From the IMG/VR virus record IMGVR_UViG_3300037631_003085: a stretch of 64,000 nucleotides of DNA; one strand, written 5' to 3'. Positions 1 to 64,000 of this stretch are shown here, piece by piece. A program made the translations under genes and the position numbers. Within the stretch, counting starts at the first letter, position 1. Each line of letters begins with the position of its first letter. The DNA comes from an uncultured virus (IMG/VR IMGVR_UViG_3300037631_003085) (Duplodnaviria > Heunggongvirae > Uroviricota > Caudoviricetes). The notes under the pieces are model-generated. The model had not been told where the DNA came from, made no database searches, and saw only the letters and a program-made list of their open reading frames with translations.

Positions 1-52
1 GTTTACTCTACCATATTCTGGTATAATTTTATAAAATCATTTACGAAAAAAG

Positions 53-592
53 ATGACTAAGACTTTTTTAGAAATAGGTTCATGTGATTTTGATACACTA
101 TCATATATGTCGTTCCATGGTTGGCACGGTGTGGTCATGGAACCTATACCAAAATACTTTAACAATATAAAGTTCGAAGAAAACATACACTATGTAAATG
201 CAGCAATATACCCAACTGATGGGTTGGCTACTATGTATATGGCTAGCGATGAGGTTATAGAAAAAGATTCAGACTTCAAAGGTATGAGTACCTTACTCGA
301 AAACTCTAATGTAAATCTTACTATACCGATTGAGGTTAGAACCATGTGCTTTGATACGTTGTTTAAATTAACCAATATTGATGAAATTGATTATCTAAAA
401 ATAGATACTGAGGGTTATGATGGTGAAGTACTACGTATGTTCCCATGGCACCGATGTAAACCTAAATACATAAAGTTTGAATCCGAACATCTTGTTTTAA
501 ATGGATGGGAAGCTGATATAATGGAGTTATTAAAAGTCAATGGGTATCACGTGGAGATTGATGAACGTAATTGGTACGCTATAAAACTTTAA
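53..592 (+). CDS. FkbM-family SAM-dependent methyltransferase
   Basis: FLEIGS motif I, G-VVMEP, NAAI and IDYLKIDTEGYD motifs typical of FkbM/Methyltransf_21. Confidence 0.85.
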   Translation: MTKTFLEIGSCDFDTLSYMSFHGWHGVVMEPIPKYFNNIKFEENIHYVNAAIYPTDGLATMYMASDEVIEKDSDFKGMSTLLENSNVNLTIPIEVRTMCFDTLFKLTNIDEIDYLKIDTEGYDGEVLRMFPWHRCKPKYIKFESEHLVLNGWEADIMELLKVNGYHVEIDERNWYAIKL

Positions 593-643
593 CAATTTAG
601 TAACAATCTAATTTTGCAGTTTAAAATATTATTCGTATATTGG
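589..643 (+). promoter_or_regulatory. Bacteroidota-type promoter with upstream TTAACA-N5-GTAACA box
   Basis: TTAACA 589-594, GTAACA 600-605, TTTG 613-616, 19-nt spacer, TATATTGG 636-643. Confidence 0.65.
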
Positions 644-665
644 TAGAGATAAACATTGAAGAAAT

Positions 666-995
666 ATGAAATATAATAAAATCACAAATGAAAAATCAGC
701 ACTTGAATTAGTTGGTAACACTTCTCTAAAGGACCGATTGATTGGTTGGAACTACAAACAACTCGTTGCCACCTTTGGTGACCCAACATTCTCAAACGAA
801 AGTGGTGATGGTAAGATTCAAAAAGAATGGGTATTCCAACGTACCTCAGATGGTGAAATATTTACTATCTACGATTGGAAGACGTATGATACCGAATACA
901 CTACTACTATGAACTCTGATTGGAACGTTGGTGGTAAAACATATGCTGGTGATTTTGTCATTGATTTAATAACTGAACTTAAAAAGAAAAACTAA
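666..995 (+). CDS. hypothetical phage protein
   Basis: 109-aa ORF directly behind the promoter; FG-P...K...EW...FTIYDWK pattern resembles small phage proteins. Confidence 0.75.
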   Translation: MKYNKITNEKSALELVGNTSLKDRLIGWNYKQLVATFGDPTFSNESGDGKIQKEWVFQRTSDGEIFTIYDWKTYDTEYTTTMNSDWNVGGKTYAGDFVIDLITELKKKN

Positions 996-996
996 T

Positions 997-1158
997 ATGA
1001 GTAAGTATTCATTTTATTCAATTGACGATTCGACTAAAGAATCGATTTATACGTGTGACGCATCCTCATTAGAAGAAGCACGAAGTGTATTTGCCAAAGG
1101 TAAGTTATTAGAATTAGAGGTTTTTGATAAATTGTACTCAGTTAAAAAGTGTGGATAG
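997..1158 (+). CDS. small hypothetical protein (53 aa, MSKYSFYSIDDSTKESIY...), not in ORF track
   Basis: ATG 997 to TAG 1158 fills the gap between neighbours with 1-nt spacing on each side. Confidence 0.6.
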   Translation: MSKYSFYSIDDSTKESIYTCDASSLEEARSVFAKGKLLELEVFDKLYSVKKCG

Positions 1159-1159
1159 T

Positions 1160-1915
1160 ATGACGATAGATAAAGTCTATATAATTACAATTGACCAATC
1201 CGCTGATAATTATAATAGTATCTTAAAAAGATTGAACGCGTTATCCTTACCTAATCACACAACGTACCATATAATTGATGGTGTAAATGGTCGTGAAGAA
1301 TTATCTACCGATGAACTTAGAGATAGTCATGGTGTGAGTTTCTATAAAGATTGGGTTGCCAATTCCGAATCAAATGGTAATTCATTTTACAATAGAAATG
1401 TTACTGTTGGTGAGGCTGGTGGTATGTGTTCTCATATAAGAGTATGGGAAGATGCATATAAGAACGGACATGAAACTATACTGATATTAGAAGATGACTT
1501 CGAGCCCATTACGGAGTTTCCATGGGAATCATTTGATGAACTCCAAGACTATGATTGGGATTTAGCTTTCTTATCAAGAACGTTAGTACCTAATATGGAT
1601 GGGGTTAGTGATAGTAATGTGGGGTTGGCTAATTGGGTAAGTCCTGGTTATTCATATAACACACATTCATATGTAATTACACGTGAAGGACTACGTAAGA
1701 TTATAGAATATAATTTAGATACATTAAAAAATAATATAATAGTATCAGATGAATTCTTACCATCTACATACACCTATCACCCAAGACAAGATATGCGTAC
1801 TATGTTTAAACGTAATATGAACGCTATCGCACACAAGGTGAGTTTAGTTGGTCAAACTCGATTTGAATCAGCCGGCAACTCATTAACCGAACCAATTGAA
1901 GGTATAGATTATTAA
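1160..1915 (+). CDS. glycosyltransferase family 25 (Lex2B/LgtB-like)
   Basis: KVYIIT, DGVNG, GEAGGMCSH-RVW, ILILEDD motifs; start moved to ATG 1160 after the upstream small ORF. Confidence 0.85.
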   Translation: MTIDKVYIITIDQSADNYNSILKRLNALSLPNHTTYHIIDGVNGREELSTDELRDSHGVSFYKDWVANSESNGNSFYNRNVTVGEAGGMCSHIRVWEDAYKNGHETILILEDDFEPITEFPWESFDELQDYDWDLAFLSRTLVPNMDGVSDSNVGLANWVSPGYSYNTHSYVITREGLRKIIEYNLDTLKNNIIVSDEFLPSTYTYHPRQDMRTMFKRNMNAIAHKVSLVGQTRFESAGNSLTEPIEGIDY

Positions 1916-1918
1916 ATT

Positions 1919-2236
1919 ATGAATGAACAAGAACTACACAAACTATTAGAGATTCAATACCTAAAAGGTCGTATTGATGAACTACATAAAGCAATACCAA
2001 CTGTAACTGATTTGAGTCGTAGTCGTAAGTTAGACCAACGATTGGATAAGTACTACAACAAGTTAAAGTCAATTGATGAGATGGCATATCACTTGTATCA
2101 AGTAGAGCATACTAATCAACAAATTTCAAAAAAGAAATCTAAAGATTTTATGAAAGAACTTTTGGAAAAAGTGATACCACATATTAGTAATAGTGGGTTG
2201 GTGCATGAAATAGAAAATCAAATATCTAAATATTAA
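1919..2236 (+). CDS. hypothetical protein
   Basis: 105-aa ORF tightly packed in the operon. Confidence 0.7.
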   Translation: MNEQELHKLLEIQYLKGRIDELHKAIPTVTDLSRSRKLDQRLDKYYNKLKSIDEMAYHLYQVEHTNQQISKKKSKDFMKELLEKVIPHISNSGLVHEIENQISKY

Positions 2237-2239
2237 GTT

Positions 2240-2614
2240 ATGTCTGAAAAGATTTATGTCCGTAAAGTAGAGACTTGGACAATCTCATCGGCAAGTGAAC
2301 CTATTGAGGTTAACGTAGAAGCGCTTCGTAAATGTGAACCCCCATACGAAGGAGACTCTGACCAAGAGTTAGTTAACTATCTTCAAAACAACGTATTCAT
2401 GGAGTATGAGTTCTACGAAAACGAAACCAACATCGAGGCGTATGGTGAAGATGCTGTTTTTGACTTGGTTATGGAAGAGGCATATGTAGACAATGAGTTC
2501 TTTGATTCACGTAATAAGGGTGAAGAGTCGAGTCTTCAGATAGGTATTCCCGATGAGGAGTGGTCAAAGTATGGTGGTTTCCAACCATTAGCAAACGGAG
2601 AATACGAATATTAA
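2240..2614 (+). CDS. hypothetical acidic protein
   Basis: 124-aa ORF tightly packed in the operon. Confidence 0.7.
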   Translation: MSEKIYVRKVETWTISSASEPIEVNVEALRKCEPPYEGDSDQELVNYLQNNVFMEYEFYENETNIEAYGEDAVFDLVMEEAYVDNEFFDSRNKGEESSLQIGIPDEEWSKYGGFQPLANGEYEY

Positions 2615-2622
2615 ATAGGGTA

Positions 2623-2696
2623 GGACTCGTAGCTCAGCTGGATAGAGCATCTGCCTTCTAAGCAGACGGTCATAGGTTCGAATCCTATCGGGTTCA
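2623..2696 (+). tRNA. tRNA-Arg(TCT)
   Basis: Cloverleaf GGACTCG/CGGGTTC, anticodon arm TCTGC-CTTCTAA-GCAGA, T arm ATAGG-TTCGAAT-CCTAT; no encoded CCA. Confidence 0.95.
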
Positions 2697-2699
2697 CAT

Positions 2700-2783
2700 A
2701 GAGTGGGTAAAAAGTTTAGTACACCTCTGCAGGGGTAAATGTAAGTTACTATTAATAGGACTACGTATCCTAACGACTACTCT
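2700..2783 (+). ncRNA. possible structured RNA inside the tRNA array
   Basis: Closing stem AGAGTGG/CTACTCT, internal hairpins ACCTC-TGCA-GGGGT and TAGGA-CTACGTA-TCCTA. Confidence 0.35.
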
Positions 2784-2788
2784 TATTT

Positions 2789-2860
2789 GCTCGGTTCGTC
2801 TATCGGTTAGGACCTATGGTTTTCATCCATAAAAGAGGGGTTCGATTCCCCTACCGAGTA
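2789..2860 (+). tRNA. tRNA-Glu(TTC)
   Basis: GCTCGGT/ACCGAGT acceptor, TATGG-TTTTCAT-CCATA anticodon arm, AGGGG-TTCGATT-CCCCT T arm. Confidence 0.95.
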
Positions 2861-2864
2861 CAAT

Positions 2865-2935
2865 TGTCCGATGGTGTAATGGCAACACTTCTGTTTTTGG
2901 TACAGACATTCAAGGTTCGAGTCCTTGTCGGATAA
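2865..2935 (+). tRNA. tRNA-Gln(TTG)
   Basis: TGTCCGA/TCGGATA acceptor, TCTGT-TTTTGGT-ACAGA anticodon arm, CAAGG-TTCGAGT-CCTTG T arm. Confidence 0.95.
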
Positions 2936-2988
2936 CTAAGTTTACTAAAGTTGAGTAGACTATTTATTTAAAATTAAATTACAAAGTC

Positions 2989-3246
2989 ATGAGTAAAATT
3001 TCAAGAAGATTATTCCAAGCATTGGAATCAAAATATACGGCAGAGATTATGGATGCAAGAGCACGTATCTCTATCTACTTTGAAAATCCGGTAGCTATCG
3101 GAGAACACCCACAACATACTGAAGAGATTGATTTGTTAGTATCACAGTTGACTGATGCTACTGATAAACTATCTACACTACGTGATAACTTTGGCCAAGA
3201 GTATGGTGAGTTTGATGATAACGACAAACAAGTATTAAAGGGATAA
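2989..3246 (+). CDS. conserved T4-like phage hypothetical protein
   Basis: 85 aa with NPVAIGEHP motif of a small protein I recognise from T4-like aquatic phages. Confidence 0.75.
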   Translation: MSKISRRLFQALESKYTAEIMDARARISIYFENPVAIGEHPQHTEEIDLLVSQLTDATDKLSTLRDNFGQEYGEFDDNDKQVLKG

Positions 3247-3255
3247 TATCCGCTA

Positions 3256-3340
3256 GGAAGATTGGCAGAGTGGTCGATTGCACTGGTCTTGAAAACCAGC
3301 GTACAGCAATGTACCATAGGTTCGAATCCTATATCTTCCG
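3256..3340 (+). tRNA. tRNA-Ser(TGA)
   Basis: GGAAGAT/ATCTTCC acceptor, CTGGT-CTTGAAA-ACCAG, long variable arm GTACA-GCAA-TGTAC, T arm TTCGAAT, G73. Confidence 0.95.
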
Positions 3341-3369
3341 CAATTCGCAGTCAAGTATTTTATATTTTA

Positions 3370-3401
3370 TTTGTTTTATTCAAAAAATTGTTGTATATTG
3401 T
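3370..3401 (+). promoter_or_regulatory. Bacteroidota-type sigma-A promoter for the Gly tRNA cluster
   Basis: TTTG 3370-3373, 20-nt spacer, TATATTGT 3394-3401. Confidence 0.6.
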
Positions 3402-3413
3402 ATAAACAATAAC

Positions 3414-3485
3414 GCGGGAGAAGACTTAAAAGAAAGTCGTCTATCATCCAGATAGAAGGTGTTGGGGCAGTACCAACCTCCCGCT
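3414..3485 (+). tRNA. non-canonical tRNA-Gly(TCC)-like RNA, copy 1
   Basis: Perfect 72-nt cloverleaf: GCGGGAG/CTCCCGC, GACT/AGTC, TCTAT-CATCCAG-ATAGA, GTTGG-GGCAGTA-CCAAC, U73; lacks U8, U33 and TTC. Confidence 0.8.
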
Positions 3486-3488
3486 CAA

Positions 3489-3548
3489 AGAGAATGGTTA
3501 AAGATTGGGATAAGGCCGCTCAATTTAAGCTACCGGTTATCATTCTCT
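3489..3548 (+). ncRNA. possible structured spacer RNA between the two non-canonical tRNAs
   Basis: 10-bp closing stem AGAGAATGGT/ATCATTCTCT with inner hairpin GATTGGG/CTCAATT. Confidence 0.35.
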
Positions 3549-3553
3549 ATAAT

Positions 3554-3625
3554 GCGGAAGAGGAGTTAAGAGAAACTCGTTGAACATCCAGTTCAAAGAT
3601 GGTGGGGCGGAGCCACCCTTCCGCT
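3554..3625 (+). tRNA. non-canonical tRNA-Gly(TCC)-like RNA, copy 2
   Basis: Perfect 72-nt cloverleaf: GCGGAAG/CTTCCGC, GAGT/ACTC, TTGAA-CATCCAG-TTCAA, GGTGG-GGCGGAG-CCACC, U73; covaries with copy 1. Confidence 0.8.
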
Positions 3626-3631
3626 CAATAA

Positions 3632-3704
3632 GCGAAAGTAGCTCAGCTGGTAGAGCATCACCTTGCCAAGGTGGGGGTCGCGAGTTCGAATCTCGTCTTT
3701 CGCT
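3632..3704 (+). tRNA. tRNA-Gly(GCC)
   Basis: GCGAAAG/CTTTCGC acceptor, TCACC-TTGCCAA-GGTGG, GCGAG-TTCGAAT-CTCGT, U73; fully canonical. Confidence 0.95.
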
Positions 3705-3716
3705 CTAAGATTCTTA

Positions 3717-4001
3717 ATGAACAAGAAAGAACACATATCTAAACTTTGGAATAAGAAAGACGTATCTGATATAATTCTGATGATGTATACTCTTATAGAA
3801 AATACTGATTGGGATGTAACTGAGAAGAAGAAGTCATACGCTGTATTGAAGGGTATAATTGCATACACTGATAGGGGTGATGACTTGTTATCACATCATA
3901 GAGATTACTTACACAAAGAATGGAGTGATGCTTGGGAAGACCAAATAGATAACTCAGCAAGAGAAGAAATAAAAGAGTGGTTATTAGGACCAGCACTTTA
4001 A
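3717..4001 (+). CDS. hypothetical protein
   Basis: ORF restarted at ATG 3717 because the track start lies inside tRNA-Gly(GCC). Confidence 0.65.
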   Translation: MNKKEHISKLWNKKDVSDIILMMYTLIENTDWDVTEKKKSYAVLKGIIAYTDRGDDLLSHHRDYLHKEWSDAWEDQIDNSAREEIKEWLLGPAL

Positions 4002-4008
4002 TAAGAAT

Positions 4009-4443
4009 ATGATACATTGGTTTTATGGACAGCCAGGAAGTGGTAAGACCACACTGGCTAAAGCTATGATAAGTAACTCACCTCAATTGGAGTTTAAGAA
4101 ACACATACATATTGATGGTGATGAAATGAGAACTATCTTTAATAATAAAGATTACTCAAAAGAAGGTAGGTTGAATAACTTACGTAATGTTAATAATATA
4201 GCAAGATTCTTAGAATACAAAGGGTACGATGTATTCGTATCAGTTGTTGCTCCTTACAATGATATACGTGATGAGCTAAGGGATTTAGATATTAATTACT
4301 ATTACGTACATACAACTGAAACGAGGGGTCGTGAAGATTACTTTGCGTCTGATTTTGAATTCAACGACTCTGATATTAAAATTAACACAACAAACAAATC
4401 AGTTACTGAATCATTAAATGAAGTATTCACTATTCATAGGTAG
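4009..4443 (+). CDS. cysC: adenylyl-sulfate kinase-like P-loop kinase
   Basis: WFYGQPGSGKTT P-loop, IDGDEMR, YSKEGRLNN and VAPY motifs. Confidence 0.75.
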   Translation: MIHWFYGQPGSGKTTLAKAMISNSPQLEFKKHIHIDGDEMRTIFNNKDYSKEGRLNNLRNVNNIARFLEYKGYDVFVSVVAPYNDIRDELRDLDINYYYVHTTETRGREDYFASDFEFNDSDIKINTTNKSVTESLNEVFTIHR

Positions 4444-4768
4444 GTGGCAACCATGGCACGAAGGTCATCAATGGTTAATTGACCAAGAGTTAAATAAAGG
4501 TAATAACGTTTGTCTTGCTATACGAGATGTGGAGGTTGATGAGAATAACCCATGGACCGCTAAACGTATACAAATGAGATTGGGTCACATTCACTACGAC
4601 TTGATAACTCAAGGTAGAATTAAAACTGTTATTATTCCTGACATACAATCGGTTAACTATGGTAGAGGTGTGGGTTATGACATAAATGAACACGTGCCAC
4701 CACAAGAGGTATCCGACATATCAGCTACTAAGATTCGAGAACAAATGAAAAAAGATGGTAAGTTATAA
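4418..4768 (+). CDS. HxGH nucleotidyltransferase (cytidylyltransferase-like)
   Basis: GRWQPWHEGH and ISATKIR motifs. Confidence 0.85.
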   Translation: MKYSLFIGRWQPWHEGHQWLIDQELNKGNNVCLAIRDVEVDENNPWTAKRIQMRLGHIHYDLITQGRIKTVIIPDIQSVNYGRGVGYDINEHVPPQEVSDISATKIREQMKKDGKL

Positions 4769-5154
4769 TGGAATTAATATCAACACATCCAGTTAAGAAA
4801 TCTGATTTAGGATTTCATGCTAATCTATTTGGTGGTAAGTTACTTGCTTGGTTAGATGCAGCTGGGGCTGCGTTTGCATCTCAAGTATGTGACACTCCAC
4901 GAGTCGTTACTATTAAGATAGACGAGTGTTTATTTAAACGACCAGCACGTGAGGGTCAGTTAATTAAGATATATGGTAGTGTTGCTGAGATAGGGACCAC
5001 TTCGGTTACATTGTATATGGAAGCAAGAGCACATAACGTATACTCAGGTAATCAATCAGTTATACTATCTACAAACATAAAATTCGTAAGGGTAGATGAA
5101 AATGGTGATTCAATACCTATATCGGATAGAGTTCGTGATAAATTTAAAAAATAG
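4768..5154 (+). CDS. HotDog-fold acyl-CoA thioesterase (YciA-like)
   Basis: DLGFHANLFGGKLLAWLD, VT..ID...FKRP, G.TS and FVRVDENG motifs. Confidence 0.85.
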   Translation: MELISTHPVKKSDLGFHANLFGGKLLAWLDAAGAAFASQVCDTPRVVTIKIDECLFKRPAREGQLIKIYGSVAEIGTTSVTLYMEARAHNVYSGNQSVILSTNIKFVRVDENGDSIPISDRVRDKFKK

Positions 5155-5155
5155 A

Positions 5156-5176
5156 TGTTGATAACTTTGTGGATAA
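5156..5176 (-). promoter_or_regulatory. tandem DnaA-box-like sites
   Basis: TGTTGATAA 5156-5164 and TGTGGATAA 5168-5176; the latter is the reverse complement of TTATCCACA. Confidence 0.4.
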
Positions 5177-5190
5177 CTTAGTATTTATAC

Positions 5191-5325
5191 ATGATGAAAA
5201 AAACAAAAGACACATTACAAAAAAAAGAGTTTACCATTCAAGAGATATGGCAGGCTATGCGTGGTAATGTACATAAAAGTAAAAAACAATATACGCGTAA
5301 GGCTAAACATAAGAAAAACTTATAG
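5191..5325 (+). CDS. 44-aa basic protein, candidate ArfA/BrfA-like ribosome rescue factor (not in ORF track)
   Basis: MMKKTKDTLQKKEFTIQEIWQAMRGNVHKSKKQYTRKAKHKKNL; K-x-KK...Y-x-RK-x-KH tail; own TATTTATA motif upstream and hairpin downstream. Confidence 0.55.
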   Translation: MMKKTKDTLQKKEFTIQEIWQAMRGNVHKSKKQYTRKAKHKKNL

Positions 5326-5338
5326 TTTGCGTTACATC

Positions 5339-5370
5339 GTTAGTGATTTCTAAGTCACTAACTTTCTTAT
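5339..5370 (+). terminator. intrinsic terminator-like hairpin
   Basis: GTTAGTGA/TCACTAAC 8-bp stem followed by TTTCTTATTT. Confidence 0.55.
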
Positions 5371-5409
5371 TTAGATTCGTTCTAAATTTAAGATTAATTC
5401 AAATACTTC

Positions 5410-5440
5410 TTGGCATTTCGGATTTTTATTCGTATCTTTA
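5410..5440 (+). promoter_or_regulatory. Bacteroidota-type sigma-A promoter
   Basis: TTG 5410-5412, 20-nt spacer, TATCTTTA 5433-5440. Confidence 0.6.
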
Positions 5441-5475
5441 CATAGTAAAGAGAGATAATTAATAAAGAATAAAAA

Positions 5476-5661
5476 ATGAAAAAATCAATCAACGTAAGTC
5501 AAGAGAATTCAAAAATGTTAGGTGGTAAGTTATATATCACCGGTTTGAAAATGTCAAGATTGGGAGCCAAACTCTCAGAGTCTATCGTCAAGGGTAATAC
5601 AATCAATCACCCTACAATGGGTCTAATGTATGAATACAATGGTCCTTACTCTCGCAAGTAA
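5476..5661 (+). CDS. small hypothetical protein
   Basis: 61-aa ORF behind a promoter with an A-rich start region. Confidence 0.65.
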   Translation: MKKSINVSQENSKMLGGKLYITGLKMSRLGAKLSESIVKGNTINHPTMGLMYEYNGPYSRK

Positions 5662-5678
5662 AATAGTTTCAGAAAACT

Positions 5679-5734
5679 TTAACAATTTCTTAACATTAGG
5701 AACTTGTTTATATCGAATATATTCACTACTTTAG
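5679..5734 (+). promoter_or_regulatory. promoter with TTAACA-N5-TTAACA box
   Basis: TTAACA 5679-5684 and 5690-5695, TTG 5704-5706, 20-nt spacer, TACTTTAG 5727-5734. Confidence 0.7.
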
Positions 5735-5748
5735 TATAGTAATAAGAA

Positions 5749-7863
5749 ATGAGAAGTATGTCAAAAAATAATCTATCCTATTCATCGTTCTGGCTTGATG
5801 AGTCAATCTTCGATGATACTGAGATTTCTTCAGTAGAAAAGAAGTCAAATGACTTAATGAAGTTAATGTCTTACAAACGTAGTATCGCTAACTTCGTTTC
5901 CATCGTAACTGGCAAGTCAATTCCTGTGACCTTTGATGGTCGTGGAGACCAATCCTATACTGATGGTACTGAGGTTGTTATATCGGCTAAGTTAGATGAT
6001 AAAGAGTTCGACCCTGTTGTTGGTCTGGCTCTCCACGAGGGTTCTCACATCGCACTGACTGACTTTACAACACTTACGGAAATGAATCGTGGTTACCTAC
6101 CTACTACTATTGATAAAGAGTGGATGGCTAATCGTTACCAATGTGAGACTGATGAACTTAGTCACATAGTTAGTAACAATCTAAAATCACTTCTTAACTA
6201 CGTTGAAGATAGACGTATTGATAATCACGTTTACACTACGGCGCCTGGCTATCGTGGTTACTACGAGTCTATGTACGATAAGTACTTTCACTCTAAGGTA
6301 ATTGACAAAGGTCTTGAGTCTTCTGAGTATCGTACTGAGGATTGGGATTCTTATATGTTCCGTATCATCAACTTGACTAACGAGAATCGTGACCTCGATG
6401 CTCTTAAAGGTCTTCGTGAGATTTGGAATGTACTTAATCTACGTAACATATCACGACTAAAATCATCGTGGGAAGCTATGGATGTGGCTGGTGAGATTCT
6501 TATGATTGTTGAAAAACAACTTGAGGTTGCCGGTAGTGATACTGGCTCATCGTCTAATGGTGATGGTGAACCACAAGGTGGTGATAGTGAAAATGGTGAG
6601 TCACCTATGAGTGGTGACACTGAGAATAACCCCACTTCTGATGATGGTATGAGTTCTAATGGAAATGGTGAAACATCACCAAGTGACTCCGATGATGGTT
6701 CAGATTCAGATGATGAGTCTACACAAGGTGGGTCTCCAAGTGGTGAAGGTAATCCTAATGGGGCTGGTGGTCAATATGAACCACTCTCAGACCGCCAAAA
6801 GAAAATGTTGGATAACGCTATTGAAAAACAAAAAGAGTTTCAAGAAGGTGATGTTAAGAAGAAGAAGATTTCCAAGTCTGACAAGAATAAGATTGACCAA
6901 TTAGATAAGGCTGATATCAAGTCTGAGGTTACTGGTAAGGGATTCGCCAAAAGTAATTGGTCGGTTGGTTCCAATGGAGTTCAAACCTACATTATTAACA
7001 ATTTAACCCGTGGGTTAATTGATTCGGATATGGTGGGTATGTTGACTAATTCGGAATACAGAACCAGTGGTAGTGATAAGTATATCAAGAAGGGTATTCA
7101 GTTGGGTACTATTCTTGGTAAGAAACTCAAGACTCGTAATGAGGAACGTGTCCTCACTACCCCACGAATGAAGAGTGGTAAGTTGAGTAGTCGTATGATT
7201 CATGAGATTGGGTTTGGTAACTTCGATATCTTTGAACAAACTTTAATAAGTAACGCTACACCGATTGTATTACATATTTCAATTGACGCGAGTTCATCAA
7301 TGAATGGGTCAAAATGGAATAGTACACAAACCGCTGCTGTGGCTATTGCTAAGGCGGCTTCGATGACTGACAACATTGATGTTGTTATTTCGTACCGAGG
7401 TATCTACTACTCACCAGGCAATTGGAGTAAGTGTCAACCACTAATGTTGATTGCATATGATAGTCGTAAAGATAAGTTCTCAAAGATTCAACAATTATTT
7501 AAACACATTCAATCCGATGGTACTACTCCTGAGGGATTGTGTTATGAGGCTGTGATGAATGAGATTACTAAAACCAAATCAGGTGTGGACACATACCTAA
7601 TAAACTTCTCAGATGGTTTTCCTGGTTTTGATAACCAAGAGATTTCTTATGGGGGTCAAGCCGCCAGAAAACATACGGCAGAGCAAGTGTCTAAAATGAG
7701 AAAGGCTGGAGTTAAGGTGTTGTCATATTTCATATCCGAATGGGAGGGGCATGGTACTGATGGGTTTAAACAAATGTATGGAAACGATGCTGAATTTATT
7801 GACACCAATAATATGACCCAACTGGCTAAGACCTTAAATAAGAAGTTTGAAGTTGTTATTTAA
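5749..7863 (+). CDS. CobT-like protein: HExxH metallopeptidase-like domain, acidic linker, C-terminal vWA domain
   Basis: ALHEGSH, NYVEDRRID, low-complexity S/G/D linker, IDASSSM MIDAS, GTTPE, FSDG. Confidence 0.85.
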   Translation: MRSMSKNNLSYSSFWLDESIFDDTEISSVEKKSNDLMKLMSYKRSIANFVSIVTGKSIPVTFDGRGDQSYTDGTEVVISAKLDDKEFDPVVGLALHEGSHIALTDFTTLTEMNRGYLPTTIDKEWMANRYQCETDELSHIVSNNLKSLLNYVEDRRIDNHVYTTAPGYRGYYESMYDKYFHSKVIDKGLESSEYRTEDWDSYMFRIINLTNENRDLDALKGLREIWNVLNLRNISRLKSSWEAMDVAGEILMIVEKQLEVAGSDTGSSSNGDGEPQGGDSENGESPMSGDTENNPTSDDGMSSNGNGETSPSDSDDGSDSDDESTQGGSPSGEGNPNGAGGQYEPLSDRQKKMLDNAIEKQKEFQEGDVKKKKISKSDKNKIDQLDKADIKSEVTGKGFAKSNWSVGSNGVQTYIINNLTRGLIDSDMVGMLTNSEYRTSGSDKYIKKGIQLGTILGKKLKTRNEERVLTTPRMKSGKLSSRMIHEIGFGNFDIFEQTLISNATPIVLHISIDASSSMNGSKWNSTQTAAVAIAKAASMTDNIDVVISYRGIYYSPGNWSKCQPLMLIAYDSRKDKFSKIQQLFKHIQSDGTTPEGLCYEAVMNEITKTKSGVDTYLINFSDGFPGFDNQEISYGGQAARKHTAEQVSKMRKAGVKVLSYFISEWEGHGTDGFKQMYGNDAEFIDTNNMTQLAKTLNKKFEVVI

Positions 7864-7874
7864 TGTTGATAACT

Positions 7875-7930
7875 TTAACATAAACTTAACATTAAAAGTT
7901 TGGATTTATAAAATAAATGTCGTACTTTAG
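7875..7930 (+). promoter_or_regulatory. promoter with TTAACA-N5-TTAACA box
   Basis: TTAACA 7875-7880 and 7886-7891, TTTG 7899-7902, 20-nt spacer, TACTTTAG 7923-7930. Confidence 0.7.
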
Positions 7931-7949
7931 TACTGTAAGATTGAGAGAT

Positions 7950-8168
7950 ATGAGAAAGACAATTGAAGTAAAAAAAGTTTTAGATTACGTTAACAACCAA
8001 CTCCAACGTACTGATGAGTATTGCGATGATAAGTTCAAAGCAGGTATGTGTACAATGATTGAACGAATGTTGTATGATACCAATCAGTATAATGGGTACA
8101 CCCCATTGAATGATGTTAATGTAGGTGAGGTTGGTTATTACAATCGGTTTTATCATATGAAAAGTTAA
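7950..8168 (+). CDS. small hypothetical protein
   Basis: Start moved to ATG 7950 (MRKTIEVKKV) downstream of the promoter. Confidence 0.65.
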   Translation: MRKTIEVKKVLDYVNNQLQRTDEYCDDKFKAGMCTMIERMLYDTNQYNGYTPLNDVNVGEVGYYNRFYHMKS

Positions 8169-8220
8169 CATAAACTTAACATTAAAAGTTTGGAGTTGTG
8201 AACCTAAATCACTATATTTA
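8165..8220 (+). promoter_or_regulatory. promoter with TTAACA-N5-TTAACA box
   Basis: TTAACA 8165-8170 and 8176-8181, TTTG 8189-8192, 20-nt spacer, TATATTTA 8213-8220; first 30 bp identical to 7875-7904. Confidence 0.7.
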
Positions 8221-8248
8221 CAGAGTAATAATTGAGAAATATAAAAAT

Positions 8249-9514
8249 ATGAAGTCACAAAAATCAGTTTTCGGTAAGATTGTAGAAGTAGACAATCAAC
8301 TAATGTTTCAAGACTCCAATGGAGTTAACTTCCTTATTGAGGAATTAAACGAGAAGGGTTCTTCTCTTTACAAACGTGCCAGAGCGGCCGCCAACAATCC
8401 TGCTAAGTGGGGATGGAAGGTTCGTGTCGTTGGTCGATTGTCCGATGGTGAGTTAGGACACACACGTGTTCCATCATCAAAGGTTGAAGATAACCTTGAG
8501 CCTGTTGGTAACTTCAACAATCCAAATGGTGGGTTGTTATCATTGGAGTATAAACCAAAATCACAATCAACACCAATTTCAGTTGAGATGTCAGATGATG
8601 TCCTCAAGTTTATTCACGAGGAGTCTGAAGGTCTTAAACCTCAGATGTTGTTTATGAATCCTTTGAAGTGGAAACTTCTTATTCGTAACATTATCCGTGG
8701 TAAGAATATTATGATGACTGGTCCAGCCGGTTGTGGTAAGACTATGGCTGCTAAGGCTGCTGCCAATTCAATTGAAGGTTACAACACCTTTGTAATTAAC
8801 TTGGGAGCTACCCAAGACCCACGAACCACATTGATTGGGAACACTCAGTTTGAAACCAAGAAAGGTACGGTGTTTAACCCATCACCATTTGTCAAGGCGA
8901 TATCCACTCCAAATACCGTGGTTGTTCTTGATGAGTTGACTCGGGCCCATCCTGAGGCTCACAACATTCTAATGACCGTACTTGACCAAGGTCAACGTTA
9001 CTTACGTCTCGATGAGGCTGCTGACGCTCCTGTTGTTAAGGTCGCCGATGGTGTTTCGTTCATCGCCTCTGCTAACATTGGTAATGAGTACACCGCTACA
9101 CGTTCTCTTGACCGGGCAATTCTTGACCGATTCATTCCAATTGAAATGGATACTTTGACTCGTGATGAGGAAACTCAACTACTTCAAATGATGTACCCAT
9201 CGGTTGATATTGAGATTCTAAATAATGTTGCTGAGGTGACTTCCATGACTCGTAACGAGTTGATGTCTGAGTCTCCAAAGTTATCTAACGCACTATCTAC
9301 ACGGACCGCAGTTGAGATTGGGTCTCTACTCTACGATGGGTTCTCACTAAGTGAGGCTGCAGAGTTGGCTGTTTATCCAATGTTCGACCAAAGTGGTGGG
9401 GCTGAATCTGAAAGAGTTTATATGAAACAATATGTTCAGAAGTTCTTAGGTGAGATTCCTCAAGATGATAACTTGTTCAATGTTGAAACCGAAGATATTT
9501 CTAATCCGTTTTAA
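8249..9514 (+). CDS. MoxR/CobS-like AAA+ ATPase
   Basis: GPAGCGKT Walker A, VVVLDELTRA Walker B, ASANIG, LDRAILDRF; start moved to ATG 8249. Confidence 0.9.
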   Translation: MKSQKSVFGKIVEVDNQLMFQDSNGVNFLIEELNEKGSSLYKRARAAANNPAKWGWKVRVVGRLSDGELGHTRVPSSKVEDNLEPVGNFNNPNGGLLSLEYKPKSQSTPISVEMSDDVLKFIHEESEGLKPQMLFMNPLKWKLLIRNIIRGKNIMMTGPAGCGKTMAAKAAANSIEGYNTFVINLGATQDPRTTLIGNTQFETKKGTVFNPSPFVKAISTPNTVVVLDELTRAHPEAHNILMTVLDQGQRYLRLDEAADAPVVKVADGVSFIASANIGNEYTATRSLDRAILDRFIPIEMDTLTRDEETQLLQMMYPSVDIEILNNVAEVTSMTRNELMSESPKLSNALSTRTAVEIGSLLYDGFSLSEAAELAVYPMFDQSGGAESERVYMKQYVQKFLGEIPQDDNLFNVETEDISNPF

Positions 9515-9516
9515 TC

Positions 9517-9930
9517 ATGGGATATAATCCGTTCAGATGGTATACTAAAGGAAAGAAAAAGCGTTTACCCATTAACGCTCACTTGTTTGACAAGATTAAG
9601 AATGGGGACTTCAATTATTCTCACTATTACACGGAAGCGGAGAGTGCTCGTAAAGAGTACTCTTCCATCTTCCAAAAGACAATGGATGAGACCGGCGACT
9701 ACGCTATGGCTAGAACGGCTGCTAAGATGAAAAACGTAAAGGCCTTGAAACTTGACGAAGAAGCGTTTAAGGATGAACAAAAGTTATTACGTGATTTGAA
9801 GATTGAATTAAGAGAGAAGTTTGGATTTTGTTTGTGGGATGAGATGATGAGTAAAAAAGCAATGGACCTTGAGGAGTTGTATAATTACTATTGTCACGAA
9901 CAAATGAGACGAAATGGTTTGGATGTTTAA
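9517..9930 (+). CDS. hypothetical protein
   Basis: 137-aa ORF coupled to the ATPase gene. Confidence 0.7.
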   Translation: MGYNPFRWYTKGKKKRLPINAHLFDKIKNGDFNYSHYYTEAESARKEYSSIFQKTMDETGDYAMARTAAKMKNVKALKLDEEAFKDEQKLLRDLKIELREKFGFCLWDEMMSKKAMDLEELYNYYCHEQMRRNGLDV

Positions 9931-9949
9931 TATTTTTTTTGTATATTTG
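9918..9949 (+). promoter_or_regulatory. Bacteroidota sigma-A promoter (consensus match)
   Basis: TTTG 9918-9921, 20-nt spacer, TATATTTG 9942-9949 matches TAnnTTTG. Confidence 0.7.
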
Positions 9950-9954
9950 TATAT

Positions 9955-10281
9955 ATGATTTACGACCCTAATAATGAATTAACCGAAGAAGAGATAACTC
10001 AATTGAGTGAAGATGCATTCTTCGAGTATTTAGATACCAAAGCAGAGTATCTTAAAACAAAGACACGACCATTGGGTCAGTATCATACTAAGATGTATGC
10101 AGCATTAAGTAAAGGTGATAAGTTGACAACTAAGGAGTTGAAGAGAGCAAAAGAAATTGGTCAGTTAGGTGACAATGAAGTTAACGAAAAGATTGCTGAG
10201 GCCGCTTCTAAATTGGGTGGCGACCCTAAGTATAACAACGTTGATAACGTAAAGACTAATAGGTCAGAGTGGTTTGATTAG
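9955..10281 (+). CDS. hypothetical protein
   Basis: 108-aa ORF directly after promoter. Confidence 0.7.
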   Translation: MIYDPNNELTEEEITQLSEDAFFEYLDTKAEYLKTKTRPLGQYHTKMYAALSKGDKLTTKELKRAKEIGQLGDNEVNEKIAEAASKLGGDPKYNNVDNVKTNRSEWFD

Positions 10282-10282
10282 T

Positions 10283-10456
10283 ATGGGATTTAATAAAAAA
10301 ACATTACCAAGTAAGGAAAAACTTCAGAGTATGGTTTATGACTATGGAACTGAAGAGGTTGTACTTAGATATAAAAACGCAGATATGTTAATGGGTAATT
10401 CCGATGCTATGGCGTATTTACAAACTATAATAAGAGAGTATGAATTGGGAAGATAA
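10283..10456 (+). CDS. small hypothetical protein (MGFNKK...)
   Basis: Fills the gap; ATG 10283 follows the upstream stop. Confidence 0.55.
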   Translation: MGFNKKTLPSKEKLQSMVYDYGTEEVVLRYKNADMLMGNSDAMAYLQTIIREYELGR

Positions 10457-11069
10457 AGACGAGTTCGAAGATATGTTTTCCGAAGTTAGAAAGCAACTAT
10501 ATAAAGATGATTTTTTTCATTTAATGAATATTGAACACATTGAGAAGTTCCTTGAGTATTTAAGAGATGACTTGTCCAATTCCAATGACGATGACTTATT
10601 GTCCGATGTTCTTATGAAAACTTTTAGGACATATGAAATGTGGGAGACTGATAACGCATTATCTGAATTATCAGACAAGGGGTTGGTACGGATGGTATTA
10701 CGTGCGGATGGTAAGTTGGCTTACGAAGCAACTGACGATGGTGTAGAACTCAATGACTATATTCAATCTATGGCAAGTCATATGGATTATAGAGAAGATA
10801 ATCAAACAGACTATATTATGGATTTAAAATATTCACCTGAAATATTTAGAGTAACTGGTGCTGATGATGCATTAAAATTTGTTGACCATGGAGATAACTT
10901 TGAGTTCATTGTTATCCCCGCTGGAAGACAACACGATGGTGAAGAGTTCGTTGAATTCTATCATACAATTTTCACTCATTATAATGATCCTGGCCCTAAT
11001 GGTCAGTATGAGTTAGTAGACGAGGTTCAGCTCTACGATATGTTAAACAATAATTATAATCAATATTAA
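10440..11069 (+). CDS. hypothetical acidic protein
   Basis: 209-aa ORF. Confidence 0.7.
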   Translation: MNWEDKDEFEDMFSEVRKQLYKDDFFHLMNIEHIEKFLEYLRDDLSNSNDDDLLSDVLMKTFRTYEMWETDNALSELSDKGLVRMVLRADGKLAYEATDDGVELNDYIQSMASHMDYREDNQTDYIMDLKYSPEIFRVTGADDALKFVDHGDNFEFIVIPAGRQHDGEEFVEFYHTIFTHYNDPGPNGQYELVDEVQLYDMLNNNYNQY

Positions 11070-11082
11070 ATAAAAGTAAATT

Positions 11083-11283
11083 ATGAGTTATTACATTGCA
11101 AAAGTAAAGGTTCATCATGAAGATGACAAAGGAAGAGTTAAAAAAGTAACTGAACAATATTTAGTTCAAGCCATATCTGTAACGGATGCTGAAACTAAGG
11201 TTGTTGCTGAATTCGAAGGAAGTAATTTAGAGTTCGAGGTAACTGCTGTCGTTGACACTAAAATTATCAGTGTTATACAATGA
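11083..11283 (+). CDS. DUF4494-like protein
   Basis: KVK......G..KKVTEQYLVQA.S.T.AE pattern of the Bacteroidota DUF4494 family. Confidence 0.7.
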   Translation: MSYYIAKVKVHHEDDKGRVKKVTEQYLVQAISVTDAETKVVAEFEGSNLEFEVTAVVDTKIISVIQ

Positions 11284-11492
11284 TATACTCAGTAGGTGAT
11301 AATGTAGTAGTAAACGTGAACGGCACTAACCGAGTTGGTGCCGTCACGATTGCTAAAAAGCTTAAAAAGGGGTGGGTCTATTCAGTACATTTGGAAAATG
11401 GAAAGACGCTTGAATCATGTTCGGTTAACAAAGAGTTGACAACGTATCACATAAGTCGTACACTTACAAAGATATTTAATAATGGTAATTGA
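11280..11492 (+). CDS. hypothetical protein (SH3/KOW-like)
   Basis: 70 aa, YSVGDNVVV start; overlapping start/stop. Confidence 0.6.
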   Translation: MIYSVGDNVVVNVNGTNRVGAVTIAKKLKKGWVYSVHLENGKTLESCSVNKELTTYHISRTLTKIFNNGN

Positions 11493-11778
11493 TGTTAAGA
11501 AATTTAAATCTTTAAAACGTAAGGTCTTAAAGAAGTACCCATCCGCTAAAACTGAAATGACCACTGATGGTCGTTTTACAATATCAAATGGAAATGGTGG
11601 TTCTATTGGTTTAGAGTTTATGATACCACCACAAGACAGTGTTAGTATGGCGTGGTTTTGGGCAGCAGAGTGTGTTAGGTATAAGCAAAATATTAATAGA
11701 ACACACCCCATACGAAGTGCTATGAGTTTTAACGAGAAAAAGTTTAATAGAGTTTCTCGTAGAAATCGCAGAAAGTGA
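11482..11778 (+). CDS. hypothetical basic protein
   Basis: 98-aa ORF in the operon. Confidence 0.65.
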   Translation: MVIDVKKFKSLKRKVLKKYPSAKTEMTTDGRFTISNGNGGSIGLEFMIPPQDSVSMAWFWAAECVRYKQNINRTHPIRSAMSFNEKKFNRVSRRNRRK

Positions 11779-11829
11779 TTTTATTAAAGTTGTGAAAACT
11801 ATTTATAGTAAATAAACAATTTCTATATA

Positions 11830-12129
11830 ATGAAAAAGCACAACAATAAACAACGTGGGTTTGTAAACCAATCTTATGGAGTTACAGAAAGTGAGGTCGT
11901 TCGACAGGCCAAAGCTTATGGTAAAAATTATAGTTCAATAGACTTCGCTTTTAATCCTGATTTAACAAAGGAAGATTTTCCTATAAAAAATCGTATGGAG
12001 CTTGGGTCGTTAATAGTGGGTAACCATGAAATTGAATTAACAAAGTCGGAAGCAACGAAGATTATTCAAACATTGGAAACTGCTATATCTTCGACTCAAC
12101 AACGATATCGGTTAGGTATTTTAAACTAA
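11830..12129 (+). CDS. hypothetical protein
   Basis: 99-aa ORF preceded by TATTTATA motif at 11800. Confidence 0.65.
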   Translation: MKKHNNKQRGFVNQSYGVTESEVVRQAKAYGKNYSSIDFAFNPDLTKEDFPIKNRMELGSLIVGNHEIELTKSEATKIIQTLETAISSTQQRYRLGILN

Positions 12130-12138
12130 AATTTAAAA

Positions 12139-12507
12139 GTGGGTGATGATGTAATTTCAAGGATACTAACTTCAACGTTGGATACCACTGACCATGGAGA
12201 TGTTTCTGAATTAGCATTATTTTTAGATGATGGGGTCTCTACAATCTTAACGGAACGTAAAGACCCTTACTTCACCATAGCTAAGCAAAAGATAAAACAA
12301 CTCATTACCTTTGCGGACGAATCCCCCTCAGTAGATTACACTAACAAAATGATTAAGAGTCTACTTAGATTGGAGTCTTACATAGCGGACCAAACAATGG
12401 ATTTGGTATTTGTTGAAATTTGTTTAGAGTGTGCTAGGGATAAAAATATAATAACACGAGAGGCTTTAATTTTATTAAATGAGATACATAACTCAATTAA
12501 TAGATAG
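12139..12507 (+). CDS. hypothetical protein
   Basis: 122-aa ORF, GTG start. Confidence 0.6.
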   Translation: MGDDVISRILTSTLDTTDHGDVSELALFLDDGVSTILTERKDPYFTIAKQKIKQLITFADESPSVDYTNKMIKSLLRLESYIADQTMDLVFVEICLECARDKNIITREALILLNEIHNSINR

Positions 12508-12539
12508 TTATAGTAAACGGAAGGGATATTGGTGTTATT

Positions 12540-12899
12540 ATGGAAAATTATTTTGGAGAATGGCATTGGGATGAATCTGAATATAACTTCTTTATGTCAC
12601 TTGGGGTTGTAGCCAAATTAGAATACGTATACGATTACTTTAATATATCGGATGACGTTCTTTTTGAGTTTGAGGTTGACGATGAATTTGACATTGACGA
12701 TGAACATACATCAGCTACGTCTATTGATGTAGTTATTACTGATACACATTTTCTTTTAACGTGTAATGACTATGATATAGCTATGAAAACAATAAGCACG
12801 TTTCAAATGGATGGTTATATATTGACGTTTGATAAGAAAAAAGGTGACACTTATTTCTATAAATGTATAGGAATGTCACAACCACTATCGGTAAACTGA
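12540..12899 (+). CDS. hypothetical acidic protein
   Basis: 119-aa ORF. Confidence 0.65.
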   Translation: MENYFGEWHWDESEYNFFMSLGVVAKLEYVYDYFNISDDVLFEFEVDDEFDIDDEHTSATSIDVVITDTHFLLTCNDYDIAMKTISTFQMDGYILTFDKKKGDTYFYKCIGMSQPLSVN

Positions 12900-12979
12900 C
12901 ATCGTGTCATGAAATAATCAATTGGTCTACATATTGTTCTATTGTTAATGTATTAATAAATTAATAAAAGGAATATAAT

Positions 12980-13324
12980 ATGACGTTTAATAGACTAAAC
13001 ACAATGGTCTCCGACTTTATGTTGGGGGAGTGGGGGAATGAAGCAGGCCTTAATTCAAATACTGCTTTTTTAAAAGATGATGTACTAACTATGGAATTCG
13101 CAGTGCCTGGATTGTCCAATGAAGACATCGATGTTATTGTTGCTGACCGAATGATTGAAATCAAAGCTGAAAAGGAACATCGTAAATTGGAAAAGAGATA
13201 CAAGATACATGATGCGTTTGATATAAATAAAACATCTGCTGTTGCTAAGGATGGGTTACTTATTGTATCAATACCTAAGTATGAGGACCGTAAGGCTAAA
13301 TCGATAAAAGTAAAAGTTAAATAG
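12980..13324 (+). CDS. small heat-shock protein (Hsp20/alpha-crystallin)
   Basis: FAVPGLSNEDIDV and A..KDGLLIVSIPK motifs, C-terminal IKV. Confidence 0.9.
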   Translation: MTFNRLNTMVSDFMLGEWGNEAGLNSNTAFLKDDVLTMEFAVPGLSNEDIDVIVADRMIEIKAEKEHRKLEKRYKIHDAFDINKTSAVAKDGLLIVSIPKYEDRKAKSIKVKVK

Positions 13325-13521
13325 TGTATAGATTCTTCAGGTCGCAAAAAGTTACGTTTAATGATAAGTTGTTCATCGTGGTTAAAAAAATTAAAATTGA
13401 CCGAAATCCGATAATTGATGTATGGAAGGAACACCTTAACGCTGATACTGTTTTAAAAAGAGATGGATACTATTGGTTTTGTGAGGAAATTCCTTCAATT
13501 GACTTTGAAGAATTAACATAA
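13324..13521 (+). CDS. small hypothetical protein
   Basis: 65 aa, GTG start overlapping the Hsp20 stop. Confidence 0.6.
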   Translation: MYRFFRSQKVTFNDKLFIVVKKIKIDRNPIIDVWKEHLNADTVLKRDGYYWFCEEIPSIDFEELT

Positions 13522-13568
13522 ATTTAACATAGGGGGCTTGTATAGTCCCCTTTTTTTTTGTACATTTA
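13513..13568 (+). promoter_or_regulatory. promoter with TTAACA-N5-TTAACA box, overlapping a terminator
   Basis: TTAACA 13513-13518 and 13524-13529, TTG 13538-13540, 20-nt spacer, TACATTTA 13561-13568. Confidence 0.7.
13531..13559 (+). terminator. intrinsic terminator
   Basis: AGGGGGCT-TGTAT-AGTCCCCT stem followed by a T run. Confidence 0.75.
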
Positions 13569-13587
13569 CATAGTAAATAAGAAACAT

Positions 13588-14517
13588 ATGACAAACCTCG
13601 GATATTGCTGTATCAACATGACCCTTCGTAAGGACAAGATTACTACCAATCGTAGTATGATTAAAAAAACATTCCTTAAAGAAGGTATCAGTAGGTCATC
13701 AGACCTTGCATTACAAAATGCTAAAGACCTTGTAGAGATTATCAAATGGAACGAACGTAATGGTTTCAAACTATTCCGTATGTCGTCTGACTTAGTTCCA
13801 TGGGCTAGTGAGTTCAAGTTATCAGATATGCCAGACTATACTAAGTTTAGTAATGTACTCAAGGGTGCAGGTACTTTAGCTAAGTCGTATGGTCAACGTA
13901 TCACTTCACATCCTGGCCCATTCAATGTATTGGTGTCACCTAATGATAGAGTTGTAGATAACACGATTAGAGACCTTTCAATACACGGAGAACACTTTGA
14001 CCTTATGGGGTTAGAGAGAAGTCATCAGAACCCTATTAACATCCATTGTAATGGTGTCTATGGTGATAAGATGTCTGCTATGAATCGTTTCATCACAAAC
14101 TTCAAGAGATTGCCTGAGTCAGTCCAATCACGATTGGTTGTTGAGAACGATGACAAAGCAAGTATGTACTCAGTCAAAGACCTTATGTACCTACACGAAC
14201 ATATTGGTATTCCGATTACGTTTGACTATCACCACCACAAATTCAATACCGGTGGGTTGTCTGAACAAGAAGCACTTGAGTTGGCTATGTCAACGTGGGG
14301 TGACTACAAACCCTTAGTCCATTACTCTGAATCACGTCTATTGGAACAAGAAGGTGTAAAAGCACAAGCACATTCTGATTTTATCTATTCTGAAATCAAT
14401 ACATATGGTCATTCTTTAGACATTGAGGTCGAGGCTAAGATGAAGGAGTTGACTGTGTTAGATTATCTTTCCAATTTTGGTACACATCCAAAAGGGCATA
14501 GTATGGGGAAAGCTTGA
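13588..14517 (+). CDS. uvsE: UV-damage endonuclease
   Basis: LGYCC, FRMSSDLVP, HPGPF, IHCNG, LVVENDD, FDYHHH, HYSES, HSD, EAKMKE; start moved to ATG 13588. Confidence 0.92.
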   Translation: MTNLGYCCINMTLRKDKITTNRSMIKKTFLKEGISRSSDLALQNAKDLVEIIKWNERNGFKLFRMSSDLVPWASEFKLSDMPDYTKFSNVLKGAGTLAKSYGQRITSHPGPFNVLVSPNDRVVDNTIRDLSIHGEHFDLMGLERSHQNPINIHCNGVYGDKMSAMNRFITNFKRLPESVQSRLVVENDDKASMYSVKDLMYLHEHIGIPITFDYHHHKFNTGGLSEQEALELAMSTWGDYKPLVHYSESRLLEQEGVKAQAHSDFIYSEINTYGHSLDIEVEAKMKELTVLDYLSNFGTHPKGHSMGKA

Positions 14518-14654
14518 TTTAATTAATTTATTAATTATTTTCCTGATATTTATACCTATCAGGTGGTTAACTTGGCTTGAGCTGCTTAGCGAAAACGTAG
14601 TTTAATAATAAGTACAACTCCTGAAGTTAGTAAAACCAATTTGTGGAAAAATAA

Positions 14655-15686
14655 ATGAAAAAACTTTTTAATAGGAAGAATATGTTCATACTTCTAATGA
14701 CTATCAGTACATTAGGGTTAGCTATTTCAGCTGCATATTATTCAGTATTTGGATTGAGTTCACTGTTTGCTGGTGCTAGAACTGAGGTAATAATAATGGC
14801 GGGTTCATTAGAGTTTTCTAAACTTATAATAGCATCATACTTACATAACAATTGGAAGACTGCTGGTTGGATGAAGTGGTATCTTACCTTAGCAGTTGGT
14901 GTATTAATGGTAATCACCTCAGCAGGTATCTATGGATTCTTAACATCAGCATATCAAAAGACTGCTGACCAATTAGGTGTATTGGATAAGCAAGTTCAAG
15001 TAATTGATTTAAAGAAGGGAAGATTCCAAGAACAATTGGATTACTTTAATATAGAAAAGAATCAGTTATCGGAATCAATTACGGAACTACGTAATGGGCT
15101 ATCTAATAATGTAGTACAATATCGTGATAAAGAAACTGGTCAGATTATAACAACAACGTCATCATCTCAACGTAGAGCTTTGGAACGTCAATTAGCATCA
15201 GCAGTTGAATCACGTGATGGTATATCTATAAAAATTGAGGTATTGACCGATTCAATTACATCACTTGATTTAAAAGTATTGGATTTGGAATCTAATAATG
15301 AAGTAGCTGCCGAAGTCGGACCATTGAGATATATGTCCGCAATAACCGGCCGACCTATGAATGTGATTGTGAATTGGTTTACATTACTTATAGTATTTGT
15401 ATTTGACCCACTTGCTATTTCAATGGTAATAGCATTAAACAAGTTAACATCTAAACCTACTGATGTAAAACTACCAATCTCTGAAGAGGAAGAGTCAGAC
15501 GAAGTTATCGATGATGTTATTGTGCCAGAACTTACCAAAGTACCAGTTGTACCAAAGACTGAACCAATTGAAAAGGAAGATGTAACATTTATCCCAACGG
15601 ATGATGATGCTAGAAAATTATATGGTGAGAATCGTAAATCCAATTCAAAGACTAAACATATATACAAAAACGCATCTACTAAATAA
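14655..15686 (+). CDS. membrane protein with long coiled coil
   Basis: Three N-terminal hydrophobic segments, coiled coil, EVGPLRY and IVFVFDPLA C-terminal membrane segment. Confidence 0.75.
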   Translation: MKKLFNRKNMFILLMTISTLGLAISAAYYSVFGLSSLFAGARTEVIIMAGSLEFSKLIIASYLHNNWKTAGWMKWYLTLAVGVLMVITSAGIYGFLTSAYQKTADQLGVLDKQVQVIDLKKGRFQEQLDYFNIEKNQLSESITELRNGLSNNVVQYRDKETGQIITTTSSSQRRALERQLASAVESRDGISIKIEVLTDSITSLDLKVLDLESNNEVAAEVGPLRYMSAITGRPMNVIVNWFTLLIVFVFDPLAISMVIALNKLTSKPTDVKLPISEEEESDEVIDDVIVPELTKVPVVPKTEPIEKEDVTFIPTDDDARKLYGENRKSNSKTKHIYKNASTK

Positions 15687-15687
15687 A

Positions 15688-15719
15688 TTTGTGTATGTCA
15701 ATATTTTTTTGTATATTGT
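15688..15719 (+). promoter_or_regulatory. Bacteroidota-type sigma-A promoter
   Basis: TTTG 15688-15691, 20-nt spacer, TATATTGT 15712-15719. Confidence 0.6.
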
Positions 15720-15744
15720 ATATAAATAAACAAGTTATAAACTA

Positions 15745-16374
15745 ATGGATGAACTATACAACACAACACCAACCTCTGCTGGAGTTAATTTAAGTTATCA
15801 TGATACGGATAACTCTAAAGATGGCCATAAAAGTTTTTATCGTGAATTCGATTATGGTATAGACACCACGGACAATGTTATCTTAATACAAGATGAAATA
15901 TCAAGTGGGTTAACATTTGACATTGTATCTAAGGTCAGATTACTTCTGAAGATAAATGGTGATATCAATACTATTAATATATTACTCAACTCTCCTGGTG
16001 GGGATGTAATCGAAACTTTAGCTTTGATAGATTACATGAAGTCTCAAGAAGCTCAAGGTATTAAGTTTAATATCATCGTAAGAGGGTCAGCTATGTCAGC
16101 AGCAGCACTTCTACTTACTTGTGGTACTGGTCTACGGGCTGCATCTAAACACTCTAAGATTATGGTACATCAATTATCAACAGTCGCAGTAGGTAAGTTG
16201 AGTGATGTTAAATCAAACGCACGATTCTCTGAAGAGTTAGAGAATGATTGTAATCAACTTATGGCTGAAAATTCTAAAATGGACAAAGAGTATTGGGAAG
16301 GTATATCTTCTTCAGACTACTTTATGTCAGCAGAAAAAGCACTTGAGTGTGGTATCATCGATAAAATAATTTAA
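15745..16374 (+). CDS. clpP: ClpP-like serine protease
   Basis: LNSPGG, GSAMSAA (catalytic Ser), IMVHQ (His), DYFMSAEKALECGIIDKI. Confidence 0.88.
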   Translation: MDELYNTTPTSAGVNLSYHDTDNSKDGHKSFYREFDYGIDTTDNVILIQDEISSGLTFDIVSKVRLLLKINGDINTINILLNSPGGDVIETLALIDYMKSQEAQGIKFNIIVRGSAMSAAALLLTCGTGLRAASKHSKIMVHQLSTVAVGKLSDVKSNARFSEELENDCNQLMAENSKMDKEYWEGISSSDYFMSAEKALECGIIDKII

Positions 16375-16380
16375 AATAAT

Positions 16381-17160
16381 ATGTTAGACTTTTTCACAGC
16401 AGAAGAACTCGTAGAGAACTACGAGAAGTTCCGTAAACTAATTAACAAAACATTTGAAGGTGACCGATTAGAGGCACTTAATAAAATGTACGACCACTTC
16501 GAAGAACGTATGATTTATACACCAGCATCTTCGGTAGAACATTACCACAATGCATTTCCAGGTGGATACATCGACCACGTTCTTAGGGTAACACGTAATG
16601 CTTTAAAAGTATACGACCTTTATTCTGAGTTAGGTGGTGTTGGTGATTATAGTAGAGAAAGTCTAATATTCACAGCACTACACCACGACCTTGGTAAGTT
16701 GGGTACGCCTGAGTTGGATTACTATGTTAAGAATGATTCCGAATGGCACATAAAGAATCAAGGTAAGATTTACAAAACAAATTCAGACATCCATTGGATG
16801 AATCTAAACGATAGAACATTCTATCTACTAAACTACTTTGGTATTCAATGTACCCAAGAAGAATGGATTGGTATTAAACTTACTGATGGGTTGTATGACG
16901 AGAATAACAAAGAGTATTTTATCAAGTACAATAAAGATGACGCATTAAAAACATCGATGCCATACGTAATGCATACCGCTGACTTATTCGCTGCAAGATA
17001 CGAGAATGAGAGATGGATGAAAGAAATGAATCCAATAAAGTCTACACGGAAGTCAACTATTGGTAGACCTAAGAAGGGGAATTTAGGTGACGCTTTTACT
17101 AATAGTAATACTGATACTAAAAGTGTATTCGACGCGTTTAAAGGAATTATAGAGGAGTAA
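16381..17160 (+). CDS. HD-domain phosphohydrolase
   Basis: PAS...YHNAFPGGYIDH, ALHHDLGK, MHTAD. Confidence 0.85.
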   Translation: MLDFFTAEELVENYEKFRKLINKTFEGDRLEALNKMYDHFEERMIYTPASSVEHYHNAFPGGYIDHVLRVTRNALKVYDLYSELGGVGDYSRESLIFTALHHDLGKLGTPELDYYVKNDSEWHIKNQGKIYKTNSDIHWMNLNDRTFYLLNYFGIQCTQEEWIGIKLTDGLYDENNKEYFIKYNKDDALKTSMPYVMHTADLFAARYENERWMKEMNPIKSTRKSTIGRPKKGNLGDAFTNSNTDTKSVFDAFKGIIEE

Positions 17161-17161
17161 T

Positions 17162-17443
17162 ATGATTATAACAATTATTATATTATCAATAACAACAATC
17201 GTATTTTTATTTAGTACGATAAACCTTCTTCGTAAGAACGAAGCATACGAAGATGTTGTGGAAGAGCAGGAGATAGTAATATCAGACACCGCAAATAGAA
17301 TTGATGATTCTATGGCTAAGATGAAAGAGATTGATAAGTTAGGTTCTTTTGAAGCAGATGATGAGACTGGATTTATCTTTAAGAATTTGTATGAAGTAAT
17401 TGAGCAATTAGAAAAGTACTATGGGTCGAAAGAGGAAGAATAA
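17162..17443 (+). CDS. membrane-anchored hypothetical protein
   Basis: N-terminal hydrophobic helix, FEADDETG motif. Confidence 0.7.
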   Translation: MIITIIILSITTIVFLFSTINLLRKNEAYEDVVEEQEIVISDTANRIDDSMAKMKEIDKLGSFEADDETGFIFKNLYEVIEQLEKYYGSKEEE

Positions 17444-18137
17444 AAGATATTTTAATAAAATAAATGAGATTGCAATCAACGCATATAACAATTGTGATGA
17501 CCAGCGACTAAAGAATAAAATATACAATCGGTTTATTCATTACCCATTTGATAAACTTGCAGAGAATGTAATACATACTTACAAGACTTATTATTTTGAA
17601 GTTCCATACGAAGATGTTAAAGCAAATGTAGTAGCATTCTTAAATGAGAAGATTCATAAGTTCAATGGAGACAATGGTAGAGCGTTCTCATACTTTACTG
17701 TAATAGCACGTAACTATTTGTTCAATGAAAACAATGCTAATTATGCTCGTATGAAAATGAGAGATGGTGTTGAAGTCATAGACTCGTCACGTGATATTGT
17801 AAATGAGGTATTCGATAAACGACAAATGGAAGCTCTAAAAGATTTCATGGATTACTATGTAATGTACATGGATAGTAATATTCTTACAATATTCAATAAA
17901 GAACGGGACCAAAAGATAGCAGATTCGCTTACTGAATTATTTAGAACACGTGATAACCTATATTCTTACAATAAAAAGGCTCTCTATATACTTATTAGGG
18001 AGAGAACTGGAGTTCAGACTCAATACATCACACGTGTGGTAGGTAAGATGAAGGTTATATACAAAGAACTATATATCGATTTTATGAAAGGTGATATATT
18101 ACCAGTAACACATCGAGTGGAGGAATTTAATGGATAA
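17421..18137 (+). CDS. T4 gp55-like late-transcription sigma factor
   Basis: KIHKFNGDNGRAFSYFTVIARNY resembles gp55 region-2 (F...K..NPFAYFT) motif. Confidence 0.65.
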   Translation: MGRKRKNKRYFNKINEIAINAYNNCDDQRLKNKIYNRFIHYPFDKLAENVIHTYKTYYFEVPYEDVKANVVAFLNEKIHKFNGDNGRAFSYFTVIARNYLFNENNANYARMKMRDGVEVIDSSRDIVNEVFDKRQMEALKDFMDYYVMYMDSNILTIFNKERDQKIADSLTELFRTRDNLYSYNKKALYILIRERTGVQTQYITRVVGKMKVIYKELYIDFMKGDILPVTHRVEEFNG

Positions 18138-18492
18138 GGATACTGAATTATTTAAAGGTAAGTCTTTCTCGGATATTATGTCAGACATATATTCCAATCA
18201 AAAAAAGAAAGACCGCCAAATCAAACTACTGATTGCTCAACTCGAACCAATGGTTAAGAGTTTGGGTGATGCATCAGTAGTTGTACCTTTGATAAAAGAA
18301 TACTTAGATATATCAGTTCGTAATGACGATGCTTTAATTAAATTAGCAGCAATCGTCCAACGTATGATGAAGGACAACAATTCGGGCTCAGATGGTGGTA
18401 TGTTATTATCACCAGAGGAGAAGAGACAATTGATGGATGCTATTGATGAGGTTGAGAAAGACCTACCTAAAGACGATGGGGGTGATGAATGA
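18130..18492 (+). CDS. conserved helical hypothetical protein
   Basis: 120 aa, preceded by GGAGGA. Confidence 0.7.
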   Translation: MDKDTELFKGKSFSDIMSDIYSNQKKKDRQIKLLIAQLEPMVKSLGDASVVVPLIKEYLDISVRNDDALIKLAAIVQRMMKDNNSGSDGGMLLSPEEKRQLMDAIDEVEKDLPKDDGGDE

Positions 18493-19487
18493 AATATGCA
18501 CAAGTATTAGAAGTATATTTAGATGATGATAACCCCAACGGACCCTACTCAATACAAGCTTCTCTAAAAGAATCAAATACAAGTAAACGTATTTTAGCTA
18601 AGCCATTAAGTATACTTAGTAAAACTATTCCTGTTGTTGGTGAGTATGTATGTATACAAAAAGCACCTTCTGATTTCATATCTGCTACGGGTGGTGGTGC
18701 TACTGTATTTTATTACTCACATCCGGTTTCATTACAAGGTAATGTAAATAATAATATATTAGAAAACGCAACCAGACTTGAAGGAAGTACGATTGGTGGT
18801 GATTATAATATTACCTCAGCCGGAGTTCCGAACACATCAGGCCCTTCTAAATCCGACCCTAAGAATAAAGAGTTCAAAATAGTATCAAACCTATCACAAT
18901 TACAACCATACTCAGGTGATATTATACATGAGGGTAGGTTTGGCCAATCAATTCGATTTGGGTATACTCCACAAAATTCAGATTCTAAGATTAAACCATC
19001 TTGGACCTCAACTACACCCGAATCACCAATCACTATTATTCGTAATGGCGCTGGTAACTCAAATGGGTATAATAAATTTGTTATAGAAGATATCAATGAT
19101 GACGACTCATCTATATACTTAGCTTCTAAACAAAAGGTTGGAATTAAGTCGTCAAATAACTTTACGTTAGGAGTTACACCCACATCTCTATATACTAAAC
19201 CACAAATAGTATTAAACTCGGACCGACTCGTTCTAAATTCAAAAAAAGACTCAGTTCTAATCAGTGGTGCTAAATCGGTAAATGTATCAACGTCCAATTG
19301 GAAAGCTGATATGGATGTCATATTCAGTCAGTTGGAATCAATCACCGATGCACTATTACAGTTAGCACCCCAACTAACTGCGGCTGCCAATACTGGTGGG
19401 CCAGTCCCATCACTAACGGCCGGTGGTCCTCAATTGTTATCTACGATTACTCAAGTAAAAACTCAGTTAACATTAATGAAACAATAA
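18489..19487 (+). CDS. baseplate hub/spike protein (gp5/VgrG-like)
   Basis: P.VGE.V OB-fold-like start, GDIIHEGRFGQSIRFG, QIVLNSDRLVLNSK beta-helix; upstream of gp25. Confidence 0.6.
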   Translation: MKYAQVLEVYLDDDNPNGPYSIQASLKESNTSKRILAKPLSILSKTIPVVGEYVCIQKAPSDFISATGGGATVFYYSHPVSLQGNVNNNILENATRLEGSTIGGDYNITSAGVPNTSGPSKSDPKNKEFKIVSNLSQLQPYSGDIIHEGRFGQSIRFGYTPQNSDSKIKPSWTSTTPESPITIIRNGAGNSNGYNKFVIEDINDDDSSIYLASKQKVGIKSSNNFTLGVTPTSLYTKPQIVLNSDRLVLNSKKDSVLISGAKSVNVSTSNWKADMDVIFSQLESITDALLQLAPQLTAAANTGGPVPSLTAGGPQLLSTITQVKTQLTLMKQ

Positions 19488-19511
19488 TTATATATAAACA
19501 TATTTATTATC

Positions 19512-19994
19512 ATGGATACAAAGAAACTAATTAAGGCAATTCAACTCATCATTAAAGAAGAGGTAAAGAAGGAAGTCTCTAAACGTGAGAAGTCTTTACG
19601 AGCTTCTATTATAAAAGAGATAAAGCAATCACAACCAAACGTTGTTGATAAAGACCCGCTTGATGTAGACCACGTATTTGAATCTAATACTAAAATAAAT
19701 AAATCATTTACCGGCAACGCAACGTTAAATGATATGTTAAACGAAACCGCTGATAGTGGTGAGTGGAGAAGTATTAATTCAAATGGAGTTGGTGGTGGTA
19801 TGTTTGATGCATCACAAGCACAGGCGTTCGCTGGTGGTATGGGTCAACAACCACAAGTGTTACAAAACGCAGATGGTAGAACAATACCAACTAATCAGCT
19901 ACAACAAACTGACGCAGGTAAAGCGGTAGTTGACGCACTAACACGTGACTACTCAGGTTTAATGAAACATATAAATAATAAGAAGGGTAGCTAA
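19512..19994 (+). CDS. hypothetical virion-associated protein
   Basis: IIKEEV leader, LNDMLNET; late motif upstream. Confidence 0.7.
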   Translation: MDTKKLIKAIQLIIKEEVKKEVSKREKSLRASIIKEIKQSQPNVVDKDPLDVDHVFESNTKINKSFTGNATLNDMLNETADSGEWRSINSNGVGGGMFDASQAQAFAGGMGQQPQVLQNADGRTIPTNQLQQTDAGKAVVDALTRDYSGLMKHINNKKGS

Positions 19995-20428
19995 TGGCAT
20001 CCCGTAATGAATTTAGTATCAATCCTTTAGACTTAAAAAGGAATAAGGCAGTTGGAGTTTTGTTACCATTGGGTGGTAGTCCATTATTTAAACTATCATA
20101 TACAACTGAAGAGCAGGCTATATCTAATCTTAAAAACTTGATTTTAACAAGAAAGGGTGAACGTCATCTTCAACCAACATTTGGTTCCGATGTATACTCA
20201 TTGTTATTTGAACAAATGACAGAAGACTTAGCAGATGATTTGGAAAGTTCACTACGAGATGATATTAAATTCTGGCTTCCATATATTATTATAGATAGTA
20301 TACGAGTAATTACCAACGAAGATAATAATAGAGTAAACATAAATTTAGTAGTTAAGGTAACTGACCGTGGGGCAAACACAAAAATAACAATTCTTGTTTC
20401 AGAGCAAGGTAATATATCTATTGTTTAA
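19994..20428 (+). CDS. baseplate wedge protein gp25-like
   Basis: NLKNLILTRKGER...P.FGS....LFE and W.PYI motifs. Confidence 0.9.
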   Translation: MASRNEFSINPLDLKRNKAVGVLLPLGGSPLFKLSYTTEEQAISNLKNLILTRKGERHLQPTFGSDVYSLLFEQMTEDLADDLESSLRDDIKFWLPYIIIDSIRVITNEDNNRVNINLVVKVTDRGANTKITILVSEQGNISIV

Positions 20429-20437
20429 GGATAAGAC

Positions 20438-22348
20438 ATGGCTGATAAAATAAAAAAAGATGTAAATTTAATAGGTAGAGACTTCGGTGATATCCGTAAG
20501 AATCTAATTGACTTTACTAAAACATATTTCCCAAATACCTATAATGATTTTAATGAATCATCTCCTGGTATGATGTTTATGGAAATGGCGGCATATGTGG
20601 GTGATGTACTTTCATATTATACCGATGTTCAATTAAGAGAATCTGTTTTAGAAGAAGCTCAAGAAAAGTCTAATGTATTTACAATAGCACAATCATTTGG
20701 GTATAAGCCAAAGTTAAATGTACCAGCAACAACCGATATGACTGTGTATCAGATATTACCTGCGATGGGTAGTGGTGATAATGTTAAGCCAAACTTTGAC
20801 TACGCATTAACCTTAAAAGAAGGTATGGTCATTGGTTCAACTGAAAGTCCCAACGTTGAATTTACTACTATAAATAAAGTAAGATTTGCACAATCATCTT
20901 CATTCGACCCCACTGACGTTTCGGTTTATCAAATTGACGAAACAACAAACGAACCTATCTATTATTTATTAAAAAAATATGTTAAAGCAGTTAGTGGTAA
21001 AAGTGAAACATCTACATTTAACTTTGGTTCTCCAAAACCTTACGATAAAATAAAAATAGAAGCGGATGGTTTGATTGATGTAATAAGCATCATGGATGAT
21101 GATGGTGATGAGTGGACTAAGGTTGAGTATCTAGCACAAGACACTGTGTTTGAAGAATTACCAAACACTACCGATTACTCATTAGCCATGGCTGCTTACG
21201 CAAATGAGACACCATCATTACTTAAACTAAAAAGAGTACCCAAACGTTACATTACACGTATAACTGACGATGGTACACTCGACATTCAATTTGGAGCAGG
21301 GGTATCATCAAATTCAGACGAAGAGATACTTCCAAATCCGGATAACGTTGGCTCCGCACTATATCCCGCAAGTGGTGACCTTGACCAAGGGGTTGACCCA
21401 TCAAACTTTATGTACGCTAAAACATATGGTGTAGCTCCAGCTAATACCGAATTAACTGTTACATACCGAATAGGTAATGGTGTTTCTGATAACGTTCCAT
21501 CTTCTGATTTAACAACGATTGTAGAACGTGTAATTGAAACTGATGGTAGTAGGTTGGTTGGTGATGTTTTTAATGTAGTTAAAAACTCAATAGCAGTAAC
21601 GAACGAAGTAGCAGCAACTGGCGCCCAATTTGAAGAAGAGATTGAGCAGGTACGTAACAACGCTCTTGCATATTTTAGAGCACAAAATAGAGCCGTAACC
21701 AGAGAAGACTACTTACTTAGAGCGTACGCATTACCACCACAATTTGGTTCGGTAGCAAAAGCATATGCTGCACCTGACTTCCAAATCAATACTTTATTGG
21801 ATGATGGTCCGGACCCAATTCCAAATCCATTAGCAATTAACTTCTATACATTAGGATATGATTCTAAGAAAAAGCTTACTCAGTTAAACAATGCTACAAA
21901 GCAAAACTTACAAAACTATTTGTCTTACTATCGTATATTAACTGATGCTGTAAATATTAAAAATGCATACATCGTAAATATTGGTATCAACTTCGAAATA
22001 ATAGTATTACCAAATTACAATTCAAATGAGGTTCTCTTAAAATGTATCAACACATTAAAAGAATTATTCAAAATCGAACGTATGGCTATTAACAAACCGA
22101 TAAATCTAACTGACTTATATGTTAGCTTGGATGGAGTTGATGGTGTTCAATCGGTAGTCAGACCTAATAAAGAAGATGAGGGTGGGTTACAAATTATAAA
22201 TAAATTTGGCGGAACTTATTCTGATAATAAATATAGTACAAAAGAAGCTACCAGAAATGGTATAGTGTATCCACCAAAAGACCCAACTTGTTTTGAAATA
22301 AAATATCCTGACGTAGACATCGTAGGTAAAGTTGTATCATTATTTTAA
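20438..22348 (+). CDS. baseplate wedge protein gp6/J-like
   Basis: DF..IR..L, YNDFNESSPG, AYVGDVLSYY, I.FG.G, QNRAVTREDY. Confidence 0.9.
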   Translation: MADKIKKDVNLIGRDFGDIRKNLIDFTKTYFPNTYNDFNESSPGMMFMEMAAYVGDVLSYYTDVQLRESVLEEAQEKSNVFTIAQSFGYKPKLNVPATTDMTVYQILPAMGSGDNVKPNFDYALTLKEGMVIGSTESPNVEFTTINKVRFAQSSSFDPTDVSVYQIDETTNEPIYYLLKKYVKAVSGKSETSTFNFGSPKPYDKIKIEADGLIDVISIMDDDGDEWTKVEYLAQDTVFEELPNTTDYSLAMAAYANETPSLLKLKRVPKRYITRITDDGTLDIQFGAGVSSNSDEEILPNPDNVGSALYPASGDLDQGVDPSNFMYAKTYGVAPANTELTVTYRIGNGVSDNVPSSDLTTIVERVIETDGSRLVGDVFNVVKNSIAVTNEVAATGAQFEEEIEQVRNNALAYFRAQNRAVTREDYLLRAYALPPQFGSVAKAYAAPDFQINTLLDDGPDPIPNPLAINFYTLGYDSKKKLTQLNNATKQNLQNYLSYYRILTDAVNIKNAYIVNIGINFEIIVLPNYNSNEVLLKCINTLKELFKIERMAINKPINLTDLYVSLDGVDGVQSVVRPNKEDEGGLQIINKFGGTYSDNKYSTKEATRNGIVYPPKDPTCFEIKYPDVDIVGKVVSLF

Positions 22349-22358
22349 AAGGTAGAAG

Positions 22359-24449
22359 ATGATTTATAGAATATATCCAAAAAAAGACGCAACCATATAC
22401 GAAGACTCCGCTCGTAAAAATCAAAACACGGGTAAGGATGAGATTCTTGAAATCGGTAAGTTTTACGATACTGATAACACCTCTTTATTGGGTAATAGTA
22501 GAGCACTCATTGAATTTGATTTAAAAGAAATATCATCTTCAATAGCCAATGGGGACATCACATCACCACAATATAGATTGAGAGTTGAGAATATTGAAAG
22601 TCGTGAAATTCAATCTGAATACGACTTATTTGTATATCCGTTATATGAGGGGTTTACCGAAGGACTTGGTTCTCAAGATGACAAACCACACAATGAATCA
22701 GATGTTAGTTGGGTAACACGAAGTTTATCAGAAGGGTGGGATATATTGAATTCCACAGTTGGTAAGCCAGTTGACCCATCATTAATTCCAGCACTTGAAA
22801 CTTACTACAACTTTAATTCAAATGCAGGTAACTTTGAGTTAGTTGAACCAATACTTGGTACTGATGGTAGTTCACCATCATTACAAGCAATCGATGGGGC
22901 ATTGGTGTTATCGGCATCCAACTATGGTGGTGGAACTGCCGCTCTATCCTCATCATTGGATGAAGGTAAAGTCTACACAATATCATTTGACGCAAAGCAA
23001 TTGTCGTTATCTGGAATTGATTTTAGAGTATATAAGCCAGATGGTTCATATTATGATGATAGTGAAGTTAGTGGTTATTTTGATTCATTATTGGGTAGTA
23101 AATCATATGAGATGTCATTCACAGGCTCGGCTGCTGTAAATGGTAATAAGATACATAAAGTCTTATTTACATTCTTTGATGATAATGGTAGTAACGGGTC
23201 GGATGGTCAGCTTGATAACTTCTTCGTATACAGTAATGTAGAGAATGATGTAATATTTCTTGACCAATTCAATATAGATGGTGACCTACCATCTACGTAT
23301 GTTGTAAATGACATTATTTTAAGTGAACACCAATCTAAACAAATCACCACTATTAAAGATGGTGTACTGATAATGTCAGCGTCAAATTTCGGTGGTGCTA
23401 CATTAAATCGTAAAGCAACATTACAAGACACACTAATATACACAGCAAGTTTTAGTATAGATCCAGGAACAATACATACAAGTTCAGCTGATGGGTCTCC
23501 ATCCGGTATTGTATTTAGTATTCAAGAACCTGATGGTAGGCTTTTAGACTCGTCTGAATATTTACAAAACTCATATGTATCAAACTTAACATCGTCAAAC
23601 GATGTCACGGTATTTTTTAAAGCACAACAGGATGGGAATCACAACTTTAGATTTACATTCTTTGGTAGTGGTAGTGGTGATTTTAGTGGGTCTTTAGATA
23701 ATTTCTCACTCAAAACCCCAAATGTATTAACGTCTTCATATTATACTGATTTTAAATACGATGCGCACTGGATTTCTAATCAAGGTGGTGGTACATGGTT
23801 TACTTCATCATTCAACACAGGTAAACATTACTACCAATCTTTTGATAAGTACACGTCTAATTTGGATGTCGAAGTAACTGATTATGTAAATGATTGGTTG
23901 GATGGTACACGAACCAATAATGGTTTCATTGTTAAAAAATCTAAAACGGATGAACAATCAACAACTAAGTTTGGTTCAATCAAATTCTTCTCGTCAGATA
24001 CCAACACAATCTATCCACCGGTATTAGAAGTAAGATGGGATGGTGATTCATTCGATACGGGTGCACTATCCGCGCTGAGTGGTGATGATATCATACTATA
24101 TGTTAAGAATTTGTCAACTGAGTATAAAGAAAGTTCCAAAGCCAAGATTAGAGTCTATGGTAGAGAACGTTTTCCGGCACGTACATTTTCATCAACATCA
24201 AATTACAAATTGGTTAAATACCTACCAGCTACCTCATACTACTCGGTAGTTGATGCTGAAACAGAACAGGTAATTATTCCGTTCGACACTACTTATACTA
24301 AGGTGGGTTGTGACTCCGAAGGTAACTATTTTAACTTTTGGTTTAATGGACTTCAACCGGAACGATTCTATAAGTTTATATTTAGGGTAGACCAGAATAG
24401 TACAACAAAATATTATGATGATAACTTCTATTTTAAGGTGGTTAGATAA
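22359..24449 (+). CDS. virion structural protein with inserted tandem beta-sandwich domains
   Basis: KDATIYE..NTG.DEILE, SRALIEFD, DVTDYV..W, NNGFIVK, FFSSDT..YPP.LEV (DNRLRE-like) flanking a duplicated insert. Confidence 0.65.
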   Translation: MIYRIYPKKDATIYEDSARKNQNTGKDEILEIGKFYDTDNTSLLGNSRALIEFDLKEISSSIANGDITSPQYRLRVENIESREIQSEYDLFVYPLYEGFTEGLGSQDDKPHNESDVSWVTRSLSEGWDILNSTVGKPVDPSLIPALETYYNFNSNAGNFELVEPILGTDGSSPSLQAIDGALVLSASNYGGGTAALSSSLDEGKVYTISFDAKQLSLSGIDFRVYKPDGSYYDDSEVSGYFDSLLGSKSYEMSFTGSAAVNGNKIHKVLFTFFDDNGSNGSDGQLDNFFVYSNVENDVIFLDQFNIDGDLPSTYVVNDIILSEHQSKQITTIKDGVLIMSASNFGGATLNRKATLQDTLIYTASFSIDPGTIHTSSADGSPSGIVFSIQEPDGRLLDSSEYLQNSYVSNLTSSNDVTVFFKAQQDGNHNFRFTFFGSGSGDFSGSLDNFSLKTPNVLTSSYYTDFKYDAHWISNQGGGTWFTSSFNTGKHYYQSFDKYTSNLDVEVTDYVNDWLDGTRTNNGFIVKKSKTDEQSTTKFGSIKFFSSDTNTIYPPVLEVRWDGDSFDTGALSALSGDDIILYVKNLSTEYKESSKAKIRVYGRERFPARTFSSTSNYKLVKYLPATSYYSVVDAETEQVIIPFDTTYTKVGCDSEGNYFNFWFNGLQPERFYKFIFRVDQNSTTKYYDDNFYFKVVR

Positions 24450-24955
24450 TGAATAAACGTGGCGTAAGACGTAATGGTAGAGGTCAGATAATCTCATACG
24501 AGATTGATGGCGCATCCGATTCTAATGTAGATTCACAAATATATGGTGATGTTACACTTACATCGGATGATAATAATTATAGTAGTACTATAAAGCATGA
24601 CTTGATACAAAGGTCAAGTCGGCCATTTTTTAATTCAGACCAGCAGCCAATATCTGTTTCGTATGAAACGTATACTGATGTTGAATTTTCTGATGAGTTT
24701 ATAAATGAAGTAGATATTAAGGAACCACGTGATGTGTTTGCTGTATTTACGTTCCAATCTTTAGTAAGAAATATAAATGAAGGTGTGGTAGGCCCAACGG
24801 CAGGTCCAACCGGCCCACAAGGTACGACAGGTCCAACAACAGGTTTTGGTTCAACAACTCCAACGACAGGTTTTGGCTCAACCGGTCCAGGCCGACCATC
24901 CCCAACACCGTCACCAAGCGGACCTTCGGGTGGTGGATTTAAAGGCGGACTATAA
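24449..24955 (+). CDS. hypothetical protein with G/P/T-rich tail
   Basis: 168 aa in the structural operon; PTTGFGST repeated. Confidence 0.65.
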   Translation: MNKRGVRRNGRGQIISYEIDGASDSNVDSQIYGDVTLTSDDNNYSSTIKHDLIQRSSRPFFNSDQQPISVSYETYTDVEFSDEFINEVDIKEPRDVFAVFTFQSLVRNINEGVVGPTAGPTGPQGTTGPTTGFGSTTPTTGFGSTGPGRPSPTPSPSGPSGGGFKGGL

Positions 24956-24958
24956 TAT

Positions 24959-27900
24959 ATGTCATTGGATAGATTTAAAAATAAAGAAGAAGTTGTTGGG
25001 TTCGTTCCAACCTATGGAAACACATTTAACGATGGTGTCGATGGTACTCTTAGACCATTAACTGTAAATGATGTTGATGGTACACTTGCGCCCGGAGTTT
25101 TATCAAAACTCAGACCCAACATGGAACGTCATGTATATTCTGGTGAAAACTTATTAAAGTCAACATACAAACTACCAATACCATATTCTGAAAATGGTAA
25201 CACGTATCCACTAATAACATTACAGCCTGAGAAAGATATCCGTGATGATGGATACTTACAAGGAGTTTATAGTATAGTTTACAACTTCATGCATAAATTA
25301 AATGATGGTGTAAAAGTTAAAGCTATTGGTGGTGATAGGACTGAAGTATTACTTACTGTAAAAGACCCATACCAAATTTCGGAAGCGTCTATCATTAATG
25401 GGAACGTGGGTTCAAGTATTAACAAGCCAGTTATCACTTCTAATGGAAATCCGGTGGTTGCCAATGCATTGTCAGCGAAATCACTCATGACCGCGTTTCA
25501 GTTACCATCCGGACCTATTAATATCAACCCCAATCCACTTCCTCGTGATTTTGAAACACTAAAAGACTTATACTTCCAGCGAGCAAACACTGATTCTACC
25601 TTTACACAAAATAGACCTGACTTTGTATTGAACTTAGGTGATAACAATATAATTGATATTGCAAGTGTGTATTTTGACCAAACACGTGTAGGGTTAGAGT
25701 TGACTGAGAAATCATATCCAAATCGTGGTGGTAGATATAACCACGATGGTGGTGGTTTGATTTCAACCACGTATGTACCATTCGATAGACTATCAGAAAA
25801 GTTAGGTGTATTTACTGAATTTTTAGAAATATACACACCAGCTATCGGTGAACCAACCAAGGTGACTGATGAAAACGGAAATACATTCAATGCTGCTGGG
25901 CGCATGACAGGTCGATGGAGAAGATTTTCACTATACTATGATGACAATAACCAACTTCAATGGAATGGGGCTAGAACATTTGACATCAATCAAGGTGACT
26001 CTAATTTACCAGCAGTAACCCAAGCCCGAAGTGTAAGGGTTATTGAAACTGGCAAAAAAACTAATACTGATTTAAGTAAACTATACTTAACATACAAAAA
26101 ATATAATACTGATTTTGCATTTGATGTGAAGGATATTGTTGTTAAGTTAGCATCACCATTACCCGATAATATAGTTGTTAATAATTTAGTAGAATTAGAT
26201 GCACGTATTAAAGAAAGTTGGGTAGAGAAGTTAGTTATATTTCCAAGTATAGCTAATGTAAGTAGACCTAACTTTTCACAACCCAACTTTGAGTTAGATA
26301 TGTCTGATGTTAAAAGTGCGGGTGGTACAGAATGGCAGAATTGGAACTCGTTGTTAGACGTAAACGCAACAACGTCACAACAATTAATAAATAAATATTT
26401 TAGTGGGTCGTTGGGTTCTATTGACTTAAACATAGACTATTCTGATTTTAAAAATTATGTACATTTTTCATCCGCAACTGAACGTGTAGATAATTTCTTA
26501 TACAAATTACAGCAAATCGAAGCTTACGATTCACGAATAAACACATTACTTAACGTTAGTGGTTCTGAAGCTATAACCAATATATCTCAATCAATGGTCC
26601 GAAGAGATACGTTGATTGGTGGTTTCGATGGATTTGAAAACCACTTGTATTATTCTGAACAACAAAGTAACTATACCCACTGGTCGTCATCAATATATAC
26701 TATTAAACCATACCCTAAACAATCAACATTTCCTCATGTGTTAAAACCAACTACATCTGTTGAAGGTACAACTTGGTATCAAAACACATACGCTAGCGCA
26801 TCGTTGTTTGATGAATTTAATGATGCTTCTCTTAGAAATTCGATACCAATTTACCTAAAAGCAGACCCTCGTAATACAGAGTATATCACATTCGTAGATA
26901 TGATTGGCCAACACTTTGATATTCAGTGGACATATATCAACGCATTAACGAGTATAAATGAACGAGAAGAACACTTCAATGATGGTATGCCTGATGAGGT
27001 ACTAAAGTCGGTAGCAGACTCTCTTGGGTGGAAATTGTCAACAGGATATTCAGACGTATCTCTTTGGAAATATGCATTGGGTGTTAATGCGGATGGAACT
27101 AAATCACAAACCGGTACGTTGGAATCTAAGCCACGTGAGCAAATAACACATGAGATTTGGAGACGTATTGTAAATACAATTCCCATGTTGTACAAGACGA
27201 AGGGGACTGCTCGTTCAATTAAAGCACTACTATCCACATACGGAATCCCACAGGCATTCTTGAAGATTCGTGAGTGGGGTGGTCCTACGATATCCACTCG
27301 TAAAAGTGTTTATGAGCAAGAACGATTTGTAAACAAACTACAAGCGTCACCATCTAAATATATTTCAAATCCATGGGATGATATACAGTCTGATAGACCA
27401 AACTCAATTGAGGTTATTGGTAAAATGCCTAAAGGTAATTATCATATCTTACGATTGAGTGATACATCTGATAATGTAGATTTATTTTGGGACTACTTAA
27501 ATGAAACCGCAAGGCTTAGGTTACGTGTAAATAGTACTGATATCATATCATCATCATATGTTCCTTATAAAGAACGTAGAGAAGTTGCGATATCTTTGAA
27601 TTCAAGTTCAATTGACATCAACGCTGCGTGGGTTGATGATTGGGGTGAACTACTCGCAAACCCAACAGCAACATTAAGTGGTGGTAACTCAACATTCAAT
27701 AGTGTATGGACCTCAACGGGAACAGTTCAAGTACCTGGTCCTACAACGGATACAAATGTAAACTCATATGAGACCGCAAGTATTCAAGAGATTAGATATT
27801 TCAGAGATACTATCTCAAATGAAATCATAACCGAACACGCTAAGAATAGAGAAGCATATTTTAGTGATGACAACACAACTGATTTAGATATTGATACTTC

Positions 27901-29299
27901 ATTCGATAAGTTGATGTATCGAATATTTCCAGATAGTGGATTCAAAACCAATAGTGGTTCTATAAGCTCCATACACCCAAATCAAAGATTTACATCATCT
28001 GATACTGGATTAGTGTTGTCAGCATCATTAGTAAATATGAAGCCATCTGATTTAGTTGGTGAAGTTGATACTCAGTATGTTACCATACCATCAATGGGTG
28101 CATTAAATCTGATGAACAACAAAATTAGAATTGAATCATCTTCATTAAAAGGTCCATTGAGTATAGATAAATCAAATGAGGTATCTCAGTTCGATTATGC
28201 TCCAGTTGATTCTAATTTATTAGGTACTTACTTCTCAACAACCGACACTGTAAACTCGGACATATATAATTCTGAGGGATATTTCGAAGCTGATGATTGG
28301 GTGGGTGATACTGATAAGAGATATAATGAGGATTACCCATTACTAAAGTATAGAGCTAAGAATTATTTCCAAAAATACACTACGGGTACTTCATTGGATT
28401 TGATTATGGATATGTTATCTCGTTATGATATGTCTGTATTCGACCAAATAAAACAACTAATTCCAGCACGTGTGGATTGGCATAAGGGTATATTGATAGA
28501 ACCTCATGTGTTTGAACGTAATAAGTTTCAGAGAGAACGTGGTGTGTCTATATCTAGCCATTATTATGAAGGTACTATATCAGTAGGTGATGGTATAATT
28601 ACAGCAAGTAGAAACGATTATGGTTTAAGTAGTGGGTCATCTCGTCCAGATGGGGTTGTGAGTCTATATGATTACGAACCATCTACTTATAAATTTGACA
28701 TTGCTACTTTGAGTGGGGATACCTACGTAACACGATATAATGGTTATTGGGAGTACTCCCCAACCGGTTCCACTATTTTAGAGGCTCGACCTTCTAAAAT
28801 ATATTTAGAACCAAAATACTTCTTCGCTACTAATGAAGATGCTGTGACAATGACACCGAATTCAACTTCGTTTCATTATACGGATGTACAAGACACTAGA
28901 CTACCACTTTCATTTCAAAACCTATTTTATAATGGTTGTAAGGTAAGTAGTGATTCGTTAACCACGGATTCACAAGACACACCCGATGGTGGGCCGGTAG
29001 TTGAAATAACAAAAGTAGACCCGAACGTTATAGTATTCTCTGGTCAAACTGGAGATGTGTTAGCTAACGAACAAAAAACAAAACCAAAATTAGTTAGTAT
29101 CATGCCGGCTGACGCATTGATTTCGGTTAAAAAAGAAAACGATAAACTAAAACGACAATTACCATCCGCTGACCTTGAAAGGCAATCGTTAAAACCACTA
29201 CCATTTGTAGTGAAATTGCCAAAACCTAAGTTTAGATTTAAAGAAAATACAGAAAATAAATTACTAAAAGGTATACTAAAAAGGTTTAATCGGAGATGA
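24959..29299 (+). CDS. large baseplate/tail structural protein
   Basis: 1446 aa; MIGQHFD, YKTKGT.RS..AL...YG motif as in baseplate wedge/tail P2-I-like domains. Confidence 0.7.
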   Translation: MSLDRFKNKEEVVGFVPTYGNTFNDGVDGTLRPLTVNDVDGTLAPGVLSKLRPNMERHVYSGENLLKSTYKLPIPYSENGNTYPLITLQPEKDIRDDGYLQGVYSIVYNFMHKLNDGVKVKAIGGDRTEVLLTVKDPYQISEASIINGNVGSSINKPVITSNGNPVVANALSAKSLMTAFQLPSGPININPNPLPRDFETLKDLYFQRANTDSTFTQNRPDFVLNLGDNNIIDIASVYFDQTRVGLELTEKSYPNRGGRYNHDGGGLISTTYVPFDRLSEKLGVFTEFLEIYTPAIGEPTKVTDENGNTFNAAGRMTGRWRRFSLYYDDNNQLQWNGARTFDINQGDSNLPAVTQARSVRVIETGKKTNTDLSKLYLTYKKYNTDFAFDVKDIVVKLASPLPDNIVVNNLVELDARIKESWVEKLVIFPSIANVSRPNFSQPNFELDMSDVKSAGGTEWQNWNSLLDVNATTSQQLINKYFSGSLGSIDLNIDYSDFKNYVHFSSATERVDNFLYKLQQIEAYDSRINTLLNVSGSEAITNISQSMVRRDTLIGGFDGFENHLYYSEQQSNYTHWSSSIYTIKPYPKQSTFPHVLKPTTSVEGTTWYQNTYASASLFDEFNDASLRNSIPIYLKADPRNTEYITFVDMIGQHFDIQWTYINALTSINEREEHFNDGMPDEVLKSVADSLGWKLSTGYSDVSLWKYALGVNADGTKSQTGTLESKPREQITHEIWRRIVNTIPMLYKTKGTARSIKALLSTYGIPQAFLKIREWGGPTISTRKSVYEQERFVNKLQASPSKYISNPWDDIQSDRPNSIEVIGKMPKGNYHILRLSDTSDNVDLFWDYLNETARLRLRVNSTDIISSSYVPYKERREVAISLNSSSIDINAAWVDDWGELLANPTATLSGGNSTFNSVWTSTGTVQVPGPTTDTNVNSYETASIQEIRYFRDTISNEIITEHAKNREAYFSDDNTTDLDIDTSFDKLMYRIFPDSGFKTNSGSISSIHPNQRFTSSDTGLVLSASLVNMKPSDLVGEVDTQYVTIPSMGALNLMNNKIRIESSSLKGPLSIDKSNEVSQFDYAPVDSNLLGTYFSTTDTVNSDIYNSEGYFEADDWVGDTDKRYNEDYPLLKYRAKNYFQKYTTGTSLDLIMDMLSRYDMSVFDQIKQLIPARVDWHKGILIEPHVFERNKFQRERGVSISSHYYEGTISVGDGIITASRNDYGLSSGSSRPDGVVSLYDYEPSTYKFDIATLSGDTYVTRYNGYWEYSPTGSTILEARPSKIYLEPKYFFATNEDAVTMTPNSTSFHYTDVQDTRLPLSFQNLFYNGCKVSSDSLTTDSQDTPDGGPVVEITKVDPNVIVFSGQTGDVLANEQKTKPKLVSIMPADALISVKKENDKLKRQLPSADLERQSLKPLPFVVKLPKPKFRFKENTENKLLKGILKRFNRR

Positions 29300-29354
29300 T
29301 ATGGTTAAATAAAATAAAAAACCATATTTATATACAAATAATAGGAAAGAGAAC

Positions 29355-30032
29355 ATGGGATTTTTAGACAATTCATCAGTAACAGTAGACGCTATTCTGA
29401 CCAAAAAGGGTAGAGAGTTATTAGCAGAGGGACGTGACAAGTTCCAAATCACCCAATTCGCATTAGCGGATGATGAGGTTGATTACGAACTATGGAATCC
29501 AGCACACTCGTTGGGTTCTGACTACTATGGTATCATCATTGAGAATATGCCTGTAATAGAGGCAATCACTGATGAAAACTATGCAATGAAATACAAATTA
29601 CTTTCATTACCAAAAACGACCACAAGGTTACCATTTATATCAGTGTCACCATCAACTATCACTTTAGATGAAGGTGTAAACAATACTATCATGTCGGTGG
29701 TAACTAAAAATGGTGGTAACGAAAACTTAGGTTATACAGCAATTCTACTTAACAAAGATGCTGGTAGTATTAGTGGTAATGCTGGTGTTCCTGGAAACAT
29801 AACTCCAATCATAAATGTTGGTACATACAATACCAATCAATCACAAACTGTTGTGGGTAAAAATCAATTTACATTCCAATCGGCGGCTAATCTACCAAAC
29901 GATACCGCAATTTCAACTCGTGTAGTTATCATAGGTAATGAAACTGGTGGTAGAACTGAGATTGACATAACTGTTAATCCGGTGACTGACGCACAAACAG
30001 CAGTAGTGGTTGTAAATAATAATTTAGCTTAA
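29355..30032 (+). CDS. virion structural protein
   Basis: VDAILTKKGRELLA...ITQFALADDEVDY, typical tail/baseplate N-terminus. Confidence 0.75.
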   Translation: MGFLDNSSVTVDAILTKKGRELLAEGRDKFQITQFALADDEVDYELWNPAHSLGSDYYGIIIENMPVIEAITDENYAMKYKLLSLPKTTTRLPFISVSPSTITLDEGVNNTIMSVVTKNGGNENLGYTAILLNKDAGSISGNAGVPGNITPIINVGTYNTNQSQTVVGKNQFTFQSAANLPNDTAISTRVVIIGNETGGRTEIDITVNPVTDAQTAVVVVNNNLA

Positions 30033-30048
30033 AAAATAGGATAATAAA

Positions 30049-31287
30049 ATGGCAGTACAATCGATAGGTAATACAGGTGGTGGAGGTGGTGGCAACCGCG
30101 GAAACCAAGGACCATCTGCTGGCCCAAGCGGTACATCAGGTGGTAATAGGGGTGGTTCTCAAAGACCTTCTATTAGTAGGGGAAATCTTCCTGGTCTTGC
30201 TCAAGCAGAAACTCTTGCTCAAATTCAAGCAATAGATACAGTAGAAAACCAAACTCCGGTAATCCCTGCAGGTGCATATGATTATGGTAGTGGTAAAGTA
30301 TATACTGCTTTTACTGTCGAAGACATTGTAGAGGGAAATACACAAAGAATCACACGTGGTTTATGGAGTGGTAAGGTCGGTGAACTAATAACATTCGCTA
30401 CCTCATCGTTTCAATCGGATACTCAAAAACAATACTACCATGAGATATATAATGGAGACCCAACGGATTCAACGAAAGAATCTCAGTTCTCAGTTGCATA
30501 TGGGCACTACGCTGGTAGTGGTTCATCTAATGATGGTTCTAATGAAGATTCACCATCAAACGCAATGTACTCACAATTTCAACAAGTATTGTTACCATCT
30601 AACCAAACACGATTTACATTTAACGATGTAACTCAAGATGACGTTTACATCCTAACAATTAATAGAGCCAGAATTAAAGATAAATTAGATCCTGGAAATT
30701 GGGAACTTGTATTATCGGGTTCTAATGGTGAGACCCTTAGACTTATTGATAATAGTGGTGACACTAATCAATTAGGAAACTCAAACAAAAATAAATACAA
30801 CATCGTATCGGGTTCTTTAACTGATGGTGTACTTACCGAGGATGAGGTCTTTGGAGAAGTATATCCTCAATTTGGTGTAATTGTATTATCAGCCGCAGCA
30901 TTAGACGCTTCAGCATCATTTGGTACTATCAGAACAACTAACACTGATGCACAAAACCATAATAAATTGTTTACAGCAATTAGTGGAGCTGCATTTGAGA
31001 ATCCAGCAAACGGATTCCAAGCTAGAAGTGAAGAAGAAGTTAAATCAACATTCTTCTTTGTTAGAGCTAAAAATGGTGAATATAATTACTCAAACAACCC
31101 ATCGTATGTTACGGGTTCAGTTGGTAAGTTAAGACAACAAACATTTGTAGGTGACCCTAAGTCATACATTACTTCAGTTGGGTTGTATAACAATGACAAT
31201 GAACTTTTAGCAATTGCAAAGTTATCTAAACCTTTATTGAAATCATTCTCTAATGAAATTCTGATTAAGGTTAAGCTAGACTTTTAA
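30049..31287 (+). CDS. virion structural protein
   Basis: C-terminal YITSVGLYN...ELLAIAKLSKP tail-collar-like motif. Confidence 0.75.
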   Translation: MAVQSIGNTGGGGGGNRGNQGPSAGPSGTSGGNRGGSQRPSISRGNLPGLAQAETLAQIQAIDTVENQTPVIPAGAYDYGSGKVYTAFTVEDIVEGNTQRITRGLWSGKVGELITFATSSFQSDTQKQYYHEIYNGDPTDSTKESQFSVAYGHYAGSGSSNDGSNEDSPSNAMYSQFQQVLLPSNQTRFTFNDVTQDDVYILTINRARIKDKLDPGNWELVLSGSNGETLRLIDNSGDTNQLGNSNKNKYNIVSGSLTDGVLTEDEVFGEVYPQFGVIVLSAAALDASASFGTIRTTNTDAQNHNKLFTAISGAAFENPANGFQARSEEEVKSTFFFVRAKNGEYNYSNNPSYVTGSVGKLRQQTFVGDPKSYITSVGLYNNDNELLAIAKLSKPLLKSFSNEILIKVKLDF

Positions 31288-31299
31288 CGATGGTCACTC

Positions 31300-31866
31300 A
31301 TGGGAATAGCATTAAAAAAAATATTCAATGGTGGTATTCAGAGAAGACCATTTAAAGCTCATAAAAGATATGAAGTTACGAATGTAAACCACTCATCATC
31401 TTTTGAGATTTCTGTACTTAGGGGTATTTCGGATAATGGTACATTAACCGAAGTATCAACGTCAGTGTCGGGTGAAATTGGTGTAGATACATTTTTGACA
31501 TCATCTCATGGTGTAACTGATGAATTAAATTCTATACCACAATATATTGTATGGAATTCAATAAACTCCACATTCTTTAAAAGAAGAACTGATATTAAAC
31601 TATACGATACAGCTTCAATAGTATCGATTCCACAAAATAAATTTGGTGATGGTATAAAGCCGGGTTCTATTTCTATTATTGACAACTCAAATTACCCAGC
31701 ATCGGCTATACGACTTTATGACCAAAAAGTTGATGATGAATATGGATTACTAATCGCAAGTGAACAAACTGGATCGTCATATATTAAGTCAACCGATACT
31801 TTAGTTTATTTGGATTTTGAATCAGACACAAGTGATAAATCTAACTTTGTAAATAGAATTGTGTAA
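31300..31866 (+). CDS. virion structural protein (N-terminal-like half)
   Basis: SIPQNKFGDGIKPGS motif; stop overlaps the next start (TAATG). Confidence 0.7.
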   Translation: MGIALKKIFNGGIQRRPFKAHKRYEVTNVNHSSSFEISVLRGISDNGTLTEVSTSVSGEIGVDTFLTSSHGVTDELNSIPQYIVWNSINSTFFKRRTDIKLYDTASIVSIPQNKFGDGIKPGSISIIDNSNYPASAIRLYDQKVDDEYGLLIASEQTGSSYIKSTDTLVYLDFESDTSDKSNFVNRIV

Positions 31867-33329
31867 TGGGTGTATTTAAAATAAACATAACAAATGATTC
31901 AGCTAATACCAAAGTTACAAGTGGAGCAAGCCCTTTTACATCTGCGATAGTAACCAAAGAGGTATCAAATGGTATCAATGGTACTATATTATATCTGACA
32001 TTTTACGTTCACCCAAATTCAGATTACTACTTTGACAACTTCACCGACTTAACCTATACAATTGGTGGTACTGGTTATACAGCCGCAAGTAATGGTTCTG
32101 TATATAGTTCTGGCAATACATCATTGTCAGTATCTATGGTAAATGGGTCTATACGAGTTGATGGTATTCACCAAATTGAGCCTGGAGTAACATTAAACCT
32201 AACTTTAGGTGGTGGTGCAATATCATTATCATCAGACCCACCATCCGATGGAGATTCTATTGCAGCTGGCAGTGATTCGGCTATCTCGTCAAATCCGGTA
32301 TCTGGTATTGGTAACACATATAACTTTGAACAAACACGTAGTATTCAAATCAAACATCAAAGTCATTTTAATATATTAAATAAAAATGATGATTGGGCAG
32401 TTTCATTTGGAGCAACCATCCCACCATCACAATCAATTGCAGGTAGACGAGAGTTTAGCTTAGTTCAAAAACGAAATACACTATCCACCATAGGTGATGA
32501 TGGATTGGAGACCACAAAAGCCGATGGGTCTGGTCAGTACCCATTTGACATATCATTCTACTCAGAAAACCACCCAACAAGTCCTGGTCATATATTTGTA
32601 AAAGCCTCAGATGGTAATATTACAATGAACTTTTCCTCATCCACAGCATACGCTGATGGAACACATCACAAATATGTACTCAATAAAAAAGACGACCTCA
32701 TCTACTTATACGTTGATGGTATTGTTGACACATCAGCATCTTATTCGTTTAAGACAAATGTAAACAATGATAGGGATATACTTATAGGCAGTCGTGATGT
32801 TGAAAATACTGAAGCAAACTTTAGTGGTTCTATATCACAATTTAGAATATCAAAAACCGCATTAACTGATGATAATATAATATCGCTAGCAGATACTTCT
32901 CCAAGTGGGTCTGCTCTACAAAGAAAAGAAGTGGGTTATGTATTTTATAAACAAGGTATGATTATTACGTCAGACCCAAGGTATAGATATCAGAATATAT
33001 TTTTAGGAAATAACAATGGTGATTATACAAATCGTGATTATGAATTAAAGTATAGGTCTACTAAAACAATCGAAGAAGTTTCTGTATTATGTGAGATAAA
33101 TAGAAACGAATACAATGTGTCATCAAACCCATCGCTTCGAGTTGGCGGCACCGCTGATGATAACCGATTAATAAATATGGTCACAGGTTCAGACTTTAGA
33201 CCATACATTACTCAGCTTGGATTATATAACGACACTGGTGACTTATTAGCAATAGCAAAGTTAGGTTCACCATTGAAAAAGAGACAAGACGTTGACGTGA
33301 CAATCAACGTTAAATTTGATATAGACTAA
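31866..33329 (+). CDS. LamG/concanavalin-domain virion protein
   Basis: DG..H, LYVDG, IGS, FSGSISQFRI...AL; C-terminal PYITQLGLYND.GDLLAIAKL paralogous to 30049-31287. Confidence 0.75.
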   Translation: MGVFKINITNDSANTKVTSGASPFTSAIVTKEVSNGINGTILYLTFYVHPNSDYYFDNFTDLTYTIGGTGYTAASNGSVYSSGNTSLSVSMVNGSIRVDGIHQIEPGVTLNLTLGGGAISLSSDPPSDGDSIAAGSDSAISSNPVSGIGNTYNFEQTRSIQIKHQSHFNILNKNDDWAVSFGATIPPSQSIAGRREFSLVQKRNTLSTIGDDGLETTKADGSGQYPFDISFYSENHPTSPGHIFVKASDGNITMNFSSSTAYADGTHHKYVLNKKDDLIYLYVDGIVDTSASYSFKTNVNNDRDILIGSRDVENTEANFSGSISQFRISKTALTDDNIISLADTSPSGSALQRKEVGYVFYKQGMIITSDPRYRYQNIFLGNNNGDYTNRDYELKYRSTKTIEEVSVLCEINRNEYNVSSNPSLRVGGTADDNRLINMVTGSDFRPYITQLGLYNDTGDLLAIAKLGSPLKKRQDVDVTINVKFDID

Positions 33330-33335
33330 AAAGTT

Positions 33336-33767
33336 ATGGCAAAAGGAAATTGGTCCCACATCCAAAAGATGAAGGGTCATAAAAGTGGTTTGGAGACTCG
33401 TATAGATGAGCAACTTAAATTACAAGGTATTGATGGTGAGTACGAGAAGCATGAATTCGGATATACAATTCCAGCAACTAATCATACTTACAAACCAGAC
33501 TTTAGATTACCTAATGGTATATTCATAGAGTCGAAGGGGTGGTTCTTGCCCGATGATAGGAAGAAACATCTTTTAATCAAAGAGCAAAATCCTAACGTTG
33601 ATTTACGATTCGTTTTACAATCTCCCAATGGTAAAATTTACAAAGGTTCAAAGACCACTTACGCACAATGGTGTGAGAAGAATGGATTCAAATGGGCCAA
33701 GAAAGAAATACCCCAAGAGTGGATTGATGAAAAACCTTCCGCTGATTTCTTTGATTATTCAAAATAA
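33336..33767 (+). CDS. T7 endonuclease I-like Holliday junction resolvase
   Basis: KSGLE, HTYKPDFRLPNGIFIESKG, DRKKHLLIKEQ.P..DLRFV, TYAQWCEK.GF. Confidence 0.92.
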   Translation: MAKGNWSHIQKMKGHKSGLETRIDEQLKLQGIDGEYEKHEFGYTIPATNHTYKPDFRLPNGIFIESKGWFLPDDRKKHLLIKEQNPNVDLRFVLQSPNGKIYKGSKTTYAQWCEKNGFKWAKKEIPQEWIDEKPSADFFDYSK

Positions 33768-33780
33768 TTTCGTATATTAG
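33750..33780 (+). promoter_or_regulatory. Bacteroidota-type promoter for the primase/recombination genes
   Basis: TTTG 33750-33753, 19-nt spacer, TATATTAG 33773-33780. Confidence 0.5.
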
Positions 33781-33785
33781 TAGTT

Positions 33786-34721
33786 ATGGAAGAAAGACTA
33801 CTTGAATTATTAGAGTCCGTACTTGGGTCATCCAAGAAAACGAGTGGGGATAATTATGCATTCTATTCACCATTTGTTGACCATTACAAACCAAAGTTAG
33901 AGATTAATATACGAATTAATTCTAAAGGAAACAACCCGTGGCATTGTTGGATTTCTGATGAGAAGGGTAGAAGTATCAAGACACTCTTCAAGAAACTTCG
34001 CGTATCCAAGTCAACTTGGGATGAGTACAACTCGATATTCAGTAAGGTAAATCGTTATAGAAGTGAATACGATAATGTAGACGTTGTAGAGCAAGTAGAG
34101 CTTCCCAAAGAATTCCAACCACTTTATAACCCATCAAACTCTTACAAACGGAAACACGCACTAAACTATTTGTTAGGTCGTGGTGTTAGGCCTGAAGACA
34201 TTGTAAAGTATAATATTGGGTTTTGTGATGAGGGTGAATATAGAGATAAGATTATAATTCCATCGTATGATGAACGTGGTAAATTAAACTTCTTTGTTGG
34301 TAGGTCATTCTATCAGACTCAATACAAACATAAAAACCCAAAGGTATCTAAGGACATTGTGGGTTTTGAATTACTTATCAATTGGGATACACCACTGGTG
34401 TTATGTGAAGGTGCATTTGATGCATTATCAATACGAAGAAACGCAATACCATTATTTGGTAAAGCTATACAATCTGAATTAGAGAAGAAAATAATTGGAA
34501 ATAAAGTAAAAAAGTTGTATATTGTATTAGATTCAGATGCTATAAAGAATGCTCTGCGTCTTACAAAGAAGTTTATGTCGTATGGAATTGAGACTCACCT
34601 TGTAGACTTAGGTGACCAAGACCCATCAGATATGGGCTATGAAAATGTTAATGAATTAATTTATAATACTCCACCAATGGACCTTAGAAAGTTGGTTGAG
34701 TATGAACTATATAGAGTATGA
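33786..34721 (+). CDS. DNA primase (DnaG/gp61-like, TOPRIM)
   Basis: IIIP, FVGRS, LCEGAFDAL, LDSDA, DPSD. Confidence 0.88.
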   Translation: MEERLLELLESVLGSSKKTSGDNYAFYSPFVDHYKPKLEINIRINSKGNNPWHCWISDEKGRSIKTLFKKLRVSKSTWDEYNSIFSKVNRYRSEYDNVDVVEQVELPKEFQPLYNPSNSYKRKHALNYLLGRGVRPEDIVKYNIGFCDEGEYRDKIIIPSYDERGKLNFFVGRSFYQTQYKHKNPKVSKDIVGFELLINWDTPLVLCEGAFDALSIRRNAIPLFGKAIQSELEKKIIGNKVKKLYIVLDSDAIKNALRLTKKFMSYGIETHLVDLGDQDPSDMGYENVNELIYNTPPMDLRKLVEYELYRV

Positions 34722-37700
34722 AACGACTCAAAAAAATTAAAGTCGGTATAGAAAAGGTAAACAAAGTTTATCATATCGCAGATGTACATATAAGAAACCT
34801 CAAGCGACACAAAGAGTATCGTGATGTATTTTCCCAACTTTATGGATATATTCTATCCACAATGGATGAAAATGACATCATATACATTGCAGGTGATATT
34901 GTTCATGCTAAGACTGATATGTCACCCGAAGTGGTAGACTTGACTCAAGAGTTCTTTACTCGATTAGCAGACTTACTACCAACAATTGTCATTCCTGGTA
35001 ATCACGATGCTAATCTAAACAACACGTCAAGGTTGGATGCATTGTCACCAATTATTAACGCATTGAAACACCCAAACCTATTCTACCTAAAAGATACAGG
35101 TGCTTGGTCATTGGGTGACCTCACAATAGTACACCAATCAGTTTGGGATAAGTCTCCAGGATTTCCACCATCGGTTGATTACAAAGGTGATACTAAGATT
35201 GCAGTATTTCATGGACCGGTTGATAAGATTGAGACTGAACATGGATTTGCTATCGAGAATAAGAACATCAATGTAGGAAACTTTGATGGGTATGATATGG
35301 TGATGTTGGGTGATATCCATAAACCAAATAATGCAGTTCAAGGTGTTGATACAATAAAGTACGCAGGTTCACTTATAGTTCAGAATCATGGTGAGGCAAA
35401 ATATCCAGACCATGGTATTTTAGTTTGGGATGTTCTAACTCGTACAAGTGAGTTTGTAAGAATTCCAAATGACTATGGTTATGTAACCGTTGATATTGAA
35501 GAGGGTAAGATTGTATCAAGTATGCCAATTCCTCAAAAACCACGAATGAGAGTTCGTGTAAAAGATACTAAGGCATCTGAACTAAACAAGATTATAGCAG
35601 ACTTAAAGAAGGGTAGGCAGGTTCAAGAATTAACGATACAAAAAGTAATTACTCGTAAAAGTGGTAGTGATAGTGAAAAGATTGTTCTTCAGAATGTACG
35701 TGATACTGCTTTCCAAAATAAATTGATTGAAGATTTCTTAAATGAAAACGAACACCTCACCGAACAGCAACTTGAAGTTGTTAAAGGTATTAATAACGAC
35801 ATCAACTCAAAGTTGGGAATCCACCGAGCAATTACCAACACCACTTGGATACCAAAGAAGTTTGAATTCTCGAATATGTTCTCGTATGGTCCTAACAATG
35901 TTGTAGACTTTAGTCAAATGAAAGGAGCATATGGTATCTTTGCTCCAAACGCAAGTGGTAAATCAACCTTATGGGATGCTCTTTCATTTTGTATATTCGA
36001 TAAATGTTCTCGTACTTCTAAAGCAGAAGACGTTATGAACTATTCTAAGATGTCATTTAATTGTTCATTTACTTTTGAATTAAATGGTGTTGATTATACA
36101 ATTGAACGTACCGCAAAAAAATCACCAAAGCGTGGTACTGTGAAGGTTAATACTGACTTTTATAGAATTATAGATGGTCAGAAAGAATCTTTAAATGGTG
36201 AACAGCGTAGAGATACAAATGTAAATATAAGAGAATATGTTGGAACATACGAGGATTTCATCCTTACAGCCATGTCAACCCAATCGAACAATAGTGGGTT
36301 CATCGAAAAGTCTCAGAAGGAACGAAAAGAACTCCTCGCCCAATTCTTGGACATGGATGTCTTTGAAGGGTTATACCAAATCGCAAGTGAGGAGATTAAA
36401 GAATTATCAGCTCTTTTAAAAGATTACAAAAACCAAGACCTACCAACACAACTTGCAGAGGCAGAAGATACATTGACATCAATTACTGGCTCATTGACCG
36501 ACCTACAAGATAGACGTTCGGAGTTGGAGACAAAATGTGATAACACAAACATTAAAATAGAATTTGAAATGGGCGCACTCAAGCCTGTTGAAGATTTAGG
36601 TGATGTTTCTGATTTAGAAGATAAGCTCGAACTACAACAAGAGTACATTAACAAACAACAAATGTCATGTGATGGGGTATCGGTATCTATTAAAAAAACA
36701 AATACTGATATAAAGAATATTCAGTCTAAACTATCTAAGTTTAACGAGAGTGAATTAATTGAGTCAGATAAACAATACAAGATACTCGATAATAAATTTA
36801 ATCAGATGGGTGTTGAGTTAACCAAATTAGAATCAGAAATGGTTCATTCAAAAAAACACTTAGATGGTATTGGGTCATTGACCTTTGATGAAACTTGTGA
36901 ACATTGTGTAAAAAATCAAAACACTCCGTTTGCTAAACAAGCACAAACACTTGAGGTTGGGTTAGAACGATTAGGTAAAGAATACTCAACGTTAGTTTCA
37001 AGTAGGTTAGATGTAATGACTGAACGAGATACCCATGATGTATCAGCTAAACTAAAAGTATATAATGAGTTAGTATTAGATTCTAAAGAGTTACATAGTG
37101 AGTTAAGTAAGTATGAATCTGAGTATGATGGGTGTATTCTTCGTGTTGATAATATGACCTTAGAGATGGAATCTTTAAAAGAAAAGGTAACTCGTGCTAA
37201 AAATCAACAAGAAGCTGTAACCCATAATGCTCAAATACAAGAAAAGGTAAAATCTTTTAAAATCACACGAGATAAACTTAAAGATGAGATTCGTGATATT
37301 ACCACCGAGATTATGGATGTTAATTCGGATATTAAGTTAGCCGAAAAAACAATAGATATGGTAAATACGTCAATCGATAAACTTCGTGATATGGAAGTTC
37401 GTTTTGATGGTTATGAATATTATCTTAAATGTGTAAAGAGAGATGGTATACCATATAATCTTATTTCAGATGTCTTACCTAAGTTAGAGGTTGAGATTAA
37501 CAACATACTACAACCAATAGTAGACTTTCAAGTACTACTAAATACTGATGGTAAGAATATCAACTCATACATTGCATATGGTACTGAGGAATATTGGCCA
37601 TTAGAACTTACAAGTGGTATGGAAAAGTTCATATCGTCAATTGCAATTAGAACCGCATTGATTAATGTATCGAATCTACCAAGACCAAACTTCATTGCTA

Positions 37701-37885
37701 TTGATGAGGGATTTGGTTCATTAGACACGGATAACTTTAATTCTTTATATTTATTATTTGACTACCTAAAGACACAATTTGATTTTATCATAACAATATC
37801 ACACATTGATAAGACTAGAGATATGGTTGACCAAATAATTGATATAAATAAAGTTAGGGGATTCTCTAAGGTGTCATATTTATAA
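34718..37885 (+). CDS. fused SbcD-SbcC (Mre11-Rad50, gp47-gp46) recombination nuclease/ATPase
   Basis: DVH, GD, GNHD, GDIH phosphoesterase motifs, then NASGKST Walker A, coiled coil with CEHC hook, SGME signature, IDEGFGSLD, ISH. Confidence 0.92.
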   Translation: MKRLKKIKVGIEKVNKVYHIADVHIRNLKRHKEYRDVFSQLYGYILSTMDENDIIYIAGDIVHAKTDMSPEVVDLTQEFFTRLADLLPTIVIPGNHDANLNNTSRLDALSPIINALKHPNLFYLKDTGAWSLGDLTIVHQSVWDKSPGFPPSVDYKGDTKIAVFHGPVDKIETEHGFAIENKNINVGNFDGYDMVMLGDIHKPNNAVQGVDTIKYAGSLIVQNHGEAKYPDHGILVWDVLTRTSEFVRIPNDYGYVTVDIEEGKIVSSMPIPQKPRMRVRVKDTKASELNKIIADLKKGRQVQELTIQKVITRKSGSDSEKIVLQNVRDTAFQNKLIEDFLNENEHLTEQQLEVVKGINNDINSKLGIHRAITNTTWIPKKFEFSNMFSYGPNNVVDFSQMKGAYGIFAPNASGKSTLWDALSFCIFDKCSRTSKAEDVMNYSKMSFNCSFTFELNGVDYTIERTAKKSPKRGTVKVNTDFYRIIDGQKESLNGEQRRDTNVNIREYVGTYEDFILTAMSTQSNNSGFIEKSQKERKELLAQFLDMDVFEGLYQIASEEIKELSALLKDYKNQDLPTQLAEAEDTLTSITGSLTDLQDRRSELETKCDNTNIKIEFEMGALKPVEDLGDVSDLEDKLELQQEYINKQQMSCDGVSVSIKKTNTDIKNIQSKLSKFNESELIESDKQYKILDNKFNQMGVELTKLESEMVHSKKHLDGIGSLTFDETCEHCVKNQNTPFAKQAQTLEVGLERLGKEYSTLVSSRLDVMTERDTHDVSAKLKVYNELVLDSKELHSELSKYESEYDGCILRVDNMTLEMESLKEKVTRAKNQQEAVTHNAQIQEKVKSFKITRDKLKDEIRDITTEIMDVNSDIKLAEKTIDMVNTSIDKLRDMEVRFDGYEYYLKCVKRDGIPYNLISDVLPKLEVEINNILQPIVDFQVLLNTDGKNINSYIAYGTEEYWPLELTSGMEKFISSIAIRTALINVSNLPRPNFIAIDEGFGSLDTDNFNSLYLLFDYLKTQFDFIITISHIDKTRDMVDQIIDINKVRGFSKVSYL

Positions 37886-37905
37886 GAAAGTAATGGAGTC
37901 CGTTA

Positions 37906-40900
37906 ATGGGATTAGAACTAAAACGAAGGTCTAAGCAATTTTTAAGTAAAATATCAAACGCTCTTGATTTAGATGATAAAGAGGCAGTTAGGGTATTTGG
38001 TATCAGAAACTTTCCAGAATTTTTTGGAGAGGGTAAGAACTCGTTTAGAATAAAACCACAACCACGCTCGATTGTTACTAATACTCAAATTGACGTTGAG
38101 GTATTGGATAGTAATGGCAATACGATATATTGGGAAGCTCCCAAGTATAAGGATGACGATAAATCTCAACTGATTACTGTTTGGGTTTACTCTGACGATA
38201 ACGATAGGTATCATACTCCTGATGGAATATGTACGGTAACAATCGTAGCAAATACCACGGAAGGTCCTATCAGATACACTCGTGAAGTAAATGTTGTAAA
38301 AAATCAAAAATCAATATCTGATATTGTTTTCGTAGATACTCCGAATGGAGAGGTGTCAGCCTCAGTTGATTCATTTACAGAACTACCCCAAACAAATGGT
38401 GTACTATCAAAGGTTTCAGTAAATGGTGAGTTTACTTACAAGAAGTCTATATATGGTGACGATGTTTCGTTTGAGGTATCTACACCCATAATAAATGGTG
38501 AAATGCTGGGTGGTACTCTTGAATTAGATTTATCATCTACCACTTTATTTCCACGATTGACTGGCGGCCAACCACAACCGACACACGTTACTTCAAGTAT
38601 TACTGAAGTTATAACAAACAATATATTTAGAGTTGGGTTACCAATTACATCAAGCGATAATCGTAGTGATGGTTCAATTCATACATATGAATATTCCAAC
38701 GACACTATAACCGGTACAATACGATATCAGTCAACTGGTTCGTTAAATACAACTCAAAATCAAGTAGCAGTTGCAAATATTACATTATCAAATGTAAATC
38801 CGGTATCGGGTAGAATTAGCTCTGTAAATACCTTGATTAAATCACAAGGGTTACCAAACTCTGATTTTGAGATAATATCAAATACTGACGTTCCAAACGA
38901 ACCTGATATTTCATATAAAGTTGTAATACCAACCGAACAATTAAACGACCCTAAAACTTTAAAGATTCAATTCTTAAATAAGAATGGTAATGTATCTAAT
39001 ACTGAAATATTAATTGAAGGTATTATATTTGAGGGTGGTAACGTTTATATAGGTGGGTCAGAATCCATAATTACTGGTTCTATATTCGTATCAAATGCTA
39101 TTGGTAGTGGTTTAGAAATAGGCGGTCATTCAAGTGGTTTTCTAAAATCAGTAGGATATGATGGCCAAATTTCGGCATCGGAAGGTAAAGGACCTGGTGG
39201 ATTCATACTATATAGTGGTAGTAACGCATTACAAATGGGTAGTGATGTACTACGTGGTGTTGGTATGCAGTTTGTTGGTGACAATGACGATAGACACTTA
39301 ATATTTACAACAGCCGATGGTGGGTTGTTGGATGTCAAAACTGATAAGTTTTTTATTGGTACAACCAACACTCAATTTATAAGTGGGTCTGATTCTAATA
39401 TAGAAATCAGTTCTTCACTATTTCACTTAGACCCCAAGAATGACCGATTAGTAATTGGTGCTGACGCTATTATAGAAGCAGACTTATCAGCAAACAATAT
39501 TCGTACTCCTGCAACAATTGGTGGTAATCAATCCACCGACTTAAATGCAAGTTCATCTATAACACAAGATGGGTTCGCTCGATTTGTATCCGCAAGTATT
39601 GGTGGTTGGAACGTAGACACTGGTTCAATCTTTAGTGATAATTTAGAGATAAATTCAACAGGTAAGATAAAAACGAGAGATTACATATCAGATACTAAAG
39701 GGTGGTTAATTGATGAGACTGGTATAGCTGAATTCGCTAATGTTAAGATTCGTGGTACTCTTGCAACTACAACCTTTGAGAAGGAAAGTGTAAACGCAGT
39801 AGGTGGTCAACTATATGTTGCTAATTCTACTACTTTGAGTGGGTCATATAGTTCAAGTATAACGCCAGTACCTTCGAGTGGGGTAACATCGTCTACATCA
39901 CTACCAACTGAGTTTGGTGATAATAGTACGGATAAGATTGAATTTCCACAATTTACTCCATATCAATTAGTATCTGTTGAAGATTCCACAAAGTTTACTA
40001 TTGATACACCAATCTTCGCAAATGGTGGTACTGCATTTTTGTATTATAGTTCAAGTAACGCATTTGGTTCACAAGTCTCGGCAAGTGAAGAAGTTACAGT
40101 AAGTACAACAATACCATATTCAGCATCGTTCTTAAATCGGACTGGTGTTATTAATGGTCAGAGTACCTTTGAATACACTGACTTTGTTGTACAAACGCCA
40201 TTACCACCCACGGGCCAAGAAGACCATTTTGTAGATGAAGTATGTACTATTACGGAAATGAATGGGGCAATCGTATTTAGTAATAGTAGTGATACAGCCA
40301 CCGCTACGTTGACCTCTTTAGGCCCTCCAACTGAAATTACACTTGAACCTGGAGTTACATTTAACGGAGCTTATAGTGGTCAAACTTTAGAATTCGCATT
40401 ATCATTTACAAACTCTACGAGTGTAACTGAACACCAAGCAACTAATATTGTTTATAAGAAAGTTGGAATTTGGCCAGCTTCAATTGTAGATGATGGTGAG
40501 ATTACATTTGACGATGGTGGTGGTAGTCATACGTTCGATATCCTCGAACGTGTTAGTGATACACAACTAAAAATAGACACATCATCACATAAACCAAATA
40601 CCAGCGCGTCGTTTGTAGGCGCATCTGGTAACTATTCACAATCATTATCCGACACACGAACTATAAGCGCTGGTACAACTACAACAACACAATTTATTTA
40701 CGATAACATATCACCATCTTCAAGTAGATTTATAGTAGAAAATGTAACAGGCTTCGCAGAAGGTGAAATACTAACTTTAAAAAAAGTAAATAATACTGGA
40801 TTTACAACTGAGTACGTTAGAGTACATAGTTCAACACGATTGGATGGTAGTAGTGATACCGACCTAACAGGTATATTAGACGTTACACGTTCATATGGTA

Positions 40901-42303
40901 GTGGTACGACCGGAGATACTGCCTCACTTGGGGATATTGCATCGGTAGCACAAGAATACGATACTGGTCAGGTGGTGGTATCTACTGGTAAAATCGGAAG
41001 TGGTTACATTAGAATTAACGCGAATCCAAATGACCCATCTACACCATATATTGATATTGTAGAAAGAACGGGTAGTGGTTTATATGATGTAGACCTTAAA
41101 GCACGTTTGGGTGACCTTAGTGGGTTAGCCGGTAGTAATATGGTATTGGGTAATAATACTCCTGGTTTTGGTTTAGCTACTGATAATGTATTCCTTCAAG
41201 GTGGTATCATTGCAACCTTTGGTGAAATCGGTGGGTTTGGTATAAACGCCACTACAATATCATCATCAAACAATAATCTTATTTTAAGAAGTAATGGTCA
41301 GATAACCGGTTCAGCTGCATTATTAAGTGGTAGTGATGTTGTGATTGACGTAGAAGACTTTACTTTAAACTCAACAAACTTCAAAGTAAATTCTGCTGGT
41401 GATATTACTGGCTCTAATGTGTTATTCGATGGTGGCACTATTGGTGGATTTGAATTAGGGTCTAATATTATATCATCATCAAATGGCGATTTAGTTTTAA
41501 AATCGAATGGTGAAATTACCGGCTCTAATGTATTATTTAACAACGGAATAGTCGGTGGTTTTGAAATAGGAAGTAATCAGATATCATCATCTAATTCAGC
41601 ATTAATTCTAAAGAATAATGGGCATATTACAGGATCAGCAGTACGTTTAACCACAACAGTTGGTAGTCAGTTGTACGAAGTCCTTGACACCACTAAGGGT
41701 ATAATTGATGCTAAGAATGTTGGTAGACAACTATACATGAGTTCCGATGAGCATATACTCCAAAACTCAAATAGTAATTCAGGAAAAACAGTATCATCTG
41801 ATAAAATTACAATTATATGGCAGGGGTTTAGACACGAAACGCGTGTTAATATTTCATTTCAGGGGTTATTCGAAAAACATGGCACTGGAAAAGCGATAGG
41901 TGGATTTCAAGGTTCGTTATACACTGCAATATCAGGCTCTGATAATTCTGCTGACACTTATTATGATAATTGGCAATCGTTACGTACTAATCAAGGTATG
42001 GCTGTATTTGGAACTACTGGCACAAATACACCCTATTCTGCATCGGAATCGAATATTGGTCCTGACGCTTTTACGTTTGAAATTGATAATTACACCGATG
42101 GGTTAAGTACATATAATCACGAAAAATATCAAACACAATTATTTAAACTTGAACTACAACCATATGTTCAGAACCTCATAACAACAACAGGAACTTCAAG
42201 AGTTAAAATAAAAAATATATCAGTTTGGACATCACGTGGATTAGCTAGTACATTTGAGGCACTTCCAGTTCAACCGAACAATGGTGGGTTTGGTCTTCCA
42301 TAA
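37906..42303 (+). CDS. large tail/baseplate-associated protein with beta repeats
   Basis: 1465 aa, S/T/G-rich; three GGF.I....ISSSN..L.L..NG.ITGS repeats; RLGDLSGL motif. Confidence 0.7.
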   Translation: MGLELKRRSKQFLSKISNALDLDDKEAVRVFGIRNFPEFFGEGKNSFRIKPQPRSIVTNTQIDVEVLDSNGNTIYWEAPKYKDDDKSQLITVWVYSDDNDRYHTPDGICTVTIVANTTEGPIRYTREVNVVKNQKSISDIVFVDTPNGEVSASVDSFTELPQTNGVLSKVSVNGEFTYKKSIYGDDVSFEVSTPIINGEMLGGTLELDLSSTTLFPRLTGGQPQPTHVTSSITEVITNNIFRVGLPITSSDNRSDGSIHTYEYSNDTITGTIRYQSTGSLNTTQNQVAVANITLSNVNPVSGRISSVNTLIKSQGLPNSDFEIISNTDVPNEPDISYKVVIPTEQLNDPKTLKIQFLNKNGNVSNTEILIEGIIFEGGNVYIGGSESIITGSIFVSNAIGSGLEIGGHSSGFLKSVGYDGQISASEGKGPGGFILYSGSNALQMGSDVLRGVGMQFVGDNDDRHLIFTTADGGLLDVKTDKFFIGTTNTQFISGSDSNIEISSSLFHLDPKNDRLVIGADAIIEADLSANNIRTPATIGGNQSTDLNASSSITQDGFARFVSASIGGWNVDTGSIFSDNLEINSTGKIKTRDYISDTKGWLIDETGIAEFANVKIRGTLATTTFEKESVNAVGGQLYVANSTTLSGSYSSSITPVPSSGVTSSTSLPTEFGDNSTDKIEFPQFTPYQLVSVEDSTKFTIDTPIFANGGTAFLYYSSSNAFGSQVSASEEVTVSTTIPYSASFLNRTGVINGQSTFEYTDFVVQTPLPPTGQEDHFVDEVCTITEMNGAIVFSNSSDTATATLTSLGPPTEITLEPGVTFNGAYSGQTLEFALSFTNSTSVTEHQATNIVYKKVGIWPASIVDDGEITFDDGGGSHTFDILERVSDTQLKIDTSSHKPNTSASFVGASGNYSQSLSDTRTISAGTTTTTQFIYDNISPSSSRFIVENVTGFAEGEILTLKKVNNTGFTTEYVRVHSSTRLDGSSDTDLTGILDVTRSYGSGTTGDTASLGDIASVAQEYDTGQVVVSTGKIGSGYIRINANPNDPSTPYIDIVERTGSGLYDVDLKARLGDLSGLAGSNMVLGNNTPGFGLATDNVFLQGGIIATFGEIGGFGINATTISSSNNNLILRSNGQITGSAALLSGSDVVIDVEDFTLNSTNFKVNSAGDITGSNVLFDGGTIGGFELGSNIISSSNGDLVLKSNGEITGSNVLFNNGIVGGFEIGSNQISSSNSALILKNNGHITGSAVRLTTTVGSQLYEVLDTTKGIIDAKNVGRQLYMSSDEHILQNSNSNSGKTVSSDKITIIWQGFRHETRVNISFQGLFEKHGTGKAIGGFQGSLYTAISGSDNSADTYYDNWQSLRTNQGMAVFGTTGTNTPYSASESNIGPDAFTFEIDNYTDGLSTYNHEKYQTQLFKLELQPYVQNLITTTGTSRVKIKNISVWTSRGLASTFEALPVQPNNGGFGLP

Positions 42304-42338
42304 TTGGAATTTAAAAATAATTTAGGATACTTATTAGT

Positions 42339-44627
42339 ATGGGAAAATTAATAAACGAATGGGTAACGGAATCAATCCTTACCGAAGACATTAAAAAAAC
42401 AGTGGTAACTTACGTAGGTAGGTTTCATCCATTCCATTCTGGCCATAACGCAACATACCAACACTTAGTTAAAAAGTTTGGTAAAGATAATGTGTATATA
42501 GGTACGTCTGATAAGGTACAATTACCAAAGTCACCATTCACTTTCAAAGAGAAAGTTAAGATAATGACTACTATGTTTGGTATTCCCAAAAATAAAATAG
42601 TAAAGGTAAAAAACCCATATTCACCAAAAGAGATTCTACAATCATTTTCAGAAGAGACTACTGCATTTATCACAGTAGTTGGTGAGAAGGACAAGAGTAG
42701 ATTGGGTGGTAAATACTTTGAACCATATAAGGGTAAGGTAGAAAAGGGTTATGCTGATGTCGGTTACGTTTATGTAGCACCATCACAAGGAAACGGAATA
42801 TCTGGTACTCAAGTACGTAAGGGTATGTCTGATTCGGATGAGAAATCTCGTATTAAGTTTTTCAAGTCAGTATACCCAAAGTTCAACCAAAAGATTTATG
42901 ATTTAGTTTCAGGTCGTTTAATAAAAGTAGAATCCGTAATGGAATCGTTCTTACAAACATTTGATATTAATGAAATGTTATCCGAAGCTTCATCATTACC
43001 ACCAAGTGGTAAGGGTATAGTAGATGATGGTCCTGGCGCTTTCTATGGTAATATGAAAACTTTTAAGAAAGAGATGAATGATGTAACTTCTACATTAGGC
43101 TGGCAAATTATATCATACCTAATGGATGATGATTCCATGGAGTCATTTGATACATCATACCCTAATGGGTCTGGTAGATATCCGGTATCATTTTTTCCAA
43201 GTGGTGATACCATGGATGGTCAGAAAATGAGATATGGAACGGATGTAACCGGCAGACCGGGATATAAAAAGTGGGCTAAACATATTAAGAAAGTTGCCCT
43301 TCGTTTGGGTATGGAATTCGTTAAGTTTGCTGAACCAAAGGATATTGAAAATCTTACTTCTAAAATTGATAATGAAAAAACTAAAGATAAAAAAAATAAT
43401 CTAAAAGAAGGTATTCTTAATGAAGGTGGTGCATATGGTCATATGAATCACCCATTTGATATTGAGTTAGGCCTTACATTTGGTGATTTAAAAATAATAA
43501 TAGATAACGCTCTAAATGGTAAGTTAGAATTTACACGAGAAAAAACCGATGGACAAGCACTTGCTATATCATATAGAAGTGACAAAGGTATCATCGCTGC
43601 AAGAAATAAATCACATCTAAAAGATAAAGGACTTAATGCATTAGACATTAAGGGTGTTTCAGATAAATTTGCTAATAGAGGTGGTTTGACCGATGCGTAT
43701 AATTTCGCTATGAGAGATTTGGAATCTGCGATTTCAAAACTATCAAAAGCACAAAAAGAAAAAGTCTTCAAGAATGGTTCAAAGTTTATGAACATCGAAG
43801 TCATCTGGCCGGAGTCAGTAAACGTAGTACCATATGGTCAACCCCTATTAGTATTTCATGGAACTATGGAATACAACGAAAAAGGTGAAGCTATTGGAGC
43901 AGACACCTCTGATGCAAGAATCTTAGCCGGTATGATTAAACAAGTAAATGCGGATGTACAAGATGCATATACAATACAAGGCCCTCCGGTTGTAACTCTC
44001 CCAAAGAATCAAGAACTATCAAAAATGAAATCAAAGTTCTTTAGTCAATTATCTAAAGTTCAAAAAGAATTTAAACTTAAAGATAGTGATGGTGTAGCTG
44101 AATACCATCAACGTTGGTGGGAACAGTATGTTGATAAAAACTCACCATCTTCATTAGACAACAAAACCAAAATGGGTCTTGTTAAACGTTGGGCATTTTA
44201 TGATAAGGGATTCCGTTTGGATAAGAAAAACATTTCTGATTCTAAAACATTAGATTGGGCAAAGAAGACTGATAAAATAGACCAAATTAAAATATCCAAA
44301 CAAAACATACGTAAGTTTGAAGATATATTCTTAGGTGTAGGTGCCGAGGTATTATCCTTTATGTCATCAGCTTTAACTGTAAATCCAGACAAAGCTCTTC
44401 GTGCAATGCAAAAACGACTCGACCAAACCATCAAAGACGTTAGGAAATCGGGCGACCCAAAAAAGATTGAAAAATTAAAATTAGAATTAGAAAGACTAAA
44501 AGCCGTAGGTGGTAGAGATAAGATTGTTCCAAATGAGGGATTGGTATTCGCATATAAAGGATACACCATGAAACTTACAGGTACATTTGCATCACTCAAC
44601 CAAATCCTTGGTTTAATGTATTTTTAA
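42339..44627 (+). CDS. HxGH nucleotidyltransferase fused to a KxDG ligase-like domain
   Basis: GRFHPFHSGH, ISGTQVR; C-terminal GHMNHP, EKTDG, EGLVF, KLTG.FA. Confidence 0.7.
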   Translation: MGKLINEWVTESILTEDIKKTVVTYVGRFHPFHSGHNATYQHLVKKFGKDNVYIGTSDKVQLPKSPFTFKEKVKIMTTMFGIPKNKIVKVKNPYSPKEILQSFSEETTAFITVVGEKDKSRLGGKYFEPYKGKVEKGYADVGYVYVAPSQGNGISGTQVRKGMSDSDEKSRIKFFKSVYPKFNQKIYDLVSGRLIKVESVMESFLQTFDINEMLSEASSLPPSGKGIVDDGPGAFYGNMKTFKKEMNDVTSTLGWQIISYLMDDDSMESFDTSYPNGSGRYPVSFFPSGDTMDGQKMRYGTDVTGRPGYKKWAKHIKKVALRLGMEFVKFAEPKDIENLTSKIDNEKTKDKKNNLKEGILNEGGAYGHMNHPFDIELGLTFGDLKIIIDNALNGKLEFTREKTDGQALAISYRSDKGIIAARNKSHLKDKGLNALDIKGVSDKFANRGGLTDAYNFAMRDLESAISKLSKAQKEKVFKNGSKFMNIEVIWPESVNVVPYGQPLLVFHGTMEYNEKGEAIGADTSDARILAGMIKQVNADVQDAYTIQGPPVVTLPKNQELSKMKSKFFSQLSKVQKEFKLKDSDGVAEYHQRWWEQYVDKNSPSSLDNKTKMGLVKRWAFYDKGFRLDKKNISDSKTLDWAKKTDKIDQIKISKQNIRKFEDIFLGVGAEVLSFMSSALTVNPDKALRAMQKRLDQTIKDVRKSGDPKKIEKLKLELERLKAVGGRDKIVPNEGLVFAYKGYTMKLTGTFASLNQILGLMYF

Positions 44628-44663
44628 CATACTTATAGTAATAAAAGTTATATATAAAAAGTT

Positions 44664-45242
44664 ATGTCAAAATTAAACAACATCAAGGCAGTCAAAGAAA
44701 TGATTGCTGGAAACCACCGAACACAAACAAAGAACACGGTGGCATTTGATGCACATAAAGAGTTCGTCAAACGAGAAGTTGGTGACCAGTGGATTGATGA
44801 TGATGGAAATACATGGGAGCAGAAGAAAGGATACAAAGTAAAACTTGGTAAACTTTCGGAATTGAGAAACACACTCAAGGACTTTCCTAATTGTAAAAAA
44901 GATACGTGTACATCGCATACGAATCCAACTCGTAACGATATTAAGATGCAGGCCATTCATGGTATGTGTCTAAATTGTGTTATTAGTATGGAACATCAAA
45001 TGAAAATTGATGGTACGTATAGTGAGTATGAACGTAAAAAGAAGCTAGAAAACGCAAAAGCTTGGTTAGCCCAAGCTGAGTTGGAAAAGGATACTATAAA
45101 GTTAGCTATGAAAGCTAGGTTTGTGAATGAAGATGGGTCACTTGAAGATTGGGATGGTGGTTCATGGGAAGAGATTGAAGAAAAGATAGAAACTGAGTTT
45201 CAAAATTTTAAAGAAACCTTTATCCAAAAATTGGAGAAATAA
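44664..45242 (+). CDS. conserved hypothetical protein with Cys/His cluster
   Basis: GD.W.D..G.TWEQK.G, CxxxxC and HGMCLNC. Confidence 0.7.
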   Translation: MSKLNNIKAVKEMIAGNHRTQTKNTVAFDAHKEFVKREVGDQWIDDDGNTWEQKKGYKVKLGKLSELRNTLKDFPNCKKDTCTSHTNPTRNDIKMQAIHGMCLNCVISMEHQMKIDGTYSEYERKKKLENAKAWLAQAELEKDTIKLAMKARFVNEDGSLEDWDGGSWEEIEEKIETEFQNFKETFIQKLEK

Positions 45243-45243
45243 A

Positions 45244-45654
45244 TTGAAAACATTTATTAAAGAAACATATAAATTCTACACCGAAGATGGTATACCTCAT
45301 ACATTAGCTATGGAGTATACCATTTCCGATGTTTACGAACGACTATGTACTGAAGGTGTAATGACTGAAGATTTACGTAAGTGGTTTGGTAAAGGTAAGA
45401 CTGGTTCATCAGATGGTGGTGGATGGGATAGATATAGTTCTGATGGTAAGAAGTTAGGTAAATGTGGTGATGGTAAAGAGGGTGGTGCATACGCTGCATG
45501 TTTATCAAAAGAAAAGGCTGCAAAACTTGGACCAAAGGGTAGAGCAACTTTCGTGAATAGAAAGAGACGTGCTCAAAAGAAGAGTGGCGATTCAAAAAAA
45601 GGTGGAAATCGGACTAAAGGAAAAAAACCAACAAACTCAAAGACTGGGGCATAA
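45244..45654 (+). CDS. basic internal-head-like protein
   Basis: MTE|DLRKWF...GW...KCG...Y.ACL module; TTG start after GGAG. Confidence 0.6.
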   Translation: MKTFIKETYKFYTEDGIPHTLAMEYTISDVYERLCTEGVMTEDLRKWFGKGKTGSSDGGGWDRYSSDGKKLGKCGDGKEGGAYAACLSKEKAAKLGPKGRATFVNRKRRAQKKSGDSKKGGNRTKGKKPTNSKTGA

Positions 45655-45657
45655 GAT

Positions 45658-45957
45658 ATGATTAAGTTAAAACAATTACTAAACGAGAGTGATTACAAGA
45701 TATATCACAAATCATTTACTGCAGCATCTGAAGAAGCAAGGAAGCTTGCTGAAAAACGTGGATTCGAAATCGATGAAGACGATTGGCAGTCTCAGATTGT
45801 AATGGGTGGTCGTAACAAACGCTCAAGACCAAGTGAAGGTAAAACTACTGAGTTCACAATTAGATTACTTAAAGGTGGTAAACCACAACGTAAGTCTCTT
45901 CAAATCCAAGTATATGGTATGAAGAAGGGTTATGAACTAAACGCATACATCAACTAA
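45658..45957 (+). CDS. small internal-head-like protein
   Basis: MIKLKQLLNE leader; C-terminal YELNAYI. Confidence 0.7.
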   Translation: MIKLKQLLNESDYKIYHKSFTAASEEARKLAEKRGFEIDEDDWQSQIVMGGRNKRSRPSEGKTTEFTIRLLKGGKPQRKSLQIQVYGMKKGYELNAYIN

Positions 45958-45965
45958 GGGGTATT

Positions 45966-47762
45966 ATGAATACTAAACTAAATAAATCGGTTAAGAAGTT
46001 TTTAGATGATTATCTAAAAGATGAAAAAAAGAATTCGCCAGAACATCAAGAATCGGTTATGCTGATTATGAGAGGCGCCTTAACTGACGCTAACTTTCAT
46101 AGTGAAGCAAAACAATTAGGTAAATACTTTCCAAAAGCAGGTAAGAAATACATTGGTACACCAATGGAAGATGTGATTGAAAGTAAGGGTATTGCTATTG
46201 CTAAAGCTGCAAAGTGGGATGGTCATGATATCATTGACGCATTTGCATTTTACCTAAGTATGTCAATTGGTGGTTCATTCGGAAATAGATTGATGTCACT
46301 AAAAGAATCAATTGAAGAGTCATTAGTTGAAGAGGGTGAAAAGTTAGACGAGAAGAATGTACCAACTAACCCATCTAAATGGGCTTACTATAAAGCACAA
46401 GCAAAGAAGAAGTTTGACGTATACCCATCAGCATATGCAAATGGTTGGGCTTCAAAACAATACAAAAAAGCTGGTGGTGGTTGGAAGACTGAATCAGTAA
46501 ACGAAGGTATGGTAAGTCCAAGTAAAGGGCATGCTTACTATAAGTTGAGTAAAGACACCCCAATCAAATATGTATCAGGTCATTATGGAGTCGGATTAAA
46601 AGTTCCTGGTGTATTACTTCATAACGAATATGATACAATCAAAGGTCAGAAGGGTGCTTACATTATCAATTACTTCAATCAACATTTCTATGTGGATATT
46701 AAAAACAAATTTGCATCAAGAATTGCCCATCCAGATAATAAAGAGCAAAATAAAGATTTGAAAAAAAATATGCAGTTCTCGGCAGTTGCACCTGACCACA
46801 AAGATTGGAAGAAATATGTGAAGGAATCAGTAAACGAAGGTTATGGTAAATTCATTAAAGCTAAAAACCTTACTGATATCATTAAATTATCAAAGCAAAA
46901 GAAAAACGCAACATTCTATGTAACTGATGATAACAATTCTCGTATTGGTGCATTTTATTTAAAGAATGGTAAGTTTGCTAAAGCAACTACTGCAAACCCT
47001 AGCTATGATTTACAAAATAACAAAACTAAGTTAAGAGATAGAAGTGATGTAATCTACAAGTATAAAGTAGACGAATCAGTAAACGAAGCTAAGGATAAAG
47101 TATTTGTAGTGATGTTTAAGGTCAAAAAAGATTTACCCAATAGAAGTGTAAAACCATCTTCAGCTGTATATGCAAAAGAAGCTGATGCTAAGAAATTCTT
47201 AAAATCGGTTGAGAAAGATGGTGGTAAGGGAATGATTGTAAAGTCTAATAAACCCGTTGGTGTAAAGGTAAATGAAGCTGCAACAAGAACTGCTGTGGAA
47301 ATTGGTGGTTTGACCGGTGTGAATAAAGATGCTATCCAAAAGTTTGTTGATGATAACAAATTAGACATTGAGAAAGTATACCAATTCGTTAAGAAAGGTA
47401 AACTTGCTGATAGAATGAAGTTAGTATCTGCAATCGCAGGTAAACCTAATAACCCAGTTCAAAAGAAGATGGTTAAACAATTCGGTGAAGGTATCATCAA
47501 AGAAGCAAAAGTAAGATTGGGTAAAGACTCAGTAAACTTCAAAGTGATGGGTGACTCAAAGGGATTGACCCTAATCGCTGCAAGTGGTAATGACTTAGAT
47601 GGTCTTCAAGATGCAATTGAAAATAATGTTGATGTGAAAGAAGAATTGAGAAAGACACTTGAGAAACAACTTAAAGTTCCAGTTGAAGTGGATAGAGATT
47701 ACGATGGTGCTGGTTTTAGATTCAACATTGACTTTTACTCATTGGCTAAAAAGGTAAAGTAA
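45966..47762 (+). CDS. modular polyprotein, probable internal head protein
   Basis: Lys-rich modules separated by ESVNE, LDE, VNE and IKE linkers; includes a KKKFDVYPSAYANGW module. Confidence 0.7.
   Translation: MNTKLNKSVKKFLDDYLKDEKKNSPEHQESVMLIMRGALTDANFHSEAKQLGKYFPKAGKKYIGTPMEDVIESKGIAIAKAAKWDGHDIIDAFAFYLSMSIGGSFGNRLMSLKESIEESLVEEGEKLDEKNVPTNPSKWAYYKAQAKKKFDVYPSAYANGWASKQYKKAGGGWKTESVNEGMVSPSKGHAYYKLSKDTPIKYVSGHYGVGLKVPGVLLHNEYDTIKGQKGAYIINYFNQHFYVDIKNKFASRIAHPDNKEQNKDLKKNMQFSAVAPDHKDWKKYVKESVNEGYGKFIKAKNLTDIIKLSKQKKNATFYVTDDNNSRIGAFYLKNGKFAKATTANPSYDLQNNKTKLRDRSDVIYKYKVDESVNEAKDKVFVVMFKVKKDLPNRSVKPSSAVYAKEADAKKFLKSVEKDGGKGMIVKSNKPVGVKVNEAATRTAVEIGGLTGVNKDAIQKFVDDNKLDIEKVYQFVKKGKLADRMKLVSAIAGKPNNPVQKKMVKQFGEGIIKEAKVRLGKDSVNFKVMGDSKGLTLIAASGNDLDGLQDAIENNVDVKEELRKTLEKQLKVPVEVDRDYDGAGFRFNIDFYSLAKKVK
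46491..47088 (+). repeat. three identical 16-bp repeats GAATCAGTAAACGAAG
   Basis: At 46491-46506, 46824-46839 and 47073-47088, each encoding ESVNE. Confidence 0.9.
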
Positions 47763-47763
47763 G

Positions 47764-48633
47764 ATGACTAAAACACAACTCAAGGAATTAATCAGAGAAG
47801 AATACCATAACGTAAAAGACTTTATGGAAGATAAGTATGGTTTTACTCCTGAGCTGGGTAAGGTCATTGACAACCCATATGTATCATCATTTAAAAATGA
47901 AGCTACATATTCAAGTGGATTATATATGATACTTGACAAAGATGGTAAAGTCGTTGATAAGGGTCTTGAAAGTAATATGTGGTATTCCTTTGAAAAATAT
48001 AGAGGTAAAGGAACACACTATATCGTATCAAAGAAAAACCTAAGTAAAGCACAATCACTTATCAAAAAATATCAGTCAGACCTTAGTAATACTAAGTTCA
48101 GAGATTCGATGTTTAAATTGTACAAGGAATCAGTATCAACTGAAGCGTTATCAGATTATGAAAAAGATGGTGCTGACTACGAACAATTATACAAAGATTA
48201 CTTATACTCTAAGAAGAGAAAAACCGAAGGTGATGAAGTAATCGATGAGTATGATGTTGATACTATTGAAGAGACGACTGATTTCATAAACTTTATGAAA
48301 GAATACTCTCAGATGTTAAATTTACATAAAGAGCAGAATAGTGATATCTACGCACTAAACCCAACACTTGATGAAGCAGAGTATCAAGGTCGTGACGTAA
48401 AACTTGGTAAACCAATGCAAGGTGATGTTAAGAAGTTTAAAGTATACGTAAAGAATCCAAAGGGAAATGTTGTAAAGGTAAACTTCGGACATGGTGGAAC
48501 ATCTGCAAAGGGTAAAACAATGTCTATCAAAAAGAATGACCCTGCGAGACGTAAGGCATTTAGAGCAAGACATAATTGTGATAATCCTGGACCACGACAT
48601 AAAGCTAGATATTGGTCTTGTCGTAAGTGGTAA
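47764..48633 (+). CDS. modular internal-head-like protein
   Basis: LKELIREE leader; C-terminal EAEYQGRDVKL...RRKAFRARHNC...ARYWSCRKW module. Confidence 0.7.
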   Translation: MTKTQLKELIREEYHNVKDFMEDKYGFTPELGKVIDNPYVSSFKNEATYSSGLYMILDKDGKVVDKGLESNMWYSFEKYRGKGTHYIVSKKNLSKAQSLIKKYQSDLSNTKFRDSMFKLYKESVSTEALSDYEKDGADYEQLYKDYLYSKKRKTEGDEVIDEYDVDTIEETTDFINFMKEYSQMLNLHKEQNSDIYALNPTLDEAEYQGRDVKLGKPMQGDVKKFKVYVKNPKGNVVKVNFGHGGTSAKGKTMSIKKNDPARRKAFRARHNCDNPGPRHKARYWSCRKW

Positions 48634-48693
48634 CTTAATTAACTCCGAGTTACATACTTATATAAACAAGTAAGTTTAACAAAAGAGAGAATT

Positions 48694-49011
48694 ATGACAA
48701 AACTTAAAAATTGGTTCATCGGTCTATGGAATAGATTATTGAACAAAACTACCATTGATGAACAAATCATGGAAACAGTAGCAGATGCAAAGGAAAAGCT
48801 AGAATCAGTTAAAGAAGAGTTTGCTGATGTAGCAGAAGAACTTAAAGACGTAATGTCGGCCATTAAGGGAAAGGTTACTAAAAGTAAACTTCGTTCGATG
48901 ACAAAAGTACAAATGCTTGAAGCTGCTAAAAAAGACCACAATGTTGATTTGGATTCTAAACTAAACAAGACGAATCTAATTAATAAAGTTTACGAACTTT
49001 ACAACAAGTAA
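48694..49011 (+). CDS. hypothetical protein with amphipathic N-terminus
   Basis: 105 aa, late motif upstream. Confidence 0.65.
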   Translation: MTKLKNWFIGLWNRLLNKTTIDEQIMETVADAKEKLESVKEEFADVAEELKDVMSAIKGKVTKSKLRSMTKVQMLEAAKKDHNVDLDSKLNKTNLINKVYELYNK

Positions 49012-49014
49012 TTT

Positions 49015-49596
49015 GTGAGAAATTATTTCGGAGATATCAAGACCCTTCTGATAGTAGTATTAGGAGTTATTATATTTTTGACACGTGGTTGTCAGAACGG
49101 GTCTGATATTACCGAACCACAAGTTATTACTGAAGTAGTCACAAAATGGGATACTGTACAAATTGAAAAAACCAAGTACATCCCAAAGGTAGTGGAGAAG
49201 GTAGTAGTTAATATTGATACATTTACTACACCAATTGATACATTATCAGTATTAAAAGATTATTACGCAAAATACTTTTATACTGACACTATTATTATAG
49301 ATTCGCTAGGTTATGTTACTATTAACGATACGATAACACGTAACCTAATTTCATTTAGAGATGTTCAATCCGAAATACTCATCCCAACAACTACAATTAC
49401 TAATACTGTTTACATCAACAAACGTGAACTCTATGTGGGTACTACGTTAAATGGTGACCGAACTCAATTATATAACTTGAGCGGTAATCTTTTATACAAA
49501 ACAAAAAAACGTAATGTATATAATATTGGGGTAGGTGTAGATAGTGACTTCAAGCCCGTTTACACAATTGGTATGTATTGGAAGTTTGGTAAATAA
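49015..49596 (+). CDS. membrane-anchored/lipoprotein-like protein, possibly lysis accessory
   Basis: Hydrophobic N-terminus followed by TRGC; DT-rich stalk and beta-rich C-terminus. Confidence 0.55.
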   Translation: MRNYFGDIKTLLIVVLGVIIFLTRGCQNGSDITEPQVITEVVTKWDTVQIEKTKYIPKVVEKVVVNIDTFTTPIDTLSVLKDYYAKYFYTDTIIIDSLGYVTINDTITRNLISFRDVQSEILIPTTTITNTVYINKRELYVGTTLNGDRTQLYNLSGNLLYKTKKRNVYNIGVGVDSDFKPVYTIGMYWKFGK

Positions 49597-49604
49597 TAGG
49601 TGAT

Positions 49605-51179
49605 ATGCCAAAAGATATAAAAACACTAATCAGGGAAGAGTGGGTTAAGTGTGCTAAGGATCCAGTATATTTCTTCAAGAAGTATTGTTATATCCAACAC
49701 CCCCACCGAGGTAAGATTTTATTTAATCTTTACCCATTTCAAGAAGACTTAATGACAAGTGTAAATGAGGAACGATTCAACGTAATCCTCAAGTCACGTC
49801 AGTTGGGTATCTCAACACTATCAGCCGGGTATTCACTATGGTTGATGTTGTTTCATGAAGATAAAAACATTCTTGTAATTGCTACCAAACAAGAGGTAGC
49901 TAAGAATCTTGTTACTAAGGTAAGATTCATGCATGATAATTTACCAACGTGGCTAAAGGGTCAGACTGAAGAAGATAACAAACTATCCTTACGATTACGA
50001 AATGGTTCTCAAATTAAAGCAACATCTGCCGCAGGTGATGCTGGTCGTTCTGAAGCATTATCAATGTTGATTATCGATGAGGCTGCATTCATTAACAATG
50101 TAGAAGAGATTTGGACTTCGGCACAATCTACACTTTCTACCGGTGGTGGTGCTATTGTATTATCTACTCCAAATGGTGTGGGTAATTGGTTTCACAAGAT
50201 TTGGGTTCAAGGTCAACAAGGAGACCAGTGGAATCCAACCGAATTACATTGGACGGTACATCCTGAGAGAAATCAATTGTGGAGAGATGAACAAGAGAAA
50301 TTATTAGGAGCTAAGGGCGCAGCACAAGAGTGTGATTGTGACTTTATCAGTTCTGGCCATACGGTAGTTGAAGGTGCTACATTACAATGGTACGAAGAAA
50401 CGTATGTAAAAGACCCAATTGAAAAACGTGGGTTTGATGGTAACTATTGGTTATGGGACTATCCAAATTATTCTCGTGATTATGTAGTAGTTGCCGATGT
50501 CGCAAGAGGTGACTCATCCGATTATTCAGCATTCCATGTATTCGATGTAGAGACTGTTGAACAAGTAGCAGAATACAAAGGTAAGATTGATACTAAACAA
50601 TATGGTGCAATGTTAACTTCGGTAGCGGCGGAATGGAACAACGCAATGTTGGTGATTGAAAACGCAAATATTGGTTGGGCAGTGATACAAGAAGTAATTG
50701 ATAGAAACTATGATAATCTATATTATTCATATAGAGATGTAGGTTACATAGATGATGATATACATCTCAGAAAAGGTTTTGACTTAAAACGTAAAGAGGA
50801 TATGGTTCCTGGATTTTCTATGACAAGTAGAACTCGACCATTAGTAATATCTAAGTTAGATATGTATATGAGAGAGAGGACCCCTATAATCCATTCTAAG
50901 AGACTTATAGACGAATTGTTTGTATTCATATGGAATGGTAGTAGAGCTGAAGCACAACGTGGTTATAATGATGACTTGGTGATATCATTCTCCACCGGTC
51001 TTTGGGTACGTGATACGGCATTAAAATTAAGACAACAGGGTATGGATTTAACGAGAACTACATTAGGGCATATGGGTAAGTCAAGTACCGGTGTTTATTC
51101 TAACCGTAACCTCGGCCAAGACCCATGGAAACAAAAAGACCAACATGGAAAGGACCAAGATTTAACTTGGTTACTTTAA
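49605..51179 (+). CDS. terminase large subunit (gp17-like)
   Basis: LYPFQ, KSRQLGIST Walker A, IIDEAAF Walker B, STPNG, DVARG..DYS, E.AN.G, DDLV. Confidence 0.95.
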   Translation: MPKDIKTLIREEWVKCAKDPVYFFKKYCYIQHPHRGKILFNLYPFQEDLMTSVNEERFNVILKSRQLGISTLSAGYSLWLMLFHEDKNILVIATKQEVAKNLVTKVRFMHDNLPTWLKGQTEEDNKLSLRLRNGSQIKATSAAGDAGRSEALSMLIIDEAAFINNVEEIWTSAQSTLSTGGGAIVLSTPNGVGNWFHKIWVQGQQGDQWNPTELHWTVHPERNQLWRDEQEKLLGAKGAAQECDCDFISSGHTVVEGATLQWYEETYVKDPIEKRGFDGNYWLWDYPNYSRDYVVVADVARGDSSDYSAFHVFDVETVEQVAEYKGKIDTKQYGAMLTSVAAEWNNAMLVIENANIGWAVIQEVIDRNYDNLYYSYRDVGYIDDDIHLRKGFDLKRKEDMVPGFSMTSRTRPLVISKLDMYMRERTPIIHSKRLIDELFVFIWNGSRAEAQRGYNDDLVISFSTGLWVRDTALKLRQQGMDLTRTTLGHMGKSSTGVYSNRNLGQDPWKQKDQHGKDQDLTWLL

Positions 51180-51252
51180 ATTTGGTACTTTAATTTATTT
51201 TTTGTATATTTATAACTTGTAGAAGTATATACTTTTAGTTAGAGACGAAATT

Positions 51253-53103
51253 ATGGCAGATAAATCACTATTTAATAGGTTAGGAAAATTATTCAACACT
51301 CAAGTTGTTGTCCGTAGGATTGGTAAGGGTCGTACCCAAACTATCGATACTCAAAGACTACAATCTCAGGGTAACCTCCGTGGTTCATCTTATTACGATA
51401 GGTTTGGTAGAATGCATACCTCTCGTAGAAATTGGGAAACGTATAACAATCAATTTAATTATCATTCAAATAAATTAGAACTATATACTGATTACGAAGC
51501 AATGGATAAAGATTCCATTCTAAACTCAGTATTAGATATATACGCCGATGAGTGTACTCTAAAAAATGACATGGGTGATGTTCTTAGAATTAAAACTAAT
51601 GACGAGAACGTAAAAAAGATTCTTCACAACCTATTTTACGATGTAATGAATATTGAGTTCAATCTTTGGGCTTGGATTCGTGGTATGAATAAATATGGTG
51701 ACTACTTCCTACATCTTGATATTGAAGAAGGTGTTGGTATTGTAAACGTATCACCAATGTCAGCATACGAAGTAGAAAGAGAAGAAGGGTTTAATCCCGA
51801 AAACCCATACGAAGTAAGATTTAAATTAGGTTCAATGGGTGCTGCTCATGGTGCAAGTGTAAACAAGAACGCTGATTACTTTGAGTTCTATCAAATCGCA
51901 CATTTCCGTTTATTAGCAGATACAAACTTCCTTCCATATGGTCGTTCGTTGCTAGAAGGTGCAAGAAAGACTTGGAAGCAGTTGACTCTTATGGAAGATG
52001 CTATGATGATTCATAGAATTATGAGAGCACCTGAAAGACGTACATTTAAAATTGATGTAGGTAACATTCCACCTGGTGAAGTTGATAACCACATGAGAGG
52101 TATCATTGACCAAATGAAGAAAGTACCATATCTTGACCAAAATACTGGTGACTACAATCTCAAGTTTAATCTAATGAATATGTTAGATGATTACTACCTA
52201 CCAGTTCGTGGTGGTCAAAGTGGTACTGAGATAGATACACTAAGTGGTATGGAATTCGGTGGTATTGATGATATAGAATACCTAAGAAATAGAATGATGG
52301 CTGCACTAAAAGTACCAAAAGCATTTATTGGGTACGATGAGTCAGTTGAAGGTAAGGCAACTCTTGCACAAGAGGACATCAGATTCGCACGTTCAGTTGA
52401 GAGAATCCAAAAGATTGTTCTTTCTGAATTAACTAAGATTGCAATTGTTCACTTATATTCACAAGGTTACGAAAACGAAGACCTTGTTAACTTTGAGTTG
52501 GAACTTACAAACCCATCTATCATATACGAACAAGAGAAAGCTGCATTGTGGTCTGAGAAGGTATCATTGGTATCTGATATGAAAGACCTCAAAATGGTTT
52601 CTCAAGAATGGATGTATAAGAACATATTCAATATGAGTGATGATGAGTGGGCTCTTGAACAAGGTAAAGTTATTGGAGATTTAAAACTCGGATTTAGACA
52701 AGCTCAAATTGAAGATGAAGGTAATGATCCAGTTAAAACTGGCGAGTCATTTGGCACACCACACGATTTGGCACAAATGCATCAAACACCTAACGATGAT
52801 GGTGGTTCTCCTGAAGGTGGGTTTGATGGCGCTGGTAGACCATCAACATCAGGTAACTATAAAACGGATGATAGTGCATTTGGCAGAGACCCACTTGGTC
52901 AAAAGACCGATATTAAACCAGCCGCAACATATCATAAGTATAAAAATTCACCACTTGCTTACGAGCAAACACAAGCTTTGAAATCATCTTTGAAAAACGT
53001 TAAACGCAAAACAACTAAGATTCTAAATGAATCTTTATTAGAAGATGAAAAGGCTGAATCGGGTTTATTAGATGAGAGAAATCTTATCGATGACACGATT
53101 TGA
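51253..53103 (+). CDS. portal protein (gp20-like)
   Basis: MEDAMMIHRIMRAPERRTFKIDVGN, DYYLPVRG, GTEIDTL.G, ALKVPK. Confidence 0.95.
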   Translation: MADKSLFNRLGKLFNTQVVVRRIGKGRTQTIDTQRLQSQGNLRGSSYYDRFGRMHTSRRNWETYNNQFNYHSNKLELYTDYEAMDKDSILNSVLDIYADECTLKNDMGDVLRIKTNDENVKKILHNLFYDVMNIEFNLWAWIRGMNKYGDYFLHLDIEEGVGIVNVSPMSAYEVEREEGFNPENPYEVRFKLGSMGAAHGASVNKNADYFEFYQIAHFRLLADTNFLPYGRSLLEGARKTWKQLTLMEDAMMIHRIMRAPERRTFKIDVGNIPPGEVDNHMRGIIDQMKKVPYLDQNTGDYNLKFNLMNMLDDYYLPVRGGQSGTEIDTLSGMEFGGIDDIEYLRNRMMAALKVPKAFIGYDESVEGKATLAQEDIRFARSVERIQKIVLSELTKIAIVHLYSQGYENEDLVNFELELTNPSIIYEQEKAALWSEKVSLVSDMKDLKMVSQEWMYKNIFNMSDDEWALEQGKVIGDLKLGFRQAQIEDEGNDPVKTGESFGTPHDLAQMHQTPNDDGGSPEGGFDGAGRPSTSGNYKTDDSAFGRDPLGQKTDIKPAATYHKYKNSPLAYEQTQALKSSLKNVKRKTTKILNESLLEDEKAESGLLDERNLIDDTI

Positions 53104-53152
53104 TGAGTTTTTACATATTTATAAATTGGAATAGTAATAGATAAGGTTTACA

Positions 53153-53998
53153 ATGGCCAAATTAAAACACAGCAAGTTTAAAAATACGGGTATTCTATTT
53201 GAATTACTCGTAAAGCAAATCGCATCCGATACACTTGCGAACAAAGATTCTCTTGCCTTGGAAATAATAAAGAAACATTTCAAAAGAGGTACTGAATTAA
53301 ACAAAGAGTTAAAATTGTATCAATCTTTAACTAAAGAAAACTTCGATAACCAATATCAGGCTCAGGAGTTTTTAAATATTGTATTGGAAGAACGTGGTAG
53401 TTTAAATGAGGGTATTCTTCGTAGACAAAAGTATAATTTGATTAAATCAATCAAAGAGTCATTTGTTATGGAGGACTTCTTTAAATATCGTGTTACTAAT
53501 TATCGTGAAATGGCATCGGTTTACAAAATGTTTGAAAATACAAGTTTGACATCTCCAAAAGAGTACGTTACTTGTAAAAATACAATACTCGAAGTAATCA
53601 CTAAATCAAATGTTGAGATTGTAACTGAATCTGATAATACTGAGTATAACAACCAATCTAAAGAAGTTAGGTTGTTGGCTTATAAGTTCTTGGTTGAATC
53701 ATTTAACTCAAAGTACACAACTTTATCAGAAGAACAAAAGATGATTTTAAAGAATTATATCAACAACGTTGATAATTCAACTAAATTAAAGTCATTTGTT
53801 ATAACTGAAGTTAAGAAACTAAAGAAAAGTTTCAAAGCAGTAGATGTATCGGATAAAGTAGCACAAATAAAACTAAATGAAACTGTAAATCTTATTGATA
53901 ACATTACAAATTCTAAAATAATCAATGAGAATCAGATTTTATCTCTTCTAAGATATCATGAACTTTTACAAGAGTTACGGAGGGTTTCAAATGTCTAA
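53153..53998 (+). CDS. conserved head-region protein
   Basis: KHSKFKNTGILFELL N-terminus; located between portal and protease. Confidence 0.75.
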   Translation: MAKLKHSKFKNTGILFELLVKQIASDTLANKDSLALEIIKKHFKRGTELNKELKLYQSLTKENFDNQYQAQEFLNIVLEERGSLNEGILRRQKYNLIKSIKESFVMEDFFKYRVTNYREMASVYKMFENTSLTSPKEYVTCKNTILEVITKSNVEIVTESDNTEYNNQSKEVRLLAYKFLVESFNSKYTTLSEEQKMILKNYINNVDNSTKLKSFVITEVKKLKKSFKAVDVSDKVAQIKLNETVNLIDNITNSKIINENQILSLLRYHELLQELRRVSNV

Positions 53999-54521
53999 AT
54001 TCTTACTAGAACAATTGGAAGGTAAGTTTGAAGAGCTGGAGTCAATCGAAACTCTTAAAGAGGAAGAGGTAGATGAGGCTAATGTAACATCTAATATGGA
54101 TGGGGGAGCAGGCCCACCTAAAACTCCTAACGCATTTGCAAAGAGTGAAGATGAAGATGATTTGGATACTGACCACATAGAGGTACTTGGTTATAAAAAA
54201 CCAAAGAAAACAAAAAAGATAAATACGGAGTCTAAAACTATGAAGAAATTAGAAGATAAGCTAGAACGTATAATCGAAGCTACTTATAGAGATTACAAAA
54301 AAGATGACTCTATGAAGGCACATCAAAAAGTAAATAAATCTATCAAAGAGATTAATCGAATGATGTACGAAGTTGAAAAGATTGTAAATCAGAACACTAA
54401 GTTAAAAAATGAAATGGGTGTATCTAATGAACAATATTGGAAGTCTACACAAAAAAGATTCGGTAAGATTTCAGAAAGAATGTTAAAAGTTGCTCGTAAC
54501 TTAAAAGAATTGAGCGCATAG
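53991..54521 (+). CDS. head-region protein
   Basis: Start moved to ATG 53991 after GGAGGG; VDE|AN...TPNAF motif. Confidence 0.7.
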   Translation: MSKFLLEQLEGKFEELESIETLKEEEVDEANVTSNMDGGAGPPKTPNAFAKSEDEDDLDTDHIEVLGYKKPKKTKKINTESKTMKKLEDKLERIIEATYRDYKKDDSMKAHQKVNKSIKEINRMMYEVEKIVNQNTKLKNEMGVSNEQYWKSTQKRFGKISERMLKVARNLKELSA

Positions 54522-54522
54522 T

Positions 54523-54663
54523 ATGTCGTGTGGGTGTAATAAAAATAAATTAAACGAAGACCTCGAAGTACAAGACCTCGAAGATATCAGACTATTGATA
54601 CGTAGAGAACTTGCAAGAGTGTTCTTTGATTTATATCGTAAGAAAAAGGTGTGGGAAAACTAA
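54523..54663 (+). CDS. small head-region protein (46 aa, MSCGCNKNKLNEDL...), not in ORF track
   Basis: Fills the gap with 1-nt spacing on each side; carries LNE motif. Confidence 0.6.
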   Translation: MSCGCNKNKLNEDLEVQDLEDIRLLIRRELARVFFDLYRKKKVWEN

Positions 54664-54664
54664 G

Positions 54665-55303
54665 ATGAAACAACTACTTGTAGATACAATGATATTTGAA
54701 GTAACACCTACTATGTTACAAGAAGCAAAGGACCAGACTGGTCGTTTCTTAGTAAATGGTGTGTTACAACGTGCTGATGCTAAAAACCAAAATGGTAGAG
54801 TGTATCCACGTAACATCTTAGAACGTGAAGTAAAGAAATACCAAGGACGTGAAATCAAAGAGAATCGTGCTTATGGTGAATTGGACCATCCTGAAAGTGG
54901 TGTAGTCGAATTAAAGAACACATCACACATTATCCGTGAAGTATCATGGAATGGTGATGATGTTGTTGGAACAGTTGAAATACTAAATACACCAGCTGGA
55001 AAGATTTTACAAGAATTAGTAAAAGCTGGGTGTACTGTTGGTATCTCGTCAAGAGGTATGGGTTCCGTAAAACAAATTGGTGAAGACACCGTCGCAGTAG
55101 AACAAGACTTTGATTTGATATGTTGGGACTTTGTTTCTAACCCATCAACTCATGGAGCATTTCTCTCACCAACAAACGAGGGTACGATAAACGAATCGGT
55201 TACTGTTAAAAAGAATACTTATAAATACAATAAAGCTAACAATATGATGAGAGACATCATGTGTGAGGTTGGTGGATATTGTGAATGTGATTTTGGAGTA
55301 TAA
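54665..55303 (+). CDS. prohead protease (gp21-like)
   Basis: N.NGRVYP, GELDHP, SH, GISSRGMGS, DFVSNPS; start moved to ATG 54665. Confidence 0.95.
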   Translation: MKQLLVDTMIFEVTPTMLQEAKDQTGRFLVNGVLQRADAKNQNGRVYPRNILEREVKKYQGREIKENRAYGELDHPESGVVELKNTSHIIREVSWNGDDVVGTVEILNTPAGKILQELVKAGCTVGISSRGMGSVKQIGEDTVAVEQDFDLICWDFVSNPSTHGAFLSPTNEGTINESVTVKKNTYKYNKANNMMRDIMCEVGGYCECDFGV

Positions 55304-56280
55304 TGAAAAATTTAAAAGAACTACTAAACGAATCTACATACAAACGTATGAAGATAAACGATGAAGAAACCCAAAAGGGAATGACTAACGAAGAAAAGCG
55401 TGAATTCCTTAAAGCTGTTTCTGAATACAAGAAATTCGGTGAGTCAATCTATCGTTCAGGTAATTTGGGAGAAGTATACGAATCTATTAAAGGTATCGTA
55501 GAGACTGCACACAAGGTAACTCTTGAGGAAACTGGAGATTGGTTTGACAAGGTAACTGTTGGTAGACACATGAAGTCTATGAATGAGTCATTCAAAGTAT
55601 TTACTAATACAATCAAAGAAGTAAATACCCTACAACAAAGACTTGAGTCTTGTTACGATGAGATGGGTGAAGTTCTTGGTAAGTATTACGAAATCAAAGA
55701 AGGTAACGAATTCGGCGCTGCAAGAGCGAAAGCAATTGCTAATGGTGATGATGAGTTCGAAGTAGATGGTAAAGAATTTCCAGTAAAAGACGTTGATAAG
55801 GACGACAAGGAAAACGCTAAAGAATTCGCTAAAGAATCTGTAAATGAAGAATCGTCAATGAAGCTAACTGATATACTAAGTGAAAACAAATACTCAATCA
55901 TAGACCCAAAGGGAAACCAAAAGGGTATTGGTACCAAAGACCAAGCAAATAAACTACAAAAGAAATTAGGTGGTTCTAAAAAAGGATACTTTGTAGTTGC
56001 TGCTAAATCGGCATTGAAAGCCAGAAGAGCAATGGAAAAGTATCAGTTTGATTTTAAAAACCCTAAACTTCAAGATAAGATGTCTGACCTTTACTTTGAA
56101 TCAGTAACCGAAGATATTATTGGAGAAGGTGCTTCTAGCGAAGAAAAAAGAATTGTGATGTTGGCAGTTCGTAAAATATCAAAATATCGTCAAGTACCAA
56201 TTAATATATCAGTTGTAGATGTATTAAGAGCTGCAGAAGAACTTGAAAGAGATATCAAAAAAGGTAAGGTTAAGAAATAA
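55303..56280 (+). CDS. modular prohead core/internal protein
   Basis: MKNLKELLNE leader; internal IKE, ESVNE, MKLTDILSE and ESVTE sites. Confidence 0.7.
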   Translation: MKNLKELLNESTYKRMKINDEETQKGMTNEEKREFLKAVSEYKKFGESIYRSGNLGEVYESIKGIVETAHKVTLEETGDWFDKVTVGRHMKSMNESFKVFTNTIKEVNTLQQRLESCYDEMGEVLGKYYEIKEGNEFGAARAKAIANGDDEFEVDGKEFPVKDVDKDDKENAKEFAKESVNEESSMKLTDILSENKYSIIDPKGNQKGIGTKDQANKLQKKLGGSKKGYFVVAAKSALKARRAMEKYQFDFKNPKLQDKMSDLYFESVTEDIIGEGASSEEKRIVMLAVRKISKYRQVPINISVVDVLRAAEELERDIKKGKVKK

Positions 56281-56438
56281 TGAATCGTGATTTAGAACGA
56301 CTTCAAGAAATAAGTGTTGATTTTTCATCATTTATCAAAAAGAACCTTAAAAAGATTAAGAGGTTACCAGCCGATAAACAAAAAGAATTTGGAAATCTTA
56401 TATCTGATTTTAAAGATGGTTTAGATAAAATGTCTTAA
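56280..56438 (+). CDS. small hypothetical protein (52 aa, MNRDLERLQE...), not in ORF track
   Basis: ATG overlaps the upstream TAA; LQE motif. Confidence 0.55.
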   Translation: MNRDLERLQEISVDFSSFIKKNLKKIKRLPADKQKEFGNLISDFKDGLDKMS

Positions 56439-56462
56439 TTAACTTTACAAACACTATTTATA

Positions 56463-56494
56463 GACACCTATCGTTAGTTCGATGGGTGTTTTTT
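56463..56494 (+). terminator. terminator-like hairpin upstream of bS21
   Basis: GACACCTATCG/CGATGGGTGTT stem followed by TTTT. Confidence 0.55.
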
Positions 56495-56512
56495 GTTTAT
56501 TAAATAAAATAT

Positions 56513-56770
56513 ATGTCATACAAACGAGAAAAAAAAGTAAGAAAAGAACGTGAGGAGTTATTCCTATATGGTCATGCTAATGGTGTAAGGGTTATTAATA
56601 ATAACATTGAAGCAGCACTTAGAAAGTGGAAACGTATTATGAAAGATAATGGTGTAATTGACCTTATCAAGCAAAATAGGGAATACACTAAACCGACTAC
56701 ACGTAAACGTAAACAAATGAATGATGCTAGACGAGCTGATTGGGTCCGTAGACAACAAGAAGCAAGATAA
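56513..56770 (+). CDS. rpsU: phage-encoded ribosomal protein bS21 with N-terminal extension
   Basis: V.V.NNNIEAALRKWKR......I......REYTKPT..KR matches the bS21 signature. Confidence 0.85.
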   Translation: MSYKREKKVRKEREELFLYGHANGVRVINNNIEAALRKWKRIMKDNGVIDLIKQNREYTKPTTRKRKQMNDARRADWVRRQQEAR

Positions 56771-56921
56771 TAGTAAACACTTTATCGTTTATTGTAAAAT
56801 TTACATACTTATTGTAAATTAATATCACTCCAATCTAATGAGTGATTCATATTATATTATTATATTCTATTAAGATTTAAAATAATCTTATTATCCAAAA
56901 GTTTAATTTAGGAGGTAACAA

Positions 56922-57983
56922 ATGAAATCAGATTTGTTAAAAGAAGCAATCGCCGATGCTAAAGCCGTAAAAGAAACTGCATTAGCAAACGCAAAAATGG
57001 CTCTCGAAGAGGCATTTACTCCAAAACTCCAATCTATGCTTTCTCATAAACTAGCTGAAGAGTTAGATGAAGAAGAAATCGAAGAAGACGAAATGGAAGA
57101 AATGATGAAATCCGAAACGGATGACGAAGTTTCTGAAATGGAAGATGAAATGAAATCTGAAGAGGAAGAAATGGAAGAAGAGTTAGAATCAGATGAAGAA
57201 GAAGAGGTAGCTGATATCGCTTCTGACGAAATCGATTCTCACGAAGAGGAAATGCATTCTGAAGAAGAAGCTGACGAAGAAGCTGACGAAGAAGCTGAAG
57301 ACGAAGCTCAAGTAGAAGATGAAGTAGAAGAGATGATGGATGAAGAGGAAGAAGATGAACTCGACCTTGAATCAGTAATCGCTGAACTTGAAGCTGCTAT
57401 GGAAGGTGAAGATTTAGACGAAGAAGAAGTTGAAGAAACTGAAGAAGTTGAAGAAACTGAAAAAGTTGAAGAAGTAATGGAATCAGAAGAAGAAGTTGAA
57501 GAGTCGGAAGAACTTGACGAAGAACTTTCTTTGGAAGAAATCATTTCTACTTTGAAAGAAATGTCTGAAGAAGAAGAAGTTGAAGAAACTTACGAATCGG
57601 AAGAAGTTGAAGAAGTAGAAGAATCAACGGAATTGGAAGAAGCATACGCTACTATCGAGTCGTTGAGAGGTACTATCAATGAGGTAAACTTATTGAATGC
57701 TAAACTTCTTTACACTAACAAGTTGTTCAGAACATTCGACTTGAACGAAGGTCAGAAGATGAAAGTCATCGAAAACTTCGATAGAGCTGAATCTTTGAGA
57801 GAAGTAAAATTGGTATTCGCTACATTGGGTGAAAACTTGAATGTTGCAAGAAAACCAAAAACAGTTGTAAAAGAATCACTAGCGTCTAAGCCTATGGCAT
57901 CGACTGCACCTAAGAAAGAAATCATTTCTGAAGGTAATGCTGTTGCTGATAGATTTAAGAAGCTTGCTGGTTTAATTAAATAA
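56922..57983 (+). CDS. prohead scaffolding/core protein (gp22-like)
   Basis: Very Glu-rich, LLKEAIADAK start, EVNLLNAKLLY; directly upstream of capsid; SD TAGGAGGT 56909-56916. Confidence 0.8.
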   Translation: MKSDLLKEAIADAKAVKETALANAKMALEEAFTPKLQSMLSHKLAEELDEEEIEEDEMEEMMKSETDDEVSEMEDEMKSEEEEMEEELESDEEEEVADIASDEIDSHEEEMHSEEEADEEADEEAEDEAQVEDEVEEMMDEEEEDELDLESVIAELEAAMEGEDLDEEEVEETEEVEETEKVEEVMESEEEVEESEELDEELSLEEIISTLKEMSEEEEVEETYESEEVEEVEESTELEEAYATIESLRGTINEVNLLNAKLLYTNKLFRTFDLNEGQKMKVIENFDRAESLREVKLVFATLGENLNVARKPKTVVKESLASKPMASTAPKKEIISEGNAVADRFKKLAGLIK

Positions 57984-58013
57984 TTAAAAAACTAAAAGAA
58001 AAGGATTAATAAG

Positions 58014-59612
58014 ATGAACACAAATTCTCTATTAAACGAATCTGCTGGTTTCAACAAAAAAATGAGCGAAGAGGCTAAAGGCCTTGTAGCCAAGTGGGAA
58101 AAAACTGGTCTTTTGGAAGGCGTTGACGCTGACTTCGAAAGAGCAAGTATTGCTACATTGTTGGAAAACCAAGCAAAGCAATTAGTATCTGAAGCATCAA
58201 GCACAGGTACTGCTGCAAACTCTGAAGAGTGGGCCGGTGTCGCTCTTCCATTAGTAAGACGTATCTTCAGCGAAATCGCTGCAAAAGAATTCGTCTCAGT
58301 ACAACCAATGAACCTACCTTCAGGTCTTGTATTCTATCTTGACTTCAAGTATGGTACTCCTCAGCCGGGTTTCGAAACTGGTGCTGGTAAGAATTCACAA
58401 ACTGATTCAGTATTCGGTGTTACCGAAGTTGCTGGTGACGTTTCTGAAGGTCTTTATGGTGCAGGTCGTTTCGGATACTCTATCAATGAAGATGAGTCTG
58501 CTGCACAAGAGTTGGAAGCTGCTGTTGGAACAAACGATTACGCTACTGCATCGTTGGCAATGTCTGACATCAACTACGATTCAGCATTCTCTCAATCAGT
58601 ATGGGCTGTTCACGATACTGACCTCGTAACTGTTGCTATTCAAACTGCGTCTATCGCAAACTTCGATAGTGAAGGTGTACGTGCATTCTCACTCGAAGGT
58701 GTTGACGAGTACTACGCTGAGTACACTCGTTTAGCTGGTGAAAACATCGTATTCGTTGCTCGTGATACTGCATTTGGTAATGTAACTGTTAAATATCAGA
58801 AACAACCAACTGACATCACTCGTGGTGACTTCGAAGACAAAACTGGTGCTGACATAGGTATTCCAGAATTGAACGTAGAGCTACGCTCTGTACCAATCGT
58901 TGCTAAGACTCGTAAGTTGAAAGCACAATGGACGCCGGAATTCGCTCAAGATTTGAACGCATACCACTCAATCGATGCTGAAGCTGAATTGACTTCAATG
59001 TTGTCTGAATACGTATCTCAAGAAATCGACCTCGAAATCTTAGATATGTTGATGGAAAACGCATTGACTGAAGGTCACTGGTCTGCTAAAGTAGGTTCTT
59101 CATGGAATGGTTCAGCATTTACTGCACCTGCAGCAAATGACGTACAACGTTACACTCAACAACAATGGTTCCAAACTCTTGGTACTGTTCTTCAGAGAGT
59201 ATCTAACCAAATTCATGCTAAGACCATGAGAGGTGGAGCTAACTTTATGGTAGTTTCTCCTGACGTTGCAACTATCTTGGAATCAATCCCAGGATTTGCT
59301 GCTAATGGTACTGGTGCTGATATGCAATTCGCAATGGGTGTATCTCAAGTAGGTTCATTCGCGAATCGTTACCAAGTATACAAAAACCCATATTTGACAT
59401 CTAATGTCGTATTGATGGGCTTCAAGGGTGCTCAATTCTTGGAAACTGGCGCAGTTTACGCTCCATACATTCCATTAATCATGACTCCGTTGGTATATGA
59501 CCCAACAAACTTCACTCCAAGAAAAGGTGTAATGACACGTTACGCTAAGCAAATGGTAAGAGGTGAGTTCTACGGTAAGGTATACGTTAATGGTTTAGAA
59601 ACACTCGCATAG
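58014..59612 (+). CDS. major capsid protein (gp23-like)
   Basis: LLENQ, VQPMNLPSGL.F, AKTRKLKA.WT.E.AQDL.A.H..DAEAEL, YAPYIPL, P..GVMTRY. Confidence 0.97.
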   Translation: MNTNSLLNESAGFNKKMSEEAKGLVAKWEKTGLLEGVDADFERASIATLLENQAKQLVSEASSTGTAANSEEWAGVALPLVRRIFSEIAAKEFVSVQPMNLPSGLVFYLDFKYGTPQPGFETGAGKNSQTDSVFGVTEVAGDVSEGLYGAGRFGYSINEDESAAQELEAAVGTNDYATASLAMSDINYDSAFSQSVWAVHDTDLVTVAIQTASIANFDSEGVRAFSLEGVDEYYAEYTRLAGENIVFVARDTAFGNVTVKYQKQPTDITRGDFEDKTGADIGIPELNVELRSVPIVAKTRKLKAQWTPEFAQDLNAYHSIDAEAELTSMLSEYVSQEIDLEILDMLMENALTEGHWSAKVGSSWNGSAFTAPAANDVQRYTQQQWFQTLGTVLQRVSNQIHAKTMRGGANFMVVSPDVATILESIPGFAANGTGADMQFAMGVSQVGSFANRYQVYKNPYLTSNVVLMGFKGAQFLETGAVYAPYIPLIMTPLVYDPTNFTPRKGVMTRYAKQMVRGEFYGKVYVNGLETLA

Positions 59613-59640
59613 TAGTACGTTTTTAAATTAAAACCAAATT

Positions 59641-59666
59641 AAGGGGGACTTCGGTCCCCCTTTTTT
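59641..59666 (+). terminator. intrinsic terminator with cUUCGg tetraloop
   Basis: AAGGGGGAC-TTCG-GTCCCCCTT-TTTT after the capsid gene. Confidence 0.9.
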
Positions 59667-59723
59667 ATTGCCCAAGTCATACTTATACTAAAGTAATTGT
59701 TATATTAGTAAAGGACATCGAGT

Positions 59724-60386
59724 ATGCCAGAGAATACAGAAAAGAGAGTTCCGAAGGGGAATATAAAATTTTCAATAACGTTATCAGACGAGCAAAAGTT
59801 AACAAAGTCTGAGATTAGAAAACACCCATTTAGTTTTGTTTTAGGAAAGGCTGGTAGTGGTAAAACATTAGTGGCAGTCCAAATAGCTTTAGATTCGTTC
59901 TTTAAACGGGAAGTAAATAAGATAGTAATAACACGACCAACTGTTTCCAATGAGGATAATGGATTTCTACCAGGTTCACTCGAAGAAAAGATGGAACCTT
60001 GGTTAGTACCAATTCGTTCCAATATGAGAAAGGTTTATAACAAACCAGCCATTTTAGAAAAGATGGAAAAGGATGAGAGTATTGAGTTGGTATCACTATC
60101 ACACTTTAGAGGTAGAACATTTGACAACGCAATTGTTATAGTAGATGAGTTTCAAAACTTAACCAAACAACAACTTGGTATGGTATTAGGTAGATTGGGT
60201 AAAAACTCTCGAATGATATTATGTGGAGATGGTCAGCAAATTGATTTAAAATTCAATAACGACTCTGCTATTCATGATGTACCAAAACTAAAAGAATCTA
60301 CATTTGTACACACTGTTACCTTGAAAGATAATCATAGACACGAATCGTTAGATGAAGTTTTAAGATTATTATACTCTATTCAATAG
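59724..60386 (+). CDS. phoH: PhoH-like ATPase
   Basis: GKAGSGKT, ITRP, GFLPG...EKM.PW, RGRTF, VDEFQN, RLG..S, GD..Q.DL. Confidence 0.92.
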   Translation: MPENTEKRVPKGNIKFSITLSDEQKLTKSEIRKHPFSFVLGKAGSGKTLVAVQIALDSFFKREVNKIVITRPTVSNEDNGFLPGSLEEKMEPWLVPIRSNMRKVYNKPAILEKMEKDESIELVSLSHFRGRTFDNAIVIVDEFQNLTKQQLGMVLGRLGKNSRMILCGDGQQIDLKFNNDSAIHDVPKLKESTFVHTVTLKDNHRHESLDEVLRLLYSIQ

Positions 60387-60445
60387 TTCTAATCAATTTG
60401 TTACTATTTATATATTGAGGAAACGGATAATTATCGGAGATTTAT

Positions 60446-63400
60446 ATGTCATTTGACTACACAGGTTCATTTAGTGGTTCATTTTATGGAGTTATTTCAG
60501 CATCCAGCCAGGTTAGCTATACACAAATAACTAATAAACCTACTACTATTTCAGCATTTCAAAAAAATGCTATAACCGCTAATAATAGGTTTAGAGAAGT
60601 AACATATCCAAATGATTCGGCATCATTCGATAGCAGAATTAATACATTGGAAAATTTAACCGATGATACTGGTTCTGATTCTCAAACTCTTTCGTTTAAT
60701 CAAGCAAGTAATGAGTTAACAATCACCGAAGGTAATACAGTTGACTTATCCTCACTTTCTGGTGGAGGTGGAGGTGGTGGTTCATCCATATGGACCACTG
60801 TGGATGGTAAATACAAAGTAAGTGCAAATTTAGATGTAACTGGCTCTATTATCGCAACTTCATTTACAGGTTCGATTGATACATCAAGTATCACAAACTT
60901 TGATACCGAAGTATCTCGTTCTGCTGCTGCAAGTGGGTTTGGTACTGGTGGTGGTACATCTGATTTTACACAACTTACTAATGTTCCAAGTGGGTTAATT
61001 AGTAGTTCAACCCAAATCACATCAGCTGATTTAGACATGGGTGGTAATAAAGTCCTCTTTGGGAATGTTTATTCTCAATTATCTGACTTACCAAACGCTG
61101 CAAGTTACCATGGTATGTTTGCTCACGTTCACGCAACTGGTAAAGCATATTTTGCTCATGGTGGTAATTGGGTTGAATTAGCAAACGCAAGTGGTAATAT
61201 ATCATCATCTACACAAGTAGAAGCAATCATAGACAATGTATACATTTCAGCATCTGCTGCCGCAAGTGGATTCGGTGCAGGTGGTGGTGAGACTTATGCC
61301 GAAGGTTTGGGCATAGACATTGTATCTGAAGTAATATCAATTGATACAGCATCCGCACATTTTAGAATAGCAGTATCTCAATCAGCAGCCAGCTACGGAT
61401 TTGGTTCCGGTGGAGGTGGTGGAGGTGGTTCATTCGGTGACCCTCCTGTAATTATATCTCATGGATTTACTATACCTGAATTCACAGGCAGTAACGCATT
61501 TATTGGTCAACTCATAGCAACAGATGTCACTCCTGGTGATACACAAACTTGGGCAGTTCAAGATTCGTATAGTGATAACTTCTTTGAGGTATCTACTACT
61601 GGTGTAGTTAGAGCTACGGCTTCTTCGAGTAGAGCTATGAATACTGATAATACTCCAGGATCAGGTTCACATCCATTCTTAATTAAAGTAACCGATGGCC
61701 AAAATAATGTAGTTGAAAAAACTATATACATTCGTGTAACCCCAAACTCAGCACCATCTTTTAGAATTGATGGTGTAAGTGGAAATACAATTACGGCATT
61801 TACCGCATCTTTGGATGAATCATCATCTGCTGAAACTAAAACTCAATATAGAGTCTATGTTACGGATGCTGATAGTGATGCACTAACAATTAGAACAGGT
61901 AGTTTAGGAACTGACCACTTCTCATTTACAATTGGTACGACTGGAGTATCAAAATATATAGACCTTGTTCAAGTAACAAGTTCTTTAGATTACGAGAGTT
62001 TAACGTCATACTCATTTATAATCACCGCATCAGATGCAAATTATGAATTAGGTTACGATGTCGCAAATATAACACACCTACCATTCAGAGTAGAGGTAGT
62101 TGATAACTTAGGTCCAGGAATACAAAATCAATCGTTATCAGGTTTAAACGAAAACTCATCGGATGGTACTTCTGTTGGTAGTATTACTGCTACTGATAAT
62201 AGTAATCCTGCTAATACAATATTGTATAAGGACTTTACATTGGTATCGGCCCATTCTGGAAGTGACATTTCAAATCCAAATATCACTTCATCACTTGGGG
62301 GTACTACATTAACCGACCCTACCGCAGACCCATTCCAAATGAATATTGCAGGGGCTGTTACTCGTAAGTCTTCAGTATTCTTAAACTCAGATATCGCAAA
62401 TAGGTATGTGTATAGAGTAAATGTCGGAGATGCTTATAACATAGATTCTGCAAGTGCATTGATTACAATTCCAATCGCAGACGATGCTGCTTCAAGTATT
62501 GGTGTAAATGGTGGTACTTACTATGTCCACGAAGGTGCATTGACTGGAAAAAATTTAACAACCAATTCAAATGGATACGCTTCAGGTGATATAACATTTA
62601 CTTCAGCTGTATCTCAAATGTGGGAAGTTAATAGTGTACCAAGTGGATATGTTAGATTCCAACAAAATAGCGCAACAAGTTATACGGGTTCAAGTGTAAC
62701 TCTTGAAGTGGATACTGCTATTAGTGGTAACTTACACTTCGCAGATAGTGACACTGTGGCTATACAAATCACTGCATCTGAAACTTCATTTGAAACTACA
62801 AAACAATATAGAGACCATACTCTAACGATTACCGATAATAAACCATACGCAATTGTATTTACTGATACATCTGCTAATCTAAACACAAATGGTGCTAGAC
62901 CATCAAATATATTAAGTGTAATTTCATTCACGGAACCTCAATTTGGTATTGGTGATACTATTGACCATAGTCAATTCTCATTTACTGACCCAAGTGGTCA
63001 ATTAACTGCATCACGAAATAGTGATGCTTATGAAGTAAGTGCTTTAACCAATTTGAGTGGGTCTACTACTTACGAGTTTACTGCAAGTATCGCTGATAGT
63101 TATGGTAATATCTCAACATCGGGTTCTTCATTTACAATCGTTGAAGCGGGACTTGGTACTCCTGGTGCAAATGGTGTATTTTATGTAATCGAATCGGCTG
63201 AAACTGGCGATAGTGTTGTTACTAACTCAAATGGTAGAACTGGAACTCAGGCTAAGTTGTCAGTAACATACTCACCACAATATAATTCAGCAGCAGTTGC
63301 ATCATTCACATCATCGAATGCACAACTTAGTGTCGCGAGTAATGGTAATGTGAGTGTTGGGACTAACATTAGTGGTAGTGGTGATGACTATCCAGGAACA

Positions 63401-64000
63401 ATTAGTTCAAATATTACTTATAGAGACCAATTTGATAACATAGGTAGTGGTTCAGTTAGTATTACTCTAACAATCAATAACGCCCCTACAGCCGCAGAAC
63501 TTACTTCTACAAATAGAAATACCAATCAGGCAACTAATGGTAATCTATTATCCACTATAAAGTGGACTGATACTGAAGGTGATGCATTGAATGTATCTTC
63601 ATTCACTTTAACAGGCACTGGCGCTTCTAACTTATCAAGTTCATATGATGGGTCTAATAACTTTGGATTATATGCAAATGGTGACCAATCAGCAGGAACT
63701 ATCTCGTTTACGGCGAGCATAGAGGATGTACACGGATTCAGAACGGGTGTTTATAAAGATGATATTACAATCGCACAAGCTGACAATGGTACTCTAACAT
63801 CTCCTGGTAATTTGTTTATTATTGAATCTGCTACAAATGGTGATGGTATTACAAATACCACAACTGGTATTGGTACTGCTAAAACTTTGAGTGTAACGTA
63901 TTCACCAAGTTATGGGTCGCCGGTTGCACAAAACTTTACTTCAGACAACCCATTTATCTCAGTTGGTTCATCGACTGGTGTACTGACAGTTGGAAATAAT
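60446..64000 (+). CDS. large fibre/adhesin-like virion protein with cadherin-like repeats (3' truncated, not in ORF track)
   Basis: ATG 60446 (MSFDYTGSFSGSF), in frame at the window end; YHGMFAHVH fibre motif; LDYE, TASDA, ATD cadherin-like motifs. Confidence 0.75.
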   Translation, partial: MSFDYTGSFSGSFYGVISASSQVSYTQITNKPTTISAFQKNAITANNRFREVTYPNDSASFDSRINTLENLTDDTGSDSQTLSFNQASNELTITEGNTVDLSSLSGGGGGGGSSIWTTVDGKYKVSANLDVTGSIIATSFTGSIDTSSITNFDTEVSRSAAASGFGTGGGTSDFTQLTNVPSGLISSSTQITSADLDMGGNKVLFGNVYSQLSDLPNAASYHGMFAHVHATGKAYFAHGGNWVELANASGNISSSTQVEAIIDNVYISASAAASGFGAGGGETYAEGLGIDIVSEVISIDTASAHFRIAVSQSAASYGFGSGGGGGGGSFGDPPVIISHGFTIPEFTGSNAFIGQLIATDVTPGDTQTWAVQDSYSDNFFEVSTTGVVRATASSSRAMNTDNTPGSGSHPFLIKVTDGQNNVVEKTIYIRVTPNSAPSFRIDGVSGNTITAFTASLDESSSAETKTQYRVYVTDADSDALTIRTGSLGTDHFSFTIGTTGVSKYIDLVQVTSSLDYESLTSYSFIITASDANYELGYDVANITHLPFRVEVVDNLGPGIQNQSLSGLNENSSDGTSVGSITATDNSNPANTILYKDFTLVSAHSGSDISNPNITSSLGGTTLTDPTADPFQMNIAGAVTRKSSVFLNSDIANRYVYRVNVGDAYNIDSASALITIPIADDAASSIGVNGGTYYVHEGALTGKNLTTNSNGYASGDITFTSAVSQMWEVNSVPSGYVRFQQNSATSYTGSSVTLEVDTAISGNLHFADSDTVAIQITASETSFETTKQYRDHTLTITDNKPYAIVFTDTSANLNTNGARPSNILSVISFTEPQFGIGDTIDHSQFSFTDPSGQLTASRNSDAYEVSALTNLSGSTTYEFTASIADSYGNISTSGSSFTIVEAGLGTPGANGVFYVIESAETGDSVVTNSNGRTGTQAKLSVTYSPQYNSAAVASFTSSNAQLSVASNGNVSVGTNISGSGDDYPGTISSNITYRDQFDNIGSGSVSITLTINNAPTAAELTSTNRNTNQATNGNLLSTIKWTDTEGDALNVSSFTLTGTGASNLSSSYDGSNNFGLYANGDQSAGTISFTASIEDVHGFRTGVYKDDITIAQADNGTLTSPGNLFIIESATNGDGITNTTTGIGTAKTLSVTYSPSYGSPVAQNFTSDNPFISVGSSTGVLTVGNN

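Follow-up and report, generated by a model that had tools for sequence, protein, structure and literature searches.

The closest described counterparts of the RNAs reported here are the non-proteogenic tRNAGly of staphylococci. According to PMC7826273, S. aureus NP1-NP3 and S. epidermidis Ia/Ib tRNAGly(UCC) are the glycyl donors for FmhB/FemA/FemB. These molecules, which feature a TGC or TGT T loop, a 6-bp anticodon stem, a 5-nt anticodon loop and a T stem that is weak for EF-Tu, are preferred by Fem transferases; as stated there, S. aureus and S. epidermidis were the sole species in which they had so far been detected (PMC7826273). A second reference system is Mu Mom, which moves glycine from Gly-tRNAGly onto N6 of dA in dsDNA and accepts each of the three usual tRNAGly isoacceptors of E. 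coli, as reported in PMC13219725. The use of charged tRNA for DNA modification by Mom is a recent finding (bioRxiv 10.1101/2023.03.24.534169; PMC13219725, Nat Commun 2026). Its authors considered that a phage might suffer from tapping the machinery of translation and suggested late expression as a remedy; the terms “tRNA-like” and “phage-encoded tRNA” do not occur in the paper (PMC13219725).

Here we analyse a pair of tRNA-Gly-like RNAs located in a 64,000-nt stretch of DNA (the window) from an uncultured marine, T4-like Caudoviricetes virus (IMG/VR IMGVR_UViG_3300037631_003085). Comparative sequence data lead us to consider it somewhat probable that both RNAs are glycyl carriers that operate outside translation and feed a Mom-type DNA modification, in a manner resembling the staphylococcal non-proteogenic tRNAGly.

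Two cloverleaf RNAs within a phage tRNA cluster

Both genes lie inside a tRNA cluster, on the tRNA strand, and are organized as follows:

3370..3401, + strand: promoter-like element before copy 1, made of TTTG (3370-3373), 20 nt and TATATTGT (3394-3401), 12 nt before G1
3414..3485, + strand: non-canonical tRNA-Gly-like RNA, copy 1 (72 nt; anticodon loop CAUCCAG, T loop GGCAGUA, A8/U14)
3486..3553, + strand: structured spacer RNA between the copies, with an outer stem pairing approximately 3490-3498 with 3539-3547
3554..3625, + strand: non-canonical tRNA-Gly-like RNA, copy 2 (72 nt; anticodon loop CAUCCAG, T loop GGCGGAG, A8/U14)
3632..3705, + strand: canonical tRNA-Gly(GCC), 6 nt after copy 2 (ARAGORN; Rfam, 68.3 bits)

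Each odd RNA comprises a 7-bp acceptor stem, 2 nt, a 4-bp D stem, 1 nt and a 5-bp anticodon stem in the 5' part, and a 4-nt variable region, a 5-bp T stem abutting the acceptor stem and U73 in the 3' part. The two 72-nt cloverleafs claimed in a preliminary description of the locus were borne out by reading of the sequence and by MFE folds, which are perfect cloverleafs in both copy 1 (-29.2 kcal/mol, z -4.65, 0/200 shuffles as good) and copy 2 (-28.3 kcal/mol, z -3.12, 1/200 shuffles as good). The copies differ at 18 positions, of which 6 are in loops and 12 form the six fully compensatory pairs already announced in that description (5-67, 12-23, 28-42, 29-41, 31-39 and 49-63 in the 72-nt numbering). 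Neither D loop contains GG (UAAAAGAA in copy 1, UAAGAGAA in copy 2), A33 is found in both, and G1-C72, C2-G71, G3-C70, C35, C36 and U73 are all kept. These features, as well as the CAUCCAG loops, the A8/U14 combination and the T loops, were re-read in the sequence exactly as first noticed.

The RNAs escape standard detection. Low or pseudo scores had been anticipated from ARAGORN, which found five tRNAs in the window and missed both cloverleafs; the same holds for Rfam at the gathering threshold (five tRNAs, neither cloverleaf). No tRNA match was obtained when the 3340-3640 interval was compared with Rfam at E<=10, the sole match, RAGATH-25, being attributable to chance (10.3 bits vs a gathering score of 49). 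With R1, the model of the family described below, copy 1 scores 100.7 bits and copy 2 92.4 bits. Two other readings were rejected. The reverse strand folds too, but its stem junctions, as read by eye, are unlike those of tRNA, and a tRNA stem-junction architecture is found on the + strand only for both copies. A shifted CCA (Trp) anticodon was ruled out because pair 31-39 covaries.

The canonical tRNA-Gly(GCC) said to follow the pair was confirmed by both ARAGORN and Rfam at 3632-3705, and an ARAGORN scan placed such a gene after copy 2 in 8 of 14 related loci. Its T stem, GCGAG/CUCGU, provides G49-U65, C50-G64 and G51-C63, the combination quoted as the high-affinity EF-Tu set of proteogenic tRNAGly in PMC7826273. 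CCA is unencoded in the odd RNAs, the trailers of which start with CAA or CTA.

A promoter had also been placed ahead of the cluster. This claim did not hold for a sigma-70 promoter, as a scan of the 2400-4100 region gave 4 sites vs 4.5 expected from shuffled sequence, and none at 3342-3413. What stands is a GTATATT(T)GT box preceded by TTTG or TTG, kept at the equivalent place in 11 of the 14 related loci inspected. The 3370..3401 element appears to resemble the Bacteroidota -33/-7 promoter consensus (TTTG/TAnnTTTG). In the spacer, 7 pairs of the 10-bp outer stem are changed on both sides across 12 spacers, among which the GAUAARRCCG and ACCGG motifs are conserved. The spacer (3486..3553), which has no Rfam match at E<=10, is optional, as it is missing where the copies sit 4-5 nt apart.

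Three contigs from RNA libraries cover the locus: X15 (3344-3558, depth 2.35), X17 (3492-3630, depth 3.8) and X18 (depth 7.2), in which 3382-3488 is joined to 3553-3628 and the spacer is skipped. The data from the four libraries are assembled contigs, in which ends, strand and CCA are unreadable, and the libraries possibly include carried-over DNA; consequently, contigs of depth 2.35 to 7.2 are no evidence of transcription.

Conserved and free positions in the RNA family

The family includes 94 matches on 51 viral contigs, corresponding to 53 distinct full-length sequences. The 7/4/5/5-bp cloverleaf with standard junctions is maintained throughout, 21-22 pairs being kept in 99.9-100% of cells. 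Specifically, 99.9% of 1177 pair cells hold a standard pair in the 53 distinct members, 13 of 22 pairs are changed on both sides, and 0/500 shuffles reach the covariation score. Across 16 distinct relatives, all 336 pair cells (100%) were paired, and the covariation score was again reached by 0/500 shuffles. The initial suggestion of selection acting on the structure, as opposed to pseudogenes, is strongly supported by the 51 contigs and the 13 pairs changed on both sides. Neither megablast nor blastn revealed a relative among 50,697 records of isolated phages. Of 185,579 species genomes, a single one, a Hymenobacter MAG, matched the search pattern, but this match has no R1 hit and does not belong to the family.

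The bacterial GlyRS identity set consists of G1-C72, C2-G71, G3-C70, U73, C35 and C36. The full set is present in 53/53 distinct members, in which A37 is also invariant. The same is true of A8 and U14, and of the G49-C65 and U51-A63 pairs of the T stem (53/53 each). The core supporting the L shape (G19, C56, G26, A44, G45 and G53-C61) is kept, with G19 and C56 in 53/53, next to A18 in 52/53. By contrast, most hallmarks of canonical tRNAs (U8-A14, G18, T54-Psi55, A58, a fixed U33) are absent as a family rule. In the T loop, GGCRG replaces TTCRA (G54 in 51/53, G55 in 52/53, G58 in 51/53); the GGC triplet, found in 51/53, is missing from L060:468-539 (TGC) and L088:185-256 (TTC), and the later-found L299 also has TGC. 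Pair 32-38 is C-G in 52 members and U-A in one. Position 34 is either U (44) or A (9), and position 33 is A in 32, U in 19, C in 1 and G in 1 of the 53 members. A random reversion of homologs to U33 or TTC had been named as counting against the idea. Since U33 occurs in 19/53 members and T loops of the TTC/TGC type are found in rare intermediates, position 33 is unconstrained rather than fixed as non-U. Overall, the pattern of conservation seems to fit charging rather than decoding.

Intermediates that have GG in the D loop and a T loop of the canonical type, such as L088:185-256 and L298 (tRNA-Gly tcc in ARAGORN), were identified, and the family clearly descends from phage tRNA-Gly(UCC). Canonical elongator tRNA-Gly(UCC) genes, for instance that of G033 (L217:7716-7790) or that of phage T4, have the same cloverleaf stem lengths and junctions as the odd RNAs. 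They also share the NCC anticodon, A37, U73, the G1-C72/C2-G71/G3-C70 pairs, G19, C56, G53-C61, G26, A44 and G10-C25 with G45. In contrast, the odd RNAs fail both ARAGORN and Rfam RF00005, and feature A8/U14, a free position 33 and a Watson-Crick C32-G38 pair in the absence of G18 and T54/Psi55/A58.

Such kinship leaves room for another, in our view unlikely, interpretation, namely that the RNAs are odd but working tRNA-Gly(UCC) decoders of GGA/GGG, with an elbow that has diverged in the way seen in certain organellar tRNAs, and that the link to Mom proteins discussed below results from shared inheritance within a clade. Descent from tRNA-Gly(UCC) through intermediates with canonical T loops and D-loop GG, the location of the genes within a tRNA cluster on the tRNA strand, and the anticodon, which is always NCC, would be expected of decoders. 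Moreover, GGA and GGG account for 20.3 of the 69.3 Gly codons per 1000 in this phage genome (G000), and no other phage tRNA reads them. Some members may indeed still decode, because U33 occurs in 19/53 and the fully canonical loop CUUCCAG in 16/53 distinct members. However, the 34 members without U33, among them both window copies with A33, have A, C or G at this position, A34 occurs in 9/53, and the 32-38 pair, C-G in every member but one, which has U-A instead, leaves a loop of only 5 nt. Almost every member has other bases in place of T54, Psi55, A58 and G18, and the tight EF-Tu pairs found in the adjoining tRNA-Gly(GCC) are lacking from the T stem of the family.

The same positions bear on the suggestion that the RNAs are decoys or replacements directed against host tRNA-targeting defences (anticodon nucleases, tRNA-sensing systems), by titrating the effector or evading its cleavage. 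Phage tRNA genes are known to counter anticodon nucleases, and retention of C35-C36-A37 and of the L-shape core (G19, C56, G26, A44, G45, G53-C61) is compatible with such a role, which we nevertheless regard as very improbable. Positions 33 and 34, in or beside the usual cleavage sites, vary freely and are ill-suited to a nuclease that reads the loop, whereas the strictly conserved acceptor stem and U73 are features read by a synthetase rather than by a nuclease. To our knowledge, there is no defence nuclease specific for glycine tRNA, and a decoy leaves the association with Mom unexplained.

Association with Mom-family proteins

A search for co-occurring aminoacyl-transferases, as advised in the preliminary description, identified Mom-family proteins outside the window on which that description was based:

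G000:C1:33024-34563 (G000 being this phage genome): Mom A and Mom B, adjacent Mom-family genes, approximately 70 kb upstream of the RNAs

Mom A and Mom B match PF25680 with E-values of 4.4e-43 and 1.3e-48 (147.7 and 165.7 bits; cut-off 27.1), and the profile of phage Mom-family proteins matches Mu Mom (PDB 8bv8) with E 1.4e-22. Among the catalytic residues of Mu Mom, H58, Y59, R111, S124 and Y159 have equivalents that are the same in all 16 Mom-family sequences; the equivalent of D149 is kept in 14/16 and is N in 2/16, and the position of R151 is occupied by E or K. Mu residue numbers were mapped by adding 9 to the chain index, with H58/Y59 and the alanine of S124A as checks. No further Pfam family recognized as dependent on aminoacyl-tRNA (Fem, L/F-transferase, MprF, cyclodipeptide synthase) was found among the 228 ORFs of G000. 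A tRNA-like RNA within mom genes was sought in L031:17000-20000 by ARAGORN, Rfam and R1, and none was found.

Mom is encoded in all 12 RNA-carrying records that are at least 90% complete (G000, 7/7 and 3/3 records in two sets, and G033), and also in the RNA-positive G013 (70% complete) and G016 (87% complete). Two members of the clade, G032 (94% complete) and G034 (93%), carry neither the RNA nor Mom, and in the capsid tree each is nested among relatives possessing both (support 99/97 and 100/99, respectively). Both traits are also missing from G064 (86% complete). In a comparison sample of 12 large phage records, picked via tRNA-Arg(TCT) and blind to both traits, Mom exceeded the cut-off in 0/12 and the RNA was found in 0/12. 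We also compared phyletic profiles in seven genomes, searching for genes present in all 5 RNA-positive and absent from both RNA-negative ones. Only three of the 228 G000 ORFs match this distribution, namely Mom A, Mom B and a 396-residue DruA-family protein, a result that is at odds with simple decoders. Similarly, because G033 carries a canonical tRNA-Gly(UCC) (L217:7716-7790) alongside its single Mom gene and its single member of the family, the latter is probably not simply the GGA decoder of the phage.

A second lineage (G037, G061, G062 and G063) features tRNA-Gly(UCC) variants with the loop CGUCCAG (G33), accompanied in 2/4 genomes by a partner RNA with A8 and a 6-nt loop. All four genomes carry two Mom genes, which in three of them lie approximately 8 kb from the tRNA variants. 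The numbers of RNA and Mom genes per genome (2/2, 2/3, 1/2, 1/3 and 1/1) disagree, ruling out a pairing of one RNA with each Mom paralogue. Nineteen RNA-positive fragments, corresponding to 17/26 records in one set and 2/5 in another, have no Mom match; these were not counted against the link, given the distance of approximately 70 kb between Mom and RNA genes in complete genomes, and none of the fragments checked (G007, G017, G027 and G030) extends that far on the relevant side.

The association is not reciprocal. The closest Mom from an isolated phage (44% identity), that of Polaribacter phage P12002L, occurs in a genome without a family member and without annotated tRNA genes, and clade members G038 and G040 combine Mom with only canonical tRNA-Gly genes. 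Since Mu, P12002L, G038 and G040 manage without the odd RNAs, Mom does not need them. Furthermore, RNA-positive genomes form one T4-like clade, with capsids 57-100% identical, and therefore provide few independent events: the two co-absences, G064 and the second lineage. The tRNA sets of G032 and G034 are small, with 3 and 4 genes, respectively, and these phages may have shed the RNA in the course of a wider reduction of their tRNA genes.

The third gene picked by the phyletic profile suggests a different partner. The RNAs could serve the DruA-family protein, which covaries with them as well as Mom does, or another phage factor, or could act uncharged, for instance in a regulatory capacity, by sponging up GlyRS, or as structural cofactor to a DNA-modification module; taken together, we judge these options improbable. 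The DruA-family protein matches the RNA distribution exactly in the seven genomes, is present in 11/14 clade records and is absent from the Mom-less G032 and G034. However, it is encoded by G038 and G040, in which the RNA family is missing, and is lacking in G037, which has the G33 variants, and hence tracks Mom rather than the RNA. Comparison with Mom by hhalign revealed no relationship at the sequence level (probability 0.4-1.2%), and PDB contains no sequence match. Its AlphaFold2 model is of low confidence (mean pLDDT 61.3, disordered core), and Foldseek comparisons with this model gave weak matches only (best E 0.26), several GNAT acetyltransferases being among them. As for a sponge, retention of C35/C36, of the whole acceptor identity and of a free 3' end context would be needless.

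Of the three functions initially offered for the pair, a glycyl donor for a non-ribosomal transferase thus gained comparative support and a candidate enzyme, Mom, whereas the decoy and the GlyRS sponge gained nothing.

A putative glycine carrier for DNA modification

We propose that the two RNAs are specialised derivatives of phage tRNA-Gly(UCC) that would carry glycine outside translation. They would be co-transcribed with tRNA-Gly(GCC) from their own promoter within the tRNA cluster, processed like tRNAs and provided with CCA. The host glycyl-tRNA synthetase would then charge them by recognizing G1-C72, C2-G71, G3-C70, U73, C35 and C36. The charged RNAs are expected to be poorly used by EF-Tu and the ribosome for reasons residing both in the anticodon arm (the freedom of position 33; C32-G38 as a Watson-Crick pair, which leaves a 5-nt loop) and in the elbow (a GGCRG T loop without T54/Psi55/A58; A18 in place of G18; a G49-C65/U51-A63 T stem). 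The effect of this T stem on EF-Tu is predicted from published rules. Mom-family aminoacyltransferases, with which the DruA-family protein possibly acts, would finally draw on the glycyl ester to produce an adenine hypermodification in phage DNA. As an outcome, the heavy demand for glycine imposed by DNA modification late in infection would spare phage protein synthesis.

Several traits of the proposed carriers recall those reported for the staphylococcal non-proteogenic tRNAGly in PMC7826273. In both systems, extra tRNA-Gly(UCC) paralogues retain GlyRS identity, the T-loop TTC is lost (TGC/TGT there, GGC here, TGC in phage intermediates), a 6-bp anticodon stem closes a 5-nt loop, the first T-stem pairs depart from the tight EF-Tu set, and a GNAT-type aminoacyl-tRNA transferase is associated, which in the phages is Mom, by co-occurrence. 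The two systems differ in that the RNAs are encoded by a cell in staphylococci and by a virus here, and the acceptor is a peptidoglycan precursor in the former and, as a candidate, DNA adenine (Mom) in the latter. Moreover, phage RNAs are mostly non-U33 and carry the A8/U14 swap, and G49-C65/U51-A63 pairs replace the A49-U65/A51-U63 pairs quoted in the same source. There is no sequence kinship, as the phage family grades into phage tRNA-Gly(UCC) genes, and the likeness is in working mode, not in ancestry.

The candidate enzymes resemble Mu Mom in the PF25680 match, in the profile match to 8bv8 and in the H58/Y59/R111/S124/Y159 equivalents. They differ in the unconserved R151 position, in the N at D149 in 2/16 sequences, and in the number of paralogues, which is 2-3 per genome (one in G033). 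Mu, in addition, is described in PMC13219725 as using the ordinary host tRNAGly isoacceptors.

A bolder form of the proposal, which we put forward tentatively as an even less secure reading, envisages an orthogonal viral aminoacyl-carrier system for DNA chemistry, in which a private pool of host-charged glycyl-tRNA is channelled into phage DNA hypermodification. In one or two tRNA-Gly derivatives, the altered elbow, comprising A8-U14, A18 and the GGCRG T loop, and the closed anticodon loop would, as anti-determinants, hinder recognition by the ribosome, by EF-Tu and by tRNA-modifying enzymes. The same features would be positive determinants for the Mom-family, and perhaps the DruA-family, enzymes.

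Because tRNA finders overlook genes of this type, censuses of phage tRNAs undercount them. If the proposed function is correct, model R1 would provide a sequence marker for phages with aminoacyl-derived DNA modifications in metagenomes, and a tRNA scaffold charged by the synthetase and ignored by translation would be of interest for orthogonal-tRNA engineering. The RNAs would be without precedent in three respects, as non-proteogenic tRNAs that occur outside staphylococci, that are virus-encoded and that are dedicated to DNA modification, and a glycyl carrier kept from translation would represent an alternative to late expression as a means of sparing phage translation. The notion of non-proteogenic tRNA would thereby reach beyond a single genus of bacteria, to viruses, and beyond cell-wall synthesis, to DNA chemistry.

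Glycine tRNA-like genes of a T4-like phage

The 172,976-bp IMG/VR record G000, which includes the window and is 90% complete, is that of a T4-like myovirus, with Pfam matches among its 228 ORFs to gp23 capsid, gp20 portal, prohead protease, sheath, gp32, PolB and clamp loader. The window has a G+C content of 35.6%, and one strand holds nearly all genes. The gene for ribosomal protein S21, a T9SS sorting domain and the closest isolated Mom protein, found in a Polaribacter phage, point to a host belonging to the Bacteroidota. Phage-encoded S21 (56513-56767) is accompanied by ClpP protease (15745-16371), GroES and GroEL homologues (G000:C1:83357-86636) and a ClpS adaptor (G000:C1:77594-77833). 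A block of about 20 kb (L033; G000:C1:45000-66000) carries sugar-nucleotide and glycosyltransferase genes, including NeuB, UDP-GlcNAc 2-epimerase, CMP-sugar cytidylyltransferase, and several GT2/GT4 enzymes, in addition to a carbamoyltransferase and 2OG-Fe(II) oxygenases, and suggests that the phage carries out further modification of glycans or nucleic acids.

The tRNA cluster of the window contains the following genes:
+ strand: tRNA-Arg(UCU), tRNA-Glu(UUC), tRNA-Gln(UUG), tRNA-Ser(UGA) and canonical tRNA-Gly(GCC), identified by ARAGORN and Rfam
3414-3485, + strand: copy 1, tRNA-Gly(UCC)-like RNA
3554-3625, + strand: copy 2, tRNA-Gly(UCC)-like RNA

The two 72-nt cloverleafs, the sequences of which are exactly as given in the preliminary description, are located between tRNA-Ser(UGA) and tRNA-Gly(GCC). 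In both cases the cloverleaf is the minimum-free-energy fold, at -29.2 kcal/mol (z -4.65) for copy 1 and -28.3 kcal/mol (z -3.12) for copy 2. The two RNAs form tRNA-like junctions on the + strand only and differ from each other by six compensatory pairs and six loop changes. Neither was called by ARAGORN, in line with what had been expected of a tRNA finder, and both were also missed by Rfam, even at E<=10. In RNA libraries, the two RNAs are covered by low-depth contigs only.

A structured RNA occupies the spacer between the two genes (3486-3553) and elsewhere is also found directly 5' of the second gene. Relatives (L090:463-557, L078:463-542, L088:461-585 and L010:1965-2059, among others) share a 10-bp outer stem, in which 7 pairs change on both sides, a variable inner hairpin and the conserved motifs UURAAG, GAUAARRCCG and ACCGG. 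The spacer RNA has no Rfam match. It is missing at loci where the copies are 4-5 nt apart, as well as from one near-identical RNA-library contig, in which 3488 is joined to 3553. The glycine tRNA group is closely followed by genes for an APS-kinase/zeta-toxin-like P-loop protein (144 aa, 4009-4443) and a 4HBT thioesterase-fold protein (128 aa, 4768-5154); neither matched the phyletic profile of the RNA in the tblastn comparison of 228 ORFs. In related genomes, tmRNA genes with tag peptides ending in AA were called by ARAGORN within tRNA clusters (L217:7242-7636 in G033, L301:254-624 in G038).

Conserved and variable positions of the family

A D-arm pattern retrieved 26 viral contigs, and a looser pattern retrieved 52 stretches on 51 contigs. 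A covariance model (R1) gave 94 matches, corresponding to 54 distinct rows, 53 of which are full length. The preliminary description had suggested such a search of phage metagenomes together with a hunt for co-occurring aminoacyl-transferases; the family was found on 51 contigs, and Mom proteins emerged as candidate partners. Standard pairs fill 99.9% of 1177 pair cells in the 53 distinct sequences, with substitutions on both sides at 13 of the 22 pairs. Covariation reaches a score of 0.534, compared with 0.193 in shuffles (0/500 reach 0.534) and at most 0.132 with partners slid. Family genes always reside within a tRNA cluster, on the tRNA strand, and form a pair at most loci, with copies either 4-5 nt apart or split by the structured spacer. 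No relatives were found among 50,697 isolated-phage records, and the single pattern match in 185,579 species genomes lies outside the family. Rare intermediates connect the family with the ordinary tRNA-Gly(UCC) of phages. L088:185-256 has the T loop TTCAAAT, the D loop GGG and an anticodon loop of 8 nt. ARAGORN calls L298 a tRNA-Gly(tcc), yet it features A8 and U14, and the T loop carries TGC in both L060:468-539 and L299.

Invariant positions include G1-C72, C2-G71, G3-C70, U73, C35, C36 and A37, of which the acceptor, discriminator and 35/36 positions constitute the bacterial glycine identity set. A8, U14, G19, A21, A44, G45 and C56 are also invariant, as are the stem pairs G49-C65, U51-A63 and G53-C61. 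The positions lost are those serving decoding and the canonical elbow. Position 33 is A in 32 sequences, U in 19, and C and G in one each, while position 34 is U in 44 and A in 9. The T loop reads GGCRGNN (G54 in 51, G55 in 52 and G58 in 51 sequences), and A18 is found in 52. Since the 32-38 pair is kept (C-G in 52, U-A in 1), the anticodon loop can narrow to 5 nt, which it does in the minimum-free-energy folds. The adjoining tRNA-Gly(GCC) features G49-U65, C50-G64 and G51-C63, a combination described in PMC7826273 as one of high affinity for EF-Tu in proteogenic tRNAGly. Every family member departs from this T stem at 49-65 and 51-63, which, judging from sequence, may affect EF-Tu binding.

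Association with Mom-family genes

Three G000 genes, all outside the window, are relevant here:
G000:C1:33024-33785: Mom A, PF25680, E 4.4e-43
G000:C1:33769-34563: Mom B, PF25680, E 1.3e-48
G000:C1:40864-42054: DruA-family protein, 396 aa, PF14236

The Mom pair (also L031:18024-19560) and the DruA-family gene (also L032:10864-12051) flank the PolB region. No tRNA-like RNA was detected inside mom (L031:17000-20000; ARAGORN, Rfam and R1), and among the Pfam matches of G000 ORFs we know of no other aminoacyl-tRNA-dependent family. A profile of 16 clade Mom paralogues matches the solved Mu Mom structure (8bv8, E 1.4e-22). Equivalents of Mu H58, Y59, R111, S124 and Y159 are invariant among the 16, D149 is found in 14, and R151 is not kept. 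Silva et al. (Nat Commun 2026, PMC13219725) show that Mu Mom uses Gly-tRNAGly as the donor of a glycine that it places on the N6 of dA in double-stranded DNA, giving 6-NcmdA. The enzyme accepts all three E. coli tRNAGly isoacceptors but not Gly-tRNAAla, and it depends on R111 and S124, both of them essential.

Mom is present in all 12 RNA-carrying records that are at least 90% complete, G000 and G033 included. Nine of the 26 D-arm-pattern contigs carry it, namely every one of the 7 with a completeness of 90% or more, G013 (70%) and G016 (87%), as do 3 of 5 further large contigs, which are all 3 at or above 90%. The Mom-less RNA-carrying fragments inspected do not extend across the approximately 70 kb between the two loci. 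Among further relatives found via the capsid protein, G032 (181 kb, 94% complete; tRNAs Arg, Ala and Glu only) and G034 (169 kb, 93% complete; tRNAs Leu, Arg, Ser and Leu) have neither RNA nor Mom. G033 (175 kb) carries a single Mom gene together with one family member, which scores 73 bits, and a canonical tRNA-Gly(UCC). In the capsid tree of 16 records, G032 falls within the clade of G000, G016 and G002 (support 99/97), and G034 within that of G033, G035 and G036 (100/99), indicating two separate co-absences of RNA and Mom. G064 (145 kb, 86% complete) likewise lacks both. Twelve large control records, picked only by a tRNA-Arg(UCU) pattern, yielded neither Mom above the cut-off (0/12) nor the RNA (0/12).

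All 228 G000 ORFs were compared by tblastn (E<=1e-5, at least 40% query cover) with whole records of five RNA-carrying genomes (G016, G002, G029, G033 and G008) and of G032 and G034. Exactly three, Mom A, Mom B and the DruA-family protein, occur in each of the five but in neither G032 nor G034; the genes between Mom and the DruA-like gene, including PolB, occur in all seven. PF14236 is found in 11 of 14 clade records, including the Mom-positive G038 and G040, and is absent from G032, G034 and G037, and thus follows Mom rather than the RNA. The family takes its name from the bacterial defence system Druantia; the copy described here is phage-borne.

The reverse association fails. G037, G038 and G040 (92-100% complete; capsids 60-62% identical) carry Mom without an R1-family member, and a small Polaribacter phage has Mom but neither a family member nor an annotated tRNA gene. 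G037, which belongs to a second, related phage lineage, does possess three tRNA-Gly(UCC) genes. The third is canonical, and in the two adjacent ones (L300:853-1001) the anticodon loop reads CGUCCAG (G33, C32-G38), the D and T loops being otherwise canonical. A search for this G33 pattern retrieved 4 contigs, all with two Mom genes; in three of them (G061, G062 and G063), about 8 kb separates these genes from the tRNA. Two contigs (L432, L433:292-441) have an adjoining gene with A8 and a 6-nt anticodon loop, CCA being encoded. The loss of decoding features in Mom-adjacent glycine tRNAs thus takes more than one form, whether it arose repeatedly or was retained.

Proposed glycyl carriers outside translation

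The simplest account, and the one towards which we lean, is that one or two derivatives of tRNA-Gly(UCC) are maintained by the Mom-bearing phages of this clade to carry glycine outside translation. The main alternative is that the RNAs still decode GGA and GGG, which make up 20.3 of the 69.3 glycine codons per 1000, and are linked to Mom by descent only. We regard this alternative as unlikely, although independent evolutionary events are few. Carrying and decoding are compatible for U33 members. Decoy and other readings account for the remaining probability.

The proposed carriers would share the design of the non-proteogenic tRNAGly that supply Fem transferases in staphylococci; according to PMC7826273, such tRNAs were known from two staphylococci only. 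Our literature searches turned up no account of non-canonical glycine tRNAs that are encoded by phages and tied to Mom; the text of PMC13219725 contains 0 occurrences of 'tRNA-like' or 'phage-encoded tRNA'. As a rough estimate, about 1e5 adenines per genome, at least a tenth of them modified, in a hundred genomes would call for about a million glycyl transfers per cell, a demand comparable in order of magnitude to the glycine incorporated into virion protein.

What the first reader, a model, noticed from the sequence alone, without database searches (positions are those of the whole stretch)
5191..5325. Unannotated 44-aa ORF resembling ArfA/BrfA ribosome-rescue factors
Seen: MMKKTKDTLQKKEFTIQEIWQAMRGNVHKSKKQYTRKAKHKKNL as a self-contained unit, with the TATTTATA motif at 5182, almost no leader, and a terminator hairpin at 5339-5362. 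Established, recalled from memory: E. coli ArfA has V-EKNKKGKGSYMRKGKH and B. subtilis BrfA has TKSKKEILNKRKHKN. Their basic KH-containing tail enters the empty mRNA channel and recruits a release factor, and their active forms are C-terminally truncated products of non-stop mRNA. Inference: this ORF stops just after the KH motif, so it would be a pre-truncated rescue factor (or mRNA-channel blocker) free of tmRNA control. Short Lys-rich similarity can be coincidental.
Basis: partly seen in the sequence, partly recalled or inferred. Interest (0 to 1): 0.75.

Follow-up and report, generated by a model that had tools for sequence, protein, structure and literature searches.

The report
Phage mini-ArfA ribosome-rescue peptide gene
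A 43-44 codon gene of an uncultured T4-like marine phage encodes a very basic peptide that is a stripped-down, ready-made relative of the bacterial ribosome-rescue factor ArfA, so the phage probably frees ribosomes stuck on broken messages, though no experiment has shown this.

Summary
The ORF at 5191-5325 (+) is real, with the stated sequence, TATTTATA box and downstream hairpin. It is under purifying selection and belongs to a large family of tiny basic proteins, seen here mostly on viral contigs.

It does not reach Pfam's cut-offs (no ArfA hit; DUF7230 18.7 bits against 27). Four independent results still tie the family to ArfA:
- Six of seven PDB hits of the family profile are ArfA chains.
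- Profile-profile alignment to 32 diverse ArfAs beats 300 of 300 column shuffles.
- A 51-aa Pseudoalteromonas phage protein passes the cut-offs of both ArfA and DUF7230 and has the same tail without the GKG insert.
- In a sister clade, 32 of 80 viral loci carry a terminator hairpin inside the reading frame just after the KH motif, as arfA and brfA do.

The window's gene instead has a stop four codons after KH and its hairpin after the stop, so it is a constitutive, "pre-truncated" form. The phage also encodes bS21 and five tRNAs, but no SmpB, tmRNA or RF domain.

Ribosome binding, release-factor recruitment and the Bacteroidota host are inferred. This scan has noted the same family before on other DNA. 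I rate it a new variant of a known kind, interest 0.6.

The parts
5182..5189 (+). TATTTATA box, a promoter-like motif directly before the start codons. It implies a leaderless or almost leaderless mRNA (inferred).
   Evidence: All 9 + strand copies in the window lie 1-100 nt upstream of a + strand ORF start: 5191, 11830, 14655, 29355, 37906, 51253 (portal), 53153, 56513 (bS21) and 60446. ORF starts are and functions. The same box sits 5 nt before the ATG in relatives such as L090, L113-L116, L118, L119, L126 and L131. No transcript start was mapped.
5191..5325 (+). Gene for a 44-aa basic peptide (43 aa if started at 5194), including the TAG stop at 5323-5325. It is a mini-ArfA-like protein.
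   Evidence: Searches show a real, conserved gene under purifying selection. Searches show the relation to ArfA. The peptide has 14 K+R and 3 D+E.
5236..5259 (+). Codons 16-23 (IQEIWQAM), the only predicted helix. It lies in the conserved N-terminal part and is the inferred partner-binding (release-factor) region.
   Evidence: AlphaFold2 with alignment A2: helix 16-23, the rest extended, mean pLDDT 81, and 95 for residues 11-20. Q17 E18 I19 W20 A22 M23 are invariant in 33 clusters.
5260..5322 (+). Codons 24-44 (RGNVHKSKKQYTRKAKHKKNL), the basic tail with the KH motif (K39 H40 at 5305-5310). It aligns to ArfA residues 26-48 and is the inferred plug of the empty mRNA entry channel.
   Evidence: The alignments are the same, with a 3-residue gap opposite ArfA's GKG. 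The role of the ArfA tail and of KH in the channel is taken from passages of the review PMC8012679.
5339..5372 (+). Intrinsic-terminator-like hairpin (5339-5362) and T-rich tail, 13 nt after the stop codon.

Best explanation
The gene encodes a phage-made, release-factor-dependent ribosome-rescue peptide of the ArfA type, in a minimal and constitutive form. Shown: it is a conserved 43-44 aa protein. Its tail R-x-x-V-x-K-x-K-K-x-Y-x-R-K-x-K-H is the ArfA ribosome-docking tail minus three residues. Its family is linked to ArfA by a protein that belongs to both Pfam families. A sister clade carries the arfA/brfA-style terminator inside the frame. Inferred: during infection the peptide inserts its basic tail, with the KH motif, into the empty mRNA entry channel of ribosomes stalled at the 3' end of broken or stop-less mRNAs. 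The conserved N-terminal strand and helix (T-x-QEIW-x-A) would hold a host class-I release factor in the A site. The factor's GGQ loop would then hydrolyse the peptidyl-tRNA and return the ribosome to the pool for phage translation. Because the gene has its own stop codon ahead of its terminator, the peptide is made from a normal mRNA and is not tagged by tmRNA. It would therefore act regardless of the state of host trans-translation. The TATTTATA box shared with the portal and bS21 genes suggests expression with the late genes from an almost leaderless mRNA (inferred).
For: (1) It is a real gene.
(2) PDB-wide search with family profile A2: 7 distinct sequences at E<=10. Six are ArfA chains (5h5u, 5u4i, 5mdv, 5mdw, 5mgp, 7oj0; E 0.029-1.2) and one is a designed coiled coil.
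(3) hhalign of A2 against 32 ArfAs taken from genomes: probability 60%, P 8.4e-5. On core columns the score is 20.5, against 300 column shuffles with mean 8.4, sd 2.1 and maximum 15.6; 0 of 300 reach it.
(4) Six-frame searches of whole genomes with A2: the only hit in the E. coli genome is arfA (E 0.09), and the only hit in G062 is its ArfA locus (E 0.32). In the 121-genome sample, ArfA loci are 2 of the 8 hits at E<=0.1.
(5) Bridge protein: the Pseudoalteromonas phage J2-1 protein (51 aa, own stop) scores ArfA 41.3 bits (cut-off 25.5) and DUF7230 28.6 bits (cut-off 27). It aligns to A2 with probability 86.6%, P 4.5e-6. Its tail lacks the GKG insert, like this family.
(6) 91 of 128 family representatives hit DUF7230, best E 4.2e-6.
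(7) Sister clade: 32 of 80 viral loci have a G+C-rich hairpin plus T-run inside the ORF right after KH. All 4 alifold pairs show compensatory changes.
(8) The architecture is co-linear with ArfA: R24 aligns to ArfA R26 and H40 to H44.
(9) The phage carries other translation genes: bS21 at 49.4 bits and 5 tRNAs.
(10) Passages of PMC8012679 state that the ArfA/BrfA KH motif binds a pocket of the mRNA entry channel, and that arfA and brfA are made from stop-less mRNAs.
Against: The ORF itself gets no ArfA Pfam hit at E<=1 or in six frames at E<=10, and none in NCBIfam. It lies below the DUF7230 cut-off (18.7 against 27 bits). Neither the single sequence nor the close-clade profile A1 finds ArfA in the PDB. 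The A2 profile hit the ArfA locus in only 2 of the 34 ArfA-bearing genomes of the 121-genome sample, at E-values where 19 unrelated weak hits also appear. The first, cruder shuffle control was not clean: 16 of 300 shuffles reached the observed score. The N-terminal, release-factor-binding half does not align to classical ArfA; only the tail does. ArfA's KGKGS loop is missing. The survey in PMC11633108 (Table 1, read) found arfA in 0 of 1,956 genomes of the Fibrobacterota-Chlorobiota-Bacteroidota group, so the probable host phylum has no known partner system. Relatives exist with the module inside 723-763 aa proteins, which a strictly C-terminal channel plug does not predict. No expression data cover the ORF.
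Confidence: 0.55

Rival explanations
1. The peptide binds the channel but does not rescue. It docks in the empty mRNA entry channel like ArfA but recruits no release factor. It would then block host tmRNA-SmpB or ArfB, hold vacant ribosomes, or bias initiation, for example towards leaderless phage mRNAs together with the phage bS21.
For: Only the ribosome-docking tail aligns to ArfA; the release-factor-binding N-terminus does not. The probable host phylum has no known ArfA partner system (PMC11633108 Table 1). The phage also encodes bS21.
Against: The N-terminal part is the most conserved and most confidently modelled part, which points to a specific protein partner. The in-frame terminator of the sister clade is the control logic of a back-up to trans-translation, not of an inhibitor of it. 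The bridge protein J2-1 keeps a canonical ArfA N-terminus with this family's tail.
Confidence: 0.2
2. It is a small basic protein with a target other than the ribosome. It could be a packaged internal head peptide injected with the DNA, or a nucleic-acid-binding protein. The likeness to the ArfA tail would then be convergence of Lys-rich motifs.
For: The module also occurs inside 723-763 aa proteins of large phage contigs. The gene shares its box with late structural genes. All E-values to ArfA are modest.
Against: Residue order, not composition, carries the match (0 of 300 shuffles). ArfA is the only natural PDB protein hit. One protein passes both Pfam cut-offs. The in-frame terminators have no rationale for a structural peptide.
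Confidence: 0.1
3. It is a chance ORF or a non-coding spacer.
For: The ORF is very short. No RNA contig covers it.
Against: 33 close clusters and 139 representatives conserve it. Synonymous codon differences outnumber non-synonymous ones, 282 to 146. It has its own box and terminator.
Confidence: 0.02

Closest known systems
ArfA (YhdL; Pfam PF03889), the RF2-dependent alternative ribosome-rescue factor of Gamma- and some Betaproteobacteria (PDB 5H5U, 5U4I, 5MDV, 5MGP, 7OJ0)
   Same: The active length is the same at about 45-55 aa. The layout is the same: an N-terminal extended segment and short helix, then a basic tail. The tail motif is R-x-x-V-x-K-x-K-K...Y-x-R-K-x-K-H with the KH pair. Relatives share the stop-less-mRNA design.
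   Different: The ORF has no PF03889 hit. It lacks three residues opposite ArfA's GKG. The N-terminal half (T-x-QEIW-x-A) is not alignable to ArfA's G-x-I-x-DNA-x-KAL. It has its own stop codon before the terminator, so no control by tmRNA. It is carried by a phage whose nearest cultured relatives infect Bacteroidota.
Phage-borne ArfA proteins already annotated in GenBank: Pseudoalteromonas phage J2-1 ATN93434.1, Citromicrobium phage RXM gp10 and Erythrobacter phage XM05_102. Pelagiphage HTVC027P gp30 is named ArfA in PMC12753301.
   Same: They are small phage genes. J2-1 (51 aa) and XM05_102 (42 aa) end with a real stop a few residues after KH. J2-1 has the same insert-free tail and also passes DUF7230. 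The HTVC027P passage was read.
   Different: Those proteins pass the ArfA cut-off (29.6-41.3 bits) and keep an ArfA-like N-terminus. Their hosts are Proteobacteria. The window's protein passes neither cut-off.
Pfam DUF7230 (PF23876) and PHROG 2701, families of unknown function
   Same: DUF7230 is the best library hit of the ORF: residues 24-43 against profile positions 16-35. 28 of 33 close and 91 of 128 wider relatives hit it. phrog_2701 scores E 0.0019.
   Different: The score is 18.7 bits against a cut-off of 27, so the ORF is not a member by Pfam's rule. The full-text search for 'DUF7230' found no paper.
BrfA (YqkK) of Bacillus subtilis
   Same: It has a KH motif in a basic C-terminal tail, and a terminator inside the ORF like the sister clade. 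Both points come from passages of PMC8012679.
   Different: No BrfA sequence was compared here. [quoted passage not shown]

Membership tests
ArfA (PF03889) | Scores above the Pfam gathering cut-off (25.5 bits) | tested here: not met
   No ArfA hit at E<=1 for the ORF. None among 33 and 128 relatives. No six-frame hit in the phage genome at E<=10.
ArfA (PF03889) | Basic C-terminal tail with Y-x-RK-x-KH (KH pocket motif) | tested here: met
   Present at residues 34-40. Y34, R36, K39 and H40 are invariant in 33 clusters, and the full motif is in 99 of 128 representatives. It aligns to ArfA 39-44.
ArfA (PF03889) | KGKGS loop before the Tyr | tested here: not met
   There is a three-residue gap opposite GKG in all alignments. 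The same gap is present in phage J2-1 ArfA, which still passes PF03889.
ArfA (PF03889) | Conserved N-terminal RF2-recruiting segment (G-x-I-x-DNA-x-KAL, seen in the 32 ArfAs) | tested here: inconclusive
   It is not aligned to E. coli ArfA or to the 32-sequence ArfA profile. It is aligned in part to J2-1 ArfA. The ORF has its own conserved N-terminal motif and helix.
ArfA (PF03889) | Made from a stop-less mRNA (hairpin inside the ORF), hence controlled by trans-translation | tested here: not met
   In the window the stop is at 5323-5325 and the hairpin at 5339-5362. In all 49 close viral loci the stop falls 3-14 residues after KH. The feature is met in a sister clade, in 32 of 80 loci.
ArfA (PF03889) | Binds non-stop ribosomes and triggers RF2-dependent peptide release | not testable with these tools
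   This needs biochemistry.
DUF7230 (PF23876) | Scores above the Pfam gathering cut-off (27 bits) | tested here: not met
   18.7 bits, E 0.002, and 20 bits in six frames. The best relative has E 4.2e-6.
BrfA | Sequence likeness beyond the KH motif | not tested
   No BrfA sequence was fetched. No BrfA chain appeared among the 7 PDB hits at E<=10.

The most novel reading that the evidence does not exclude
Phages of Bacteroidota, a phylum in which surveys find no ArfA, carry their own large and unrecognised branch of the ArfA superfamily. It comes in two designs. One is governed by tmRNA, with the terminator inside the frame. The other, as here, is always on. The always-on mini-ArfA would recruit a Bacteroidota release factor to stop-less ribosomes. 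Together with phage bS21 and tRNAs it would form a translation-takeover kit that keeps ribosomes available while host mRNA is destroyed or defence nucleases cut RNA. Phages, not bacteria, would then be the main reservoir and vehicle of ArfA-type factors.
Probability: 0.4. Interest if true: 0.75.

Novelty: new variant of a known kind. Interest (0 to 1): 0.6.

Why it matters
Release-factor-dependent rescue (ArfA, BrfA, ArfT) is known from a few bacterial groups only. The survey in PMC11633108 finds arfA in 742 of 15,259 genomes, and in none of the 1,956 genomes of the Fibrobacterota-Chlorobiota-Bacteroidota group. A widespread phage family of minimal ArfA-like peptides would matter in three ways. 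It would extend the mechanism to new hosts. It would show that ribosome rescue is a resource phages manipulate. It would also give a natural 43-aa minimal scaffold for asking which residues suffice to dock in the mRNA channel and switch on a release factor. The paired 'regulated' and 'constitutive' designs within one family are a natural experiment on tmRNA control. The claim is directly testable with a synthetic peptide.

Tried and rejected
- Complex prediction of the family (A2) with RF2_ECOLI gave no answer (score 0.00; the controls were not run). The Bacteroidota RF2 references RF2_GRAFK, RF2_FLAJ1, RF2_BACTN and RF2_FLAPJ are not held, so a stand-in from another host was used.
- Three marine metatranscriptome runs (X1-X3) were laid on 4300-6300. 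Their contigs cover only parts of 4437-4861 and 5883-6300, from relatives at 90-99% likeness. Nothing lies over the ORF, so there is no expression or start-site evidence.
- Megablast of 4000-9000 against the phage collection found no match.
- NCBIfam gave no hit at E<=10.
- The single sequence and profile A1 did not find ArfA in the PDB. Only the wider profile A2 did.
- The shuffle control on the full gapped ArfA alignment was unstable (mean 14.4, sd 27.5, max 133; 16 of 300 reached the observed score). I replaced it by a control on core columns. Both are reported.
- Linkage to tRNA genes was rejected: 2 of 45 related viral loci have a tRNA within about 4 kb.
- The family could not be sought in Bacteroidota chromosomes. 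Whether bacteria themselves carry the family stays open.
- ESM Atlas: a cluster in which 23% of members carry ArfA appeared only at rank 22 with score 0.89. This is a lead only.
- tblastn of the phage bS21 against the phage collection found no match at E<=1e-3.
- PMC10680825, listed for 'ArfA homolog', holds no such passage in its current version.

Full report
**Setting.** The window is bases 100892-164891 of a 172,976-base IMG/VR virus record. All long ORFs are on the + strand. PHROG hits include baseplate wedge proteins, large terminase, portal, head maturation protease and a gp23-like major head protein, so this is a T4-like myovirus. By major head protein the nearest cultured relatives are Microcystis phage Mel-JY01 (56.8% identity), Flavobacterium phage immuto (55.5%) and Rhodothermus phage RM378 (37.1%). 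The only cultured phages with a tblastn match to the small ORF are the four immuto records (E 7e-3), where the gene is a 'hypothetical protein'. A Bacteroidota host is therefore likely but not shown.

**The observation.** The ORF 5191-5325 (+), its translation, the TATTTATA at 5182-5189 and the hairpin at 5339-5362 are all as described. A second ATG at 5194 gives a 43-aa form that also exists among homologues.

**It is a gene.**
- 33 clusters at 90% identity, 41-63 aa long, keep 16 positions invariant, among them QEIW, KSKKQY, R36 and KHK.
- A search without a word index found 139 representatives at 50% identity with E<=1e-3, of which 17 have E<=1e-10.
- Against 27 distinct homologues, a 28-codon core shows 282 synonymous and 146 non-synonymous codon differences.
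- For alignment A2 I used the window protein plus 127 of the 137 newly found representatives. I left out P0039, P0065 and P0114 (tail lost or frame-shifted), and P0091, P0109, P0121, P0133, P0136, P0166 and P0167 (100-774 aa).

**Library searches.**
- The ORF does not hit ArfA in Pfam or anything in NCBIfam.
- Its best hits are DUF7230 (18.7 bits, cut-off 27) and phrog_2701 (E 0.0019).
- DUF7230 is hit by 28 of 33 close and 91 of 128 wider relatives, best E 4.2e-6.
- No paper in the library holds 'DUF7230'.

**Relation to ArfA.** I took E. coli ArfA from the K-12 record. I took 32 diverse ArfAs from 34 genome loci found with PF03889; my motif filter missed two of the loci.
- hhalign of A2 against these ArfAs gives probability 60% and P 8.4e-5. 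It aligns R-p-x-V-x-K-n-K-K---k-Y-t-R-K-x-K-h to r-x-R-v-E-k-x-k-K-G-K-G-S-Y-x-R-k-x-K-h.
- A shuffle control on the gapped alignment was unstable: 16 of 300 shuffles reached the observed score. On core columns the observed score of 20.5 exceeds all 300 column shuffles (mean 8.4, sd 2.1, max 15.6). The order of residues, not Lys content, therefore carries the match.
- The A2 profile searched against 177,635 distinct PDB sequences returns 7 hits at E<=10. Six are ArfA chains (best E 0.029) and one is a designed coiled coil.
- Searched in six frames, the only hit in the E. coli genome is arfA (E 0.09). The only hit in a second ArfA-bearing genome is its ArfA locus (E 0.32). A third ArfA-bearing genome gave nothing.
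- In 121 genomes of the same order, 34 of them with ArfA, the profile hit the ArfA locus in only 2. It gave 21 other weak matches, spread over 19 further genomes. Sensitivity is low, but two of the eight hits at E<=0.1 fall on a gene that makes up about 200 bases of a genome of millions.

**A bridge between the families.** tblastn with E. coli ArfA finds ArfA-like genes in 12 phage-collection records.
- The 51-aa protein of Pseudoalteromonas phage J2-1, annotated ArfA, has a canonical ArfA N-terminus. Its tail lacks the GKG insert, and it ends with its own stop a few residues after KHK.
- It passes the gathering cut-offs of both ArfA (41.3 bits) and DUF7230 (28.6 bits). It aligns to A2 with probability 86.6% and P 4.5e-6.
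- Erythrobacter phage XM05_102 (42 aa, ArfA 36.9 bits) is likewise short and has a stop.
- Phage-borne, 'pre-truncated' ArfAs therefore already sit in GenBank. One paper names a pelagiphage gene ArfA on the basis of a PF03889 domain (PMC12753301, passage read).

**Control logic in relatives.** Several representatives carry an odd extension after KH (K-G-P-x-x-L-S-K-like). I fetched 80 viral loci of this sister clade and scanned from the Tyr codon onwards for hairpins with at least 6 pairs, at least 3 G-C pairs and a T-rich tail.
- 32 loci have the hairpin wholly inside the reading frame, directly after KH.
- 2 span the stop, 5 follow the stop and 41 have none by this scan.
- The stems differ (GGGCC, GGACC, GGATCC, GAGTC, GAGTCGCT types) yet all pair.
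- On 26 distinct sequences RNAalifold finds 4 pairs, and all 4 show compensatory changes.
- This is the design of arfA (a stem-loop giving a stop-less mRNA) and of brfA (a rho-independent terminator before the stop), as described in PMC8012679 (passages).
- By contrast, in all 49 viral loci of the window's own clade the ORF ends with a stop 3-14 residues after KH. In many of them a hairpin and T-run can be seen behind the stop; this was judged by eye and not counted.
- The window's gene is therefore the constitutive design.

**Shape.** With A2 as alignment, AlphaFold2 gives one helix (residues 16-23) between extended segments. Mean pLDDT is 81, and 95 over residues 11-20. The layout is co-linear with ArfA: R24 aligns to R26 and H40 to H44.

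**Expression signals.**
- TATTTATA is not over-represented as such: 16 copies against 10.3 +/- 2.9 in shuffles.
- However, all 9 + strand copies lie 1-100 nt upstream of + strand ORF starts, including those of portal and bS21. By my estimate, about a tenth of the window lies that close upstream of a listed ORF start.
- At the ArfA-like gene the box ends 1 nt before the first ATG and 4 nt before the second. In a related clade it ends 5 nt before the ATG.
- A leaderless mRNA starting at or near 5194 is a reasonable inference, but no transcript start is known.

**Other translation genes.** The phage encodes bS21 (window 56513-56770; PF01165 49.4 bits; PHROG hit) and five tRNAs. No tmRNA, SmpB or RF-1 domain was found in the record.

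**Mechanism and its status.**
- Established for ArfA (PMC8012679, passages): the tail lies in the mRNA entry channel; the KH motif binds a pocket there; a beta-strand of the factor adds to the domain II/IV sheet of RF2; 40 residues are too few for activity, while 55 suffice.
- Shown here: the phage peptide keeps the tail and KH, has a conserved N-terminal strand and helix, and belongs to a family bridged to ArfA, with arfA-like control in a sister clade.
- Inferred: it docks in vacant channels of stalled ribosomes and recruits a host release factor, independently of tmRNA.
- The survey in PMC11633108 (section with Table 1) finds arfA in 0 of 1,956 genomes of the Fibrobacterota-Chlorobiota-Bacteroidota group and arfB in 1,426. 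The partner in the probable host is therefore unknown.

**Rivals.** These are a channel plug without release activity, a non-ribosomal basic peptide and a chance ORF. They are weighed in their own sections.

**Novelty.** Phage ArfA as an annotation is in print and in GenBank. I found no paper on this divergent family, on its Bacteroidota-phage setting or on its two control designs. Earlier notes of this scan describe the same family on other DNA. I re-tested the links to DUF7230 and ArfA and the in-frame terminators myself. I only glimpsed the forms embedded in large proteins (P0133 and P0136).

Noticed in passing
window 56455-56770: A phage-encoded ribosomal protein bS21 (85-aa ORF 56513-56770; PF01165 49.4 bits). 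A TATTTATA box lies at 56455-56462, followed by a hairpin and T-run (about 56465-56500) between the box and the start codon. This may be an attenuator in the leader.
   Followed up: partly
window 2623-3705: A cluster of five tRNA genes (Arg-TCT, Glu-TTC, Gln-TTG, Ser-TGA, Gly-GCC), 1.5 kb upstream of the ArfA-like gene. They are the only tRNAs of the 173-kb record.
   Followed up: yes
window 4009-5154: Three overlapping or abutting genes just upstream: an APS-kinase-like P-loop protein (4009-4443), a cytidylyltransferase-like protein (4418-4768) and a 4HBT-family thioesterase (4768-5154). This may be a small nucleotide-sugar or acyl-modifying module.
   Followed up: no
window 5160-5179: The direct repeat GATAACTT occurs twice, 4 nt apart (5160-5167 and 5172-5179), immediately upstream of the TATTTATA box of the ArfA-like gene. 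It may be an operator. It is identical in the three near-identical viral contigs L087-L089.
   Followed up: no
window 5749-9514: A 704-aa protein with weak VWA and cobalamin-biosynthesis (CobT-like) hits, and a 438-aa AAA ATPase (phrog_249 'porphyrin biosynthesis'). This is a CobS/CobT-like pair.
   Followed up: no
window 15745-16374 and 54611-55303: Two separate genes hit head-maturation-protease families (phrog_94 and phrog_207).
   Followed up: no
proteins P0133 (763 aa), P0136 (723 aa), P0167 (100 aa): The QEIW...KHK module occurs inside large proteins of very large contigs (up to 351,976 bases), with a longer insert before the Tyr.
   Followed up: partly
G233:C72:987-1037 and G312:C155:6515-6583: Two genomes of the Enterobacterales-order sample have 65-aa ORFs hit by the phage family profile (E 0.0012 and 0.10) at places other than ArfA. 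They may be prophage-borne members of the family in Gammaproteobacteria.
   Followed up: no
protein P0039 (64 aa): A close homologue whose first 31 residues match the family, after which the reading differs completely. This looks like a frame shift in the A-rich tail-coding stretch.
   Followed up: no
L167, L168, L181, L183 downstream of the gene: Repeated AAAGC(A/T)T(C/T)ACTTTAAGT-like elements follow the sister-clade genes, two or three copies within 60 nt.
   Followed up: no
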